Assembly (NCBI GenBank): GCA_964479715.1
Contig: CAYZSR010000001.1
Span: 3,425-46,585 of the forward strand
Length of the DNA: 43,161 bases
Source: an uncultured Oscillospiraceae bacterium
Lineage (GTDB): Bacteria; Bacillota; Clostridia; Oscillospirales; Ruminococcaceae
Direction of reading: 5' to 3'
A program made the position numbers and the translations under genes. The notes under the pieces were generated by a model. It was given only the letters and a program-made list of their open reading frames with translations, ran no database searches and had not been told where the DNA came from. Of the stretch, positions 1 to 43,161 are shown piece after piece (position 1 is the first letter of the stretch; each line of letters opens with the position of its first letter).

Positions 1-335
1 ACCGCGGCGTAGACCCCGCCGAACTGCCGCTAACCGAAAGCCTTGCCATTACCATAGAGCGGGTTATGCCCTACTTCCACGAGGAAATTAAACCGCAAAT
101 GCAAGACGGCAAGCGCGTTTTAATTGTGGCGCATGGCAACTCGCTGCGGTCGATGGTAAAAGAGTTTGAAAACCTAACCGACGAAGAAATTATGGGGGTA
201 AACATCCCCACCGGCGTGCCGCTGGTTTATGAATTTGACGACGACTTTAACGTGCTGGATAAATATTATCTAGGCGACCAAGAAGCCATTGAAGCACAAA
301 TTAAAGGCGTTGCAGACCAAGGCAAAGCCAAATAA
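1..335 (+). CDS. gpmA: 2,3-bisphosphoglycerate-dependent phosphoglycerate mutase, C-terminal part (5' end lies outside the window)
   Basis: The frame is open from the window edge. The translation [22 protein letters not shown]...[17 protein letters not shown]...[13 protein letters not shown] matches the conserved GpmA C-terminal half. A hairpin terminator follows. Confidence 0.9.
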
Positions 336-345
336 AACACCACAC

Positions 346-381
346 AAAAAGCCCCGCTGATTTATCAGCGGGGGCTTTCTT
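346..381. terminator. Bidirectional intrinsic terminator between the convergent gpmA and NYN genes
   Basis: aaaaaGCCCCGCTGAT-tt-ATCAGCGGGGGCtttct: a GC-rich stem of about 11 bp with an A-run on one side and a T-run on the other. Confidence 0.8.
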
Positions 382-398
382 TATCTTTGTTAACGGTA

Positions 399-1223
399 TT
401 ATTTAACACGAACCATCAGGTTTTTGCCGCCGCCGGGTATCCGGTCGGAGCGGGTGTCAAAATCGCCGGTGTAATCAATCAGCTTATGCAGCTTTGAAAA
501 ACCGTAGTTGCGGGTGTCAAAATCGGCGTAAAGCCGCCCTAAAATGCTACCCACTTGCGACAAAGACATATAGCCTTCTTCGTCGGAATCGTGCTCTATA
601 ACATCTTTAATTTTGATGACAATTTCTTCAAGCGGCACAAAACCGGTTGTCACTTCATCTTGAAGACTGCCGGGCATGCCGGCCGGTTCTTGCTTGGCTT
701 TGTTGGTGCTGTTGTCATTTCTTTTAGCCGGCTTGGGTTTCGCGGCTTTGTTGTCCTTGCCTTGCGCGTTATTGCCTTTTTTTCCTTTTGCGTTGAAAAG
801 CACATCTAAATACTTAAACGTGTCGCAGGCGGATTTAAATGCCATCGGTGTTTTACTTTCACCCATGCCAATAACGAACATGCGGCTTTCCCGCAGGCGG
901 GACGCAAGCCGGGTAAAATCCGAATCGGATGATACCAGACAAAACCCGTCACAGTTGCCGGTGTAAAGAATGTCCATCGCATCAATTATCATCGCAGAGT
1001 CGTTGGCGTTTTTGCCGCGCGTGTAGTTAAATTGCTGTATCGGCGTAATGTTGTTATGCAACAATTCGCTTTTCCAGCTCGACATTTCGGGGCTTGTCCA
1101 GTCGCCGTAAATGCGGCGGTAAGCCGGCGTTCCGTGAACGCTTAATTCGTCTGAAATAACTTTTATATAACGCGGTGAAACGTTTTCTGCATCTATTAAC
1201 AAAGCGATTACTCTGTCACTCAT
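399..1223 (-). CDS. NYN-domain (LabA/PIN-like) putative RNase with a C-terminal OST-HTH/LOTUS domain
   Basis: The N-terminal part (VIALLIDAENVS...GDWTS...DSAMIIDAMDILYTG..DGFCLVSSDSDFTRLASRLRE.G..V.G) matches the NYN acidic-residue pattern. A Lys/Asn-rich linker follows, then a C-terminal YMSLSQVGSILGRLYADFDTRNYGFSKLHKLI that looks LOTUS-like. I moved the start to ATG 1223 (MSDRV) because AAAGGAGGG lies 6 nt upstream; the two extra Met codons of the ORF track lie upstream of and inside that RBS. Confidence 0.7.
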   Translation of the reverse strand: MSDRVIALLIDAENVSPRYIKVISDELSVHGTPAYRRIYGDWTSPEMSSWKSELLHNNITPIQQFNYTRGKNANDSAMIIDAMDILYTGNCDGFCLVSSDSDFTRLASRLRESRMFVIGMGESKTPMAFKSACDTFKYLDVLFNAKGKKGNNAQGKDNKAAKPKPAKRNDNSTNKAKQEPAGMPGSLQDEVTTGFVPLEEIVIKIKDVIEHDSDEEGYMSLSQVGSILGRLYADFDTRNYGFSKLHKLIDYTGDFDTRSDRIPGGGKNLMVRVK

Positions 1224-1352
1224 CTGTCGCCCTCCTTTCATCACTAGTAAAATAATTTTGCCGTGTCTGCAAAGGGCGCGGCTATTTTTTGCACGCTACC
1301 ATGCAGGCACTCTTTACAGTATACCATAAAACCGCCGTTTCCCCAACGCGCC

Positions 1353-2771
1353 CTAGCGCAGCGCCTTATTATAAATGGTGGCAAACGCCGCTACAGCGTC
1401 TTGAATGGCGTCCATAGCAAAGCCGCCGTAGCCTAAAATAAGCGCGTCATCTTGGGGGGCGGGCGGCGCGTCGGCATGGTAATAGTCTTTCATCGGTTTA
1501 ATAAAAATATGATTTTCCGCCGCCCGCTGCGCAATAACGGTTGCTTTATCGGGCGGTGTTTTCACGATTAAATAGTGCCCTGTGTGGGTGTTTGCCAGCG
1601 AGAAACTGTCTTTTTCAAGATGCCGATGCAACGCTTTTACGGCAACGTCGCGTTTTTCACGGTAGGCGGTACGCATACGGTTAAGGCTGCGTGCAAAATG
1701 CCCGTCTGCCATAAACCGTGCCAGCGTGTGTTGTTCGGGGCGGGATACGGTGCAGCTGTAGCCGCCGTAGGCTTTTTTCCATCGCGCTAACAGCCGTGGC
1801 GGCAACACAAGGTACGCCACCCGCAACCCCGGCGCCAAAGAGCGGGAAAAGGTGCCAGCGTAAACGACGTGCCCTTCCCTATCAAGCCCTTGCAGGCTAG
1901 GTAGCGGACGCCCATCAAAGCGAAACTCGCTGTCGTAATCGTCTTCAATAAGAAAGCCGTCGCTGTCTGACGCCCAGCGCAGCAGCTCGGTGCGGCGCCC
2001 CACCGGCATGACATACCCCGTTGGGAATTGGTGGCTTGGCGTAAGATACGCCGCGCGCGCCCCGCTTTCTTTCAGTTTGTCGCACCGTAGGCCATTTTCG
2101 TCCACCGGCACCCAGCACGTTTCGATGCCTTCGTTGTTTAAAATACGCGCCGTTTTGGTGTAGCCGGGGTTTTCCAGCGCCACCCGCTGCCCCGCAAAAA
2201 GGCGCGCTAACATACCCACCAGCGTTTCAAGCCCCGCCCCCACTACCAGTTGCTCCGGCTTGCAGCGCACGCCGCGGTAAGCGCGCAGGTAGTCACATAT
2301 GGCAAGGCGCAGCGGCACGTCGCCGAAGGCGTCGCCTTTTTCATACAGTGTGGGCGAGCCGCTCAGCGTTTCTCTAAAAAGGCGGTTCCATGTTTTGGCG
2401 GGAAACAGCTCGGGGTCAATGTCGGCGCTGGCAAAAGAATAGCGCCACACCTTTTGTTGCGGCGGCTTTGGCGGCGGCACGCCGTCGCCGTTTTTATGAA
2501 TGCGGGGCGGCAAAACCGTTTTATCCAGCTTATTCACATAAAACCCGCTGCGGGGTTTTGCGGTAACATACCCTTCCGCCGCCAGCATTTGGTAGGCTTC
2601 GTCAACGGTGTTGACGCTAACCCCCAGTTGCTGGGCCGCGGTGCGCTTGCCGGGCAGTTTTTTGCCGGCGGTAAAACGGTTGTTGCTAATTTCTTTGATG
2701 ATAAAGCGATACAGCTGTTCATAAAGTGGCAGCTCGTCATCTTTATCTAAAAATACGGCGAGATAGCTCAT
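1353..2771 (-). CDS. MocR/PdxR-type regulator (GntR winged-HTH fused to a class-I aminotransferase-like domain)
   Basis: N-terminal LPLYEQLYRFIIKEISNNRFTAGKKLPGKRTAAQQLGVSVNTVDEAYQMLAAEGYV is a GntR HTH. The remaining roughly 350 aa have the aminotransferase fold pattern (YLTPSHQFPTG, FLIEDDYDSEFRF, GTFSRSLAPGLRVAYLV). Confidence 0.85.
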   Translation of the reverse strand: MSYLAVFLDKDDELPLYEQLYRFIIKEISNNRFTAGKKLPGKRTAAQQLGVSVNTVDEAYQMLAAEGYVTAKPRSGFYVNKLDKTVLPPRIHKNGDGVPPPKPPQQKVWRYSFASADIDPELFPAKTWNRLFRETLSGSPTLYEKGDAFGDVPLRLAICDYLRAYRGVRCKPEQLVVGAGLETLVGMLARLFAGQRVALENPGYTKTARILNNEGIETCWVPVDENGLRCDKLKESGARAAYLTPSHQFPTGYVMPVGRRTELLRWASDSDGFLIEDDYDSEFRFDGRPLPSLQGLDREGHVVYAGTFSRSLAPGLRVAYLVLPPRLLARWKKAYGGYSCTVSRPEQHTLARFMADGHFARSLNRMRTAYREKRDVAVKALHRHLEKDSFSLANTHTGHYLIVKTPPDKATVIAQRAAENHIFIKPMKDYYHADAPPAPQDDALILGYGGFAMDAIQDAVAAFATIYNKALR

Positions 2772-2831
2772 CTTCTGGCACCCCTGTCTTGTCTTGAATT
2801 TGATTTTGAGATAGGCTCAGTTTGTAAGTTT

Positions 2832-2860
2832 AGTATAATTTATTACTACCATAGAGTCAA
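2832..2860 (-). promoter_or_regulatory. Sigma-A-type promoter of the MocR gene
   Basis: The minus strand reads TTGACT-17 nt-TATACT (plus-strand agtcaa at 2855-2860 and agtata at 2832-2837), about 60 nt upstream of the start codon. Confidence 0.6.
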
Positions 2861-3049
2861 TTACTCGCTCGCTATTTGCCCGTGCTTAAAAAATCGGTGC
2901 GGATAAATTGGCACCCGTTAACAACGTTACACCATCTTAAGCACTATGAAATACTATGCAAAATTCGAGAGTAATATAAAGCCACGAAAATGAGAAACTC
3001 TGCTGGGCTAAAATATTTTATGCTTATCAAACAAATTGTAGCCATAAAA

Positions 3050-3081
3050 AATAAAAAAGCCGGGCAAATGCCCGGCTTTAC
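3050..3081 (-). terminator. Intrinsic terminator after the CNNM/CorC-type gene
   Basis: AAGCCGGGC-aaat-GCCCGGCTT is flanked by an A-run (plus strand), which gives a U-run on the minus-strand transcript. It lies 9 nt past the stop codon. Confidence 0.85.
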
Positions 3082-3089
3082 CTTTTTAA

Positions 3090-4565
3090 TTAAGAGCTTT
3101 CGTCCGTTTCTTTGTCAGCCGCCTCTCGTTCTTCCCGTGCTTTTTTGCGGCTATTTTTAGCTTCTTTTTTGGTTTCCTTTTTGTCTTTCTCTTCCGGCTC
3201 TTCCACCGGTTTAAGCGGTATGGCGGAAGGCAGCAAGCCAACACGTGCCCATTTAATGTGGTGGTCCGCTACCGGCTCGGTGTGAATTTCCAGCCCGTGC
3301 ACCGCAAGATGTACCTCTTGCCCATCGGCAGGTATTTGGCTTAGCTGGCTAAAAACCAGCCCGCCCAGCGTGTCGTACTCGCGGTCTTGCGCCAGCGGCA
3401 GCGCCACCCCCAGCTCCTGCTCCAGCGTTTCAATGTCGGTGTCGCCGGCGATGCGCCAAAGGTTGTCTGATATTTTAGAAAATTCCGGCTCATCGGGCGG
3501 GTCAAATTCATCGTATATGCTGCCGACAATTTCTTCAATAATATCTTCCATGGTAACAATGCCGCTAAAGCCGCCGTACTCGTCCAGCAAAATAGCCATG
3601 TGGTCTTTGCGTTGCTGCATGTCTCGCAGCAGCACGTCGGCCAGCACCGTTTCCGGCACAAAGCAGGCGGGGCGCAACATTTTGCGTATGTCCACCGGGC
3701 TTTTGCTGCGCACGTTCAAAAGGTAGGTGCGCGCGTTGAGCACGCCGAGAATGCGGTCTAGGTTGCCGTCAAAAACCGGGTAGCGGGACATGCCGCTTGC
3801 CTCTATAATGCCGATGACCTCTTCCGGCTCGGCGGTGGCTTCAATGGCAATCACATCAACGCGGTGCGTCATAATATCCCGCGCAATGGTTTTATCCAAT
3901 TCAAAAACGCTTTCAATCATCGCTTTTTCTTCGCTGTCTATGGCGCCGGTTTCGTGCCCCACATCTACCATCATGCGAATTTCATCCTCGGTAATGGGGT
4001 CCACACTGCGGGCGTCCTTAATGCCAAAGAGGCGCAAAACCACCCGTGTGGAGGCAGACAGCAGGCGGATAAGCGGTTTCATAAAGGTGGTTAAACCCAT
4101 GATGACAACCGACGCCACCCGCGCTATTTGGTAGGGGCGGTGCAGCGCCACTTGTTTGGGCACCAGCTCGCCGAAAACCAGCGTAAAGTACGATAAGATA
4201 ATGGTGATTAAAATAATAGCAATGGTGCGTAAGGTGGGCAGCGTAAAGAAGGTAAACTCAAGCGAGTTGTACACCCACGCCGCCAACGGGTCGGCAAAGT
4301 TGTCGGCCGCAAAGGCGCTGGCCAGAAAACCCGCCAGCGTGATACCGATTTGAATGGTTGAAAGAAAATCAGACGGGTCTTCGACCATAATCAGCATACG
4401 TTTTGCGTGTTTATCGCCCTCTTCGGCCCCTTTACGCAATCTGTTTTCATTCAATTGTAACACGGCAATTTCCGTTGCCGCAAAAAAGGCGTTAACCAGT
4501 ATTAACACAACTTGTAAGACCATTACGCCGATTAAAGAACCCACTGTAAATGATGCGGTCTGCAA
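3090..4565 (-). CDS. CNNM/DUF21-CBS-CorC_HlyC family transporter (hemolysin-family or TlyC/CorC-like, putative divalent-cation efflux)
   Basis: An N-terminal four-TM DUF21 region is followed by a CBS pair (IARDIMTHRVDVIAI...MSRYPVF; VPETVLADVLLRDMQQRKDHMAILLDEYGGFSGIVTMEDIIEEIVG) and a CorC_HlyC C-terminal domain. There is an extra Lys/Glu-rich tail. The start is TTG, with AAAGGAG 6 nt upstream. Confidence 0.85.
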   Translation of the reverse strand: MQTASFTVGSLIGVMVLQVVLILVNAFFAATEIAVLQLNENRLRKGAEEGDKHAKRMLIMVEDPSDFLSTIQIGITLAGFLASAFAADNFADPLAAWVYNSLEFTFFTLPTLRTIAIILITIILSYFTLVFGELVPKQVALHRPYQIARVASVVIMGLTTFMKPLIRLLSASTRVVLRLFGIKDARSVDPITEDEIRMMVDVGHETGAIDSEEKAMIESVFELDKTIARDIMTHRVDVIAIEATAEPEEVIGIIEASGMSRYPVFDGNLDRILGVLNARTYLLNVRSKSPVDIRKMLRPACFVPETVLADVLLRDMQQRKDHMAILLDEYGGFSGIVTMEDIIEEIVGSIYDEFDPPDEPEFSKISDNLWRIAGDTDIETLEQELGVALPLAQDREYDTLGGLVFSQLSQIPADGQEVHLAVHGLEIHTEPVADHHIKWARVGLLPSAIPLKPVEEPEEKDKKETKKEAKNSRKKAREEREAADKETDESS

Positions 4566-4746
4566 AACGTCACTCCTTTGTGCACTTTGTAATTAAACTA
4601 AACAAGGCATAGCCGGCGCCACACAAACGCAGACCATGCCTGATACTATTTGTTAGATGCGAGGCATCTTCGAGATCGACCACTGCCGTCGTCCATTTGT
4701 ATGCGGCAATCCTCACTTTATCTTAATTGTTTTTAACATTAGCTAG

Positions 4747-4776
4747 AGTATACCTAAAACAAAAGCAATTTGTCAA
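4747..4776 (-). promoter_or_regulatory. Strong sigma-A-type promoter upstream of the CNNM gene, giving a leader of about 175 nt
   Basis: The minus strand reads TTGACA-18 nt-TATACT (plus-strand tgtcaa at 4771-4776 and agtata at 4747-4752). Confidence 0.6.
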
Positions 4777-4806
4777 GCAGGGCGGCAAATACACGCCGTG
4801 CCACGG

Positions 4807-5967
4807 CTAATGTTTCTTTTCATCGGGGGTTTCCTCGGGCGCCGGGTCGGGCGGTTCTTCCGGCAGCGGTTCCGGCTCTGCCGGTTCATCCGGTGCCCCT
4901 TCCTGCGGCTGTGACGCCGGCGTCACCTCGGGCGGTTGTGGCACGGCGTTCCACCCACCGGTGGCGGGGTCGGTGGTTTGCGTTTCGGTTTTCAGCGGCA
5001 GGCGGTTTGGTATCTTGCCCAGCGGCTGTGGGCGGCGGTCGCTTGTTTCCAGAACATGGGTTCTAAAATATTCCACCATCGTTTCTGCCCCGAACTGCGA
5101 AATGTGAATACCGTCGTCCACCGTGTAACCCTTTTTCATGTAGCCGGTGGAAGCGTCTTGCATTTTTTCGTTCCAGTTTAAAAACCAGACGCCCTTTTCG
5201 TCCGCCAGCTGTAAGAGGCGGGTGTTGTAGCGGTTTATCTCCTGCATGGTAATGGTGTTATTGTCATGCTCACGCGCCACCGCCGGCACGGCACCGATAA
5301 CAATATCGGCGTACGGGTAGTTGGCTTTTATGTCATCCACCACTTTTTCATACAACTCGATAAAGGTATCCACCGGCGTAAAGCCAATGTTGTTGGTGCC
5401 GAAGGTGATAACGACACGCCGCGGCTGCAGCACCGCCACCGATTGCGCCAGCGTGTATTGCTTGCTGTCCCCCTCAAAGGAAACGCGCCGCTCGGTTGCG
5501 GCGCCGCTTATCGCCATGCTTTCAACGCCGATGCAGCTGTTGGCGGTTAGGTGGGTGCTTTCTTTATAATGCAACATGCGCGCCGTATTGGAGTCGCCTA
5601 AAAAGAGCGTCTCCCGCAGGTAGGTAAGGCCGCCGTCGTCACTCTTTTGAAGAAGTGCGCCGCCATGCTCGCCGGGGTCCAGTGTGTATGGTGTCGGCTC
5701 CTTAGGGGTGCTTTTACCGCTGCTTTCCACCACATAGCGGGCAAACATAAACAGCAACAGCCCCATTAACAGCAACAGTAAAGACAGCGCAACCATTGCT
5801 ATTTTGGTGGCGGTGGTGCCACTTTTCTGCTCTTTGATAAGCGCTTTTTCCGTTCTATGATACCGCTTTTTTGCACTGTTGTCCGCTTCTTTCGGCGCGG
5901 CGGGCGGCTTTTCCGCCTCGGTAAAACCACGCCCCTTTTGATATACTTTAGGGCTTTCGGGTGCCAT
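4807..5967 (-). CDS. Membrane-anchored SGNH/GDSL-type hydrolase with a Pro/Glu-rich C-terminal tail
   Basis: There is a single N-terminal TM segment (IAMVALSLLLLLMGLLLFMF). SGNH blocks are present: LFLGDSNT (block I), ITFGTNNIG (block III) and DDGIHIS (block V, DxxH). AGGGAGG lies upstream of the ATG. Confidence 0.75.
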   Translation of the reverse strand: MAPESPKVYQKGRGFTEAEKPPAAPKEADNSAKKRYHRTEKALIKEQKSGTTATKIAMVALSLLLLLMGLLLFMFARYVVESSGKSTPKEPTPYTLDPGEHGGALLQKSDDGGLTYLRETLFLGDSNTARMLHYKESTHLTANSCIGVESMAISGAATERRVSFEGDSKQYTLAQSVAVLQPRRVVITFGTNNIGFTPVDTFIELYEKVVDDIKANYPYADIVIGAVPAVAREHDNNTITMQEINRYNTRLLQLADEKGVWFLNWNEKMQDASTGYMKKGYTVDDGIHISQFGAETMVEYFRTHVLETSDRRPQPLGKIPNRLPLKTETQTTDPATGGWNAVPQPPEVTPASQPQEGAPDEPAEPEPLPEEPPDPAPEETPDEKKH

Positions 5968-6275
5968 GTTGCACCTCCCTTACGTTGTTAAATCATTATT
6001 TATTATACCGTACCACGGGCGACTATTCAATTATTTATCGCGCCCGTCTGTCAAATAAAGAGCTTTTAGCGGTTGAATAATTGCCACCACGCCAGTTAAA
6101 TAGGCTTTTTCATGCCGCTAAAAGTTTACACTTTGTTCGTATTCTTGTTTTGTCCCTATAATATATTACCTTTATAGTAGTACGTCAAACAACGGGGTAC
6201 AACGTGCAAAAATGACTAAAAACCGTCTCTTTTTTGGCACCCCTTTGTTGAAAAGTGAAAACTGCATTAAGTCGC

Positions 6276-6304
6276 TTGCTTTTTAAATAGTTTAATAGTA
6301 TACT
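6276..6304 (+). promoter_or_regulatory. Sigma-A-type promoter of the marR-clpP-clpC operon
   Basis: TTGCTT (6276-6281), a 17 nt spacer, then TATACT (6299-6304). Confidence 0.55.
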
Positions 6305-6333
6305 GTTAATGTGCTTATTAGTTAAGCGCTTAA
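6292..6333. promoter_or_regulatory. Two palindromic candidate operator sites between the promoter and the marR start
   Basis: TTAAtAGTATACTgTTAA (6292-6309) is an 18 bp palindrome with one symmetric mismatch pair and overlaps the -10 box. TTAAGCGCTTAA (6322-6333) is a perfect 12 bp palindrome. Confidence 0.45.
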
Positions 6334-6352
6334 TTGATTAGGAGTGAAGCAT

Positions 6353-6805
6353 ATGTACAGTGATCTTGTAGACCAATTTGTCGGCGCTACTCTTCGCTTT
6401 CGAAAAGTGAATTTATGCGACATGCTAGGTCACGACATTCACTTCGGTGAAATGATAGTTATGGACAGCGTTGCCAGGAATTGCAAATATTCCAATGGCA
6501 CGTTGAACGTATCGGAAATTTCAACACGGCTTCACGTGACGAAACCGGCCGTTTCACAAATATTGAACGCGCTTGAAGGCAAGGGCTGCATCGACCGCAA
6601 CATTTGCGAGGATGACAGGCGGAAAATAGCCGTTACCCCCACCGAAAAGGGCCACCAATATTGGACAGAAACACGCAGCCAATATGACCAAGCCATGGCT
6701 GCCATGCTGGAATATATCAGCGCTGAAGACATGGAGAAATTGATTGAACTGATGAACCAGCTAACCGACATATATGAAAAAATACAAAACGATAATGCGG
6801 AGTGA
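6353..6805 (+). CDS. MarR-family transcriptional regulator, first gene of the clp operon
   Basis: Winged-HTH core: LNVSEISTRLHVTKPAVSQILNALEGKGCIDRNICEDDRRKIAVTPTEKG. I prefer ATG 6353 (GGAG 8 nt upstream) over the GTG at 6344 used by the ORF track. Confidence 0.8.
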   Translation: MYSDLVDQFVGATLRFRKVNLCDMLGHDIHFGEMIVMDSVARNCKYSNGTLNVSEISTRLHVTKPAVSQILNALEGKGCIDRNICEDDRRKIAVTPTEKGHQYWTETRSQYDQAMAAMLEYISAEDMEKLIELMNQLTDIYEKIQNDNAE

Positions 6806-6811
6806 TTAAGA

Positions 6812-7393
6812 ATGAATTTAATACCTTATGTAGTTGAACAAACAAGCCGCGGTGAACGTAGCTATGATATATTTTCCCGCCTGCTAAATGACCGTATCGT
6901 CATGCTTTCAGGCCAAGTGGACGACGCCACCGCCAGCACCATCATCGCCCAGTTTTTATACCTGGACGCCCAAGACTCAGACAAAGACATCCAGCTGTAT
7001 ATCAACAGCCCGGGCGGCTCGGTTTCGGCGGGGCTTGCCATTTATGACACCATGCAATACCTTACGGCAGACGTTTCAACCATCTGCGTTGGGCTGGCCG
7101 CCTCAATGGGCGCTTTCTTGCTAGCCGCCGGCGCCGAGGGCAAACGTATCGCCCTGCCCAACAGCGAAATTATGATTCACCAGCCGTCGGGCGGCAGCCA
7201 AGGCCAAGCCTCGGACATTGAAATTCAAGCCGAGCACATTATCCGTACCAAACAACGGCTGAACGAGATTTTGGCAAAACACACCGGCCAATCCGTTGAG
7301 CAAGTTGAAAAAGACAGCGACCGAGACAACTTCATGACCGCTGAAGAAGCCAAAGAATATGGCCTTATCGACAGCATCATTGTCAAACGCTAA
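6812..7393 (+). CDS. clpP: ATP-dependent Clp protease proteolytic subunit
   Basis: [31 protein letters not shown]...[20 protein letters not shown]...[14 protein letters not shown]...MIHQPSGG is the canonical ClpP sequence, including the catalytic Ser and His contexts. Confidence 0.97.
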
Positions 7394-7414
7394 AACCCCG
7401 AGGAGGAGAAAACA

Positions 7415-7774
7415 ATGACGTGCCAATACTGCAAAGGAAGAGAAGCCGAACATTCATTCATCATTCAGTTTCAAAACGGCAGACGTGAAATTCACCTCTG
7501 CTCTGAATGCGCTGAAATGGCACAACGTTATTATAAAATGGCTCTTCAAGCCTATGGGGGCACACGTCGTAAAGACTTCTCACCCATCGATGAATCAAGA
7601 CAGTTGGGCGAGAGCCCGTTCCCCGCAGACGCAGGCAACACCATGCGCAGCCGCCGCCGTTTAAACGCTTTGAAAGCCCGGCTGGCAGAAGCTGTAAGGC
7701 TGGAACATTATGAAGAAGCCGCCCGGCTAAGAGACAAAATAGCCGAAGCAGAAAAGGATGTGTACGCACTATGA
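7415..7774 (+). CDS. McsA-like small protein: CxxC zinc-finger pair plus a UVR (UvrB/UvrC) motif
   Basis: CQYC...CSEC sits at the N-terminus. The C-terminal LKARLAEAVRLEHYEEAARLRDKIAE is a UVR motif. A GAGGAGGAG RBS is present, and the stop overlaps the clpC start (ATGA). Confidence 0.65.
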   Translation: MTCQYCKGREAEHSFIIQFQNGRREIHLCSECAEMAQRYYKMALQAYGGTRRKDFSPIDESRQLGESPFPADAGNTMRSRRRLNALKARLAEAVRLEHYEEAARLRDKIAEAEKDVYAL

Positions 7775-10236
7775 ACAAAAAGATATTCTCAAGCAACACG
7801 GTAGCGATGCTCCGTAGAGCTTTTGCGCTGTCCTCTAAAATGGGGCACAGCTATACAGGCACCGAACATATTTTATGGAGCATTACGAGCGACCGCCGCA
7901 GCGCCGCCGGCAAAGCGTTAAGCAAAGCCGGGGTAGACTCGCGGCTGGTGCTCGCCATGATAGAAAAATACAACTCTCAAGGCCAAAGCTCCGGCATGGT
8001 TACGATGAGTTTAACGGCGGAAGCAAACCAAGTGTTGGACGCCGCCGAAGCGCAAATGAAAGAAATGAAACACGAGCAGCTGGAACCGGAACACATTTTA
8101 ATTGGCATGCTGAAAGAAAAAGGCAGCGCCGGCTCTGAATTGCTTATTTCTATAAACGCCAACACCGACCGCATCGTTGACGATGTGCTGAAATCCAAAG
8201 ACACTGAATGGCCGCGCACCCAAGGCGTTCAAGCCGACAAGGGTAAAAAGCAAACTGAAAACCTGGAAGAGTTCACCGTTGATTTAAGCGAAATGGCTCT
8301 TACCGGTAAACTGGATCCCCTTATTGGGCGCGACAAAGAAGTGGAACGGGTAACGCAGATACTCTCTCGCCGCACCAAAAACAACCCCGTTTTAATTGGC
8401 GAGCCGGGCGTTGGTAAAACCGCCATTGCCGAAGGGCTGGCGCAGCGCATTGTAGACAATACCGTACCAGAAACGCTGGAAGGCATGCGTGTTTTATCGC
8501 TTGACCTTGGCAAAATGGTCTCCGGCACAAAATACCGGGGCGACTTTGAAGAGCGCATTAAAAACTTTTTGGAAGAATTAAAAGAGAACGACCACGTTAT
8601 TCTCTTTATCGATGAGCTGCACACCTTAATTGGTGCGGGCGCCGCCGAAGGCTCTTTAGACGCCGCCAGCGTCTTTAAACCGGCGCTTTCCCGTGGCGAA
8701 ATCCAAGTGATTGGCGCCACCACGCTGGACGAATACCGCAAACACATTGAAAAGGACGCCGCGCTGGAGCGTCGGTTCCAACCGGTTATGGTTAACGAGC
8801 CGACCCAAGAAGACGCCATTAAAATTTTGCACGGCGTGCGCCCCTACTACGAAGAACACCACAAGCTGGCCATTACCGACGAAGCGGTAGATGCCGCCGT
8901 TGAACTGGGCAGCCGCTATATCCCCGACCGTTTCTTGCCCGACAAAGCCATCGACTTGATTGACGAGGCGGCCTCGCGTGTTCGCACCCACATTTTAACC
9001 ACCCCGGAACACCTGCAAGAATTGGAAGAAGAGGTAAAAAGCCTCAATCACAAAAAACAGCAAGCCGCTGAAGAACAACGCTTTGAAGACGCGGCCAAGC
9101 TGCGCGATAAACAAGAAGACTTAAAACGCGTTTTAGCGTCACACCGTGACAGCTGGAGCGACGAACAAGACAAATCCGTCTCGGCTGAAAATGTGGCGGA
9201 AGTGGTCTCGATGTGGACCGGCATCCCGGTAACCATGTTGACCGAAGAAGAAAGCGAACGCTTGATGAAACTGGAAGACACGCTGCATGAGCGCATTGTT
9301 GGCCAAGAAGACGCCGTTAAAGCGGTATCCAAAGCCATTCGCCGCAGCCGTGTCGGCATCCGCGAAGAGGGGCACCCCATCGGAAGCTTTATGTTCCTAG
9401 GCCCCACCGGCGTTGGCAAGACGGAAGTCTGCAAAGCGCTGGCGGAATCGATGTTCGCCGACGAAGACGCCATCATCCGCCTCGACATGTCTGAATACAT
9501 GGAACGGCACACCGTCTCGAAGTTAATCGGCTCGCCTCCGGGCTATGTCGGCTACGACGAGGGTGGCCAGCTCACCGAGCAGGTACGCCGCAAACCATAT
9601 AGCATTGTACTCTTTGACGAAATTGAAAAAGCACACCCCGACGTATGGAACTCGCTGCTACAAATAATGGACGAAGGCCGCCTTACCGATGCGCAAGGAC
9701 GTACGGTAGACTTTAAAAATACCGTTATCGTTATGACATCTAACTTAGGCGCCAGAGACATTATGGGCAAAGCCTCTTTGGGCTTCGCCGACACGCAAAG
9801 CGACGCCGACGGCACCCGTCCGCAAGAAGAAATCCGCGGCAAAGTTATGGACGAATTGAAACGTACCTTCCAACCGGAGTTCTTAAACCGTCTCGACGAG
9901 ATTGTCGTCTTCCATCAACTGGATAAAGACCACATCAGCAAAATTGCTTACAAAATGCTGGACGAATTGAAAGACCGCAGCTCTTCGCTGGGTATCGAAC
10001 TAACCATCGAAGACAGCGCCGTTGATATTTTGGCAGACCGCGGGTTTGACCCCGTGTTCGGCGCGCGTCCTTTGAAGCGCACCATTCAATCTTCCCTTGA
10101 AGACGTCATTGCCGAAACCATTCTTGAAGGCGACTACACCGACGGCGACGGCATGGTTGTTACCGGCGAAGACAGCGATTTAAAAATCAAGCTGGTTAAA
10201 CAGCAAACCGCCGACGACGAAACCGTATCCGTCTAA
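7771..10236 (+). CDS. clpC: Class-III stress ATPase ClpC (Clp/Hsp100 AAA+ unfoldase)
   Basis: There are two N-terminal Clp_N repeats. Walker A motifs [15 protein letters not shown] and [15 protein letters not shown] are present, with a middle UVR segment ([18 protein letters not shown]). An LGF loop is a candidate for ClpP docking. The protein is 821 aa. Confidence 0.93.
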
Positions 10237-10250
10237 ACACCAACAAAACT

Positions 10251-10287
10251 AAAAGAGGGCTCAACTTCGGTTGAGCCCTCTTTTTTA
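10251..10287. terminator. Intrinsic terminator after clpC
   Basis: aaaAGAGGGCTCAAC-ttcg-GTTGAGCCCTCTtttttt: a 12 bp stem with a TTCG loop and a T-run. Confidence 0.9.
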
Positions 10288-10346
10288 TTCGGTAAATTCC
10301 TCGATACAAAGTTGTTTTATTTACAGTAAGTCTGTGCTAGAATAGG

Positions 10347-10793
10347 TTATTCCTTAGCGCACAGCCGGTTGTAAACGGCGCACAGCTCGCTTATCTTCTC
10401 CACTAAATCGCGTGTGTTTTCTTCACCGTAAGCGCTGAATAAATCATCCAGCATGGCGTCGTAACAGCTGGTTGCCTGCGCCAAACTTTGCCGCCCCGCC
10501 TCGGTGGCGGTAACCGCAATGCGGCGGCGGTCATTTTGGTCTATCTCGCGGCGGATGTAGCCTTTTTCTTCCAGCCCGCTGAGCGATTGCGACACGCCCG
10601 ATTTAGAAATGTGCATTGTTCGGTGTATCTCTGAAACGGTTAAGCAGCGCCCCGCCTCGGTGCAGTTTTGCGTTACCTGCTGCATAATGGAAAGCTCTAC
10701 GTATTGAAAATCGCACCGGTTGGGCAGCGACATCCCCATGCTTTTCATTTGCGAGAGGGCGTTTAAAAAAGCCTCTTTTAATTGTTGCGCCAC
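10347..10793 (-). CDS. MarR-family transcriptional regulator, a paralog of the 6353-6805 gene
   Basis: LTVSEIHRTMHISKSGVSQSLSGLEEKGYIRREIDQNDRRRIAVTATEAG aligns position by position with the other MarR. The start is GTG, with AAGGAG 6 nt upstream. Confidence 0.8.
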   Translation of the reverse strand: MAQQLKEAFLNALSQMKSMGMSLPNRCDFQYVELSIMQQVTQNCTEAGRCLTVSEIHRTMHISKSGVSQSLSGLEEKGYIRREIDQNDRRRIAVTATEAGRQSLAQATSCYDAMLDDLFSAYGEENTRDLVEKISELCAVYNRLCAKE

Positions 10794-11010
10794 ATAAAAC
10801 TCCTTTGCCTTACAATGCCTTTGGCTAAAAAATTTGTCGATAAAGCACGGCAGGTTTCACACTATCAACACTGGAAATCATCCGTTGTCACGCGCTTTTC
10901 ACAAACATCGGTTGACCCGGCAAACGCGGCGCTGTTATAATTAGACAGCGCCGAAATATTGCGTTCTTTAAAACGGCGGCGGCGCTTTGTGCACCGTTTA
11001 CCCGCTACAT

Positions 11011-11053
11011 AAAACTCCCCTTTCAGTAAGTTAATACTAGAAAAGAGGAGTTT
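11011..11053 (-). terminator. Probable intrinsic terminator after gap
   Basis: An imperfect hairpin AAACTCCcCTTTC...GAAAAGaGGAGTTT is followed by a short U-run on the minus-strand transcript. Confidence 0.45.
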
Positions 11054-11071
11054 GTGAATAATGCTATGGTT

Positions 11072-12094
<1,023 letters not shown>

Positions 12095-12448
12095 TTATAA
12101 AAAAGAATTCTTCGTCGGTTCATTCTTTTTGTCTGCTAAAGACGTGCACAGCTTAATTTTATAACAATTACCGTTAAACTACAATAGCCTGCTGTCAATA
12201 TCATCGGGTGGCATTTAAAAATGGGGTTATTAATAGCATTATCAAACATTCGGTGAAATATTTGGTGATATTTGCCAGTTGGCGAGCTTTTCAGCGATGT
12301 GCACAACAGCCGTCACCACAAGGCTTTCAATACTGTTCAGTTTGTGCTTAAGATGCAAGATTCGACAAAATATGATACAATTTAAGTTGACGCGGCGGCA
12401 ATAAAATTCCCTGGTTGCAGTCGTTAAAAAAGGAAGTGGGAATAGTTT

Positions 12449-13498
12449 ATGAACAACAGCTCTTTTGCACCTTTTGAAAAGGTGTCTTACCCGTGCTATT
12501 GGTTTGGTAAAGATGGCGAATTAAAGGCAAACAGCGCCGCACTAGAACTTAAAAACCCCCTCTTTGATGAGCCTAGTTTAAGAGAATACTTTGCCAGAAC
12601 TTTTAAGGGAATTACATTTTTAAACAGCGCCACCCCACAGCACCACATTCCCTTTGGTGGCAAAATACAAATGCAGAGTGTTATTATGCTGCCCTTTGAA
12701 GACGGCACGGTGGTCACCTTTCAAAACGCCAAACATTCTTCCCTTAGCACTTTTACAGCCAGCATGCGGGAATATTTAAGCAATATTTTCGCCGTGCTTT
12801 CTTTGCTTTCCAAAAAAGTGGAAGACGACGATTTACACATTGTAGAAGATTTGCAGAGAAATGCCTACAACATGCTGCGTCAAATTACCAACCTGGAAAC
12901 GATAAGCCGGCTGGAAAGCGGCCTTATCTCCATTGACAGTTTTGACATAAACGCTTTCCTTTCCAGCATGATGACATCGGTTACAACGGTTTGCATTAAC
13001 CGCGGCGTTGAAATACGCACCAAATTGCCGGATACGCCCATCTACGTTAAAAGTGACCCTAAGCTGTTTGAACAAGCCTTTCTCAACGCCTTGCGCAACA
13101 GCCTGCAATTTACACGGGACGGTAACGTCATCACCGTGTCACTCACGGTGGTTAAAAACCAAGCCCTTGTTACCATAGACGACAATGGGCTTGGCATTCA
13201 GCCGCAATTTCAAGACCACATTTTCATGCCTTATTTTTCGGTGGACCCGTACGGCGACACCGACGACCGCCCCAGCATGGGGCTTGGGCTGTATGTGGTG
13301 CAACGCACCATGAAGCGGCTGGGCGGCAACGTCGCTATTGAAAGCCAGTACGGCAGCGGCACCCGCATCACCATGGCGCTGCCCATTGACGAGGCGCCCG
13401 AAAATATCTTAAAAAGCTCCACAGCGGATTATGTGCTTGACGGGTTTTCGCCGGTGTATATCCACCTTGTGGATTTTTGCCGCTTTGGCAAACTATAA
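12449..13498 (+). CDS. Soluble histidine-kinase-like protein (HATPase_c intact, H-box apparently degenerate)
   Basis: N box LNALRNSLQF, G1 DDNGLGI, F IFMPYF and G2 SMGLGLYVV are all present. The DHp-like helix pair STFTASMREYLSNIF...ISRLESG has no His at the expected position. There is no TM segment and no adjacent response regulator. Confidence 0.7.
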   Translation: MNNSSFAPFEKVSYPCYWFGKDGELKANSAALELKNPLFDEPSLREYFARTFKGITFLNSATPQHHIPFGGKIQMQSVIMLPFEDGTVVTFQNAKHSSLSTFTASMREYLSNIFAVLSLLSKKVEDDDLHIVEDLQRNAYNMLRQITNLETISRLESGLISIDSFDINAFLSSMMTSVTTVCINRGVEIRTKLPDTPIYVKSDPKLFEQAFLNALRNSLQFTRDGNVITVSLTVVKNQALVTIDDNGLGIQPQFQDHIFMPYFSVDPYGDTDDRPSMGLGLYVVQRTMKRLGGNVAIESQYGSGTRITMALPIDEAPENILKSSTADYVLDGFSPVYIHLVDFCRFGKL

Positions 13499-13501
13499 CA
13501 A

Positions 13502-13978
13502 TTATCGGGCTGCCCGATGCGCTTTCCCTGAAATACCCTCCGACACCAAACGGTAAACAGCGGTGCTTTTATCATATTTTTCTATGTCTCGCGGCGCGTA
13601 TTGGATACGCTCGGCGAGATATTTTTTGCACAGCGCCATTAACGCGTCACTTTTCTCTTGCCGATCGGTAACCGGCTCGGCCCGTCCGTAAACAATGGCG
13701 CTTTCATAATAGGTGGTGAAATCATCGATGTACACTGCCTGCACATCGCCCACCACCGTAAAGCAAACACGACCGTCTTGCCTTAGGTTATCCACCTTGT
13801 GTCCCTTCATAGCGCTGTGAAAATAAATGTTGCCGCTGTGCCACACATAAGAAAGCGGCACCGCCGCCACACCACGCCCATCGTCCACCATGGCCAGCGT
13901 ACCGTAAATGCCTTTTTCAAGTATTGCTTCGGTTTCTTTGGGTGTTATCTGTCGGTTTTTCCGTCTCATTTCTCGCAT
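13502..13978 (-). CDS. Pyridoxamine 5'-phosphate oxidase-family FMN-binding split-barrel protein (Nim/PNPOx-like)
   Basis: MRRKNRQITPKETEAILEKGIYGTLAMVDDGRGVAAVPLSYVWHSGNIYFHSAMKGHKVDNL is typical of the Pyridox_ox_2 / 5-nitroimidazole-reductase-like family. Confidence 0.7.
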   Translation of the reverse strand: MREMRRKNRQITPKETEAILEKGIYGTLAMVDDGRGVAAVPLSYVWHSGNIYFHSAMKGHKVDNLRQDGRVCFTVVGDVQAVYIDDFTTYYESAIVYGRAEPVTDRQEKSDALMALCKKYLAERIQYAPRDIEKYDKSTAVYRLVSEGISGKAHRAAR

Positions 13979-14016
13979 GCTATTCCCCTTTGTAATCTCT
14001 CTTCTGCCATTTCTCT

Positions 14017-14042
14017 GTCGGTACTTCGGTACCGACTTTTTT
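14017..14042 (+). terminator. Plus-strand intrinsic terminator with no plus-strand gene immediately upstream
   Basis: GTCGGTAC-ttcg-GTACCGAC is a perfect 8 bp stem with a TTCG tetraloop (14017-14036), followed directly by TTTTTT (14037-14042). Confidence 0.6.
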
Positions 14043-14259
14043 GTTGCGTCGGTTACAGCTTAAAGAGAACGGCCGTTTATTGCAAGCTTTTGCGGCGGTT
14101 TTAAAACAGACTTTGCCAAAAAAGTACGAGATGTCGGGTCTTTTTCTGAATTAATTATATCTTGTTTTTGACTATTTGCCACTTTTGTCGCCAGTTGTAA
14201 TTATTTATTATTCCCGCTATTATAAAGGTAATTTATAACAAGTAAAGCGAGGGGTTACA

Positions 14260-14679
14260 ATGCCGGAATTATTAGCGATTTTAAGCGGGGTTATCCTGTC
14301 GGTTATGTTTATGGTAAACGGTGATTTGTCGAGCGCCTACGGCGAGCTGTTCTCCATGGTGTTTATCCACGTAACAGGGCTTATTATCACCTGCGTCATT
14401 GTTTTATTCACCAAAGAAAAACGCAAAAAAGGCAAGATACCGCTATGGGTTTTTACCGGCGGCATGATTGGTGTTTTCACCACCTACAGCAACATTGTAA
14501 CGGTGAACGAGCTGGGCGTTTCCATCACGGTGGCGCTGGGCCTCGCAGGGCAATGCGTGTTATCGCTGTTTATAGATACCTTTGGCTGGTTTGGCGTTAA
14601 AAAACAGCAGTTTATTCCGCAACGTGTCATCGGGCTTGTCTTCATCGCCGCCGGCGTGCTGACAATGCTGGTTATATAG
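14260..14679 (+). CDS. DUF606 (YdcZ-like, DMT-superfamily half-transporter) membrane protein
   Basis: The protein is about 140 aa with four to five TM segments. PLWVFTGGMIGVF...ALGLAGQCVLSLFIDTFGWFG matches the DUF606 signature. Confidence 0.65.
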   Translation: MPELLAILSGVILSVMFMVNGDLSSAYGELFSMVFIHVTGLIITCVIVLFTKEKRKKGKIPLWVFTGGMIGVFTTYSNIVTVNELGVSITVALGLAGQCVLSLFIDTFGWFGVKKQQFIPQRVIGLVFIAAGVLTMLVI

Positions 14680-14689
14680 GGAGGGTGCC

Positions 14690-15133
14690 ATGTATATATT
14701 TTATGTGATTATTGGCGTTTTGGGCGGTGCGTCGAATATTCTAAGCCGCTTTGTTAACGCCGAGCTGACCTCCCGCATTGGTGCCTACCGCAGCACCCGC
14801 ATGAACTACATAACGGGGCTATCGCTTTCGCTGCTGTTGCTGCTTATTATGCGCCCCGCCCTCCCCGCTTTTACGGCGCCCAGCAATGTAAGCGACGTAG
14901 CGATGTATTTCGGCGGTGCACTCGGCGTTGCCGTTGTCTTAATTGCCAATCTCATCGCCATGCGCATGAGCGCGCTGGTCATGACAATCCTTGTTTTTAT
15001 CAGCCAAATGATTACCGGCATGGTGCTGGATTTCTTTATAACCGGCGCTTTTATCCCGCAACAACTCGTTGGGGCGTTGCTTTTACTGATAGGGCTTTTG
15101 CTCTACCAACGACCGGCGCCGGCAAAACAATAA
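14690..15133 (+). CDS. DUF606 (YdcZ-like) membrane protein, paired partner of the previous gene
   Basis: It has the same size and topology. YFGGALGVAVV...FISQMITGMVLDFF is present. It starts 10 nt after the partner gene, with a GGGAGGG RBS. Confidence 0.65.
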   Translation: MYIFYVIIGVLGGASNILSRFVNAELTSRIGAYRSTRMNYITGLSLSLLLLLIMRPALPAFTAPSNVSDVAMYFGGALGVAVVLIANLIAMRMSALVMTILVFISQMITGMVLDFFITGAFIPQQLVGALLLLIGLLLYQRPAPAKQ

Positions 15134-15174
15134 TTATAATATACGATGCTACGTTCTTTTTGGATTTGCGTTTG

Positions 15175-15203
15175 TTGACATAATAGGCGCTGTGTGGTAT
15201 TAT
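15175..15203 (+). promoter_or_regulatory. Strong extended -10 sigma-A promoter heading the nucleoside-salvage operon
   Basis: TTGACA (15175-15180), a 17 nt spacer, then TGgTATTAT (TG at 15195-15196, hexamer at 15198-15203). Confidence 0.7.
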
Positions 15204-15244
15204 ATCGATACTGTGACAACGGGCTTTGGAGGTGCCTTTTCTAG

Positions 15245-15802
15245 ATGACAAATAGCGACATTTTGCGCCGTGTTGACCACACGCTGCGAGCAGCAGATTG
15301 CAACCGGGCACAAACTGAAACGTTATATAACGAAGCGACGCAACGTCAAACCGCTTCGGTTTGCACGCCGCCTAATCATGTAAAGTGCATTCAAGAAAAA
15401 CACCGTTACTTACCACCGCTTAACAGGGTGGTTTGCTTGCCCTTAGAACAGACAGCCCCGACAACACCAAAACCCGCCACCGAAACGGCGCTGCCAAGTG
15501 GCGCCGACGATACGGCCGCGGCAAAACGGCTAACCGCCGTTACCATTTACAATAAACATGTTAGCGTTGCAACACAATCCGTTGCGGTGCCTGACAATGA
15601 CAATATAGATATGGCATACGATAACATCCTCAAGGTATTCGTCGAGCCCTGCCACCTCACTCAGCAAGAAAAAACTACACTTTGCCGCGGCGTGACCGAT
15701 GGCGGGACGGACTTTCTCAAAACCGTTAGCGGTTTTGGCTCCGGCGGCGAAACCCTTGGGGATATTTTGTTTTTTAAGGCATCGGCCGCTGGCGGGCAGT
15801 AA
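15245..15802 (+). pseudogene. Decayed deoxyribose-phosphate aldolase (deoC/DERA)-like ORF: the frame is still open but the product is truncated and heavily substituted
   Basis: The translation keeps the DERA motif order: VDHTL, TASVC..P..V, PL...T...ET....GAD, KVFVEPCHLTQQEKTTLC (compare KVIIETCxLtxEEK), TDFLKTVSGFGSGG (compare FVKTSTGFxxGG) and KASAAGG (compare KASGG). The ORF stops right after KASAAGG, so the last beta/alpha unit is missing. The EIDMV Asp context reads DDTAAA. The middle is Pro/Thr-rich. Confidence 0.5.
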
Positions 15803-15926
15803 GATAAAAAACCGCGGCGGCAGACGCACCCGTGGCACTAAGTGGCAAGCGCGGCAATGACAATCCGTCCTCACAGCCAATGGTGCCGTTTAACCATTAA
15901 CCGCCCACCACCTGAAGGAAGGCATT

Positions 15927-16334
15927 ATGACAGATAAAAAACTGATGGAACACGCCGCCGAAGCGCGCGAGCAATCATACTCCCCCTATTCCAACTTTAT
16001 GGTTGGGGCGGCGCTGCTTGCCAAAGACGGACAGGTTTTTCACGGCTGCAACATTGAAAACGCCGCCTACACCCCCACCAACTGCGCCGAGCGAACGGCG
16101 TTTTTCAAGGCGGTGTCGCAAGGGGTGCGCGGCTTTGACGCCATCGCCATAACCGGCGGGCCCAAAGGCGAGCCGGGCTACGCCTACCCGTGCGGCGTCT
16201 GCCGCCAGGTGATGATGGAATTTTGTGAGCCTGAAACTTTTCGCGTATTAGTGGGCAGCGGCAGCAATGATTTTAAAAGCTATACCTTAAAAGACCTGCT
16301 ACCCCACGGCTTCGGTCCGCAAGATTTAGACTAA
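15927..16334 (+). CDS. cdd: Cytidine deaminase
   Basis: YSNFMVGAALL...CAERTAFFKAV...PCGVCRQVMMEF carries the zinc-binding CAE and PCGxCRQ motifs. The protein is 135 aa. Confidence 0.95.
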   Translation: MTDKKLMEHAAEAREQSYSPYSNFMVGAALLAKDGQVFHGCNIENAAYTPTNCAERTAFFKAVSQGVRGFDAIAITGGPKGEPGYAYPCGVCRQVMMEFCEPETFRVLVGSGSNDFKSYTLKDLLPHGFGPQDLD

Positions 16335-16405
16335 GCCCACTTTATTTTGTGCAACAGCCTTTTCAAACGGAAAAGGCATGCAAATATATTATTGGAGGAT
16401 TACAC

Positions 16406-17533
16406 ATGAAACTGAAACACGTTTTAGCATTGGCGCTTGCATTGCTACTTGGCTTAACCCTCGTTGCTTGTGGCGGCACACCACCCAGCGATTCTTCCGG
16501 TGGCACTGAAGTAGCCGGCGAAGACGGCTCTTTCGAGCTGGCACTTATTACCGACCTTGGCACCATTGACGACAAGTCTTTTAACCAAGGTTCTTGGGAA
16601 GGGCTGCTACAGTACGCCGAAGAGGAAGACATTTCACACAAGTATTACCAACCAACCGAACAAAGTGACGACGCGTACCTCGCCTCAATCGACCTGGCCG
16701 TTAAAGGCGGCGCAAAAGTAGTTGTTACCCCGGGCTTTTTGTTTGAGGTACCCATCTACATCGCGCAAGAAACCTACCCGGATGTTACCTTTATTCTGGT
16801 AGACGGTGCCCCCCACGACGCCGATTATGAAGATTTCACCATTGGCGACAACACGGTAGGCATTAAATACGCCGAAGAACAAGCCGGTTTCTTAGCGGGC
16901 TATGCCGCGGTTAAAGACGGCATGACGCAACTTGGCTTTATGGGCGGCATGGCTGTTCCCGCCGTTGTAAGATTTGGCCACGGCTATGTACAAGGCGCTG
17001 AATACGCCGCTGAAGAAATGGGTCTTGCAGAAGGCTCTCTCAAAGTAAACTACCACTACACAGGCGACTTTGAAGCCACACCGGAAGCCCAAACCATGGC
17101 CGCTTCTTGGTATAACGAAGGCATTGAAGTTATCTTTGCTTGCGGCGGCGCCGTTGGCAACTCTGTTATGGCAGCGGCCGAACAAGCCGACGCCAAAGTG
17201 ATTGGTGTAGACGTAGACCAAAGTGGCGAATCTGAAACGGTTATCACCAGCGCCACCAAAGGCCTGCAAGTATCGGTATACGATAGCATTAAAGCCTACT
17301 ATGATGGCGACTTCCCCGGCGGCCAAGAAATTATTTTCGAAGCTGACAACGACGGGGTCGGCCTGCCGATGGACACCTCTAAATTTGAGAAGTTTACCCA
17401 AGAAGATTACGACGAAATTTATGCAAAACTAGTAGCCGGCGACATTGAGCTTATTGAAGATGTCGGCGCTGAGGGCGAAGAAATTGGCGTTACAGACATT
17501 GAAACCGTTTACGTGGTTATCAACGAGCTGTAA
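16406..17533 (+). CDS. BMP-family (PnrA/TmpC/Med-like) nucleoside-binding ABC-transporter lipoprotein
   Basis: MKLKHVLALALALLLGLTLVACGG is a signal peptide with the lipobox LVAC. LITDLGTIDDKSFNQGSWEG is the BMP-family signature. I set the start to ATG 16406 (GGAGG 7 nt upstream) rather than 16349 of the ORF track. Confidence 0.88.
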   Translation: MKLKHVLALALALLLGLTLVACGGTPPSDSSGGTEVAGEDGSFELALITDLGTIDDKSFNQGSWEGLLQYAEEEDISHKYYQPTEQSDDAYLASIDLAVKGGAKVVVTPGFLFEVPIYIAQETYPDVTFILVDGAPHDADYEDFTIGDNTVGIKYAEEQAGFLAGYAAVKDGMTQLGFMGGMAVPAVVRFGHGYVQGAEYAAEEMGLAEGSLKVNYHYTGDFEATPEAQTMAASWYNEGIEVIFACGGAVGNSVMAAAEQADAKVIGVDVDQSGESETVITSATKGLQVSVYDSIKAYYDGDFPGGQEIIFEADNDGVGLPMDTSKFEKFTQEDYDEIYAKLVAGDIELIEDVGAEGEEIGVTDIETVYVVINEL

Positions 17534-17562
17534 TACCCGCTTCGTCTAAACCCTAAGCTTTA

Positions 17563-17604
17563 CAGGGAGGCAATCGCTTTATCAAAGAGGCTGTTGCCTC
17601 CCTG
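17563..17604 (+). terminator. Intra-operon hairpin (partial terminator or mRNA stabiliser) after the binding-protein gene
   Basis: CAGGGAGGCAA...TTGCCTCCCTG is a perfect 11 bp stem, followed by cTTTaaTT. It lies between the lipoprotein gene and the ATPase gene. Confidence 0.55.
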
Positions 17605-17661
17605 CTTTAATTGGTACATGTTGCCAATTTGTAAACACAGCATCCTGAGGAGTGAAGCGCA

Positions 17662-19188
17662 ATGGACTATGTGATTGAAATGAACAATATTACTAAAATT
17701 TTCCCCGGTGTTGTGGCGAACGACAACGTAACGCTGCAACTGAAAAAAGGGGAAATTCATGCGCTGCTAGGCGAAAACGGTGCCGGTAAATCCACCTTAA
17801 TGAGTATTTTGTTTGGTCTTTATAAAGCCGACGGCGGCGTTATAAAGAAAAACGGCGTTGAAGTGGATATAAACGGCCCCTACAGCGCAACGGAACTTGG
17901 CATCGGCATGGTGCACCAGCACTTTATGTTGGTGCAAGACTTTACCGTGCTGGAAAACATTATTCTTGGCGACGAAAGCACCCGCTACGGCGTGCTGCAA
18001 ATGGACGAGGCAAAGCACAAGGTGCAGTCGCTTTCGGACCAATACGGGTTGATGATTAACCCCGACGCCAAAATATATGACATCACCGTCGGCGCGCAGC
18101 AACGGGTGGAAATATTGAAAATGCTTTACCGAGATAACGAAATACTTATCTTTGACGAGCCCACCGCCGTGCTGACGCCGCAAGAAATTGACGAGCTGAT
18201 GAATATTATGGAGGACCTCGCAGCGGAGGGTAAATCCATTCTATTTATCACCCACAAACTAGACGAAATTAAACGGGTGGCAGACCGGGTTACGGTGCTG
18301 CGCAAAGGGCAATACATCGGCACCGCCGACGTAGAGGGAACCACCAAAGAACAGCTGAGCGAAATGATGGTGGGGCGTAAAGTAAGCCTGGAGGTTGAAA
18401 AACCACCCGTTCAACTGGGTGAAGCGATACTGACGGTAGACCGTTTATCGGTTAAAAGCGAGCACACCAGCAAAAACGTAGTGAACGACGTAAGCTTTGA
18501 AGTGCGCGCCGGCGAAATTGTTTGTATTGCCGGCATCGACGGCAACGGGCAAAGCGAGCTTGTCTACGCTTTAACCGGCATGATGCCCCTTGAACAAGGC
18601 AGCGTTTCACTGAAAGGGCATGACATCACCAACCACAGCATTCGCCAGCGGTTTAAAGACGGTGTCTCACACATACCGGAAGACCGCCATAAACACGGCT
18701 TGGTGCTGGATTATAACTTGGCTTATAACCTCGTGCTTCAAAGCTATTACAAACCACGTTTTGAGCGGGCAGGATTTTTAAAATACGACGAGATTTACGA
18801 GTACGCCGACGAACTGATTGAAAAGTACGACATCCGCAGTGGGCAAGGCGGCGAAACCATTGTACGCAGCATGTCGGGCGGCAACCAGCAAAAAGCTATT
18901 TTAGCGCGCGAGCTGGAAAACAACCCCGATTTGGTTATTGCGGTGCAACCCACCCGTGGGCTAGACGTTGGCGCCATTGAGTATATTCATGCCCAGCTGG
19001 TTGAAGAACGCACAAACGGCAAAGGTGTTTTACTTGTTTCTTTAGAGCTGGAAGAAGTAATGAATGTAAGCGACCGGATACTGGTTCTTTTTGAAGGGGA
19101 AATTGTGGCCGACTTAGACCCCAAAAAGGTTACCTTCCAAGAACTTGGTCTTTATATGTCCGGTGCCAAAAGGGAGGAAAGAGCATGA
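17662..19188 (+). CDS. Nucleoside/sugar-type ABC transporter ATP-binding protein (duplicated ATPase domains)
   Basis: The first domain has GENGAGKSTL and LIFDEPTA. The second has GIDGNGQSEL, LSGGNQQK and VQPTRGLDVGA. The protein is 508 aa. Confidence 0.92.
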   Translation: MDYVIEMNNITKIFPGVVANDNVTLQLKKGEIHALLGENGAGKSTLMSILFGLYKADGGVIKKNGVEVDINGPYSATELGIGMVHQHFMLVQDFTVLENIILGDESTRYGVLQMDEAKHKVQSLSDQYGLMINPDAKIYDITVGAQQRVEILKMLYRDNEILIFDEPTAVLTPQEIDELMNIMEDLAAEGKSILFITHKLDEIKRVADRVTVLRKGQYIGTADVEGTTKEQLSEMMVGRKVSLEVEKPPVQLGEAILTVDRLSVKSEHTSKNVVNDVSFEVRAGEIVCIAGIDGNGQSELVYALTGMMPLEQGSVSLKGHDITNHSIRQRFKDGVSHIPEDRHKHGLVLDYNLAYNLVLQSYYKPRFERAGFLKYDEIYEYADELIEKYDIRSGQGGETIVRSMSGGNQQKAILARELENNPDLVIAVQPTRGLDVGAIEYIHAQLVEERTNGKGVLLVSLELEEVMNVSDRILVLFEGEIVADLDPKKVTFQELGLYMSGAKREERA

Positions 19189-20336
19189 GACAACGTTTAA
19201 GCGATACCGTCTCCAGCGAAAACTTTTCTGACCTGCTATCTTCTCTGCTGGCCATTTTAGCGGGATTGTTGGTTGGGTTTATTATTTTGCTGGTTAGCAA
19301 CCCATCGGAAGCGGTGGGCGGCTTTTTAGCCATTCTAACCGGGGCTTTTAAAGATATGAAAAGCCTTGGTCAAGTGTTATATTTTGCCACCCCTATTATT
19401 ATGACCGGTTTAAGTGTGGCGTTTGCCAACAAAACCGGGCTGTTTAACATCGGCGCGTCGGGGCAATTTATTGTCGGCGCCTATGTGGCTATTTACATCG
19501 GGGTACAATTTACCTTCTTGCCGGGGCTGTTGCGCCTGCTGGTCTCTTTACTGGGCGCTTTGCTTGCGGGGGCCATTTGGGGCAGTGTACCCGGGCTTTT
19601 AAAGGCCTACTACAACGTTAACGAGGTTATCTCTTGCATTATGATGAACTACATCGGCATGTACTTTGTTAACTTTATGATTAAACGCACCGTCTTCGAT
19701 TCTCTTAAAAACCAAAGCAAACGGGTACCCAGCGTGGCCAATCTGCCCCGCCTTGGTATGGATAAAATTTTCCAAACGGGCGGCAGCTCTTCCAGTGCCG
19801 GCGCCGGTATTTTTGTTGCTGTATTGATGGCGATACTCATCGCCGTTATCTTATCTAAAACCACCTTCGGCTATGAGCTTAAAGCCGTTGGCTTAAACCG
19901 TGAAGCGGCGTTCTACTCCGGCATCAACCAAAACCGCAGCATCGTTATGTCGATGGTTATTGCGGGTGCCCTTGCCGGCCTTGGCGGCGCCCTCTTGTAC
20001 CTTGCCGGTTCCGGCAAAGGTATCGACGTGGTAGACGTGCTGGCAACCGAAGGGTTTGACGGCATACCGGTGGCGCTTCTTGCGCTGGACAACCCCATCG
20101 CCGTTATCTTCTCGGGGCTGTTTATCTCTTACCTGACGGTGGGCGGCTTCAGCATGCAGCTCTTTGATTTCGCGCCGGAGGTTATTGAAATAATCACCGC
20201 CGTTATCATCTATTTCAGCGCGCTGTCTCTATTGGTTAAAAACTTTATCGAGACGCGCCGCATCAAGCTGCAAAAGAGAATGGAGCCGGACATCCCCATT
20301 TCCCAACTAGGTGACGAGGAGGCGGAAAAACAATGA
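19185..20336 (+). CDS. ABC transporter permease (NupB/RnsC-like)
   Basis: It is a polytopic membrane protein. FNIGASGQF and LKAVGLNREAAFYSGI motifs are typical of the BMP-system permeases. The start overlaps the upstream stop (ATGA). Confidence 0.88.
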   Translation: MRQRLSDTVSSENFSDLLSSLLAILAGLLVGFIILLVSNPSEAVGGFLAILTGAFKDMKSLGQVLYFATPIIMTGLSVAFANKTGLFNIGASGQFIVGAYVAIYIGVQFTFLPGLLRLLVSLLGALLAGAIWGSVPGLLKAYYNVNEVISCIMMNYIGMYFVNFMIKRTVFDSLKNQSKRVPSVANLPRLGMDKIFQTGGSSSSAGAGIFVAVLMAILIAVILSKTTFGYELKAVGLNREAAFYSGINQNRSIVMSMVIAGALAGLGGALLYLAGSGKGIDVVDVLATEGFDGIPVALLALDNPIAVIFSGLFISYLTVGGFSMQLFDFAPEVIEIITAVIIYFSALSLLVKNFIETRRIKLQKRMEPDIPISQLGDEEAEKQ

Positions 20337-21286
20337 GTATCCTATACTTTTTAGTTCAACAAACGATGTATTTTTCAATACCGCTTCTAATTGTTGCTTT
20401 GGGCGGCATGTTCTCTGAGCGCAGCGGTGTTGTAAACATTGCGCTGGACGGCATTATGATAATGGGCGCCTTCACCGGCATACTCTTTATCAACGTTTTC
20501 CAAGACGCTATTCCCGGGCAACCGATACTGCTTTTGGCGCTGATTATCGCCGCGGTTACCGGCATGATTGTATCCCTTGCCCATGGTTACGCAGCCATCC
20601 ACATGAAAGCCAACCAAGTTATCAGCGGCACCGCCATCAACATGTTTGCTCCGGCGTTTGCCATTTATGTAACCCGTATGCTGCGCACCGTTCAACAAAT
20701 TCCTTTCGTCAACCAATTTAGAATTAAAAGCGTGCCGGTGCTGGGCAAAATACCGGTACTGGGCCCGCTGCTGTTTCAAAACACTTATATCACCACCTAC
20801 CTTGGCTTTTTAATACTGCTTATTGCGTGGTTTGTTCTGTATAAAACCCGCTTTGGGCTGCGCCTGCGTGCCTGTGGTGAACACCCGCACGCCGCCGATA
20901 GCGTTGGCATCAATGTGTACCGCATGCGGTACAGCGGCGTTTTAATCTCCGGTGCGCTGGGTGGCATTGGTGGGCTGGTCTTTATTATTCCCACCTCCAC
21001 CAACTTTAACGCCACCGTTGCCGGTTACGGTTTCTTGGCGCTGGCGGTACTTATCTTTGGCCAATGGCGCCCGGGACGTATTGTGCTGGCGGCGTTCTTC
21101 TTCGGCCTGATGAAAGCCGTTGCGTCGTCTTACTCCGGCATTGAAATTCTGCGCAACATCCCCATCCCGAGTGAAGTATACAAAATGATTCCTTACATCG
21201 CCACGTTGATTGTACTGGCGTTTACCTCGAAAGAATCGGCGGCGCCGAAAGCTGCCGGCATACCGTATGACAAAGGCGGGCAGTAA
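20333..21286 (+). CDS. ABC transporter permease (NupC/RnsD-like)
   Basis: It is a polytopic membrane protein. SERSGVVNIALDGIM and LRACGEHPHAADSVGINV motifs are present. The start overlaps the upstream stop (ATGA). Confidence 0.88.
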   Translation: MSILYFLVQQTMYFSIPLLIVALGGMFSERSGVVNIALDGIMIMGAFTGILFINVFQDAIPGQPILLLALIIAAVTGMIVSLAHGYAAIHMKANQVISGTAINMFAPAFAIYVTRMLRTVQQIPFVNQFRIKSVPVLGKIPVLGPLLFQNTYITTYLGFLILLIAWFVLYKTRFGLRLRACGEHPHAADSVGINVYRMRYSGVLISGALGGIGGLVFIIPTSTNFNATVAGYGFLALAVLIFGQWRPGRIVLAAFFFGLMKAVASSYSGIEILRNIPIPSEVYKMIPYIATLIVLAFTSKESAAPKAAGIPYDKGGQ

Positions 21287-21317
21287 CGCCCACCACCACT
21301 TTTAGGAGTGTGCTTTT

Positions 21318-22637
21318 ATGCGAATGTATGATTTGTTGATGCAAAAAAAGCATCAGCAAGCGCTGTCTGAAGAACAAATTAACTTTTTTATTGCCGGCTA
21401 CACCAAAGGAGACATTCCCGATTACCAAGCCTCCGCCTTATTAATGGCCATCAGCATGGCCGGCATGAACCAAGATGAAACCGCCTTTTTAACCGACGCC
21501 ATGGCACGCTCCGGCGATATGGTGGACCTTTCCCCCATTCCCGGCATTAAAGTAGACAAGCACAGCACCGGCGGCGTGGGTGACAAAACCACTCTCATCA
21601 TCGGCCCGATGGTCGCCGCGTGCGGCGTGCCGGTAGCTAAAATGTCCGGCCGCGGGCTGGGGCACACCGGTGGCACCGTTGACAAGCTGGAGTCCATCCC
21701 CGGCTTGCAAACGGAAATACCCACCAAACGCTTTTTTGACATTGTGCGCAAAACAGGACTGGCGGTTATTGGGCAAAGCGGCAACATCGCCCCCGCCGAC
21801 AAAAAACTTTACGCATTGCGCGATGTAACCGCCACGGTAGACAGCATTCCCCTTATTGCGTCGTCTATCATGAGCAAGAAACTTGCCTCCGGCGCCGACG
21901 CTATTTTGCTGGACGTTAAAACCGGCAGCGGCGCCTTTATGAAAACGCTGGACGATTCCATTGCGCTGGCCGAGGCGATGGTTTCCATCGGCGCCAAAAC
22001 CGGCCGCAACACCCAAGCGCTGGTAACCAACATGAACCAGCCGCTGGGTAACGCCATCGGCAACGCCATTGAAATTATCGAGGCGATAGACACCTTAAAA
22101 GGCAATGGCCCCGAGGACATTACCGAAATATGCATTGAGCTTGCCGCCGGCATGTTGGTGCTGGCAGACAAAGGCTCCCTTGATGAGTGCCGCGCCATGG
22201 CAAAAGACACCATCGACAGCGGCAAAGCGCTGGAACATTTTAAAGCCATGGTGCACGAACAGGGCGGCGACGAGACCGCCGTGGACGACACCAGCAAACT
22301 GCCGCAAGCGTCGGTTATAACGGCGTACAGCGCTACCTCAGACGGGGTTATCACCGCCATTGAGACAGAGCTGTGCGGCGTTGCCTCTGCCGAGCTGGGT
22401 GCCGGGCGCCTTGTGAAAGACGCCCCCATCGACCACGGCGCCGGCATTGTCTTAAAGAAAAAACCGGGCGACAGCGTTTCCGCCGGCGAAACCATCGCCA
22501 TGTTGCACACCAACGACGCCGCCAAAGTAAAAAGTGCCAAAGAAATTTTGGATAGAGCGTACACCATCGGTGTGGCGCCGGCCGCTGAAAAGCTGATTCA
22601 AGCGCGCATTACACCGAACGGCGTAGAAAAGTACTGA
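21318..22637 (+). CDS. pdp: Pyrimidine-nucleoside (thymidine) phosphorylase
   Basis: MYDLLMQKK...LSEEQINFFIAGYTKGDIPDYQASALLMAI...DKHSTGGVGDKTTL...SGRGLGHTGGTVDKLESIPG is canonical. Confidence 0.95.
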   Translation: MRMYDLLMQKKHQQALSEEQINFFIAGYTKGDIPDYQASALLMAISMAGMNQDETAFLTDAMARSGDMVDLSPIPGIKVDKHSTGGVGDKTTLIIGPMVAACGVPVAKMSGRGLGHTGGTVDKLESIPGLQTEIPTKRFFDIVRKTGLAVIGQSGNIAPADKKLYALRDVTATVDSIPLIASSIMSKKLASGADAILLDVKTGSGAFMKTLDDSIALAEAMVSIGAKTGRNTQALVTNMNQPLGNAIGNAIEIIEAIDTLKGNGPEDITEICIELAAGMLVLADKGSLDECRAMAKDTIDSGKALEHFKAMVHEQGGDETAVDDTSKLPQASVITAYSATSDGVITAIETELCGVASAELGAGRLVKDAPIDHGAGIVLKKKPGDSVSAGETIAMLHTNDAAKVKSAKEILDRAYTIGVAPAAEKLIQARITPNGVEKY

Positions 22638-22660
22638 TTGCCACCGTTAGCACGTAAATG

Positions 22661-22696
22661 CCCCGCCCGCCGAGTTTTCGGCGAGCGGGGTTTTTA
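22661..22696 (+). terminator. Intrinsic terminator closing the nucleoside operon
   Basis: CCCCGCcCGCCGA-gttt-TCGGCGaGCGGGG followed by TTTTTATT. Confidence 0.85.
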
Positions 22697-23024
22697 TTGT
22701 AATATTATAATCTTTTGCTGTATAATTTTACACAGTATGGCAACGCCTCTTTTCAGCGTAACAGGGTGCCCCAGCACCACACACACCGATAAATCGATGG
22801 TTTTAGCGCATTTTTGCCAAAGTTTACCTAAAGCGCCATCTTGCGTTGTGCTTTATCGGCAAAATTATTGTTTTTTTGTCGGATTTTTTGGTCACTATCG
22901 CTTGTACAAAGTGGAGTGACTATGATATTATATACTTTAATCCTTTTTAATGTGATGCGAAAATAAGCAATAATAAAGGGGATTGTACGCATCGTAAAGG
23001 GACACTTTAGGTATGGAGGAGACT

Positions 23025-23666
23025 ATGCAAAAACAACGTTTCAGCACACGAAGTATGGCGCAGTTTTCCATTTTGCTTGCCATTGAAGCCATTTTCTGTT
23101 TTACACCGCTTGGCTCGCTGCCGGCCATTGGGCCGATAGTGGCCACGCTGGCGATGATTCCGGTGGTGCTTACCGCCATTTTAATGGGCACCGCCGCCGG
23201 CAGCTTAATGGGCTTTTTTGCGGGATTGTTCAGCTTTATCGTTTGGTCTTTTATGACACCCAACCCGCTTATCGCCTTTGTATTTACGCCGTTTTACCCG
23301 CCCGGTAACTTTTTCAGCGTTCTTATTGTTTTTGTGCCACGCATTTTGGTGGGCACCGTTGCCGGCCTTGTTTATAAGGGTATGAAAAACCTTAAAGGAC
23401 GCGCCAACTGGCTGGCTTATTTTGCCTCCGGCTTTTTAGGCAGCCTAGTTAACACCATTGGTGTTATGGGCGGCATTTGGCTGTTCTTTGGCGATGTTTA
23501 CGCCCACACTTTGGGTGAGGTTATCACCTACATCATCGGCTTTACCATTCTAACCAGCGGCCTACCGGAAGCGGTTATTTGTGCACTGGTTGCGGTGTTT
23601 GTAGCGCGCCCCATTCAACGCGCTATGGCACGCTCTTCAAGAGGTAACGGCGGCGCCGCGGCGTAA
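23025..23666 (+). CDS. ECF-transporter substrate-capture (S) component, substrate unknown
   Basis: The protein has about six TM segments. The N-terminal FSTRSMAQFSILLAIEAIFCFTPLGSLPAIGPIVATLAMIPVVLTAILMGTAAGSLMGFFAGLFSFI resembles ECF_trnsprt S components. No ECF A or T genes are adjacent. I prefer ATG 23025 (GGAGG 5 nt upstream) over 23013. Confidence 0.55.
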   Translation: MQKQRFSTRSMAQFSILLAIEAIFCFTPLGSLPAIGPIVATLAMIPVVLTAILMGTAAGSLMGFFAGLFSFIVWSFMTPNPLIAFVFTPFYPPGNFFSVLIVFVPRILVGTVAGLVYKGMKNLKGRANWLAYFASGFLGSLVNTIGVMGGIWLFFGDVYAHTLGEVITYIIGFTILTSGLPEAVICALVAVFVARPIQRAMARSSRGNGGAAA

Positions 23667-23819
23667 CCGCCAGCCCCATTTTACTCCATTTATCTTTACC
23701 GTATTTCCGTTATAGCATTTGGCGGGTAACAAATACGTTAACAACCAATAAACCCGGCTGTTTGCACTTGCACAGGCAAACAACCGGGTTTATTATTTTT
23801 TATCTATTAGCGCTGTAAT

Positions 23820-25004
23820 TTACTGCGCTGCTGTGAAAATATCGATGATTTCTTTTTCGCCCAACTCTTTGATGGCGCCGATGGTGCGGGTGTTGCCGTA
23901 GGTGCATTGCAGCGCCATTTGCTGAATTTCCCCGGCGGTTACTTCAATATCTGCTTCGGCCAGGCTGGTGGGTAGCTCAAGCGCCCAGAAAAACTCTTCC
24001 AGCGCTTCAATGCCAAGCTCGGCAAGGTGCGCTTCGTCGTCTGCATCGTCAAAGGGCACCTGCATCACATTTTCAGCAAAATCGGCAAAGCGCTCGATGT
24101 TCTCTTCATAAACATAGCGCGCCCAGCTGCCCCAAACAGCGGTTAGCGCCGCCCCGTGGGACATGTCATACCGTGCGCTGAGCACATGGCTTAGCTGGTG
24201 GCACGCCCAGTCTCCCCCGCCGCCGCCAAGACCGGTTAAATCGTTGTGAGAAAGGCTGCTTGCCCACATCACTTCGGCACGGGCGTCGTAATTTTCAGGC
24301 TCCCGCGTTAAAATGCGGGCGCTGTCTATCACGGTGCGCACCAGCGCGGCGGCAATGCCGTCGGTCAGCTGCATGGTTTGGTAGGGGGTGAAGTACCGCT
24401 CAACGGTGTGCAGAATAATGTCGGCGCAGCCGGCGGCGGTATGGTAAGCGGGCACGGTGGTGGTTAGCTGAGGGTTCATAACGGCAAAGCGGCAGCGGCA
24501 AATGTCGTTGCGCACGCCGCGCTTTTCGCCGCTTTCTTCGTCGGTTAAAACCGATGAGTTGCTCAGCTCACTGCCGGCGGCCGCCAAGGTAAGCACGGCG
24601 CCAACGGGCAGCGCTTTTTCAGGGGTGGCTTCGGCGGTGTAAAACCGCCACACGTCGGCGTCCGTTACGGCGCCGTAGGCAATGCCTTTGGCGGAGTCTA
24701 TCACGCTGCCGCCGCCCACCGCCAGCACAAAATCGACCTTTTCTTTTTTGCACAGCGCAGCGCCTTTACGCACCATTTCAACGGTGGGGTTTGGCACCAC
24801 GCCGCCCAGCGTTACATAGTCTACGCCGGCGTCTTTTAGCGATTGATAAACGGTGTCTAATACACCGGAGCGCTCAGCGCTGCCGCCGCCGTAATGCACC
24901 AGCACTTTTGTGGCGCCGTTTTGCGCTACTAAAGCGCCCGTTTCTTTTTCTACGTCCCGCCCAAAAACAACTTTGGTGGGTGAGTAATATTCAAAGTTAA
25001 GCAT
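23820..25004 (-). CDS. Iron-containing (group III) alcohol dehydrogenase, BdhA/YqhD-like
   Basis: FEYYSPTKVVFG...VLVHYGGGS...AVGGGSVIDSAKGIA...HxxxH-type metal-site context (SHVLSARYDMSHGAAL). I set the start to ATG 25004 (MLNFEY) because GGAGG lies 4 nt upstream; the ORF-track start is translated RBS. Confidence 0.85.
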   Translation of the reverse strand: MLNFEYYSPTKVVFGRDVEKETGALVAQNGATKVLVHYGGGSAERSGVLDTVYQSLKDAGVDYVTLGGVVPNPTVEMVRKGAALCKKEKVDFVLAVGGGSVIDSAKGIAYGAVTDADVWRFYTAEATPEKALPVGAVLTLAAAGSELSNSSVLTDEESGEKRGVRNDICRCRFAVMNPQLTTTVPAYHTAAGCADIILHTVERYFTPYQTMQLTDGIAAALVRTVIDSARILTREPENYDARAEVMWASSLSHNDLTGLGGGGGDWACHQLSHVLSARYDMSHGAALTAVWGSWARYVYEENIERFADFAENVMQVPFDDADDEAHLAELGIEALEEFFWALELPTSLAEADIEVTAGEIQQMALQCTYGNTRTIGAIKELGEKEIIDIFTAAQ

Positions 25005-25024
25005 AGTGCCTCCATACATTTGTA

Positions 25025-25055
25025 AAAAAGCGCGCTCATTGTGAACGCGCTTTTT
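25025..25055 (-). terminator. Intrinsic terminator after leuB, only about 20 nt upstream of the ADH start codon
   Basis: aaaaAAGCGCG-ctcattgtgaa-CGCGCTTtttt. On the minus-strand transcript it is a stem followed by a U-run. Confidence 0.7.
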
Positions 25056-25057
25056 GT

Positions 25058-26131
25058 TTATTCAATGGCTTTGCAAACCGCTTTGCCAAATTCTTTACAA
25101 CCAACAACCGCGTCGCCTTCGCGGGCTAAATCAGGCGTGCGCAGCCCTTCTTCAAGCACCCAGTTAACGGCTTGTTCAACGGCGTCTGCCTCGGCGTGCA
25201 GCCCAAAGGCGTAACGCAGCATCATCGCGGCGGATAGAATGGTACCGGCGGGATTAGCTTTGTCTTGCCCCGCAATATCCGGCGCCGAGCCATGAATCGG
25301 CTCGTACAAACCGGGGGTGCCTTTTTCCCCCAAACTGGCGGAAGGTATCATACCGATGGAACCGGTTATCATGCTTGCTTCGTCAGACAAAATGTCACCA
25401 AACAGGTTTTCGGTAACCAGTACGTCAAACCCGGCGGGGTTGCGCACAATTTGCATGGCGGCGTTGTCGACGTAAAGGCTGGTGTAGCGTACGTCGGGGT
25501 ATTCTTTAGCCACCCGCTCCAACGTTTTGCGCCACAGGCGGCTGGTATCCAGCACGTTGGCTTTGTCGACACTGGTAACGTGGCTGCGGCGCTCTCTCGC
25601 CGTTTGGAAGGCGATGTGTAAAATACGCTCTATCTCACTTTCGCTGTAGCTCATCACGTCGGTGGCAACCAGCTCGCCGTCTTTTTCTTCGGTGGTGTGG
25701 CGGCCGAAATAAACGCCGCCGATAAGCTCCCGCACAACGATAAAATCAATGGCTTCGGTTAAATCGCTGCGCAATGGGCTGGCGCTTCGCAGCGCGGGAA
25801 AAATGGTGGCGGGGCGCAGGTTGGCATAAAGCCCCAACCCTTTGCGCAAACCAAGCAACCCTTTTTCGGGGCGCTCGTCGCCGGGCAGGTGCTCCCATTG
25901 CGGGCCGCCCACTGCGCCCAGCAGCACCGCGTCGGCGTCGCGGCAAGCGGCCAACGTTTGCCGCGGTAGCGGCGTGCCGTCTGCGTTGATGGCTTCGCCG
26001 CCAAGGCGCACCGTCTGATAGGTAAAGCGATGTTGATATTTTTCTTCTATAACGCTGAGTACCGCCAGCGCCTCGTCTATAATTTCAGGGCCGATACCGT
26101 CCCCTTTGATAACCGCAATTGTCTTTTCCAT
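25058..26131 (-). CDS. leuB: 3-isopropylmalate dehydrogenase
   Basis: IAVIKGDGIGPEI...GAVGGPQW...LRKGLGLYANLRP...NLFGDILSDEASMITGSIGMIPSASL...YEPIHGSAPDIAG is canonical. Confidence 0.96.
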   Translation of the reverse strand: MEKTIAVIKGDGIGPEIIDEALAVLSVIEEKYQHRFTYQTVRLGGEAINADGTPLPRQTLAACRDADAVLLGAVGGPQWEHLPGDERPEKGLLGLRKGLGLYANLRPATIFPALRSASPLRSDLTEAIDFIVVRELIGGVYFGRHTTEEKDGELVATDVMSYSESEIERILHIAFQTARERRSHVTSVDKANVLDTSRLWRKTLERVAKEYPDVRYTSLYVDNAAMQIVRNPAGFDVLVTENLFGDILSDEASMITGSIGMIPSASLGEKGTPGLYEPIHGSAPDIAGQDKANPAGTILSAAMMLRYAFGLHAEADAVEQAVNWVLEEGLRTPDLAREGDAVVGCKEFGKAVCKAIE

Positions 26132-26142
26132 GCTTCCTCCGT

Positions 26143-27813
26143 CTACACGTTGTTTAAGTGGTTGTTATACGCCGATACCAGCGCGTCGATACTTGCCATT
26201 AAAATGTCTGCGTGGTGGGCGGCGCCCCAACTGACGGCACCGTCTTGCCACGCCAACCCAACGTAAGCTACCGCCTCACTGGTGGAGCCGGTTTCAAGGG
26301 CGTGCTCGGCGTAGGTGAGAACGGAAAAATCTTCGCCGGTGGCTTTTTTAAGGGCGTTGCTTACCGCGTCCAGCCGGCCGTTGCCGCTGGCGCTGGCGGT
26401 GCTGCGTTCATCGTTTTGATACACCGTGATGGTGGTTTGAATGTCGCCGTTGTGGGCAAATTCCACCGCCGTAATATGCATCGGCTTGGTTTTATCAAGG
26501 TAGCTGTTTTCAAAAACGGTGTAAACGTCTTGTGTCGTCAGCTCTTTTTCCTTTTTGTCGGAAACGTCTTTAACAAGGTAGCCAAAATGCTCGCACATTT
26601 TAGGTGGCATGGTGTAACCGAAGTTTTGCTCCATCAAATAACCGATACCGCCTTTGCCGCTTTGTGAGTTAATGCGGATAACGTCGGTTTCATATTCACG
26701 CCCCACATCGGCGGGGTTGATGGGTAGGTAGGGTACGTTCCAGCGCTGCAGCCCATGTTCTTCGCGCCAGCGCATGCCTTTGGCAATGGCGTCTTGGTGG
26801 CTGCCGCTGAAAGCGGCAAAAACCAACGTGCCGGCGTAAGGCTGGCGTTCAAAGACGTGCATGCCGGTGGCTTTCTCGTACGCCGCCACCACGGCGGGCA
26901 TGTCGCTAAAATTCAGCTGTGGGTCTACGCCGTGGGTAAACAGGTTCATCGCCAGCGTCACCACGTCGACGTTGCCGGTGCGCTCACCGTTGCCGAAAAG
27001 CGTGCCCTCTACCCGCTGTGCGCCCGCCAGTTGCGCAAGTTCTGCGTCGGCCACGGCGCAGCCGCGGTCGTTGTGGGGGTGGGTGGAGATGATGACGTGC
27101 TCACGGTAGGCAAGGCGGTCGCTCATGTATTGTATTTGGTTGGCGTAAACGTGGGGCATGCTTAGCTGCACGGTGGAGGGCAGGTTGATAATCACCTTAT
27201 TGTCCGCCGCGGGTTGCAGCTCTTCAAGCACCTCGTTGCACACTTCCAGCGCGTAGTCCGGCTCGGTGCCGGTAAAGCTTTCAGGGCTGTATTGAAAGCG
27301 GATGTTGCCGCTGTGTGCGTCGGCCAATTTTTTAATTACCTTGGCGGAATCAACCGCCAACACTTTTATCTCATCTTTGCTGCGTTTGAAAACCTGCTCA
27401 CGCTGTACCTGGCTGGTGGAGTTGTAAAAATGCACAATGGCGTTTTGCACCCCGTCCAGCGCATCAAAGGTTTTTTCAATAATGTGGGGACGGCACTGCG
27501 TCAGCACCTGCAGCGTAACGTCGCTTGGCACAAGGTCTTGCTCTATCAAAGCGCGCAACAGTTCAAATTCCGTCTCGCTGGCGGCGGGAAAGCCGACCTC
27601 AATTTCTTTAAACCCGACGCTGACTAGAAAGGAGAAAAACTCCAGTTTTTGGTCTAGGTTCATCGGCACCACTAAACTTTGGTTGCCGTCTCTAAGGTCT
27701 ACACTGCACCATATGGGGGCTTGTTGGATGTGGTCTTGCATAGCCCAGGTGGGCTGCTGGGTGGCGGGCACGTTAAAGTACCCGGGGGCGTATTTGTTGA
27801 AGTTTTTCAACAT
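26143..27813 (-). CDS. leuA: 2-isopropylmalate synthase, long (LeuA type 2) form
   Basis: APIWCSVDLRDGNQSLVVPM...FKEIEVGFPAASETEFE...STHPHNDRGCAVA...GTLFGNGERTGN is followed by a C-terminal LeuA dimerisation/regulatory domain. I set the start to ATG 27813 (MLKNF), preceded by GGAAGGAGGAAAA; the ORF-track MEGGK is the RBS read as protein. Confidence 0.93.
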   Translation of the reverse strand: MLKNFNKYAPGYFNVPATQQPTWAMQDHIQQAPIWCSVDLRDGNQSLVVPMNLDQKLEFFSFLVSVGFKEIEVGFPAASETEFELLRALIEQDLVPSDVTLQVLTQCRPHIIEKTFDALDGVQNAIVHFYNSTSQVQREQVFKRSKDEIKVLAVDSAKVIKKLADAHSGNIRFQYSPESFTGTEPDYALEVCNEVLEELQPAADNKVIINLPSTVQLSMPHVYANQIQYMSDRLAYREHVIISTHPHNDRGCAVADAELAQLAGAQRVEGTLFGNGERTGNVDVVTLAMNLFTHGVDPQLNFSDMPAVVAAYEKATGMHVFERQPYAGTLVFAAFSGSHQDAIAKGMRWREEHGLQRWNVPYLPINPADVGREYETDVIRINSQSGKGGIGYLMEQNFGYTMPPKMCEHFGYLVKDVSDKKEKELTTQDVYTVFENSYLDKTKPMHITAVEFAHNGDIQTTITVYQNDERSTASASGNGRLDAVSNALKKATGEDFSVLTYAEHALETGSTSEAVAYVGLAWQDGAVSWGAAHHADILMASIDALVSAYNNHLNNV

Positions 27814-27852
27814 TTTTCCTCCTTCCAAGTAATAAGGTTACTGATTTGCATG

Positions 27853-27923
27853 AAACCGCCGTTCCAGATGGCACGGCGGTTTAGCGGTTGTATTAATAAA
27901 ATTGTGTGTTGTACAATTTTATT
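27853..27923 (-). promoter_or_regulatory. leuA leader elements: a GC-rich 10 bp hairpin and an AT-rich perfect 11 bp inverted repeat
   Basis: AAACCGCCGT...ACGGCGGTTT spans 27853-27882. AATAAAATTGT-7 nt-ACAATTTTATT spans 27895-27923. Both lie between the promoter and the RBS. Confidence 0.45.
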
Positions 27924-27936
27924 TTGAATAGTCTTT

Positions 27937-27966
27937 ATTATATAACAGCCACCGCCGTAATTGCAA
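27937..27966 (-). promoter_or_regulatory. Sigma-A-type promoter of leuA-leuB
   Basis: The minus strand reads TTGCAA (27961-27966), an 18 nt spacer, then TATAAT (27937-27942). Confidence 0.55.
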
Positions 27967-28065
27967 ACAAAAAGGCGCGTTTGCCGCAAATATCCCTTTT
28001 ATTTAAGGCGGGCTGACACTGCAAAAACTGTCTTTGCCGCAAAAGGACGCTTTTTCATATTGGCT

Positions 28066-29163
28066 TCAGCGCAGTTTTACATTTAGCGCCCGGGTAATGG
28101 CAAGCGGCGCCGGTGGGCAGCCGATAACCGATTCATCAAACCCGGCGGTGCACACGCCAACACCGAAGCCGCCGCTTTGCCCTTTAAACGCTTGCCCTAT
28201 AGCGATGGGGCTTTTTTGCAGCGCCGCCAACTCGTGGTGGCTGAAGTGTGTCAGCGACCGCACCAGCGATGCGTAGCAGGCGCTACAAGCGGAGCGCTCA
28301 TCTATATAGCGGCGATACACCGCTACTTTGCGGGGGCTTTCCCCCTGCTGTCGCGGTGTGTTTTTGCCACTGTTTGTTTCTATAATATTGGCGTTTTGCA
28401 GGTTAGCGCTGCCCACACCAAGCGCCTCGGCAAGGGGGATGTACGCTACATCGTCGGGACGGTAGCCCAGCAATGTGGCGGCGTAAGCGTCGCACAAAAC
28501 GGGGTCCCGCGCGGCAATAACCCGGTTGGTTTCAACGGGGTTGCCCCCTTCTTCAAAATCCAAATCGCCGCAGATGCCGTCCACTAAAATAAAATCGGTG
28601 GGGGCGGCAAGGTTCAGGTGGGCAATGGGTTTATCTAACCCCAAACGATGAAAACGCCGCTTTTCGGTGTTGGGTATAACCCCTTTGTTGTTTTTTAAAG
28701 CACAGGTTAACAGCGTTTGGCAGTGCCCTTTAAGCACCGGCATATTAATCATAAAATCCACGTTGCGGGCGCTGTCACAAAGGTCTATATCCAGCCCGGC
28801 GCAGTGGTGGGTTTGGTGGCTGTCCTTTTGTGTGTCTATCAGCGGTACATCGTATTTTTCTGCCAGCTCACGGTAGCCGCACACGGTAAATGCTTTCGAC
28901 GTAACGTCGCCCACCCACGCCCCCTCAATGATAGAAATATTGTGAAAACCGTGCTCTTTAAGGTAAAAAAGCACCGCGTCCACCAGCTCCGGGTGGGTGG
29001 TGGCGCCGTTGCTTGCCGGGCTTGCCAGCACTAAATTCGGTTTAATGCCTATCTTTTTGTCGGTGCTGCCAATCAGCTTGTTAAGCTGTGCTTTTCTTAA
29101 TAAATCCAGCGCTATTTGGCGGCTGTCTTTGCCGTATCGCACATAAATATCGTTTTTTTCCAT
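28066..29163 (-). CDS. DUF362-domain protein (putative Fe-S-associated, function unknown)
   Basis: IGIKPNLVLASPASNGATTHPELVDAVLFYLKEHGFHNISIIEGAW is the DUF362 core as I remember it. The C-terminal part is Cys-containing (CSACYASL, GVCTAGF, IGCPP). Confidence 0.55.
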   Translation of the reverse strand: MEKNDIYVRYGKDSRQIALDLLRKAQLNKLIGSTDKKIGIKPNLVLASPASNGATTHPELVDAVLFYLKEHGFHNISIIEGAWVGDVTSKAFTVCGYRELAEKYDVPLIDTQKDSHQTHHCAGLDIDLCDSARNVDFMINMPVLKGHCQTLLTCALKNNKGVIPNTEKRRFHRLGLDKPIAHLNLAAPTDFILVDGICGDLDFEEGGNPVETNRVIAARDPVLCDAYAATLLGYRPDDVAYIPLAEALGVGSANLQNANIIETNSGKNTPRQQGESPRKVAVYRRYIDERSACSACYASLVRSLTHFSHHELAALQKSPIAIGQAFKGQSGGFGVGVCTAGFDESVIGCPPAPLAITRALNVKLR

Positions 29164-29250
29164 CGTTACCGTCCCCTATTTGTTGCACATTAAAGAAAAT
29201 TTGATTATACTTATCGTATAGATATTTTTACAAATTGAGCGAGGCGAAAA

Positions 29251-30078
29251 ATGAAAACTGCAATTGTATGTGAAGGCGGCGGCATGCGCGGCATCTACAC
29301 AAGCGGTGTATTACAAGCTTTTCTAGACGCTGATTTTGAAGCCGACGCACTGTACGGCGTATCTGCCGGCGCCACCAACGGGTTAAACTATGTGTCGCGC
29401 CAAGACGAGCGCGGGCTGCGCACCAACGTGGATTACGTGGACGACAGCCGCTATCTCAGCTTTTCAAACTACCTTAAAAACGGCTCTGCCTTTGGCATGG
29501 AGTTTATCTTTGAAGAGATAACCGACACGCTTGACCCCTTTGATTTTGAGGCGTTTCATGCTTCCGGCTGTGAATTTTACGCCGGTGTAACCGATATGTA
29601 CACCGGGCACAGCGTCTTTTTCGGCAAAGAAGTGTTTAAAGAAAGCCTTGATATTATCAAAGCGTCTTGCGCACTGCCGATACTTTCCAACACCATTTAT
29701 TTTAAAGACCGTCCCTATATGGACGGCGGCATCAGCAACCCCATCCCGGTGAATGAGCCTTTTAAAGATGGGTATGACCAAGCCATTGTTATTTTAACGC
29801 GCGAGCGTAGCTATGTGAAAGAGCGAGAGGGCTTTCAGCGTTTATACAACCAATTATATAAGCAATACCCTAATTTTGTGCGCGCCATGCGGCTGCGCCA
29901 TTTGGTTTATAACCACACACTGCGCCAAGTAGAGCGGCTTGAAAAAGCCGGCCGCGTATTGGTGGTGGCACCAAAAGAACCGCTTAAAATTGACCGCTTT
30001 TCTAAAAACTACGACCATTTAATGCACGCCTATAAAGAAGGCCTGCAAGACGGCGCCGAGGTACTTACCAAGCTGTAA
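29251..30078 (+). CDS. Patatin-like phospholipase family protein
   Basis: It has the oxyanion motif CEGGGMRGIYTSGVL, the nucleophile elbow GVSAGA (GxSxG) and a downstream MDGGI Asp motif. The protein is 275 aa. Confidence 0.85.
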   Translation: MKTAIVCEGGGMRGIYTSGVLQAFLDADFEADALYGVSAGATNGLNYVSRQDERGLRTNVDYVDDSRYLSFSNYLKNGSAFGMEFIFEEITDTLDPFDFEAFHASGCEFYAGVTDMYTGHSVFFGKEVFKESLDIIKASCALPILSNTIYFKDRPYMDGGISNPIPVNEPFKDGYDQAIVILTRERSYVKEREGFQRLYNQLYKQYPNFVRAMRLRHLVYNHTLRQVERLEKAGRVLVVAPKEPLKIDRFSKNYDHLMHAYKEGLQDGAEVLTKL

Positions 30079-30088
30079 AGCGGCGCCA

Positions 30089-30781
30089 TTACTTAATATG
30101 TTGTTTCAATAGCGCAAGCCCATCGTCATGGGTTTGCGCTATTTCTTTTTGCAACCCGCTAAAAAAGCTGTCTGCCTCCCGCTGTCTTTGCGTCGCTATC
30201 GCTTTGCCTTTAGGTGTGTACAAGCGGCTTGCCATGTTTTGTATTTTGGCGCGGTAGGCGTCAAAGGTGGTCTTTTTTGGGGTGGTGGCTTCTGCCGAAA
30301 TTTCTTGCCCGCTGAAAAGGGGGCTGCCGTCTGCGTCTAACAAATACAGTTTTTCTTGCAACCGCTCGGCGTATTGCAGCGCACGCACCACGCCGCTGTA
30401 ACCGTTTAAATCTAGCGTGTCGGCGTCGTGTACTATTTTTGCTTCCAGCGTTTGGGGCGGCGTACCGCCGCTGCTGTGCGCTTCCACGCAGTGGCGCACC
30501 CGCTTTGCCGTTTCTTGCTGCCAGCCACGCTTTAAAAGGTGGGTGTACGCCATATCGGCGCCGATAGCGGCGTGCGGCTGCCCCGTTCGGTTTTGTGCGC
30601 CGCGCCCCACATCGTGCAACAGCGCTGCCGCTATCACCACGTCGGTGTCGGCGGTTTTTTCGCTTTCGCAAATGATTAATGCAAGGCTCAGCACCCGCAA
30701 AATATGTCCCTCATCGTGCACGGTGGCTTCGCTGTACCGCTTCATATAACGGTATAAATCGTTGTATTGTTTTTCTGTCAT
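30089..30781 (-). CDS. HD-domain phosphohydrolase-family protein
   Basis: HILRVLSLALIICE...VVIAAALLHDVGR...HCVEAHS...VHDADTLD is the H..HD..H..D metal-ligand pattern. I set the start to ATG 30781 (MTEKQY, GAGG 8 nt upstream). The longer ORF-track N-terminus runs to within a few nt of the upstream terminator and has no RBS. Confidence 0.7.
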   Translation of the reverse strand: MTEKQYNDLYRYMKRYSEATVHDEGHILRVLSLALIICESEKTADTDVVIAAALLHDVGRGAQNRTGQPHAAIGADMAYTHLLKRGWQQETAKRVRHCVEAHSSGGTPPQTLEAKIVHDADTLDLNGYSGVVRALQYAERLQEKLYLLDADGSPLFSGQEISAEATTPKKTTFDAYRAKIQNMASRLYTPKGKAIATQRQREADSFFSGLQKEIAQTHDDGLALLKQHIK

Positions 30782-30891
30782 TTCAATCGCCTCATTCGCC
30801 TCATTTTTTAAGGTGGGTTCTACTTTCAATTTCTTCGGCACGGGGTTTAAAGCGCTCTTTAAGAGCCACCCAAAACACGGTGTCAATTTAA

Positions 30892-30917
30892 ACCGCCGCC
30901 TTTTAATGGGCGGCGGT
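30892..30917 (-). terminator. Intrinsic terminator after the pseudokinase gene
   Basis: ACCGCCGCC-ttttaatg-GGCGGCGGT is a 9 bp stem. The minus-strand transcript continues TTTAAATT. Confidence 0.6.
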
Positions 30918-30931
30918 GCTTTATTTTATGT

Positions 30932-31738
30932 TTATAGCGCCAGCGACGATTTATTCTTCGCCTTTTCTTTTAGCTCTATAATAAGTTCTTCGCTGTCTCT
31001 AAAGCCGTTTAACCGCCGTAATACGGCGATGGCTTCTTTGTATTCACCGGCGGCGATGTATTCTTGCGCCAGAGAGTAATCATACTCTTGCGGCATAAAA
31101 TAAGCGGTGCCGGGCGTCCATTCGGCAATTTGCAGATACTGGCTGTACGCTTCTTCTCTAAAGGCTTGGTCAAGCCGGTAGTATTGCACCGCCGTGTAGC
31201 CGAAAAAGGCGGCAATCAACAACAAGATGGTAACCAGCAGCGAAAACGCCGCTTTTCTGCCCCGCCCCATCTTTTCTTTTTGTGCGTCGAAGGTGGTGTA
31301 TTGGCGCCGCGCTTTAATCATCCGCTCAAGCAACCATTCCAAGTTGGGAATGCGGTTGTTGGGGTTTGGGGCGGTGGCGTCGTTAATAACACGCGCCAGC
31401 GGGCTGCCGTCTTGCGCAATAAGCGGCGCCGATTTTCTTTGGCGTGCATCGGGCGGCGGCGTTTCGGTAAAAAGGGTGTATAGCACCGCGCCAACAAAAT
31501 ATACCGCCGTGGCACCGTCGCCATGCCCTTGGTAACTTTCAGGCGCGGCAAAGCCGGCTTCATAATGGTCTATCTGTGGTACGTTCTTCTCCCATGAGGT
31601 TTGTTTCAGCGCAATGCGCTGTGGGCTAACCAGCACATTTTTTGTTGATAAAAGCAGGTTGACGTTGCCCTGCAGCTGAAGTGCCACCAGCTGCTCTACA
31701 AAATTGATGCCTAAGCGAAGTATCTCTCGTTGCTCCAT
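30932..31738 (-). CDS. Membrane protein with a C-lobe-only Ser/Thr-kinase-like (pseudokinase) domain, one TM segment and a short TPR-like tail
   Basis: FAAPESYQG (APE motif), AVYFVGAVLYTLFT (subdomain IX) and NRIPNLEWLLERM (subdomain XI-like) are present. There is no Gly-rich loop, no VAIK Lys, no HRD (it reads NLLLSTKN) and no DFG. The TM segment is AAFSLLVTILLLIAAFFGYTAV. A GGGAGG RBS precedes the ATG. Confidence 0.6.
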   Translation of the reverse strand: MEQREILRLGINFVEQLVALQLQGNVNLLLSTKNVLVSPQRIALKQTSWEKNVPQIDHYEAGFAAPESYQGHGDGATAVYFVGAVLYTLFTETPPPDARQRKSAPLIAQDGSPLARVINDATAPNPNNRIPNLEWLLERMIKARRQYTTFDAQKEKMGRGRKAAFSLLVTILLLIAAFFGYTAVQYYRLDQAFREEAYSQYLQIAEWTPGTAYFMPQEYDYSLAQEYIAAGEYKEAIAVLRRLNGFRDSEELIIELKEKAKNKSSLAL

Positions 31739-31833
31739 GCAAGCCTCCCGGGTAATGCAGATAAACGAATGGTCTGTTTGCCGTTAAAAGCAAGAATCAA
31801 TGCGTATTTTGTCTATCTATACCATACTATAGC

Positions 31834-31870
31834 AAAAAAACGGGCACTGCAAGATACAGCGCCCGTTTTT
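31834..31870 (-). terminator. Intrinsic terminator after the desulfoferrodoxin gene
   Basis: aaaaaaaCGGGCaCTG-caagata-CAGcGCCCGttttt, with A and T runs on both sides. Confidence 0.8.
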
Positions 31871-31891
31871 CCGTTTCAATGTTTAATTTTG

Positions 31892-32281
31892 TTATTTAAC
31901 GTCTGCTTTCCACAGCCCGTGCAGGTTGCACCATTCAAAAAGGGCGATGGGCTCGTCCCCGTCTGCCACGGTGAAGGTGGCTTTCGGCTCGTCGCCGGCT
32001 TGCAGTTTTTTGCGCTGGCCGCCCAGTTTTGTTTGCAGCCAAATCCAGCCAATGTAGTGTTCTTCCAGCATGGGGTGAATGTCTGAGCCGATTTGAACGC
32101 TGATTTTATCGCCATTTACTTCAAAAGCAGGAACGTGCTTTTCTTGCGATGCGTCCACCGTGTTGGCTTCCATCAACGTCATCGGGTCGCCGCAGCAGAT
32201 AATGTCAACGCCGCTATCAAAAAGCTGGTCGACAAGGTTGCCGCAATGTTTACAGATATAGAATTGTGGGGTGGTGTTCAT
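31892..32281 (-). CDS. dfx: Desulfoferrodoxin (2Fe superoxide reductase)
   Basis: The N-terminal desulforedoxin-like CKHCGN...ICCG is followed by the C-terminal SOR centre: KHVP, HPMLEEHYIGWIW, CNLHGLW. Confidence 0.92.
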   Translation of the reverse strand: MNTTPQFYICKHCGNLVDQLFDSGVDIICCGDPMTLMEANTVDASQEKHVPAFEVNGDKISVQIGSDIHPMLEEHYIGWIWLQTKLGGQRKKLQAGDEPKATFTVADGDEPIALFEWCNLHGLWKADVK

Positions 32282-32423
32282 AATATAACCTCCAATATTT
32301 TTATATGAAAGGCGTATTCATTTATTCATATACAACAAGCATACACTTATTATATGAATTAATTATGAAGCCTTAGTTAATTATACCATTTTTGTATACT
32401 TTTATCAATTTACACGGCGTTGT

Positions 32424-33608
32424 TTAAATAAGCCCGTTTTTTTGCGCGGCGGCAACCAAACGGTTAAGGGCGTTTTGCAACGTTTGCCGGGGGCAGGCAA
32501 GGTTTATTCGCCCGTGCCCTTCACCGCCGGCACCAAAGGTGGCGCCGTCGTTAATGGGCAGCTGTGCCTCGGTTTTTAAAAACTCTTGCAGCGCCTCGTG
32601 CGACAGACCCAGGGCGGAAAAATCTACCCACAACAGGTAACTGCCCTCCAGCGGCGCCACGGTAAGCTGCGGCAACTGTTCTTTGAAAAACGCCGCCGCC
32701 AACCGGTAGTTGCCATGCAGGTAGCGCAGCAACGCCTCCAGCCACGGCGCCCCCGATTGATACGCCGTTTGGGTTGCCACCAGCCCGAAGTACGAGTTAA
32801 AGCCAACACCGTCTTGCATCAGCTGGCTTTCAAAGGTTTCTCTCATGGCGCTGTTTTGAATAAAGATGTTCGATGTGGTAAGCCCCGCCAGTGAAAATGT
32901 TTTGCTGGCCGAGGTGGCGATAATCGCCCGTTGCTGGTACTCATTGCCCAGCACGCCGTAAGGGGTGTGGCGGTGGTTCGGCATCACAATGTCGGCGTGG
33001 ATTTCGTCTGAGAAAAAGAGGACATCGTGGGCGTGGCAAATGGCGGCCATCTGCGTCAGCTCTTCTTTAGTCCACACCCGGCCTGCCGGGTTGTGCGGGC
33101 TGCAAAGAATAAACATCGTCGCTTTTTGGGCTTGCCGCTCAAAGTCATCAAAGTCTATGGTGTATCTGCCGTCTTTCTCAATCAATCTGTTCTCCAGCAG
33201 CGTTCTGCCGTTTTGCCGGATACCGCTGTAAAAAGGCGGGTAGACAGGCGGCTGTATTAAAACACCGTCCCCCGGCTTTGTAAAGGCGCGAACGGCGGCG
33301 TACACCGCGTGCACCACGCCGGAGGTGCAAACAATCCATTCTTTTTCGGGGCGCCAGTTGTGGCGTGTTTGCATCCAGTTAACCACCGTTTCTTTGTATG
33401 CTTCGGTGGGCCCGGTGTAACCCCATAAACCGCTTTGTGCCGCCTGCGTTACGGCGTCTACCACCACGGGGGCGGTGGCAAACTCCATATCCGCCACCGT
33501 TAGCGGCACAACGTCGTCTGCAAAGCCTTGTTGCTGTGCCATCAGCCATTTTTCAGAGCCGGCACGGCGCCGCATGGCGGGCGGATAAACGGTATCAAAA
33601 TCAAACAT
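32424..33608 (-). CDS. patB: PLP-dependent C-S lyase / cystathionine beta-lyase of the MalY/PatB family
   Basis: FDFDTVYP..RRRAGSEKW is at the N-terminus, followed by VVPLTVADMEF, ILCSPHNPAGRVW and SASKTFSLAGL (PLP lysine context). Confidence 0.85.
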   Translation of the reverse strand: MFDFDTVYPPAMRRRAGSEKWLMAQQQGFADDVVPLTVADMEFATAPVVVDAVTQAAQSGLWGYTGPTEAYKETVVNWMQTRHNWRPEKEWIVCTSGVVHAVYAAVRAFTKPGDGVLIQPPVYPPFYSGIRQNGRTLLENRLIEKDGRYTIDFDDFERQAQKATMFILCSPHNPAGRVWTKEELTQMAAICHAHDVLFFSDEIHADIVMPNHRHTPYGVLGNEYQQRAIIATSASKTFSLAGLTTSNIFIQNSAMRETFESQLMQDGVGFNSYFGLVATQTAYQSGAPWLEALLRYLHGNYRLAAAFFKEQLPQLTVAPLEGSYLLWVDFSALGLSHEALQEFLKTEAQLPINDGATFGAGGEGHGRINLACPRQTLQNALNRLVAAAQKNGLI

Positions 33609-33822
33609 AACAACCCTTCTTTTCTGCTTAGTGTGGCACTATTATATCATAAATGACGGGCTAATTCATTGTTTGCAGCGTAAGAATCTGCCTTTCAGGG
33701 GGGCGGTTTGTACAAAAGGCGCTCTGCTTAATAAGCGATAAGTCGATATAATTTTGCTTTTCTGTGTTTTCACAACACGCACCACATCGGTTTGAAAGAA
33801 ATGCTGCCACGGCAGGCAACAA

Positions 33823-33852
33823 AAAACCCCGCAAGCAATTTGCTTGCGGGGT
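33823..33852 (-). terminator. Intrinsic terminator immediately after the tRNA
   Basis: CCCCGCAAGCAA-tt-TGCTTGCGGGG, with an A-run on the plus strand that gives a U-run on the minus-strand transcript. Confidence 0.85.
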
Positions 33853-33929
33853 TGGTATGCCCGACAGGAGTCGAACCTGCGACCTTCAGAGTCGGAGTCT
33901 GACGCGCTATCCAGCTGCGCTACGGGCAC
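33853..33929 (-). tRNA. tRNA-Arg, anticodon CCG, with genomically encoded CCA
   Basis: The minus strand reads GTGCCCG-TA-GCGC-AGCTGGATA-GCGC-G-TCAGA-CTCCGAC-TCTGA-AGGTC-GCAGG-TTCGACT-CCTGT-CGGGCAT-A-CCA. It folds as a cloverleaf with a 7 bp acceptor stem and a TTCGA T-loop. The anticodon loop is CT-CCG-AC. Confidence 0.93.
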
Positions 33930-33967
33930 CTCTATCGGCGGTATTTTGGTTACACCGCCACTCTATT

Positions 33968-33995
33968 ATTATAACAAGGTTTGCGGTTTTGTAAA
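33968..33995 (-). promoter_or_regulatory. Extended -10 promoter of the tRNA-Arg gene
   Basis: The minus strand reads TTTACA (33990-33995), a 16 nt spacer, then TGtTATAAT (hexamer at 33968-33973). Confidence 0.6.
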
Positions 33996-34108
33996 GGCGG
34001 CAAAAAGAGCGGCGCAACGTTTTTATGTTTTTATTGATAAGGCACTTACTTTTATCGCGATGTGTGGTATTATTATAGCAGACAAAATATTATAAGGGGG
34101 CGGCAGCG

Positions 34109-35338
34109 TTGAAGTTTGACAAGAAAAGTGTTATTACCATCTCTTCCATAGTTGGCGGCGGTATTTTGTTTTACTGGGCGCTAACTAATTTTGACGTGGT
34201 GGGCAAGTTATTTACCACGCTGTGGGGGCTCGTGTTCCCCTTTGTGCTTGGTTTAATTATTGCCTTTTTACTAAACATACCCATGTGCGCCATTGAGAAT
34301 TTAATTTTTAAAGAGCGCCGCCCACGCTACCGGCGGGTGGTTAGCCTTGTTTTAACCATTTTAGCGGTGCTGCTTGTGTTGGCGCTGGTTATCGGCATTG
34401 TTATTCCACAGTTGGTAAACACCGTTTCAAAACTGGCAAAATCTATGCCGGAGTATTTAGAGCGCATGCAAAAGGCGCTAAAGCCCTACGCCGACAAATG
34501 GCCGGATTTGCAACAGTATTTTGACAAGATGGACATCAATTGGAAAGAGCTGTTTAACAAGCTGTTTTCATTTATCGGCTCCGGTGCCGGCAACGTGCTT
34601 TCTTCTACTATTAACGTTGCCACCTCTATTATAAGCGGCATTACCAGCCTTTCCATCGGCATTATTTTTGGTGTCTACCTGTTGCTGGATAAAGAGCACC
34701 TTTCCGCCCAGTTAAGCGGCTTGTTGCAAGCGTACATGCCTAAAAAGGCGTACGCCAAATTAACGGAGCTTGCCACGCTAACACACCACACCTTTTCCCG
34801 CTTTGTGGCGGGGCAATGCGCCGAGGCGGTGCTGCTTGGCGTTATGTTTATGATTGTGCTTACCATCGGCCGGTTTGACTATTCACTGCTTATCTCGGTC
34901 TTAATCGGCTTTATGGCACTTATTCCCATTTTGGGTGCCTTTATCGGCTGCATCATCGGCGCCTTTTTAATACTGGTGTCGTCCGGCTTCTGGCGCATGC
35001 TCGCCTTTATCATCATTTTTTTGCTGGTGCAATCGTTCGACGGCAACGTTACCTACCCGCGCATTGTCGGCTCGTCCATCGGGCTGCCGCCGGTGTGGGT
35101 GCTTGCTGCAGTTACCGTTGGCGGCAGTTTAATGGGCATCTTCGGCATGCTGTTTTTCATCCCGTTCACCAGCGTGGTTTACACGTTGGTGCGGCAAAAC
35201 TCACTGCAGCGGTTGGAGGAAAAGGACACCCCCTCTCCCGTTGACGCCTGGCGTGAAGAAAACCCGCCCAAGCCGAAACGGCAGTTTTTCAAGCGCTTCA
35301 GAAAGAAGAAAAAAGACAGCGACGACAACGATGCTTAA
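34109..35338 (+). CDS. AI-2E family (PerM/YhhT, UPF0118) transporter
   Basis: The protein has about eight TM segments, with the family-typical central soluble insert and LVQSFDGNVTYPRIVGSSIGLPPVWVL. The start is TTG, with GGGGG 8 nt upstream. The C-terminal tail is basic/acidic. Confidence 0.8.
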   Translation: MKFDKKSVITISSIVGGGILFYWALTNFDVVGKLFTTLWGLVFPFVLGLIIAFLLNIPMCAIENLIFKERRPRYRRVVSLVLTILAVLLVLALVIGIVIPQLVNTVSKLAKSMPEYLERMQKALKPYADKWPDLQQYFDKMDINWKELFNKLFSFIGSGAGNVLSSTINVATSIISGITSLSIGIIFGVYLLLDKEHLSAQLSGLLQAYMPKKAYAKLTELATLTHHTFSRFVAGQCAEAVLLGVMFMIVLTIGRFDYSLLISVLIGFMALIPILGAFIGCIIGAFLILVSSGFWRMLAFIIIFLLVQSFDGNVTYPRIVGSSIGLPPVWVLAAVTVGGSLMGIFGMLFFIPFTSVVYTLVRQNSLQRLEEKDTPSPVDAWREENPPKPKRQFFKRFRKKKKDSDDNDA

Positions 35339-35385
35339 AGCTTTGCCGTAAACGTCGCCAAATGAAATACTTAAAAATAACTATT

Positions 35386-35417
35386 AAAAACGCCGCGGCC
35401 TGTTGCCGCGGCGTTTT
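35386..35417. terminator. Bidirectional intrinsic terminator (AI-2E gene on plus, long operon on minus)
   Basis: aaaAACGCCGCGGC-ctgtt-GCCGCGGCGTTtt is a perfect 11 bp stem with flanking A and T runs. Confidence 0.9.
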
Positions 35418-35422
35418 GCTGT

Positions 35423-35791
35423 TTATTTTTGCGGAAGAATTTCAAGCCAGTGCCCGTCCGGGTCTTCAATAAAGTAAAGCCCCATCGCTTCATTTTCAAA
35501 AACAATGCAACCCATTTCGCCGTGTTTTTTGCGGGCGGCATCAAAATCTGCCACCTCAAAGGCGATGTGGATTTCGCTGTCTTCTAAATCGTAAGGCTCG
35601 GTGCGATCGGCAAGCCAGGTCCGCTCAATCTGCGTATCAGACACGCCGTCGCTTAGAAAGACAATTTTAAAGCTTTCATCTTCTGGCTGGATACGGCGCA
35701 CTTCCTGCAGATTCAGTGCCTCTTTATAAAACGTTAGGCTTTTGTTTAAGTCCATTACATTTAAGTTGGTGTGGGCTATTTTAAAAGTCAT
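35423..35791 (-). CDS. VOC-family protein (glyoxalase I / lactoylglutathione lyase-like)
   Basis: KIAHTNLNVMDLNKSLTFYKEALNLQEV...IHIAFEV...GLYFIEDPDGHWLEIL is the paired beta-alpha-beta-beta-beta pattern of glyoxalase I-type proteins. Confidence 0.8.
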   Translation of the reverse strand: MTFKIAHTNLNVMDLNKSLTFYKEALNLQEVRRIQPEDESFKIVFLSDGVSDTQIERTWLADRTEPYDLEDSEIHIAFEVADFDAARKKHGEMGCIVFENEAMGLYFIEDPDGHWLEILPQK

Positions 35792-35816
35792 ACTATCTCC
35801 TTTTGTTTATCCGCCG

Positions 35817-37097
35817 CTATTTCACAATTTGGCGGCACTCCATATAATATCTTTTTTCTTTTGCGTGCCCCATCGAAAAGGTTTTCTCCGGCAGTACCCC
35901 ACCCAGTGCAACCCCTTTGAAGAGTTCGCTTTTTTCAAGCTCGGGCAGTAAAATGCCAACGCCGTCGCTGCGGCATAAATCGCCAAGCGCCTTTTCGCCG
36001 TGAATGTAATCCACCTCGGTGCCGTCTTGCACTTTCAACAACCAATCGGCAAAGGATTGAATAAAGCCGACGGTGAGCGGCTCGTCACTGCCGGTAATGG
36101 ACAGGCGCTCTTTTTCGCCGCCGTGCAACAAAGTGAAAGATTGGGCGCCGTCACCCGTTTGAACGGTAACGCCGCGCTGGGCGGCAAATTCCGTTAAGCG
36201 CTCTTTAAGGCGGGCGGGTGTTATATTCATAATAAGGCGGTGTATCGGCTCAAACTCAATGGCGTCGCTGTGAATATTCTCAAGCTCAACAAGGCAAAAA
36301 CGCGCCGGGTGACTGCGCCGCTCGTCTTCAGAAAGCGCCTTTTTCACTTCATCCCAATGGGCTTTGGCGGTGGCAAGGCTGTGGTTGCCGTCACCCATGG
36401 CCATTTCAAAGGGTTTGGTGTTTTTGCCGCCATAAGCGGTTTGCTGCATCGCCTTGGCGGCGTAGCTTTCATAAGAGGCGGCTATCTGCCGCAGCGTTGC
36501 TTCGTCCTCAATCACCCAGCCCTCCAGCTTGCCGCCGCCCAGCATTAAATCAACGCTGTAGGTAGCGGGCGCGCTTTTCACCACGGCGGCCAGCGGCTCT
36601 ATCACACGGTGTTCGGCGTCGTCCAGCAGCATTAAGATGTGGGGGCTTTCAAGGCTGGCGTGGCGGCGTATCTTTTGGCGCGGCGGAATACGCTCTACCA
36701 CCGTGTCCTCGGTGGGGCGAATGCGTGGCGCGGCATCCGCCTCAAAGCTGTACGCCTCTAAATCAACACAGCCGACAAGCCCTTGGCGTATCTTGCCGTT
36801 TTCCAGCGTGCGCTCCACGTACACATAGCCAAAATACGCTTGCGTTAACACATTGCGGCGGTAGTCTTCCATCGTTTTGTTAATGGCGTCTATGCGGCGG
36901 TCAGCGTCGTTTTCAAGGTAGGCTTCCGGCAGCACCAAACGCAGCGTACTGGGGCTGTCACCAACCAGTTTTTCAACGTCTTGCCAATAGTTCGGCTGGC
37001 TTGTAAATTGGTCGCAGGCAATGACCGCCCACTTTTGATAGTCCGCCGATTGGCTGGGTAAAAGAAGGTGAGCCGGCTTGAAAATAGTGGTATGCAT
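35817..37097 (-). CDS. DUF1015-family protein (function unknown)
   Basis: The size is typical at 426 aa. The motif order is as I remember for DUF1015: YVYVE...G..RQGLVG.VDLE...IRPTEDT (compare HExT), DGNHSLATAKAHW (compare ADGHHR), EPIHRL (compare THR) and C-terminal LPEKTFSM...K.YY (compare mPxKSTyFxPK). Several of these positions are substituted, so the assignment is tentative. Confidence 0.5.
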   Translation of the reverse strand: MHTTIFKPAHLLLPSQSADYQKWAVIACDQFTSQPNYWQDVEKLVGDSPSTLRLVLPEAYLENDADRRIDAINKTMEDYRRNVLTQAYFGYVYVERTLENGKIRQGLVGCVDLEAYSFEADAAPRIRPTEDTVVERIPPRQKIRRHASLESPHILMLLDDAEHRVIEPLAAVVKSAPATYSVDLMLGGGKLEGWVIEDEATLRQIAASYESYAAKAMQQTAYGGKNTKPFEMAMGDGNHSLATAKAHWDEVKKALSEDERRSHPARFCLVELENIHSDAIEFEPIHRLIMNITPARLKERLTEFAAQRGVTVQTGDGAQSFTLLHGGEKERLSITGSDEPLTVGFIQSFADWLLKVQDGTEVDYIHGEKALGDLCRSDGVGILLPELEKSELFKGVALGGVLPEKTFSMGHAKEKRYYMECRQIVK

Positions 37098-37127
37098 TAT
37101 ATCTCCTTAAGGTGGGTGAAGTGTCTT

Positions 37128-37742
37128 TTAAATGGTTAGCATGTGCCCCGTTAAGCCGTAAATGGCCATGGCAACAATGCCTATGTAAAGCAGGTTTATC
37201 GGCAAACCGCGGAACGGCGCCGGTATTTTATCGGTGTTTAATTTGCGCTGGCCCTCTGTTAAAAACAGCGTGGCCAAACCATAACCAAGGCCGCTGCCAA
37301 CGGCAAAACCCATTGTTTGGGTAAAAGTGTAGCTTTGCGTCGACGTTATCAGCATTGGGCCGAGAACGGCCAAATTAAAGGTGGCAACGGGCAGCGCTTT
37401 TTCCAGATCTTCTTTGTTGGGCAGGCTAAACAGCCGTATCAACAAAACCACCACCGCAAAAGCGATAATGGCGCAGACGATAAAAATAAGAGGGCGAAAA
37501 TAATCGGCGTAGGCAAATTCCATCTCTGCCAGCAAGCGGTTGGAATAAAACGCCAGCGGCGCGCTGATAACCTGTATCAGCGTAAGCAGAGCGAAGAGTA
37601 TAACGCTGTCTACCACCGGGTCGTCCATCAGTTCAACTAGGCGGGAGACACCGAAGCCGCGGGTGAAAACAACGTTTTCAACAAAAATGGCGATGATGGC
37701 GTAAAGCAAAAAGTTTCCCAGGTTTTGAATAACACTACTCAT
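37128..37742 (-). CDS. RnfA/NqrE-like membrane protein (Rnf-Nqr family), divergent
   Basis: The C-terminal IPAPFRGLPINLLYIGIVAMAIYGLTG matches the RnfA VPAPFRG...G(F/L)SG end. LPVATFNLAVLG aligns with the canonical LPLITTNCAVLG. It has six TM segments. Its ATG overlaps the upstream gene by 8 nt. Confidence 0.7.
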   Translation of the reverse strand: MSSVIQNLGNFLLYAIIAIFVENVVFTRGFGVSRLVELMDDPVVDSVILFALLTLIQVISAPLAFYSNRLLAEMEFAYADYFRPLIFIVCAIIAFAVVVLLIRLFSLPNKEDLEKALPVATFNLAVLGPMLITSTQSYTFTQTMGFAVGSGLGYGLATLFLTEGQRKLNTDKIPAPFRGLPINLLYIGIVAMAIYGLTGHMLTI

Positions 37743-38391
37743 TTAACCGTTTCGCCTCCTCTTCAACACGGCGCCGGAACAGCGCCACGGCGCCCCGCCA
37801 TGCGGCGGCAAAAATGCCAAGCAATATAAAGCCGCCAACGGGCAGCGCCGCCATCGGCAGCAGCGACGTTCTAAACACTTCAATGCCGGCAAAGGTGCCG
37901 TAGGCAAGCAATTCACGCAGTGCCGCCATAAGCAGCAACACCACGGTGAAACCAATGGTGGTTATCATGCCTTTTTTGAAGGATGTGCTCAGCCGCTCTG
38001 ACAGCGGGCTGGCGTAACGTTTAATAATTAGCGGTTCCATCACCAGCAGCGGCAAATAAATGCCGACACCGAGCGCCCGCGTGCCGAAAACAAACTCCGT
38101 AAGGTACGCCACGCCGATGTAAACAATGCCGGCGGTTAACACATAGGTAACCGCCCGTGCTTTGATGCCGCCGATACGCTGGCCGATAAAGGTGGCTATC
38201 ATGCGGGTGGGTGTTAGCAACAACAGCACCGCAAAGGCAAGCACCAGCGCATTTTGCACCGTGCTGGCGGGAATAACAATGGGCGCCAAGCCGAGCCCCT
38301 GCATCACCACCGGGTTGTTAACAAAAATGCGGTCACGCCGGGTCATTAAATCCATATTTTGCTGTAAAAAGCGTACTCTGCTCTCTTTCAA
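37735..38391 (-). CDS. RnfE/NqrD-like membrane protein (Rnf-Nqr family), divergent
   Basis: FVNNPVVMQGLGLAPIVIPASTVQNAL aligns with the RnfE NNxxLVQxLGLCPxLAVTxxxxNAL. GIYLPLLVMEPLII aligns with GIFIPLIVTNCIVL. The start is TTG, preceded by AGGAGGTG, and overlaps the RnfD-like stop (TTGA). Confidence 0.7.
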   Translation of the reverse strand: MKESRVRFLQQNMDLMTRRDRIFVNNPVVMQGLGLAPIVIPASTVQNALVLAFAVLLLLTPTRMIATFIGQRIGGIKARAVTYVLTAGIVYIGVAYLTEFVFGTRALGVGIYLPLLVMEPLIIKRYASPLSERLSTSFKKGMITTIGFTVVLLLMAALRELLAYGTFAGIEVFRTSLLPMAALPVGGFILLGIFAAAWRGAVALFRRRVEEEAKRLNE

Positions 38392-39410
38392 AGGGGCTGC
38401 ACCTCCTTAGCCGGTCCGAAATAGTTGGTTATCGCGCGGTCAAAATAGCCGTAAAAAGCATTGACCAGTAAAATAGCAAAACAGATACTCAATTCGTAGG
38501 TGCCGAAGTAGCGGAACATCATGGCGGCAACACCGAGGAAGACACCGTACAGCGCCTGCGAGTATTTATGCTTCGGCAACGTTACCCAGTCGCTGATTAA
38601 AAAGACGCAGACAAAGAGCAGCCCGCCCGTCAGCAATTCAAACTTCACCACGTTCAGCCGCAGTAACATATCCCCCGGGAAGCTGCCCCAGCTGACGGCG
38701 GCATTGCGGGGGAAAAGAAAGCCGATAACGGCGGTAACGCCGATAAAGGAAAGCGGCGCCGTCAGCGAAAGGCGCTTTTTAACAACGAGGTAGGCGCCGC
38801 ACGCAATAATAACCAGCGCCGACGTAACGCCGATGGGCCCGGCGTAGTTGCCAAGCAGCAACCCCCATGTATCAATAGACGGCAGCGAGTGGGTGCGCAG
38901 TATGTAGGACGGTCCCTCCACCAGCGTAGCGTCTTTAAAACTCCATAGGTTAAAAAGGCTTTGCCAGTCTTGGTTGAGACTTAAAAACCAGTTGGTCGGC
39001 GCGGGAAAGCGCATCAGCTCGTCGGGCCATGAAATGGCGGCAACGCCGAAACCGACGGCGACGGGGTTAAAGGGGTAACTGTCGTACCCGCCAAAGGCTT
39101 CTTTGCCGATAAGCACCGCCAGCGCCACCGCTGCGACCACCACACGGTAGCGCACCGTTGCCGGAAACATCAGTACAATGAGAAAGGCAATCGCCACCGA
39201 TGAGTTTTCGGTTTTGTCGTAGGGGATACCTTTAAAGAGCGCCGCCACCCTGTCCGACAGGCGGGCGGTAAACCACGCCACCAGTTGGATAAGAAAAACA
39301 CGGGGCCCGTAAAAGAAAAACGCCATTAAGAAAAGCGGAATCGTCATCGCGATGATATCCCTATTAAAAGCGTTTGATTTTTGTAGCGTTAATGAACCAC
39401 TGTCTGCCAT
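38388..39410 (-). CDS. RnfD/NqrB-like membrane protein, divergent
   Basis: GKEAFGGYDSYPFNPVAVG (compare KQLFGGLGxNxFNPA), GNYAGPIGVTSALVIIACGAYLVVKK (compare GxxGGSIGETSALxxLxGGxYL) and FLISDWVTLPKHKYSQALYGV...ELSICFAILLVNAF (compare FMATDxVTSPxTxxGxxIxG...PEGVxFAILLMN) support the call. I set the start to ATG 39410 (AAAGGTGG 5 nt upstream); the ORF-track GTG lies inside that RBS. Confidence 0.7.
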   Translation of the reverse strand: MADSGSLTLQKSNAFNRDIIAMTIPLFLMAFFFYGPRVFLIQLVAWFTARLSDRVAALFKGIPYDKTENSSVAIAFLIVLMFPATVRYRVVVAAVALAVLIGKEAFGGYDSYPFNPVAVGFGVAAISWPDELMRFPAPTNWFLSLNQDWQSLFNLWSFKDATLVEGPSYILRTHSLPSIDTWGLLLGNYAGPIGVTSALVIIACGAYLVVKKRLSLTAPLSFIGVTAVIGFLFPRNAAVSWGSFPGDMLLRLNVVKFELLTGGLLFVCVFLISDWVTLPKHKYSQALYGVFLGVAAMMFRYFGTYELSICFAILLVNAFYGYFDRAITNYFGPAKEVQPL

Positions 39411-39424
39411 AATTGCCACCTTTG

Positions 39425-40078
39425 TTAGTTGTGTTGCAGCAACGCGTCCACCGCTTTGGCGGGGTTATCGCTGCCAAAAACGGCGCTGCCGGCTACCAAA
39501 ATATCGGCGCCGGCGTCAAGGCACAGCTTGGCCGTTTGCGGGTTGATGCCACCGTCTACTTGAATCTCTATGGTATGGTCTTGCGTGTCCGCCAGCCGGC
39601 GTATGGCGCGAATGCGCTCCGGCGCGTCGGGCATAAAGGTTTGCCCGCCAAAGCCCGGCTCAACACTCATCACTAGTATTTTATCCACCACGGCAAGGTA
39701 GGGCTTTAACGCGTCTGTCGGGGTGCCGGGCCGCAAGCTGACGCCCGCTTTGCAGCCCGCCGCGTGTATCTTGCGGCAGGTGGCGGCCACATCACTTTCC
39801 GATTCAACGTGCAGCGTGATGTAATCGGCCCCCGCCTCGGCAAAGGCGTTAACGTATCGGTCGGGGCGCACAATCATTAAGTGCACATCGTACACATGGT
39901 TCGGCAGCGCCTTTTTAAGGCTCTTCAAAACCGGTATGCCGATGGATATGTTGGGCACAAAAACCCCGTCCATCACATCAAAATGAAGCATGGGGTTTTC
40001 TTTGGAGGTGGCGCGCAGACAATCTTGTGCCAGGTTTGCAAAATCCGCCGCCAAAATAGAGGGCGCTACTTGTGCCAT
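39425..40078 (-). CDS. rpe: Ribulose-phosphate 3-epimerase
   Basis: VAPSILAADFANL...LHFDVMDGVFVPNISIG...HLMI...ITLHVE...VMSVEPGFGGQ.F...IQVDGGI is canonical. The start shares one base with the kinase stop (TAATG). Confidence 0.95.
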   Translation of the reverse strand: MAQVAPSILAADFANLAQDCLRATSKENPMLHFDVMDGVFVPNISIGIPVLKSLKKALPNHVYDVHLMIVRPDRYVNAFAEAGADYITLHVESESDVAATCRKIHAAGCKAGVSLRPGTPTDALKPYLAVVDKILVMSVEPGFGGQTFMPDAPERIRAIRRLADTQDHTIEIQVDGGINPQTAKLCLDAGADILVAGSAVFGSDNPAKAVDALLQHN

Positions 40079-41541
40079 TAGGTTCCTTTCTGTTCGCCGG
40101 GTGGTGGGGTGCTGTCCTTGCGGGGTGCCTTTTTGGTGGGCGCCGCGGGTAGCGTAAAGTTAAACTGCGTCCAGCTGCCTTTTTCACTTTCGCCCCAAAT
40201 GCGGCCGCCCATCAGTTTAACCAGCACTTTGCTGATGTGCAGCCCCAACCCCGAGCCGGACGCGTTAACGCCGCGGCTTTTGTCGGATTTGTAGAACCGC
40301 TCAAAAACCCGTGCCAGCTCTTGGTCGGACAGCCCGTCGCCGGTGTTGCGTATCGATACCGTTACGTAGTTCTTTTCAGATTTAACGCTGATGTCTATCG
40401 TGCCGCCGTCGTCGGTAAATTTAATGGCGTTGTCCAGCAGGTTGAAAAATATCTGGTGCACAAAGTCTTTGTCGCCCAGCGCCATCACCGGTGTGTCGGT
40501 GCGCATGCCGCGCACCTCAATGTGGTCGTTTTCAATGCGCTGCGCTGACGAGAGCACCACCGACGTTATCAGCTGCCACATATCAAAGGTAACCGTTTCG
40601 GGCACGTATTCGCCCGTTTCCAGTTTGGATATATCCAGCATATTAGAGGTAAGCCGCGCCAGGCGACCCACCTCTTCTGAAACGATGACGAGGTACTTGT
40701 CACGCTGGTCTTCGGGGATGGTGCCGTCCAGCATGCCGTCTATAAACCCTTTAATGGTTGTCATAGGGGTGCGCAGCTCGTGGGCGATGTTGCCCATAAA
40801 ACTGCGGCGGCTGGTGTCCGTTGCAACAAAGGAGTTGGCCATCTCATTAAAGGTAATAGCAAGCTGCGCCAATTCATCGTCGCCTTCCACCGGCACCCGC
40901 ACCGAATAATCGCCCTCGCCAAAGCGGCGGGCGGCAGCGTTCACGCGGGTAACGGGTATCACCACACGGTTGGTTAAACCAAACGCCAGCAAGCCGGACA
41001 CCATTAGCGAAATAAGGGCGGTAAGCAAAAAGCTAGACGCCAAATCTAGAAAATAAACCCGTAGGTTAGAGGCGTCTGAATAGGCGAAAATATAGCCCAT
41101 ATGCTCTTCTTGCGCCGTAATAAGCAGCTTGCCTTTGGTGAAGTTGCTGTGGCTGTAAAACCCGTCCATCTTGCTCATATCCACCACGGCGCCGCTGTCA
41201 TTGATTGATTGACGCACCGCGTCGGGCACCACGGTGCTGATGCCCACTTCATCGGGGGCGGTGCTGTAAATAACCAGCCCGTTCGGCTCGGTGATGTAGA
41301 CGTTGACGTCGGAAAAATCAACCATATACTGCACCGCTAAATCGGGCCCGCTGCCGGGGCGAATGTGCCCCGTGTAAACGCCCAGCGTAATGGTGTCCAT
41401 CACTTTATCAAGGGCCTCTTCTTTGTCGTTCTGCAGGTAGCTGAAGACCGAGAAAGTTTGCACCAGCCCCATCACCAGCACGCTGGCAAGCAGCACCGTA
41501 ACGATGGATGTAAAATAATAATACCGAATGGATTTACTCAT
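40078..41541 (-). CDS. Membrane sensor histidine kinase (2 TM, extracytoplasmic loop, HAMP, HisKA, HATPase_c)
   Basis: The H box is FMGNIAHELRTPMTTIKGF. N is FNLLDNAIKFT, G1 is RNTGDGL, F is VFERFYK and G2 is SGSGLGLHI. A HAMP-like RVNAAARRFGEGDY...LAITFNEMA follows the second TM segment. Confidence 0.9.
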   Translation of the reverse strand: MSKSIRYYYFTSIVTVLLASVLVMGLVQTFSVFSYLQNDKEEALDKVMDTITLGVYTGHIRPGSGPDLAVQYMVDFSDVNVYITEPNGLVIYSTAPDEVGISTVVPDAVRQSINDSGAVVDMSKMDGFYSHSNFTKGKLLITAQEEHMGYIFAYSDASNLRVYFLDLASSFLLTALISLMVSGLLAFGLTNRVVIPVTRVNAAARRFGEGDYSVRVPVEGDDELAQLAITFNEMANSFVATDTSRRSFMGNIAHELRTPMTTIKGFIDGMLDGTIPEDQRDKYLVIVSEEVGRLARLTSNMLDISKLETGEYVPETVTFDMWQLITSVVLSSAQRIENDHIEVRGMRTDTPVMALGDKDFVHQIFFNLLDNAIKFTDDGGTIDISVKSEKNYVTVSIRNTGDGLSDQELARVFERFYKSDKSRGVNASGSGLGLHISKVLVKLMGGRIWGESEKGSWTQFNFTLPAAPTKKAPRKDSTPPPGEQKGT

Positions 41542-41559
41542 CTTTACCGCCGTGCAGGC

Positions 41560-42258
41560 TTACTCCTTCACTTCAAATTTGTACCCCACGCCCCACACCG
41601 TTTTAAGGTTCCATTCCGGGCTTGCGTCTTCCAATTTTTCACGCAGCCGTTTGATGTGTACGTCGATTGTTCGAGAGTCTCCATAGTACTCAAAACCCCA
41701 TACTTCGTCAAGCAATTGGTCGCGGGTGAAAACACGCCCGGGGTGGCTTGCCAAAAAGAATAAAAGCTCCATCTCTTTGGGCGGCGCCTCCACCGTTTCG
41801 CCCTTTACCTTTAGCTCGTATTTAGACAAATCAAGGGATAGGTTGTCATAGCTGATGCGCTCATCGTCCAGCGCGTCGTCTTTGCTGGCAATGGTGGAGC
41901 GGCGCAGCACCGCTTTGATGCGCGCCACCACCTCTTTGGCGTCAAAGGGTTTTACAATGTAATCGTCGGCACCAAGCTCCAGCCCCAGCACCTTGTCAAA
42001 GGTTTCCCCTTTGGCGGTTAGCATAATAATAGGCACATCGCTAATGGCGCGTATTTTACGGCAGGTGTCCCACCCGTCCATCTTGGGCATCATAATATCC
42101 AGCAGCACCAAATCGGGCTGCCATTGCTCAAAAATAACAAAGGCGGCTTCGCCGTCGTACGCCAGCCGTGTTTCATAGCCTTCCTTTTCAAGGTAAAGGC
42201 GCAGCAATTCGCATATGTTTTTATCATCATCAACGATAAGTATCTTGTTGGTTGCCAT
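41560..42258 (-). CDS. OmpR/PhoB-family response regulator (WalR/YycF-like)
   Basis: The receiver domain reads ILIVDDD...DLVLLDIMMPKMDG...IIMLTAK...GADDYIVKPF. The C-terminal winged helix reads LSKYELKVKGETVEAPPKEMELLFFLASHPGRVFTRDQLLDEVWG...RTIDVHIKRLREKL...LKTVWGVGYKF. Confidence 0.93.
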   Translation of the reverse strand: MATNKILIVDDDKNICELLRLYLEKEGYETRLAYDGEAAFVIFEQWQPDLVLLDIMMPKMDGWDTCRKIRAISDVPIIMLTAKGETFDKVLGLELGADDYIVKPFDAKEVVARIKAVLRRSTIASKDDALDDERISYDNLSLDLSKYELKVKGETVEAPPKEMELLFFLASHPGRVFTRDQLLDEVWGFEYYGDSRTIDVHIKRLREKLEDASPEWNLKTVWGVGYKFEVKE

Positions 42259-42341
42259 TTAATCCATCCTTCCGAATTATAAGGGCTTAAAGTCACTTGC
42301 TCTTATTATACCATTGCTGGCTAATAAATGAACCCCCGTTG

Positions 42342-42370
42342 TTGAAAGCAAGCTCTTTTTCCGTTATACT
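42342..42370 (+). promoter_or_regulatory. Sigma-A-type promoter of ychF
   Basis: TTGAAA (42342-42347), a 17 nt spacer, then TATACT (42365-42370), about 35 nt upstream of the ATG. Confidence 0.6.
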
Positions 42371-42404
42371 GTTTGCACACTAAAAAAGATAAGGAAGCGA
42401 TTTT

Positions 42405-43161
42405 ATGAAGCTAGGCATTATCGGCTTGCCGAACGTTGGCAAAAGCACGCTGTTTAACGCCATTACCAACGCCGGAGCGCAAAACGAAAACTACCCCTTT
42501 TGCACCATTGACCCCAACGTGGGCGTGGTACCGGTGCCCGACCACCGTTTGACCGATTTAATGACGCTGTACCAAACAAAGCGAACCGTTCCTGCCACCA
42601 TTGAATTTATAGACATTGCCGGCTTGGTGCGCGGCGCCTCTAAAGGTGAGGGGCTGGGCAACAAGTTTTTATCACATATACGTGAGGTCCACGCACTGGT
42701 TCATGTGGTGCGGTGTTTTGAATCAAACAACATTGTGCACGTTGAGGGCGACGTAAACCCCGCCCGGGATATTGATATTATCGAGACGGAGCTTGTTTTT
42801 TCCGACGTTGCGCTGATAGAGCGGCGCATTGAACGCACCGAAAGGGCGGCAAAAAGCGGCGACAAAGAGATGATTGCGCAGCTTGAATTATTAAAAGAAC
42901 TGCTCGCCTTTTTAAGCGAAGGCAACAACGCCCGCTCTTTTGAAGCGGCGAGCGACGCCGACAAAGCCTTTATTGAAGAGTTAACGCTGCTTAGCGCCAA
43001 GCCGGTTATCTACGTGGCAAACCTTTCTGAGGATGACATTCTAGAAGGCACCGAGCGCAACCCCTATTACCCCATTGTACAAGACATTGCCAAAAAAGAA
43101 GGCGCCGGGCACGTTGCCATTTGCGCCAAAATAGAAAGAGATATTGTGGCGCTGGAACCGG
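42405..43161 (+). CDS. ychF: Redox-regulated / ribosome-binding ATPase YchF, N-terminal part (3' end lies outside the window)
   Basis: MKLGIIGLPNVGKSTLFNAITNAGAQNENYPFCTIDPNVGVVPVPDHRL...EFIDIAGLVRGASKGEGLGNKFLSHIREV is the canonical Obg-like YchF. The frame stays open to the window edge, which is why it is absent from the ORF track. Confidence 0.93.
   Translation, partial: MKLGIIGLPNVGKSTLFNAITNAGAQNENYPFCTIDPNVGVVPVPDHRLTDLMTLYQTKRTVPATIEFIDIAGLVRGASKGEGLGNKFLSHIREVHALVHVVRCFESNNIVHVEGDVNPARDIDIIETELVFSDVALIERRIERTERAAKSGDKEMIAQLELLKELLAFLSEGNNARSFEAASDADKAFIEELTLLSAKPVIYVANLSEDDILEGTERNPYYPIVQDIAKKEGAGHVAICAKIERDIVALEP

Follow-up and report, generated by a model that had tools for sequence, protein, structure and literature searches.

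Within the window, which is the whole 43,161-nucleotide stretch analysed here, three genes encode a putative three-subunit inner-membrane complex, D'E'A', derived from an rnf operon that underwent duplication. RnfG, RnfB, the [2Fe-2S] centre of RnfA/E, RnfD's covalent FMN and RnfC's FMN/NADH site have all been lost in its lineage, and the window's clade has additionally lost the RnfC-like subunit. The trio is nevertheless kept under purifying selection, in genomes that also encode a complete canonical Rnf; a role other than known redox pumping therefore follows. The reading favoured here, with a rough probability of 0.45, is that D'E'A' translocates a cation (Na+/H+) or small polar solute independently of redox chemistry. 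The family is a reduced, uncharacterised derivative of the known Rnf/NQR superfamily; the literature searched yielded no publication on it and, in line with an initial annotation of this DNA, no characterised function.

The three genes overlap, are translationally coupled and all lie on the minus strand:

38388-39410, minus strand: D', RnfD/NqrB-like, 10 TM helices, 340 aa (PF03116, 1.3e-52)
37735-38391, minus strand: E', RnfE/NqrD-like, 218 aa (PF02508, 7e-24)
37128-37742, minus strand: A', RnfA/NqrE-like, 204 aa (PF02508, 2e-17)

D' starts at the ATG at 39410, 14 nt past the rpe stop codon, with AAAGGTGG 5 nt 5' of the start; an alternative GTG start at 39419 falls within the ribosome-binding site. 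E' starts at the TTG at 38391 and shares TTGA with the D' stop codon (38391-38388), while A' starts at the ATG at 37742, giving an 8-nt overlap with the E' stop codon (37742-37735). These reading frames, their strand, start sites and both overlaps are as the initial annotation described them, and the arrangement fits expression in fixed proportions.

Descent from the membrane core of Rnf/Na+-NQR, also proposed at the outset, is borne out: judged from profile scores, the homology of D', E' and A' is far beyond chance. All three pass the superfamily-level Pfam models (PF03116 and PF02508) and fail the curated Rnf models, with 119.7 bits against a cutoff of 207.05 for TIGR01946 (rnfD), 61.3 against 213.4 for TIGR01948 (rnfE) and 65.8 against 229.3 for TIGR01943 (rnfA). 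NCBIfam nqrB/D/E scores are 57, 44 and 58 bits, with cutoffs of 350, 245 and 248; D' is thus under every NCBIfam rnfD and nqrB cutoff. The AF2 model of D' (pLDDT 85) has the RnfD chains 8ahx_D, 9eri_D and 7zc6_D as top Foldseek matches, at TM 0.74-0.82. The closest PDB relatives of E' are RnfE (9eri_E, 7zc6_E) and NqrD (7xk3_D), and those of A' are RnfA (9eri_A, 7zc6_A, 8ahx_A) and NqrE (7xk3_E). D' contains no Pfam domain other than PF03116. Long charged, low-complexity cytoplasmic tails occur on many D' and C' proteins of the family; the long-tailed relatives likewise have no additional Pfam domain.

The cysteines that hold the [2Fe-2S] centre are gone. E' contains no cysteine, A' one (C90) and D' three, and the replacements, placed by alignment to solved Rnf/NQR chains, are as follows:

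38284-38286, minus strand: E' Ala36, replacing the first cluster Cys (LGLCP/LGMCP to LGLAP; family column A78/S2/T1)
38032-38037, minus strand: E' Glu119-Pro120, replacing Asn-Cys of the second cluster motif (VVNC to VMEP)
37641-37646, minus strand: A' Ser33-Arg34, replacing Cys-Pro of the first cluster motif (GICP to GVSR; Ser 81/81, Arg 81/81)
37371-37376, minus strand: A' Asn123-Leu124, replacing Asn-Cys of the second cluster motif (TNCAVLG to FNLAVLG)

The cysteine counts of E' and A' and the readings LGLAP, VMEP and FNLAVLG had been reported from the letters alone and are confirmed. Across the family, E' position 119 carries an acidic residue in 81/81 members (E52/D29) and position 120 is Pro in 81/81; A' position 123 is Asn in 80/81, and position 124 reads C29/T27/S22/N2/L1, the sole Leu being that of the window. 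None of the 81 family E'/A' pairs has all four Cys, as against 22/22 scorable canonical rnf loci, which were recognised by the presence of RnfG/RnfB; the set is absent from every C'D'E'A' and every D'E'A' locus. RnfA K32, the RnfB docking residue, corresponds to A' Asp41, with Asp in 79/81 members.

D' has lost the covalent flavin site and has kept residues of the non-covalent one:

38871-39002, minus strand: D' linker between the two five-helix halves (residues ~137-180), region of the canonical D-x-x-[ST]-G-A-T site; motif absent
39066-39068, minus strand: D' Asn115, retained; equivalent to A. woodii RnfD N123 and C. tetanomorphum N124 (pairwise alignment to 7zc6_D)
38589-38591, minus strand: D' Asp274, retained; equivalent to A. 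woodii D249 and C. tetanomorphum D248 (aligned to the 7zc6_D TD motif and the E. coli Asp)
38481-38483, minus strand: D' Cys310, the counterpart of C. tetanomorphum RnfD Ser284; Cys in 84/84 of the window's clade by alignment

Neither GAT nor [ST][GSA]A[TS] occurs in D', E' or A', so the reported absence of GAT from the RnfD-like protein stands. A relaxed flavinylation motif was found in 0/88 family D' proteins and in 19/22 canonical controls, and a stricter one in none of 149 representatives of 50%-identity clusters, except the NqrB-like outlier P0264. The proposal that KDATLVEGPS is the counterpart of the flavinylation site is not secure: three PDB templates place the loop in three different registers, and in a MAFFT alignment 84/84 family members have a gap opposite E. 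coli RsxD Thr187. The statement that every redox-cofactor ligand had been lost applies to the four Cys and the covalent-FMN Thr and fails for the riboflavin Asn/Asp pair. By its aligned residues N115/D274, D' would still have a non-covalent riboflavin site. In A. woodii RnfD the corresponding N123/D249 pair hydrogen-bonds non-covalent riboflavin (10.1101/2024.06.21.599731); in C. tetanomorphum the pair (N124/D248) has been put forward as a Na+ site too, and Ser284 contacts N5 of the covalent FMN (PMC9588780). In the window's clade (n=84), the Asn115 column reads N41/H33/S8 (Asn 49%, His 39%, Ser 10%) and position 274 is an acid in 84/84 (E56/D28); position 310 is V, T or M in remoter subclades. 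Lys103 of RnfD is also kept.

Input and output subunits are missing as well. With 23 RnfB/C/G queries, tblastn over the whole 43-kb window gave no match better than E = 0.5, in agreement with the initial annotation, and none of these genes lies within 10 kb of the trio across 88 related loci; the same method does recover G, B and C in 24 canonical loci. No family locus has an RnfG-like gene. With the four Cys and the covalent-FMN Thr absent and no input or output subunit nearby, no electron path remains, and therefore D'E'A' cannot carry out ferredoxin to NAD+ electron transfer. The same verdict had been reached from the letters alone.

The description of a stand-alone trio is correct for the window's clade and incomplete for the family. 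Sister clades with the same gene neighbourhood carry a four-gene module, RnfC'-D'-E'-A', in which RnfC' retains all 8 Cys of both [4Fe-4S] motifs and lacks GxGGAxFPT and the ECEPY Cys (FMN/NADH site lost); the Asn of the riboflavin/Na+ site is present in 38/39 RnfC'-containing loci. The window thus shows this larger uncharacterised family at its most reduced, as the end state of one lineage. In this analysis the rpe-linked (C')D'E'A' family of Oscillospirales is defined by D' signatures (K-x-x-F-G-G, x-F-P-R and F-R-[YH]-F-G-x-[YF]-E), no flavinylation motif, E'/A' lacking at least two of the four cluster Cys, absence of RnfG and RnfB, and rpe upstream. The window's D' carries KEAFGG, LFPRN and FRYFGTYE, and the same protein heads the alignment underlying the family profile.

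The family is widespread and constrained. It occurs throughout an order of gut Clostridia (Oscillospirales), Faecalibacterium included, and forms 590 clusters at 50% identity (E <= 1e-30); neither the set of four Cys nor the FMN motif occurs in any of 81-88 related Oscillospiraceae/Ruminococcaceae loci. In 85/88 loci the reading frames are unbroken and translationally coupled, close pairs give a dN/dS of 0.05-0.3 for D', E' and A', comparable to that of the neighbouring rpe, and the replacement residues at former cofactor sites are themselves invariant. One contig (L117) holds a canonical Rnf module and a D'E'A'-type module together, and Faecalibacterium genomes are annotated with two copies each of RnfA, D and E and one each of B, C and G (10.1101/2020.12.09.414284).

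The neighbourhood in the window comprises:

39425-40078, minus strand: rpe, ribulose-phosphate 3-epimerase (TIGR01163, 7e-76, over cutoff)
35817-37097, minus strand: DUF1015 gene (PF06245, 1e-57), starting 30 nt past A'
40078-42258, minus strand: WalR/WalK-like two-component system (response regulator 41560-42258, histidine kinase 40078-41541)
35387-35417, bidirectional: terminator-like hairpin with a 13-bp stem, the sole strong one downstream of the gene string

Both flanking genes named earlier, rpe and DUF1015, are present, and rpe is no incidental neighbour: it lies immediately upstream of D' in 85/88 related loci, and the order rpe-D'-E'-A' is near universal. Distant subclades also have rpe, with mecA and/or rnfC' intervening; in many loci mecA separates rpe from the module and is encoded on the opposite strand. 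DUF1015 is downstream in 44/88 loci, and in many a DUF4015 gene intervenes after A'. The top NCBIfam models of the two-component pair are YycF and WalK, both sub-cutoff; the kinase stop codon overlaps the rpe start codon, and the pair lies upstream of rpe in ~60/88 loci. No comparable hairpin was found from 42258 to 35423 on the minus strand, and therefore co-transcription of rpe-D'-E'-A'-DUF1015 is possible. No riboswitch or transporter-type neighbour hinting at a substrate was found.

In canonical Rnf (RnfCDGEAB), RnfC carries the NADH/FMN site and two [4Fe-4S] clusters, RnfG a covalent FMN, and RnfB is a poly-ferredoxin. D'E'A' shares with this complex (7ZC6, 8AHX, 9ERI) the homologous subunits in the same D-E-A order, the RnfD fold, the NNP, GLGxxP and LPL(L/I)V motifs of RnfE/A, Lys103 and the riboflavin/Na+-site pair. 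It differs in having only part of the six-subunit set (no RnfG or RnfB, and no RnfC in the window's clade), in lacking the [2Fe-2S] Cys and the covalent-FMN motif, in the exchange of the RnfB-docking Lys for Asp in A', and in occurring in addition to canonical Rnf in the same genomes. The Na+-NQR core (NqrB/NqrD/NqrE; 7XK3) belongs to the same superfamily and likewise has a D-like subunit of Amt/urea-transporter-like fold with an inverted D/E pair, but resembles the trio less closely than Rnf does (E 1e-12 and 5e-05 to 4e-08). Only B/D/E-like genes of the NqrA-F set are present, without NqrA, NqrC (covalent FMN) or NqrF (FAD/2Fe-2S/NADH), and the trio has neither a Thr236-type flavinylation site nor a 4-Cys centre.

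Two further groups invite comparison. Two-subunit "NQR/RNF-like" systems combine an NqrB/RnfD-like domain fused to NAD-binding PF00175 with an NqrC/RnfG-like flavinylated subunit, have no RnfA/E homologues and are found chiefly in Actinobacteria and CPR (Meheust et al. 2021 and a 2024 follow-up). They too are reduced Rnf/NQR derivatives whose RnfD-like subunit lacks the flavinylated Thr; the present trio, from Clostridia (Oscillospirales), keeps the A/E pair and has no FMN-binding subunit or NAD domain, and D' is not the PF03116-PF00175 fusion beside an FMN-binding or ApbE gene that defines those systems. The uncharacterised RnfC'-D'-E'-A' modules of other Oscillospirales, defined here, share the signatures xFPRx, FR[YH]FG..E and K..FGG, the neighbours rpe, mecA and DUF4015, and the loss of the A/E Cys and FMN-Thr. 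They differ in the extra RnfC-like subunit (two [4Fe-4S], no FMN/NADH motif), lost in the window's clade, and in other residues at the former cluster site.

The suggestion made from the start, that the module was re-purposed for ion conduction or transport, is plausible and is the leading hypothesis. The ion-moving parts of Rnf/NQR would be retained without the redox drive: the pseudo-symmetric A'/E' pair would keep the broken helices TM1 and TM4, forming an alternating-access ("rocker-switch") site, and existing gradients, not electron flow, would drive transport. The four half-helix tips that once held the cluster would now present a set of conserved polar residues (E' Asp/Glu119-Pro120, A' Ser33-Arg34 and A' Asn123 with Cys/Thr/Ser after it), a buried acid-Arg pair might serve as binding or gating element, and D' would contribute the Asn115/Asp274 site and Lys103. 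It is these retained parts, the polar set and the D' site together that suggest a translocator; the roles given to RnfA/E TM1/TM4 and to D248/N124 are those described for Rnf (10.1101/2024.06.21.599731, PMC9588780). The contact between E' Asp/Glu119 and A' Arg34 is one we infer solely from the cluster geometry shared by solved homologues. Homology, retained fold, family-wide ligand loss, absence of RnfB/C/G, constraint, coexistence with canonical Rnf, kept ion-site residues and loss of the RnfB docking residue argue in favour. The polar residues at the former cluster site vary among subclades and could be structural fillers instead of a binding site. The stronger claim, that D'E'A' is a naturally redox-free Rnf/NQR core that by itself transports an ion (Na+/H+) or a flavin-like solute, is tentative and somewhat unlikely. 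More speculatively, the D' riboflavin pocket, without its covalent FMN lid, might handle or export flavins for extracellular electron shuttling in Faecalibacterium-type gut anaerobes.

Against the translocator, the kept Asn/Asp is a riboflavin-binding pair and RnfC' has eight Fe-S Cys, which point to residual redox chemistry in the family. D' might then still bind non-covalent riboflavin at a cytoplasmic pocket, fed or read by the di-[4Fe-4S] subunit RnfC' in sister clades and by a soluble partner in trans (ferredoxin, flavodoxin or canonical RnfC) in the window's clade; the complex could serve as a short electron sink, redox sensor or flavin-handling device that does not pump. Since both the riboflavin ligands and the RnfC' Cys are kept, what survives corresponds to one contiguous stretch of the canonical chain, [4Fe-4S]-[4Fe-4S]-riboflavin, a non-random pattern, and Cys310 is invariant in the window's clade where RnfD contacts flavin N5. 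However, RnfC' is absent within 10 kb in all 88 loci of that clade, a single RnfC is listed in the Faecalibacterium annotations, the onward acceptors (FMN-D, RnfG, A/E cluster) are gone, and Asn is kept in just 49%; moreover, because the pair is also a proposed Na+ site, its retention is ambiguous. We regard such a module as unlikely.

Somewhat less likely still, in our view, is a non-transport structural or regulatory scaffold for cell-envelope homeostasis, for which the Rnf fold would be a stable platform only and the WalRK-like system, an HtrA-like protease or the membrane-anchored DUF4015 glycosidase-like protein candidate partners. The conserved order WalR/WalK-like system, (HtrA), rpe, (mecA), (C')D'E'A', DUF4015 would suit it, as would the long charged tails on D'/C' proteins and DUF4015 itself, an N-terminal TM anchor followed by a ~330-residue domain and found fused to cell-wall-enzyme modules (PMC12700454). 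But regional gene order may be mere inheritance, DUF4015 does not adjoin A' in the window, mecA on the opposite strand means that many loci are not one operon, and strongly conserved buried polar TM residues are more typical of a binding or translocation site. A functionless, decaying remnant of the duplicated operon, to which the progressive loss of cofactor sites and partner subunits might point, has next to no probability and is effectively refuted by the selection and conservation data: coupled intact ORFs, rpe-like dN/dS, invariant replacement residues and hundreds of 50%-identity clusters.

Anaerobes and pathogens rely on Rnf and Na+-NQR as central energy converters, and it is still disputed whether the ion is carried by RnfD/NqrB or by RnfA/E (PMC9588780, 10.1101/2024.06.21.599731). 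Because a D/E/A core without electron carriers has been kept, widespread and under selection, ion binding and translocation become testable without redox chemistry. If such a redox-free core does move an ion or solute, it would be the first of a new class of transporters that evolved from a respiratory pump, and a natural experiment on whether A/E or D forms the ion path. The series from canonical Rnf through C'D'E'A' to D'E'A' shows clearly how a respiratory complex was dismantled and re-purposed. Second RnfA/D/E copies are annotated as "RnfABCDGE type electron transport complex subunit D" and the like, and Rnf capacity is thereby overcounted in abundant gut commensals (Faecalibacterium, Gemmiger and Ruthenibacterium); metabolic models that deduce Rnf activity from D'/E'/A' genes would be wrong. 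A protein identical to the window's D' (P0001) was called on three public contigs.

The membrane module of the window consists of three coupled minus-strand genes, D', E' and A', which encode RnfD-, RnfE- and RnfA-like proteins without the canonical cluster cysteines and flavinylation motif. Re-examination agrees with the initial annotation in the position and strand of all three and in both overlaps (TTGA and 8 nt):

38388-39410, minus strand: D', ATG start with AAAGGTGG 5 nt upstream; the rpe stop codon lies 14 nt before the start
37735-38391, minus strand: E', TTG start after AAGGAGG; this start and the D' stop form TTGA at 38391-38388
37128-37742, minus strand: A', ATG start; 8-nt overlap with the E' stop codon

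Homology to the membrane core of Rnf and Na+-NQR, also claimed there, is clear from Pfam (D', PF03116 at 1.3e-52; E' and A', PF02508 at 7e-24 and 2e-17) and from alignments to solved chains. All three proteins score far under the curated NCBIfam cutoffs for rnfD/E/A and nqrB/D/E. The AlphaFold2 model of D' (pLDDT 85, pTM 0.85) finds its best structural matches in solved RnfD chains (TM 0.74-0.82), with NqrB next.

Direct counts bear out the reported residue content: E' has no cysteine, A' a single one (C90) and D' three, and GAT occurs in none of the three proteins. Aligned pairwise with solved RnfE/NqrD and RnfA/NqrE chains, E' places LGLAP opposite LGMCP and VMEP opposite VVNC, and A' places GVSR opposite GICP and FNLAVLG opposite TNCAVLG; the replacements fall on all four Cys columns (A, P, S and L in the window). 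The same columns were read across the family in an alignment of 81 distinct E'/A' pairs, taken from 88 related Oscillospiraceae/Ruminococcaceae loci, together with E. coli RsxE/RsxA.

Residues at the canonical Cys columns in 81 E'/A' pairs
E', first Cys column: Ala 78, Ser 2, Thr 1
E', second Cys column: Pro 81/81
A', first Cys column: Ser 81/81
A', second Cys column: Cys 29, Thr 27, Ser 22, Asn 2, Leu 1 (the window is the sole Leu)

A second, metagenome locus set served as positive control and included 24 canonical rnfC-D-G-E-A(-B) operons, 22 of them scorable. All 22 show xCP / NCx / xCP / NCx; no reduced locus has all four Cys.

The flavinylation motif of RnfD is likewise absent: a relaxed form of it occurs in 0/88 family D' against 19/22 canonical loci, and in reduced metagenome loci in 1/39 (out of register) and 0/9. 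In all 84 family D' aligned with MAFFT, E. coli Thr187 faces a gap. The residue-exact correspondence originally drawn for this loop is not secure, since three templates give three registers and the loop is not reliably alignable in D'. As first reported, RnfB, RnfC and RnfG are missing from the window (no match with 23 queries), and E. coli RsxB/C/G have no match within 10 kb of the module in any of the 88 loci. With the ligands and these subunits absent, we agree that the trio cannot act as a ferredoxin:NAD oxidoreductase: by its sequence, the D'E'A' complex would be unable to pass electrons from ferredoxin to NAD+. It belongs to neither Rnf nor Na+-NQR by the defining features of either, and it differs from the only published “NQR/RNF-like” reduced system, which lacks A/E homologues and retains a flavoprotein of the RnfG/NqrC type together with an NAD-binding fusion.

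The description “stand-alone trio” is true of the window, but the trio is not an isolated oddity; it appears to be the end point of a larger lineage. More distant members keep the same surroundings, with rpe, an oppositely oriented mecA and, downstream, DUF4015, and in 44 of 85 loci an extra gene immediately 5' of D' encodes an RnfC homologue, RnfC' (e.g. L091:6926-7981 and L106:6668-7948). Matches of RnfC' to TIGR01945 range from 1e-44 to 2e-99, and E. coli RsxC is matched at 8e-14. Both [4Fe-4S] motifs of RnfC' retain their full set of Cys, eight in total. Where canonical RnfC has the FMN/NADH motif G(L/M)GGAxFPT, RnfC' reads DExD-GxPL, and the ECEPY cysteine is lost. Its relatives, found in Clostridia, Oscillospiraceae and Acutalibacteraceae, are annotated just as “4Fe-4S dicluster” or “SLBB domain” proteins; RnfC' counts as a separate, uncharacterised subfamily.

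On metagenome contig ERZ1026998 NODE-97 (L117:2400-12605), a C'D'E'A'-DUF4015 module is followed ~3.6 kb downstream by canonical rnfC (GLGGAGFP) and rnfD (DAVSSAT). This contig shows directly that the reduced module and canonical rnf coexist, and the layout hints at an origin by tandem duplication. Two Faecalibacterium genome descriptions list two copies each of RnfA, D and E, and one each of B, C and G (10.1101/2020.12.09.414284). The simplest history would start with duplication of an rnf operon; the duplicate would then have lost G, B, the A/E cluster, the covalent FMN of RnfD and the FMN/NADH site of RnfC to give C'D'E'A', and later loss of C' would have left D'E'A' in the window's own clade, which is of Ruminococcaceae type.

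The claim that every redox-cofactor ligand is lost holds for the four Cys and the flavinylation motif, but not for the riboflavin site, whose residue pair is kept in D' as N115 and D274. All 84 family members have the acid. At the Asn115 column the window's clade has 41 Asn, 33 His and 8 Ser, and 38/39 loci that contain C' have Asn. In A. woodii RnfD, N123 and D249 hold a non-covalent riboflavin, and mutating either abolishes activity (10.1101/2024.06.21.599731), while the equivalent pair N124/D248 of C. tetanomorphum RnfD has been proposed as a Na+ site (PMC9588780). Lys103 of D' is invariant. Pocket residues around the covalent FMN are not kept: Arg130 is replaced by Phe/Tyr, Asn90 by Met/Leu, and Ser284 by an invariant Cys310. 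The RnfD serine at that position contacts flavin N5 (PMC9588780). Cys310 (38481-38483) is invariant in the window's clade and Val/Thr/Met in other subclades. The former cluster site carries an acidic residue at E' position 119 (81/81), Pro120 (81/81), and Ser33-Arg34 (81/81) and Asn123 (80/81) in A'; other subclades have other polar sets there, e.g. N-T / D-E or N-S / S-T. RnfA K32, which faces the B8 cluster of RnfB, has Asp41 as its equivalent in A' (Asp in 79/81).

Selection has preserved the core architecture and the buried polar sites, from which the most likely role of D'E'A' is inferred to be redox-independent translocation of a cation or small polar solute. A' and E' would perform the translocation as an alternating-access pair, and D' would be a second site or a scaffold. 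A residual role centred on riboflavin is the main rival, supported both by the Asn/Asp pair of D' and by the Fe-S-bearing RnfC' of sister clades; for the window it is weakened, as neither an Fe-S partner nor an onward acceptor is present.

Gene neighbourhood is strongly conserved: the 88 loci share the near-invariant order RR-HK-rpe-D'-E'-A'(-DUF4015)-DUF1015, RR/HK being a WalR/WalK-like pair, and rpe lies immediately 5' of D' in 85 of them (median gaps 18, -11 and -4 nt). Functional coupling to rpe was downgraded: mecA (opposite strand) and rnfC' part rpe from D' in many subclades, and inheritance of the gene order explains the linkage adequately. The regulatory pair and the DUF4015 genes (PF13200), which directly follow A' across distant subclades and are absent from the window, are as follows:

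40078-42258, minus strand: two-component system, best matches YycF/WalR and WalK, both under curated cutoffs; stop codon of the kinase gene and start codon of rpe overlap
L004:10588-11727, L007:5118-6230, L092:10345-11499, L093:4756-5961 and L094:10617-11765: DUF4015 copies in related loci

In the L092 copy, an N-terminal TM anchor precedes a Ser-rich stretch. In relatives of the window locus an HtrA-like protease is encoded between the kinase and rpe, an arrangement that recalls the Bacillus walRK...htrC region. A part in envelope homeostasis, as a scaffold or regulator, is suggested by such neighbours only (the adjoining WalRK-like system, HtrA and membrane-anchored DUF4015).

One structure beyond the gene string bears on its transcription:

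35387-35417: hairpin with a 13-bp stem flanked by A- and T-runs, likely a bidirectional terminator

It lies between a convergent AI-2E/YtvI-like gene (34109-35338, plus strand) and a glyoxalase gene (35423-35791, minus strand), and is the only convincing terminator after RR-HK-rpe-D'E'A'-DUF1015-glyoxalase. With one strong terminator only after the gene string, the trio may be co-transcribed with rpe, and conceivably even with the two-component system. Rfam gave no riboswitch or other ligand clue, either at gathering thresholds across the whole window and nine related loci or at E <= 1 on 37000-42700; overall the scans returned just tRNAs, one unrelated L10 leader and one chance IRES match.

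The closest relatives all come from Oscillospiraceae/Ruminococcaceae, including Faecalibacterium, Gemmiger, Ruthenibacterium, Fournierella/Allofournierella, Subdoligranulum, Anaerofilum and Pygmaiobacter, with F. hattorii, R. lactatiformans and Gemmiger spp. among the cultured strains. Several MAG contigs with this Oscillospirales-type locus are labelled “Bacteroides” (L052, L069, L082, L083), probably a binning or label error. Matches occur in 234 GTDB species genomes, and an exhaustive profile search yields 590 clusters (50% identity) at E <= 1e-30; the same D' profile gives solved canonical RnfD chains 100-115 bits, versus at least 208 bits for the top 150. Among 149 D' representatives checked, all but one, NqrB-like, lack the flavinylation motif, and most share the signatures K..FGG, xFPRx and FR[YH]FG..E. 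Nei-Gojobori dN/dS in close pairs is 0.05-0.3 for D', E' and A', with rpe similar. Selection, synteny and distribution together argue that D'E'A' is a real, large family whose genes are functional and not decaying; a non-functional relic is ruled out by the selection data.

Low-complexity tails of 100-450 residues, rich in Lys/Glu/Ala/Pro, occur in many D' and C' relatives, e.g. P0234 (801 aa, the longest), P0205, P0187, P0182, P0083 (N-terminal) and the RnfC' of L129. These charged N- and C-terminal extensions of long D' proteins contain no Pfam domain in the ten relatives scanned.

The literature searched, in which journal coverage is incomplete, holds no paper describing the D'E'A' family, in keeping with the original remark that no function is characterised; this is absence of evidence only. 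Searches on RnfD-like and Rnf-like proteins return just the different Meheust/Light system, those on DUF4015 and DUF1015 nothing relevant to the trio, and an rnf evolution paper (2014) and a review (2025) make no mention of such paralogues. Overall, the initial observation stands and extends to a large family, and its interpretation was partly right, subject to two corrections: the riboflavin-site residues survive, and the trio ends a C'D'E'A' lineage. As an Rnf/NQR core free of redox chemistry, D'E'A' provides a means of testing the sites of ion binding and movement, and the finding corrects Rnf over-annotation in major gut commensals.

Positions 1-29200 of the window hold ordinary housekeeping genes, among them NYN/LOTUS, a GntR-aminotransferase fusion, CNNM/CorC, ClpP, ClpC, GAPDH, an ABC uptake system of Bmp type that accompanies a pyrimidine-nucleoside phosphorylase, an ECF S-component, Fe-ADH and LeuB/LeuA; the proteins scanned there include no ApbE flavin transferase and no second rnf-like gene product. 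A single tRNA gene lies elsewhere in the window:

33856-33929, minus strand: tRNA gene (Rfam, 65.7 bits), between an aminotransferase gene and the AI-2E-family gene
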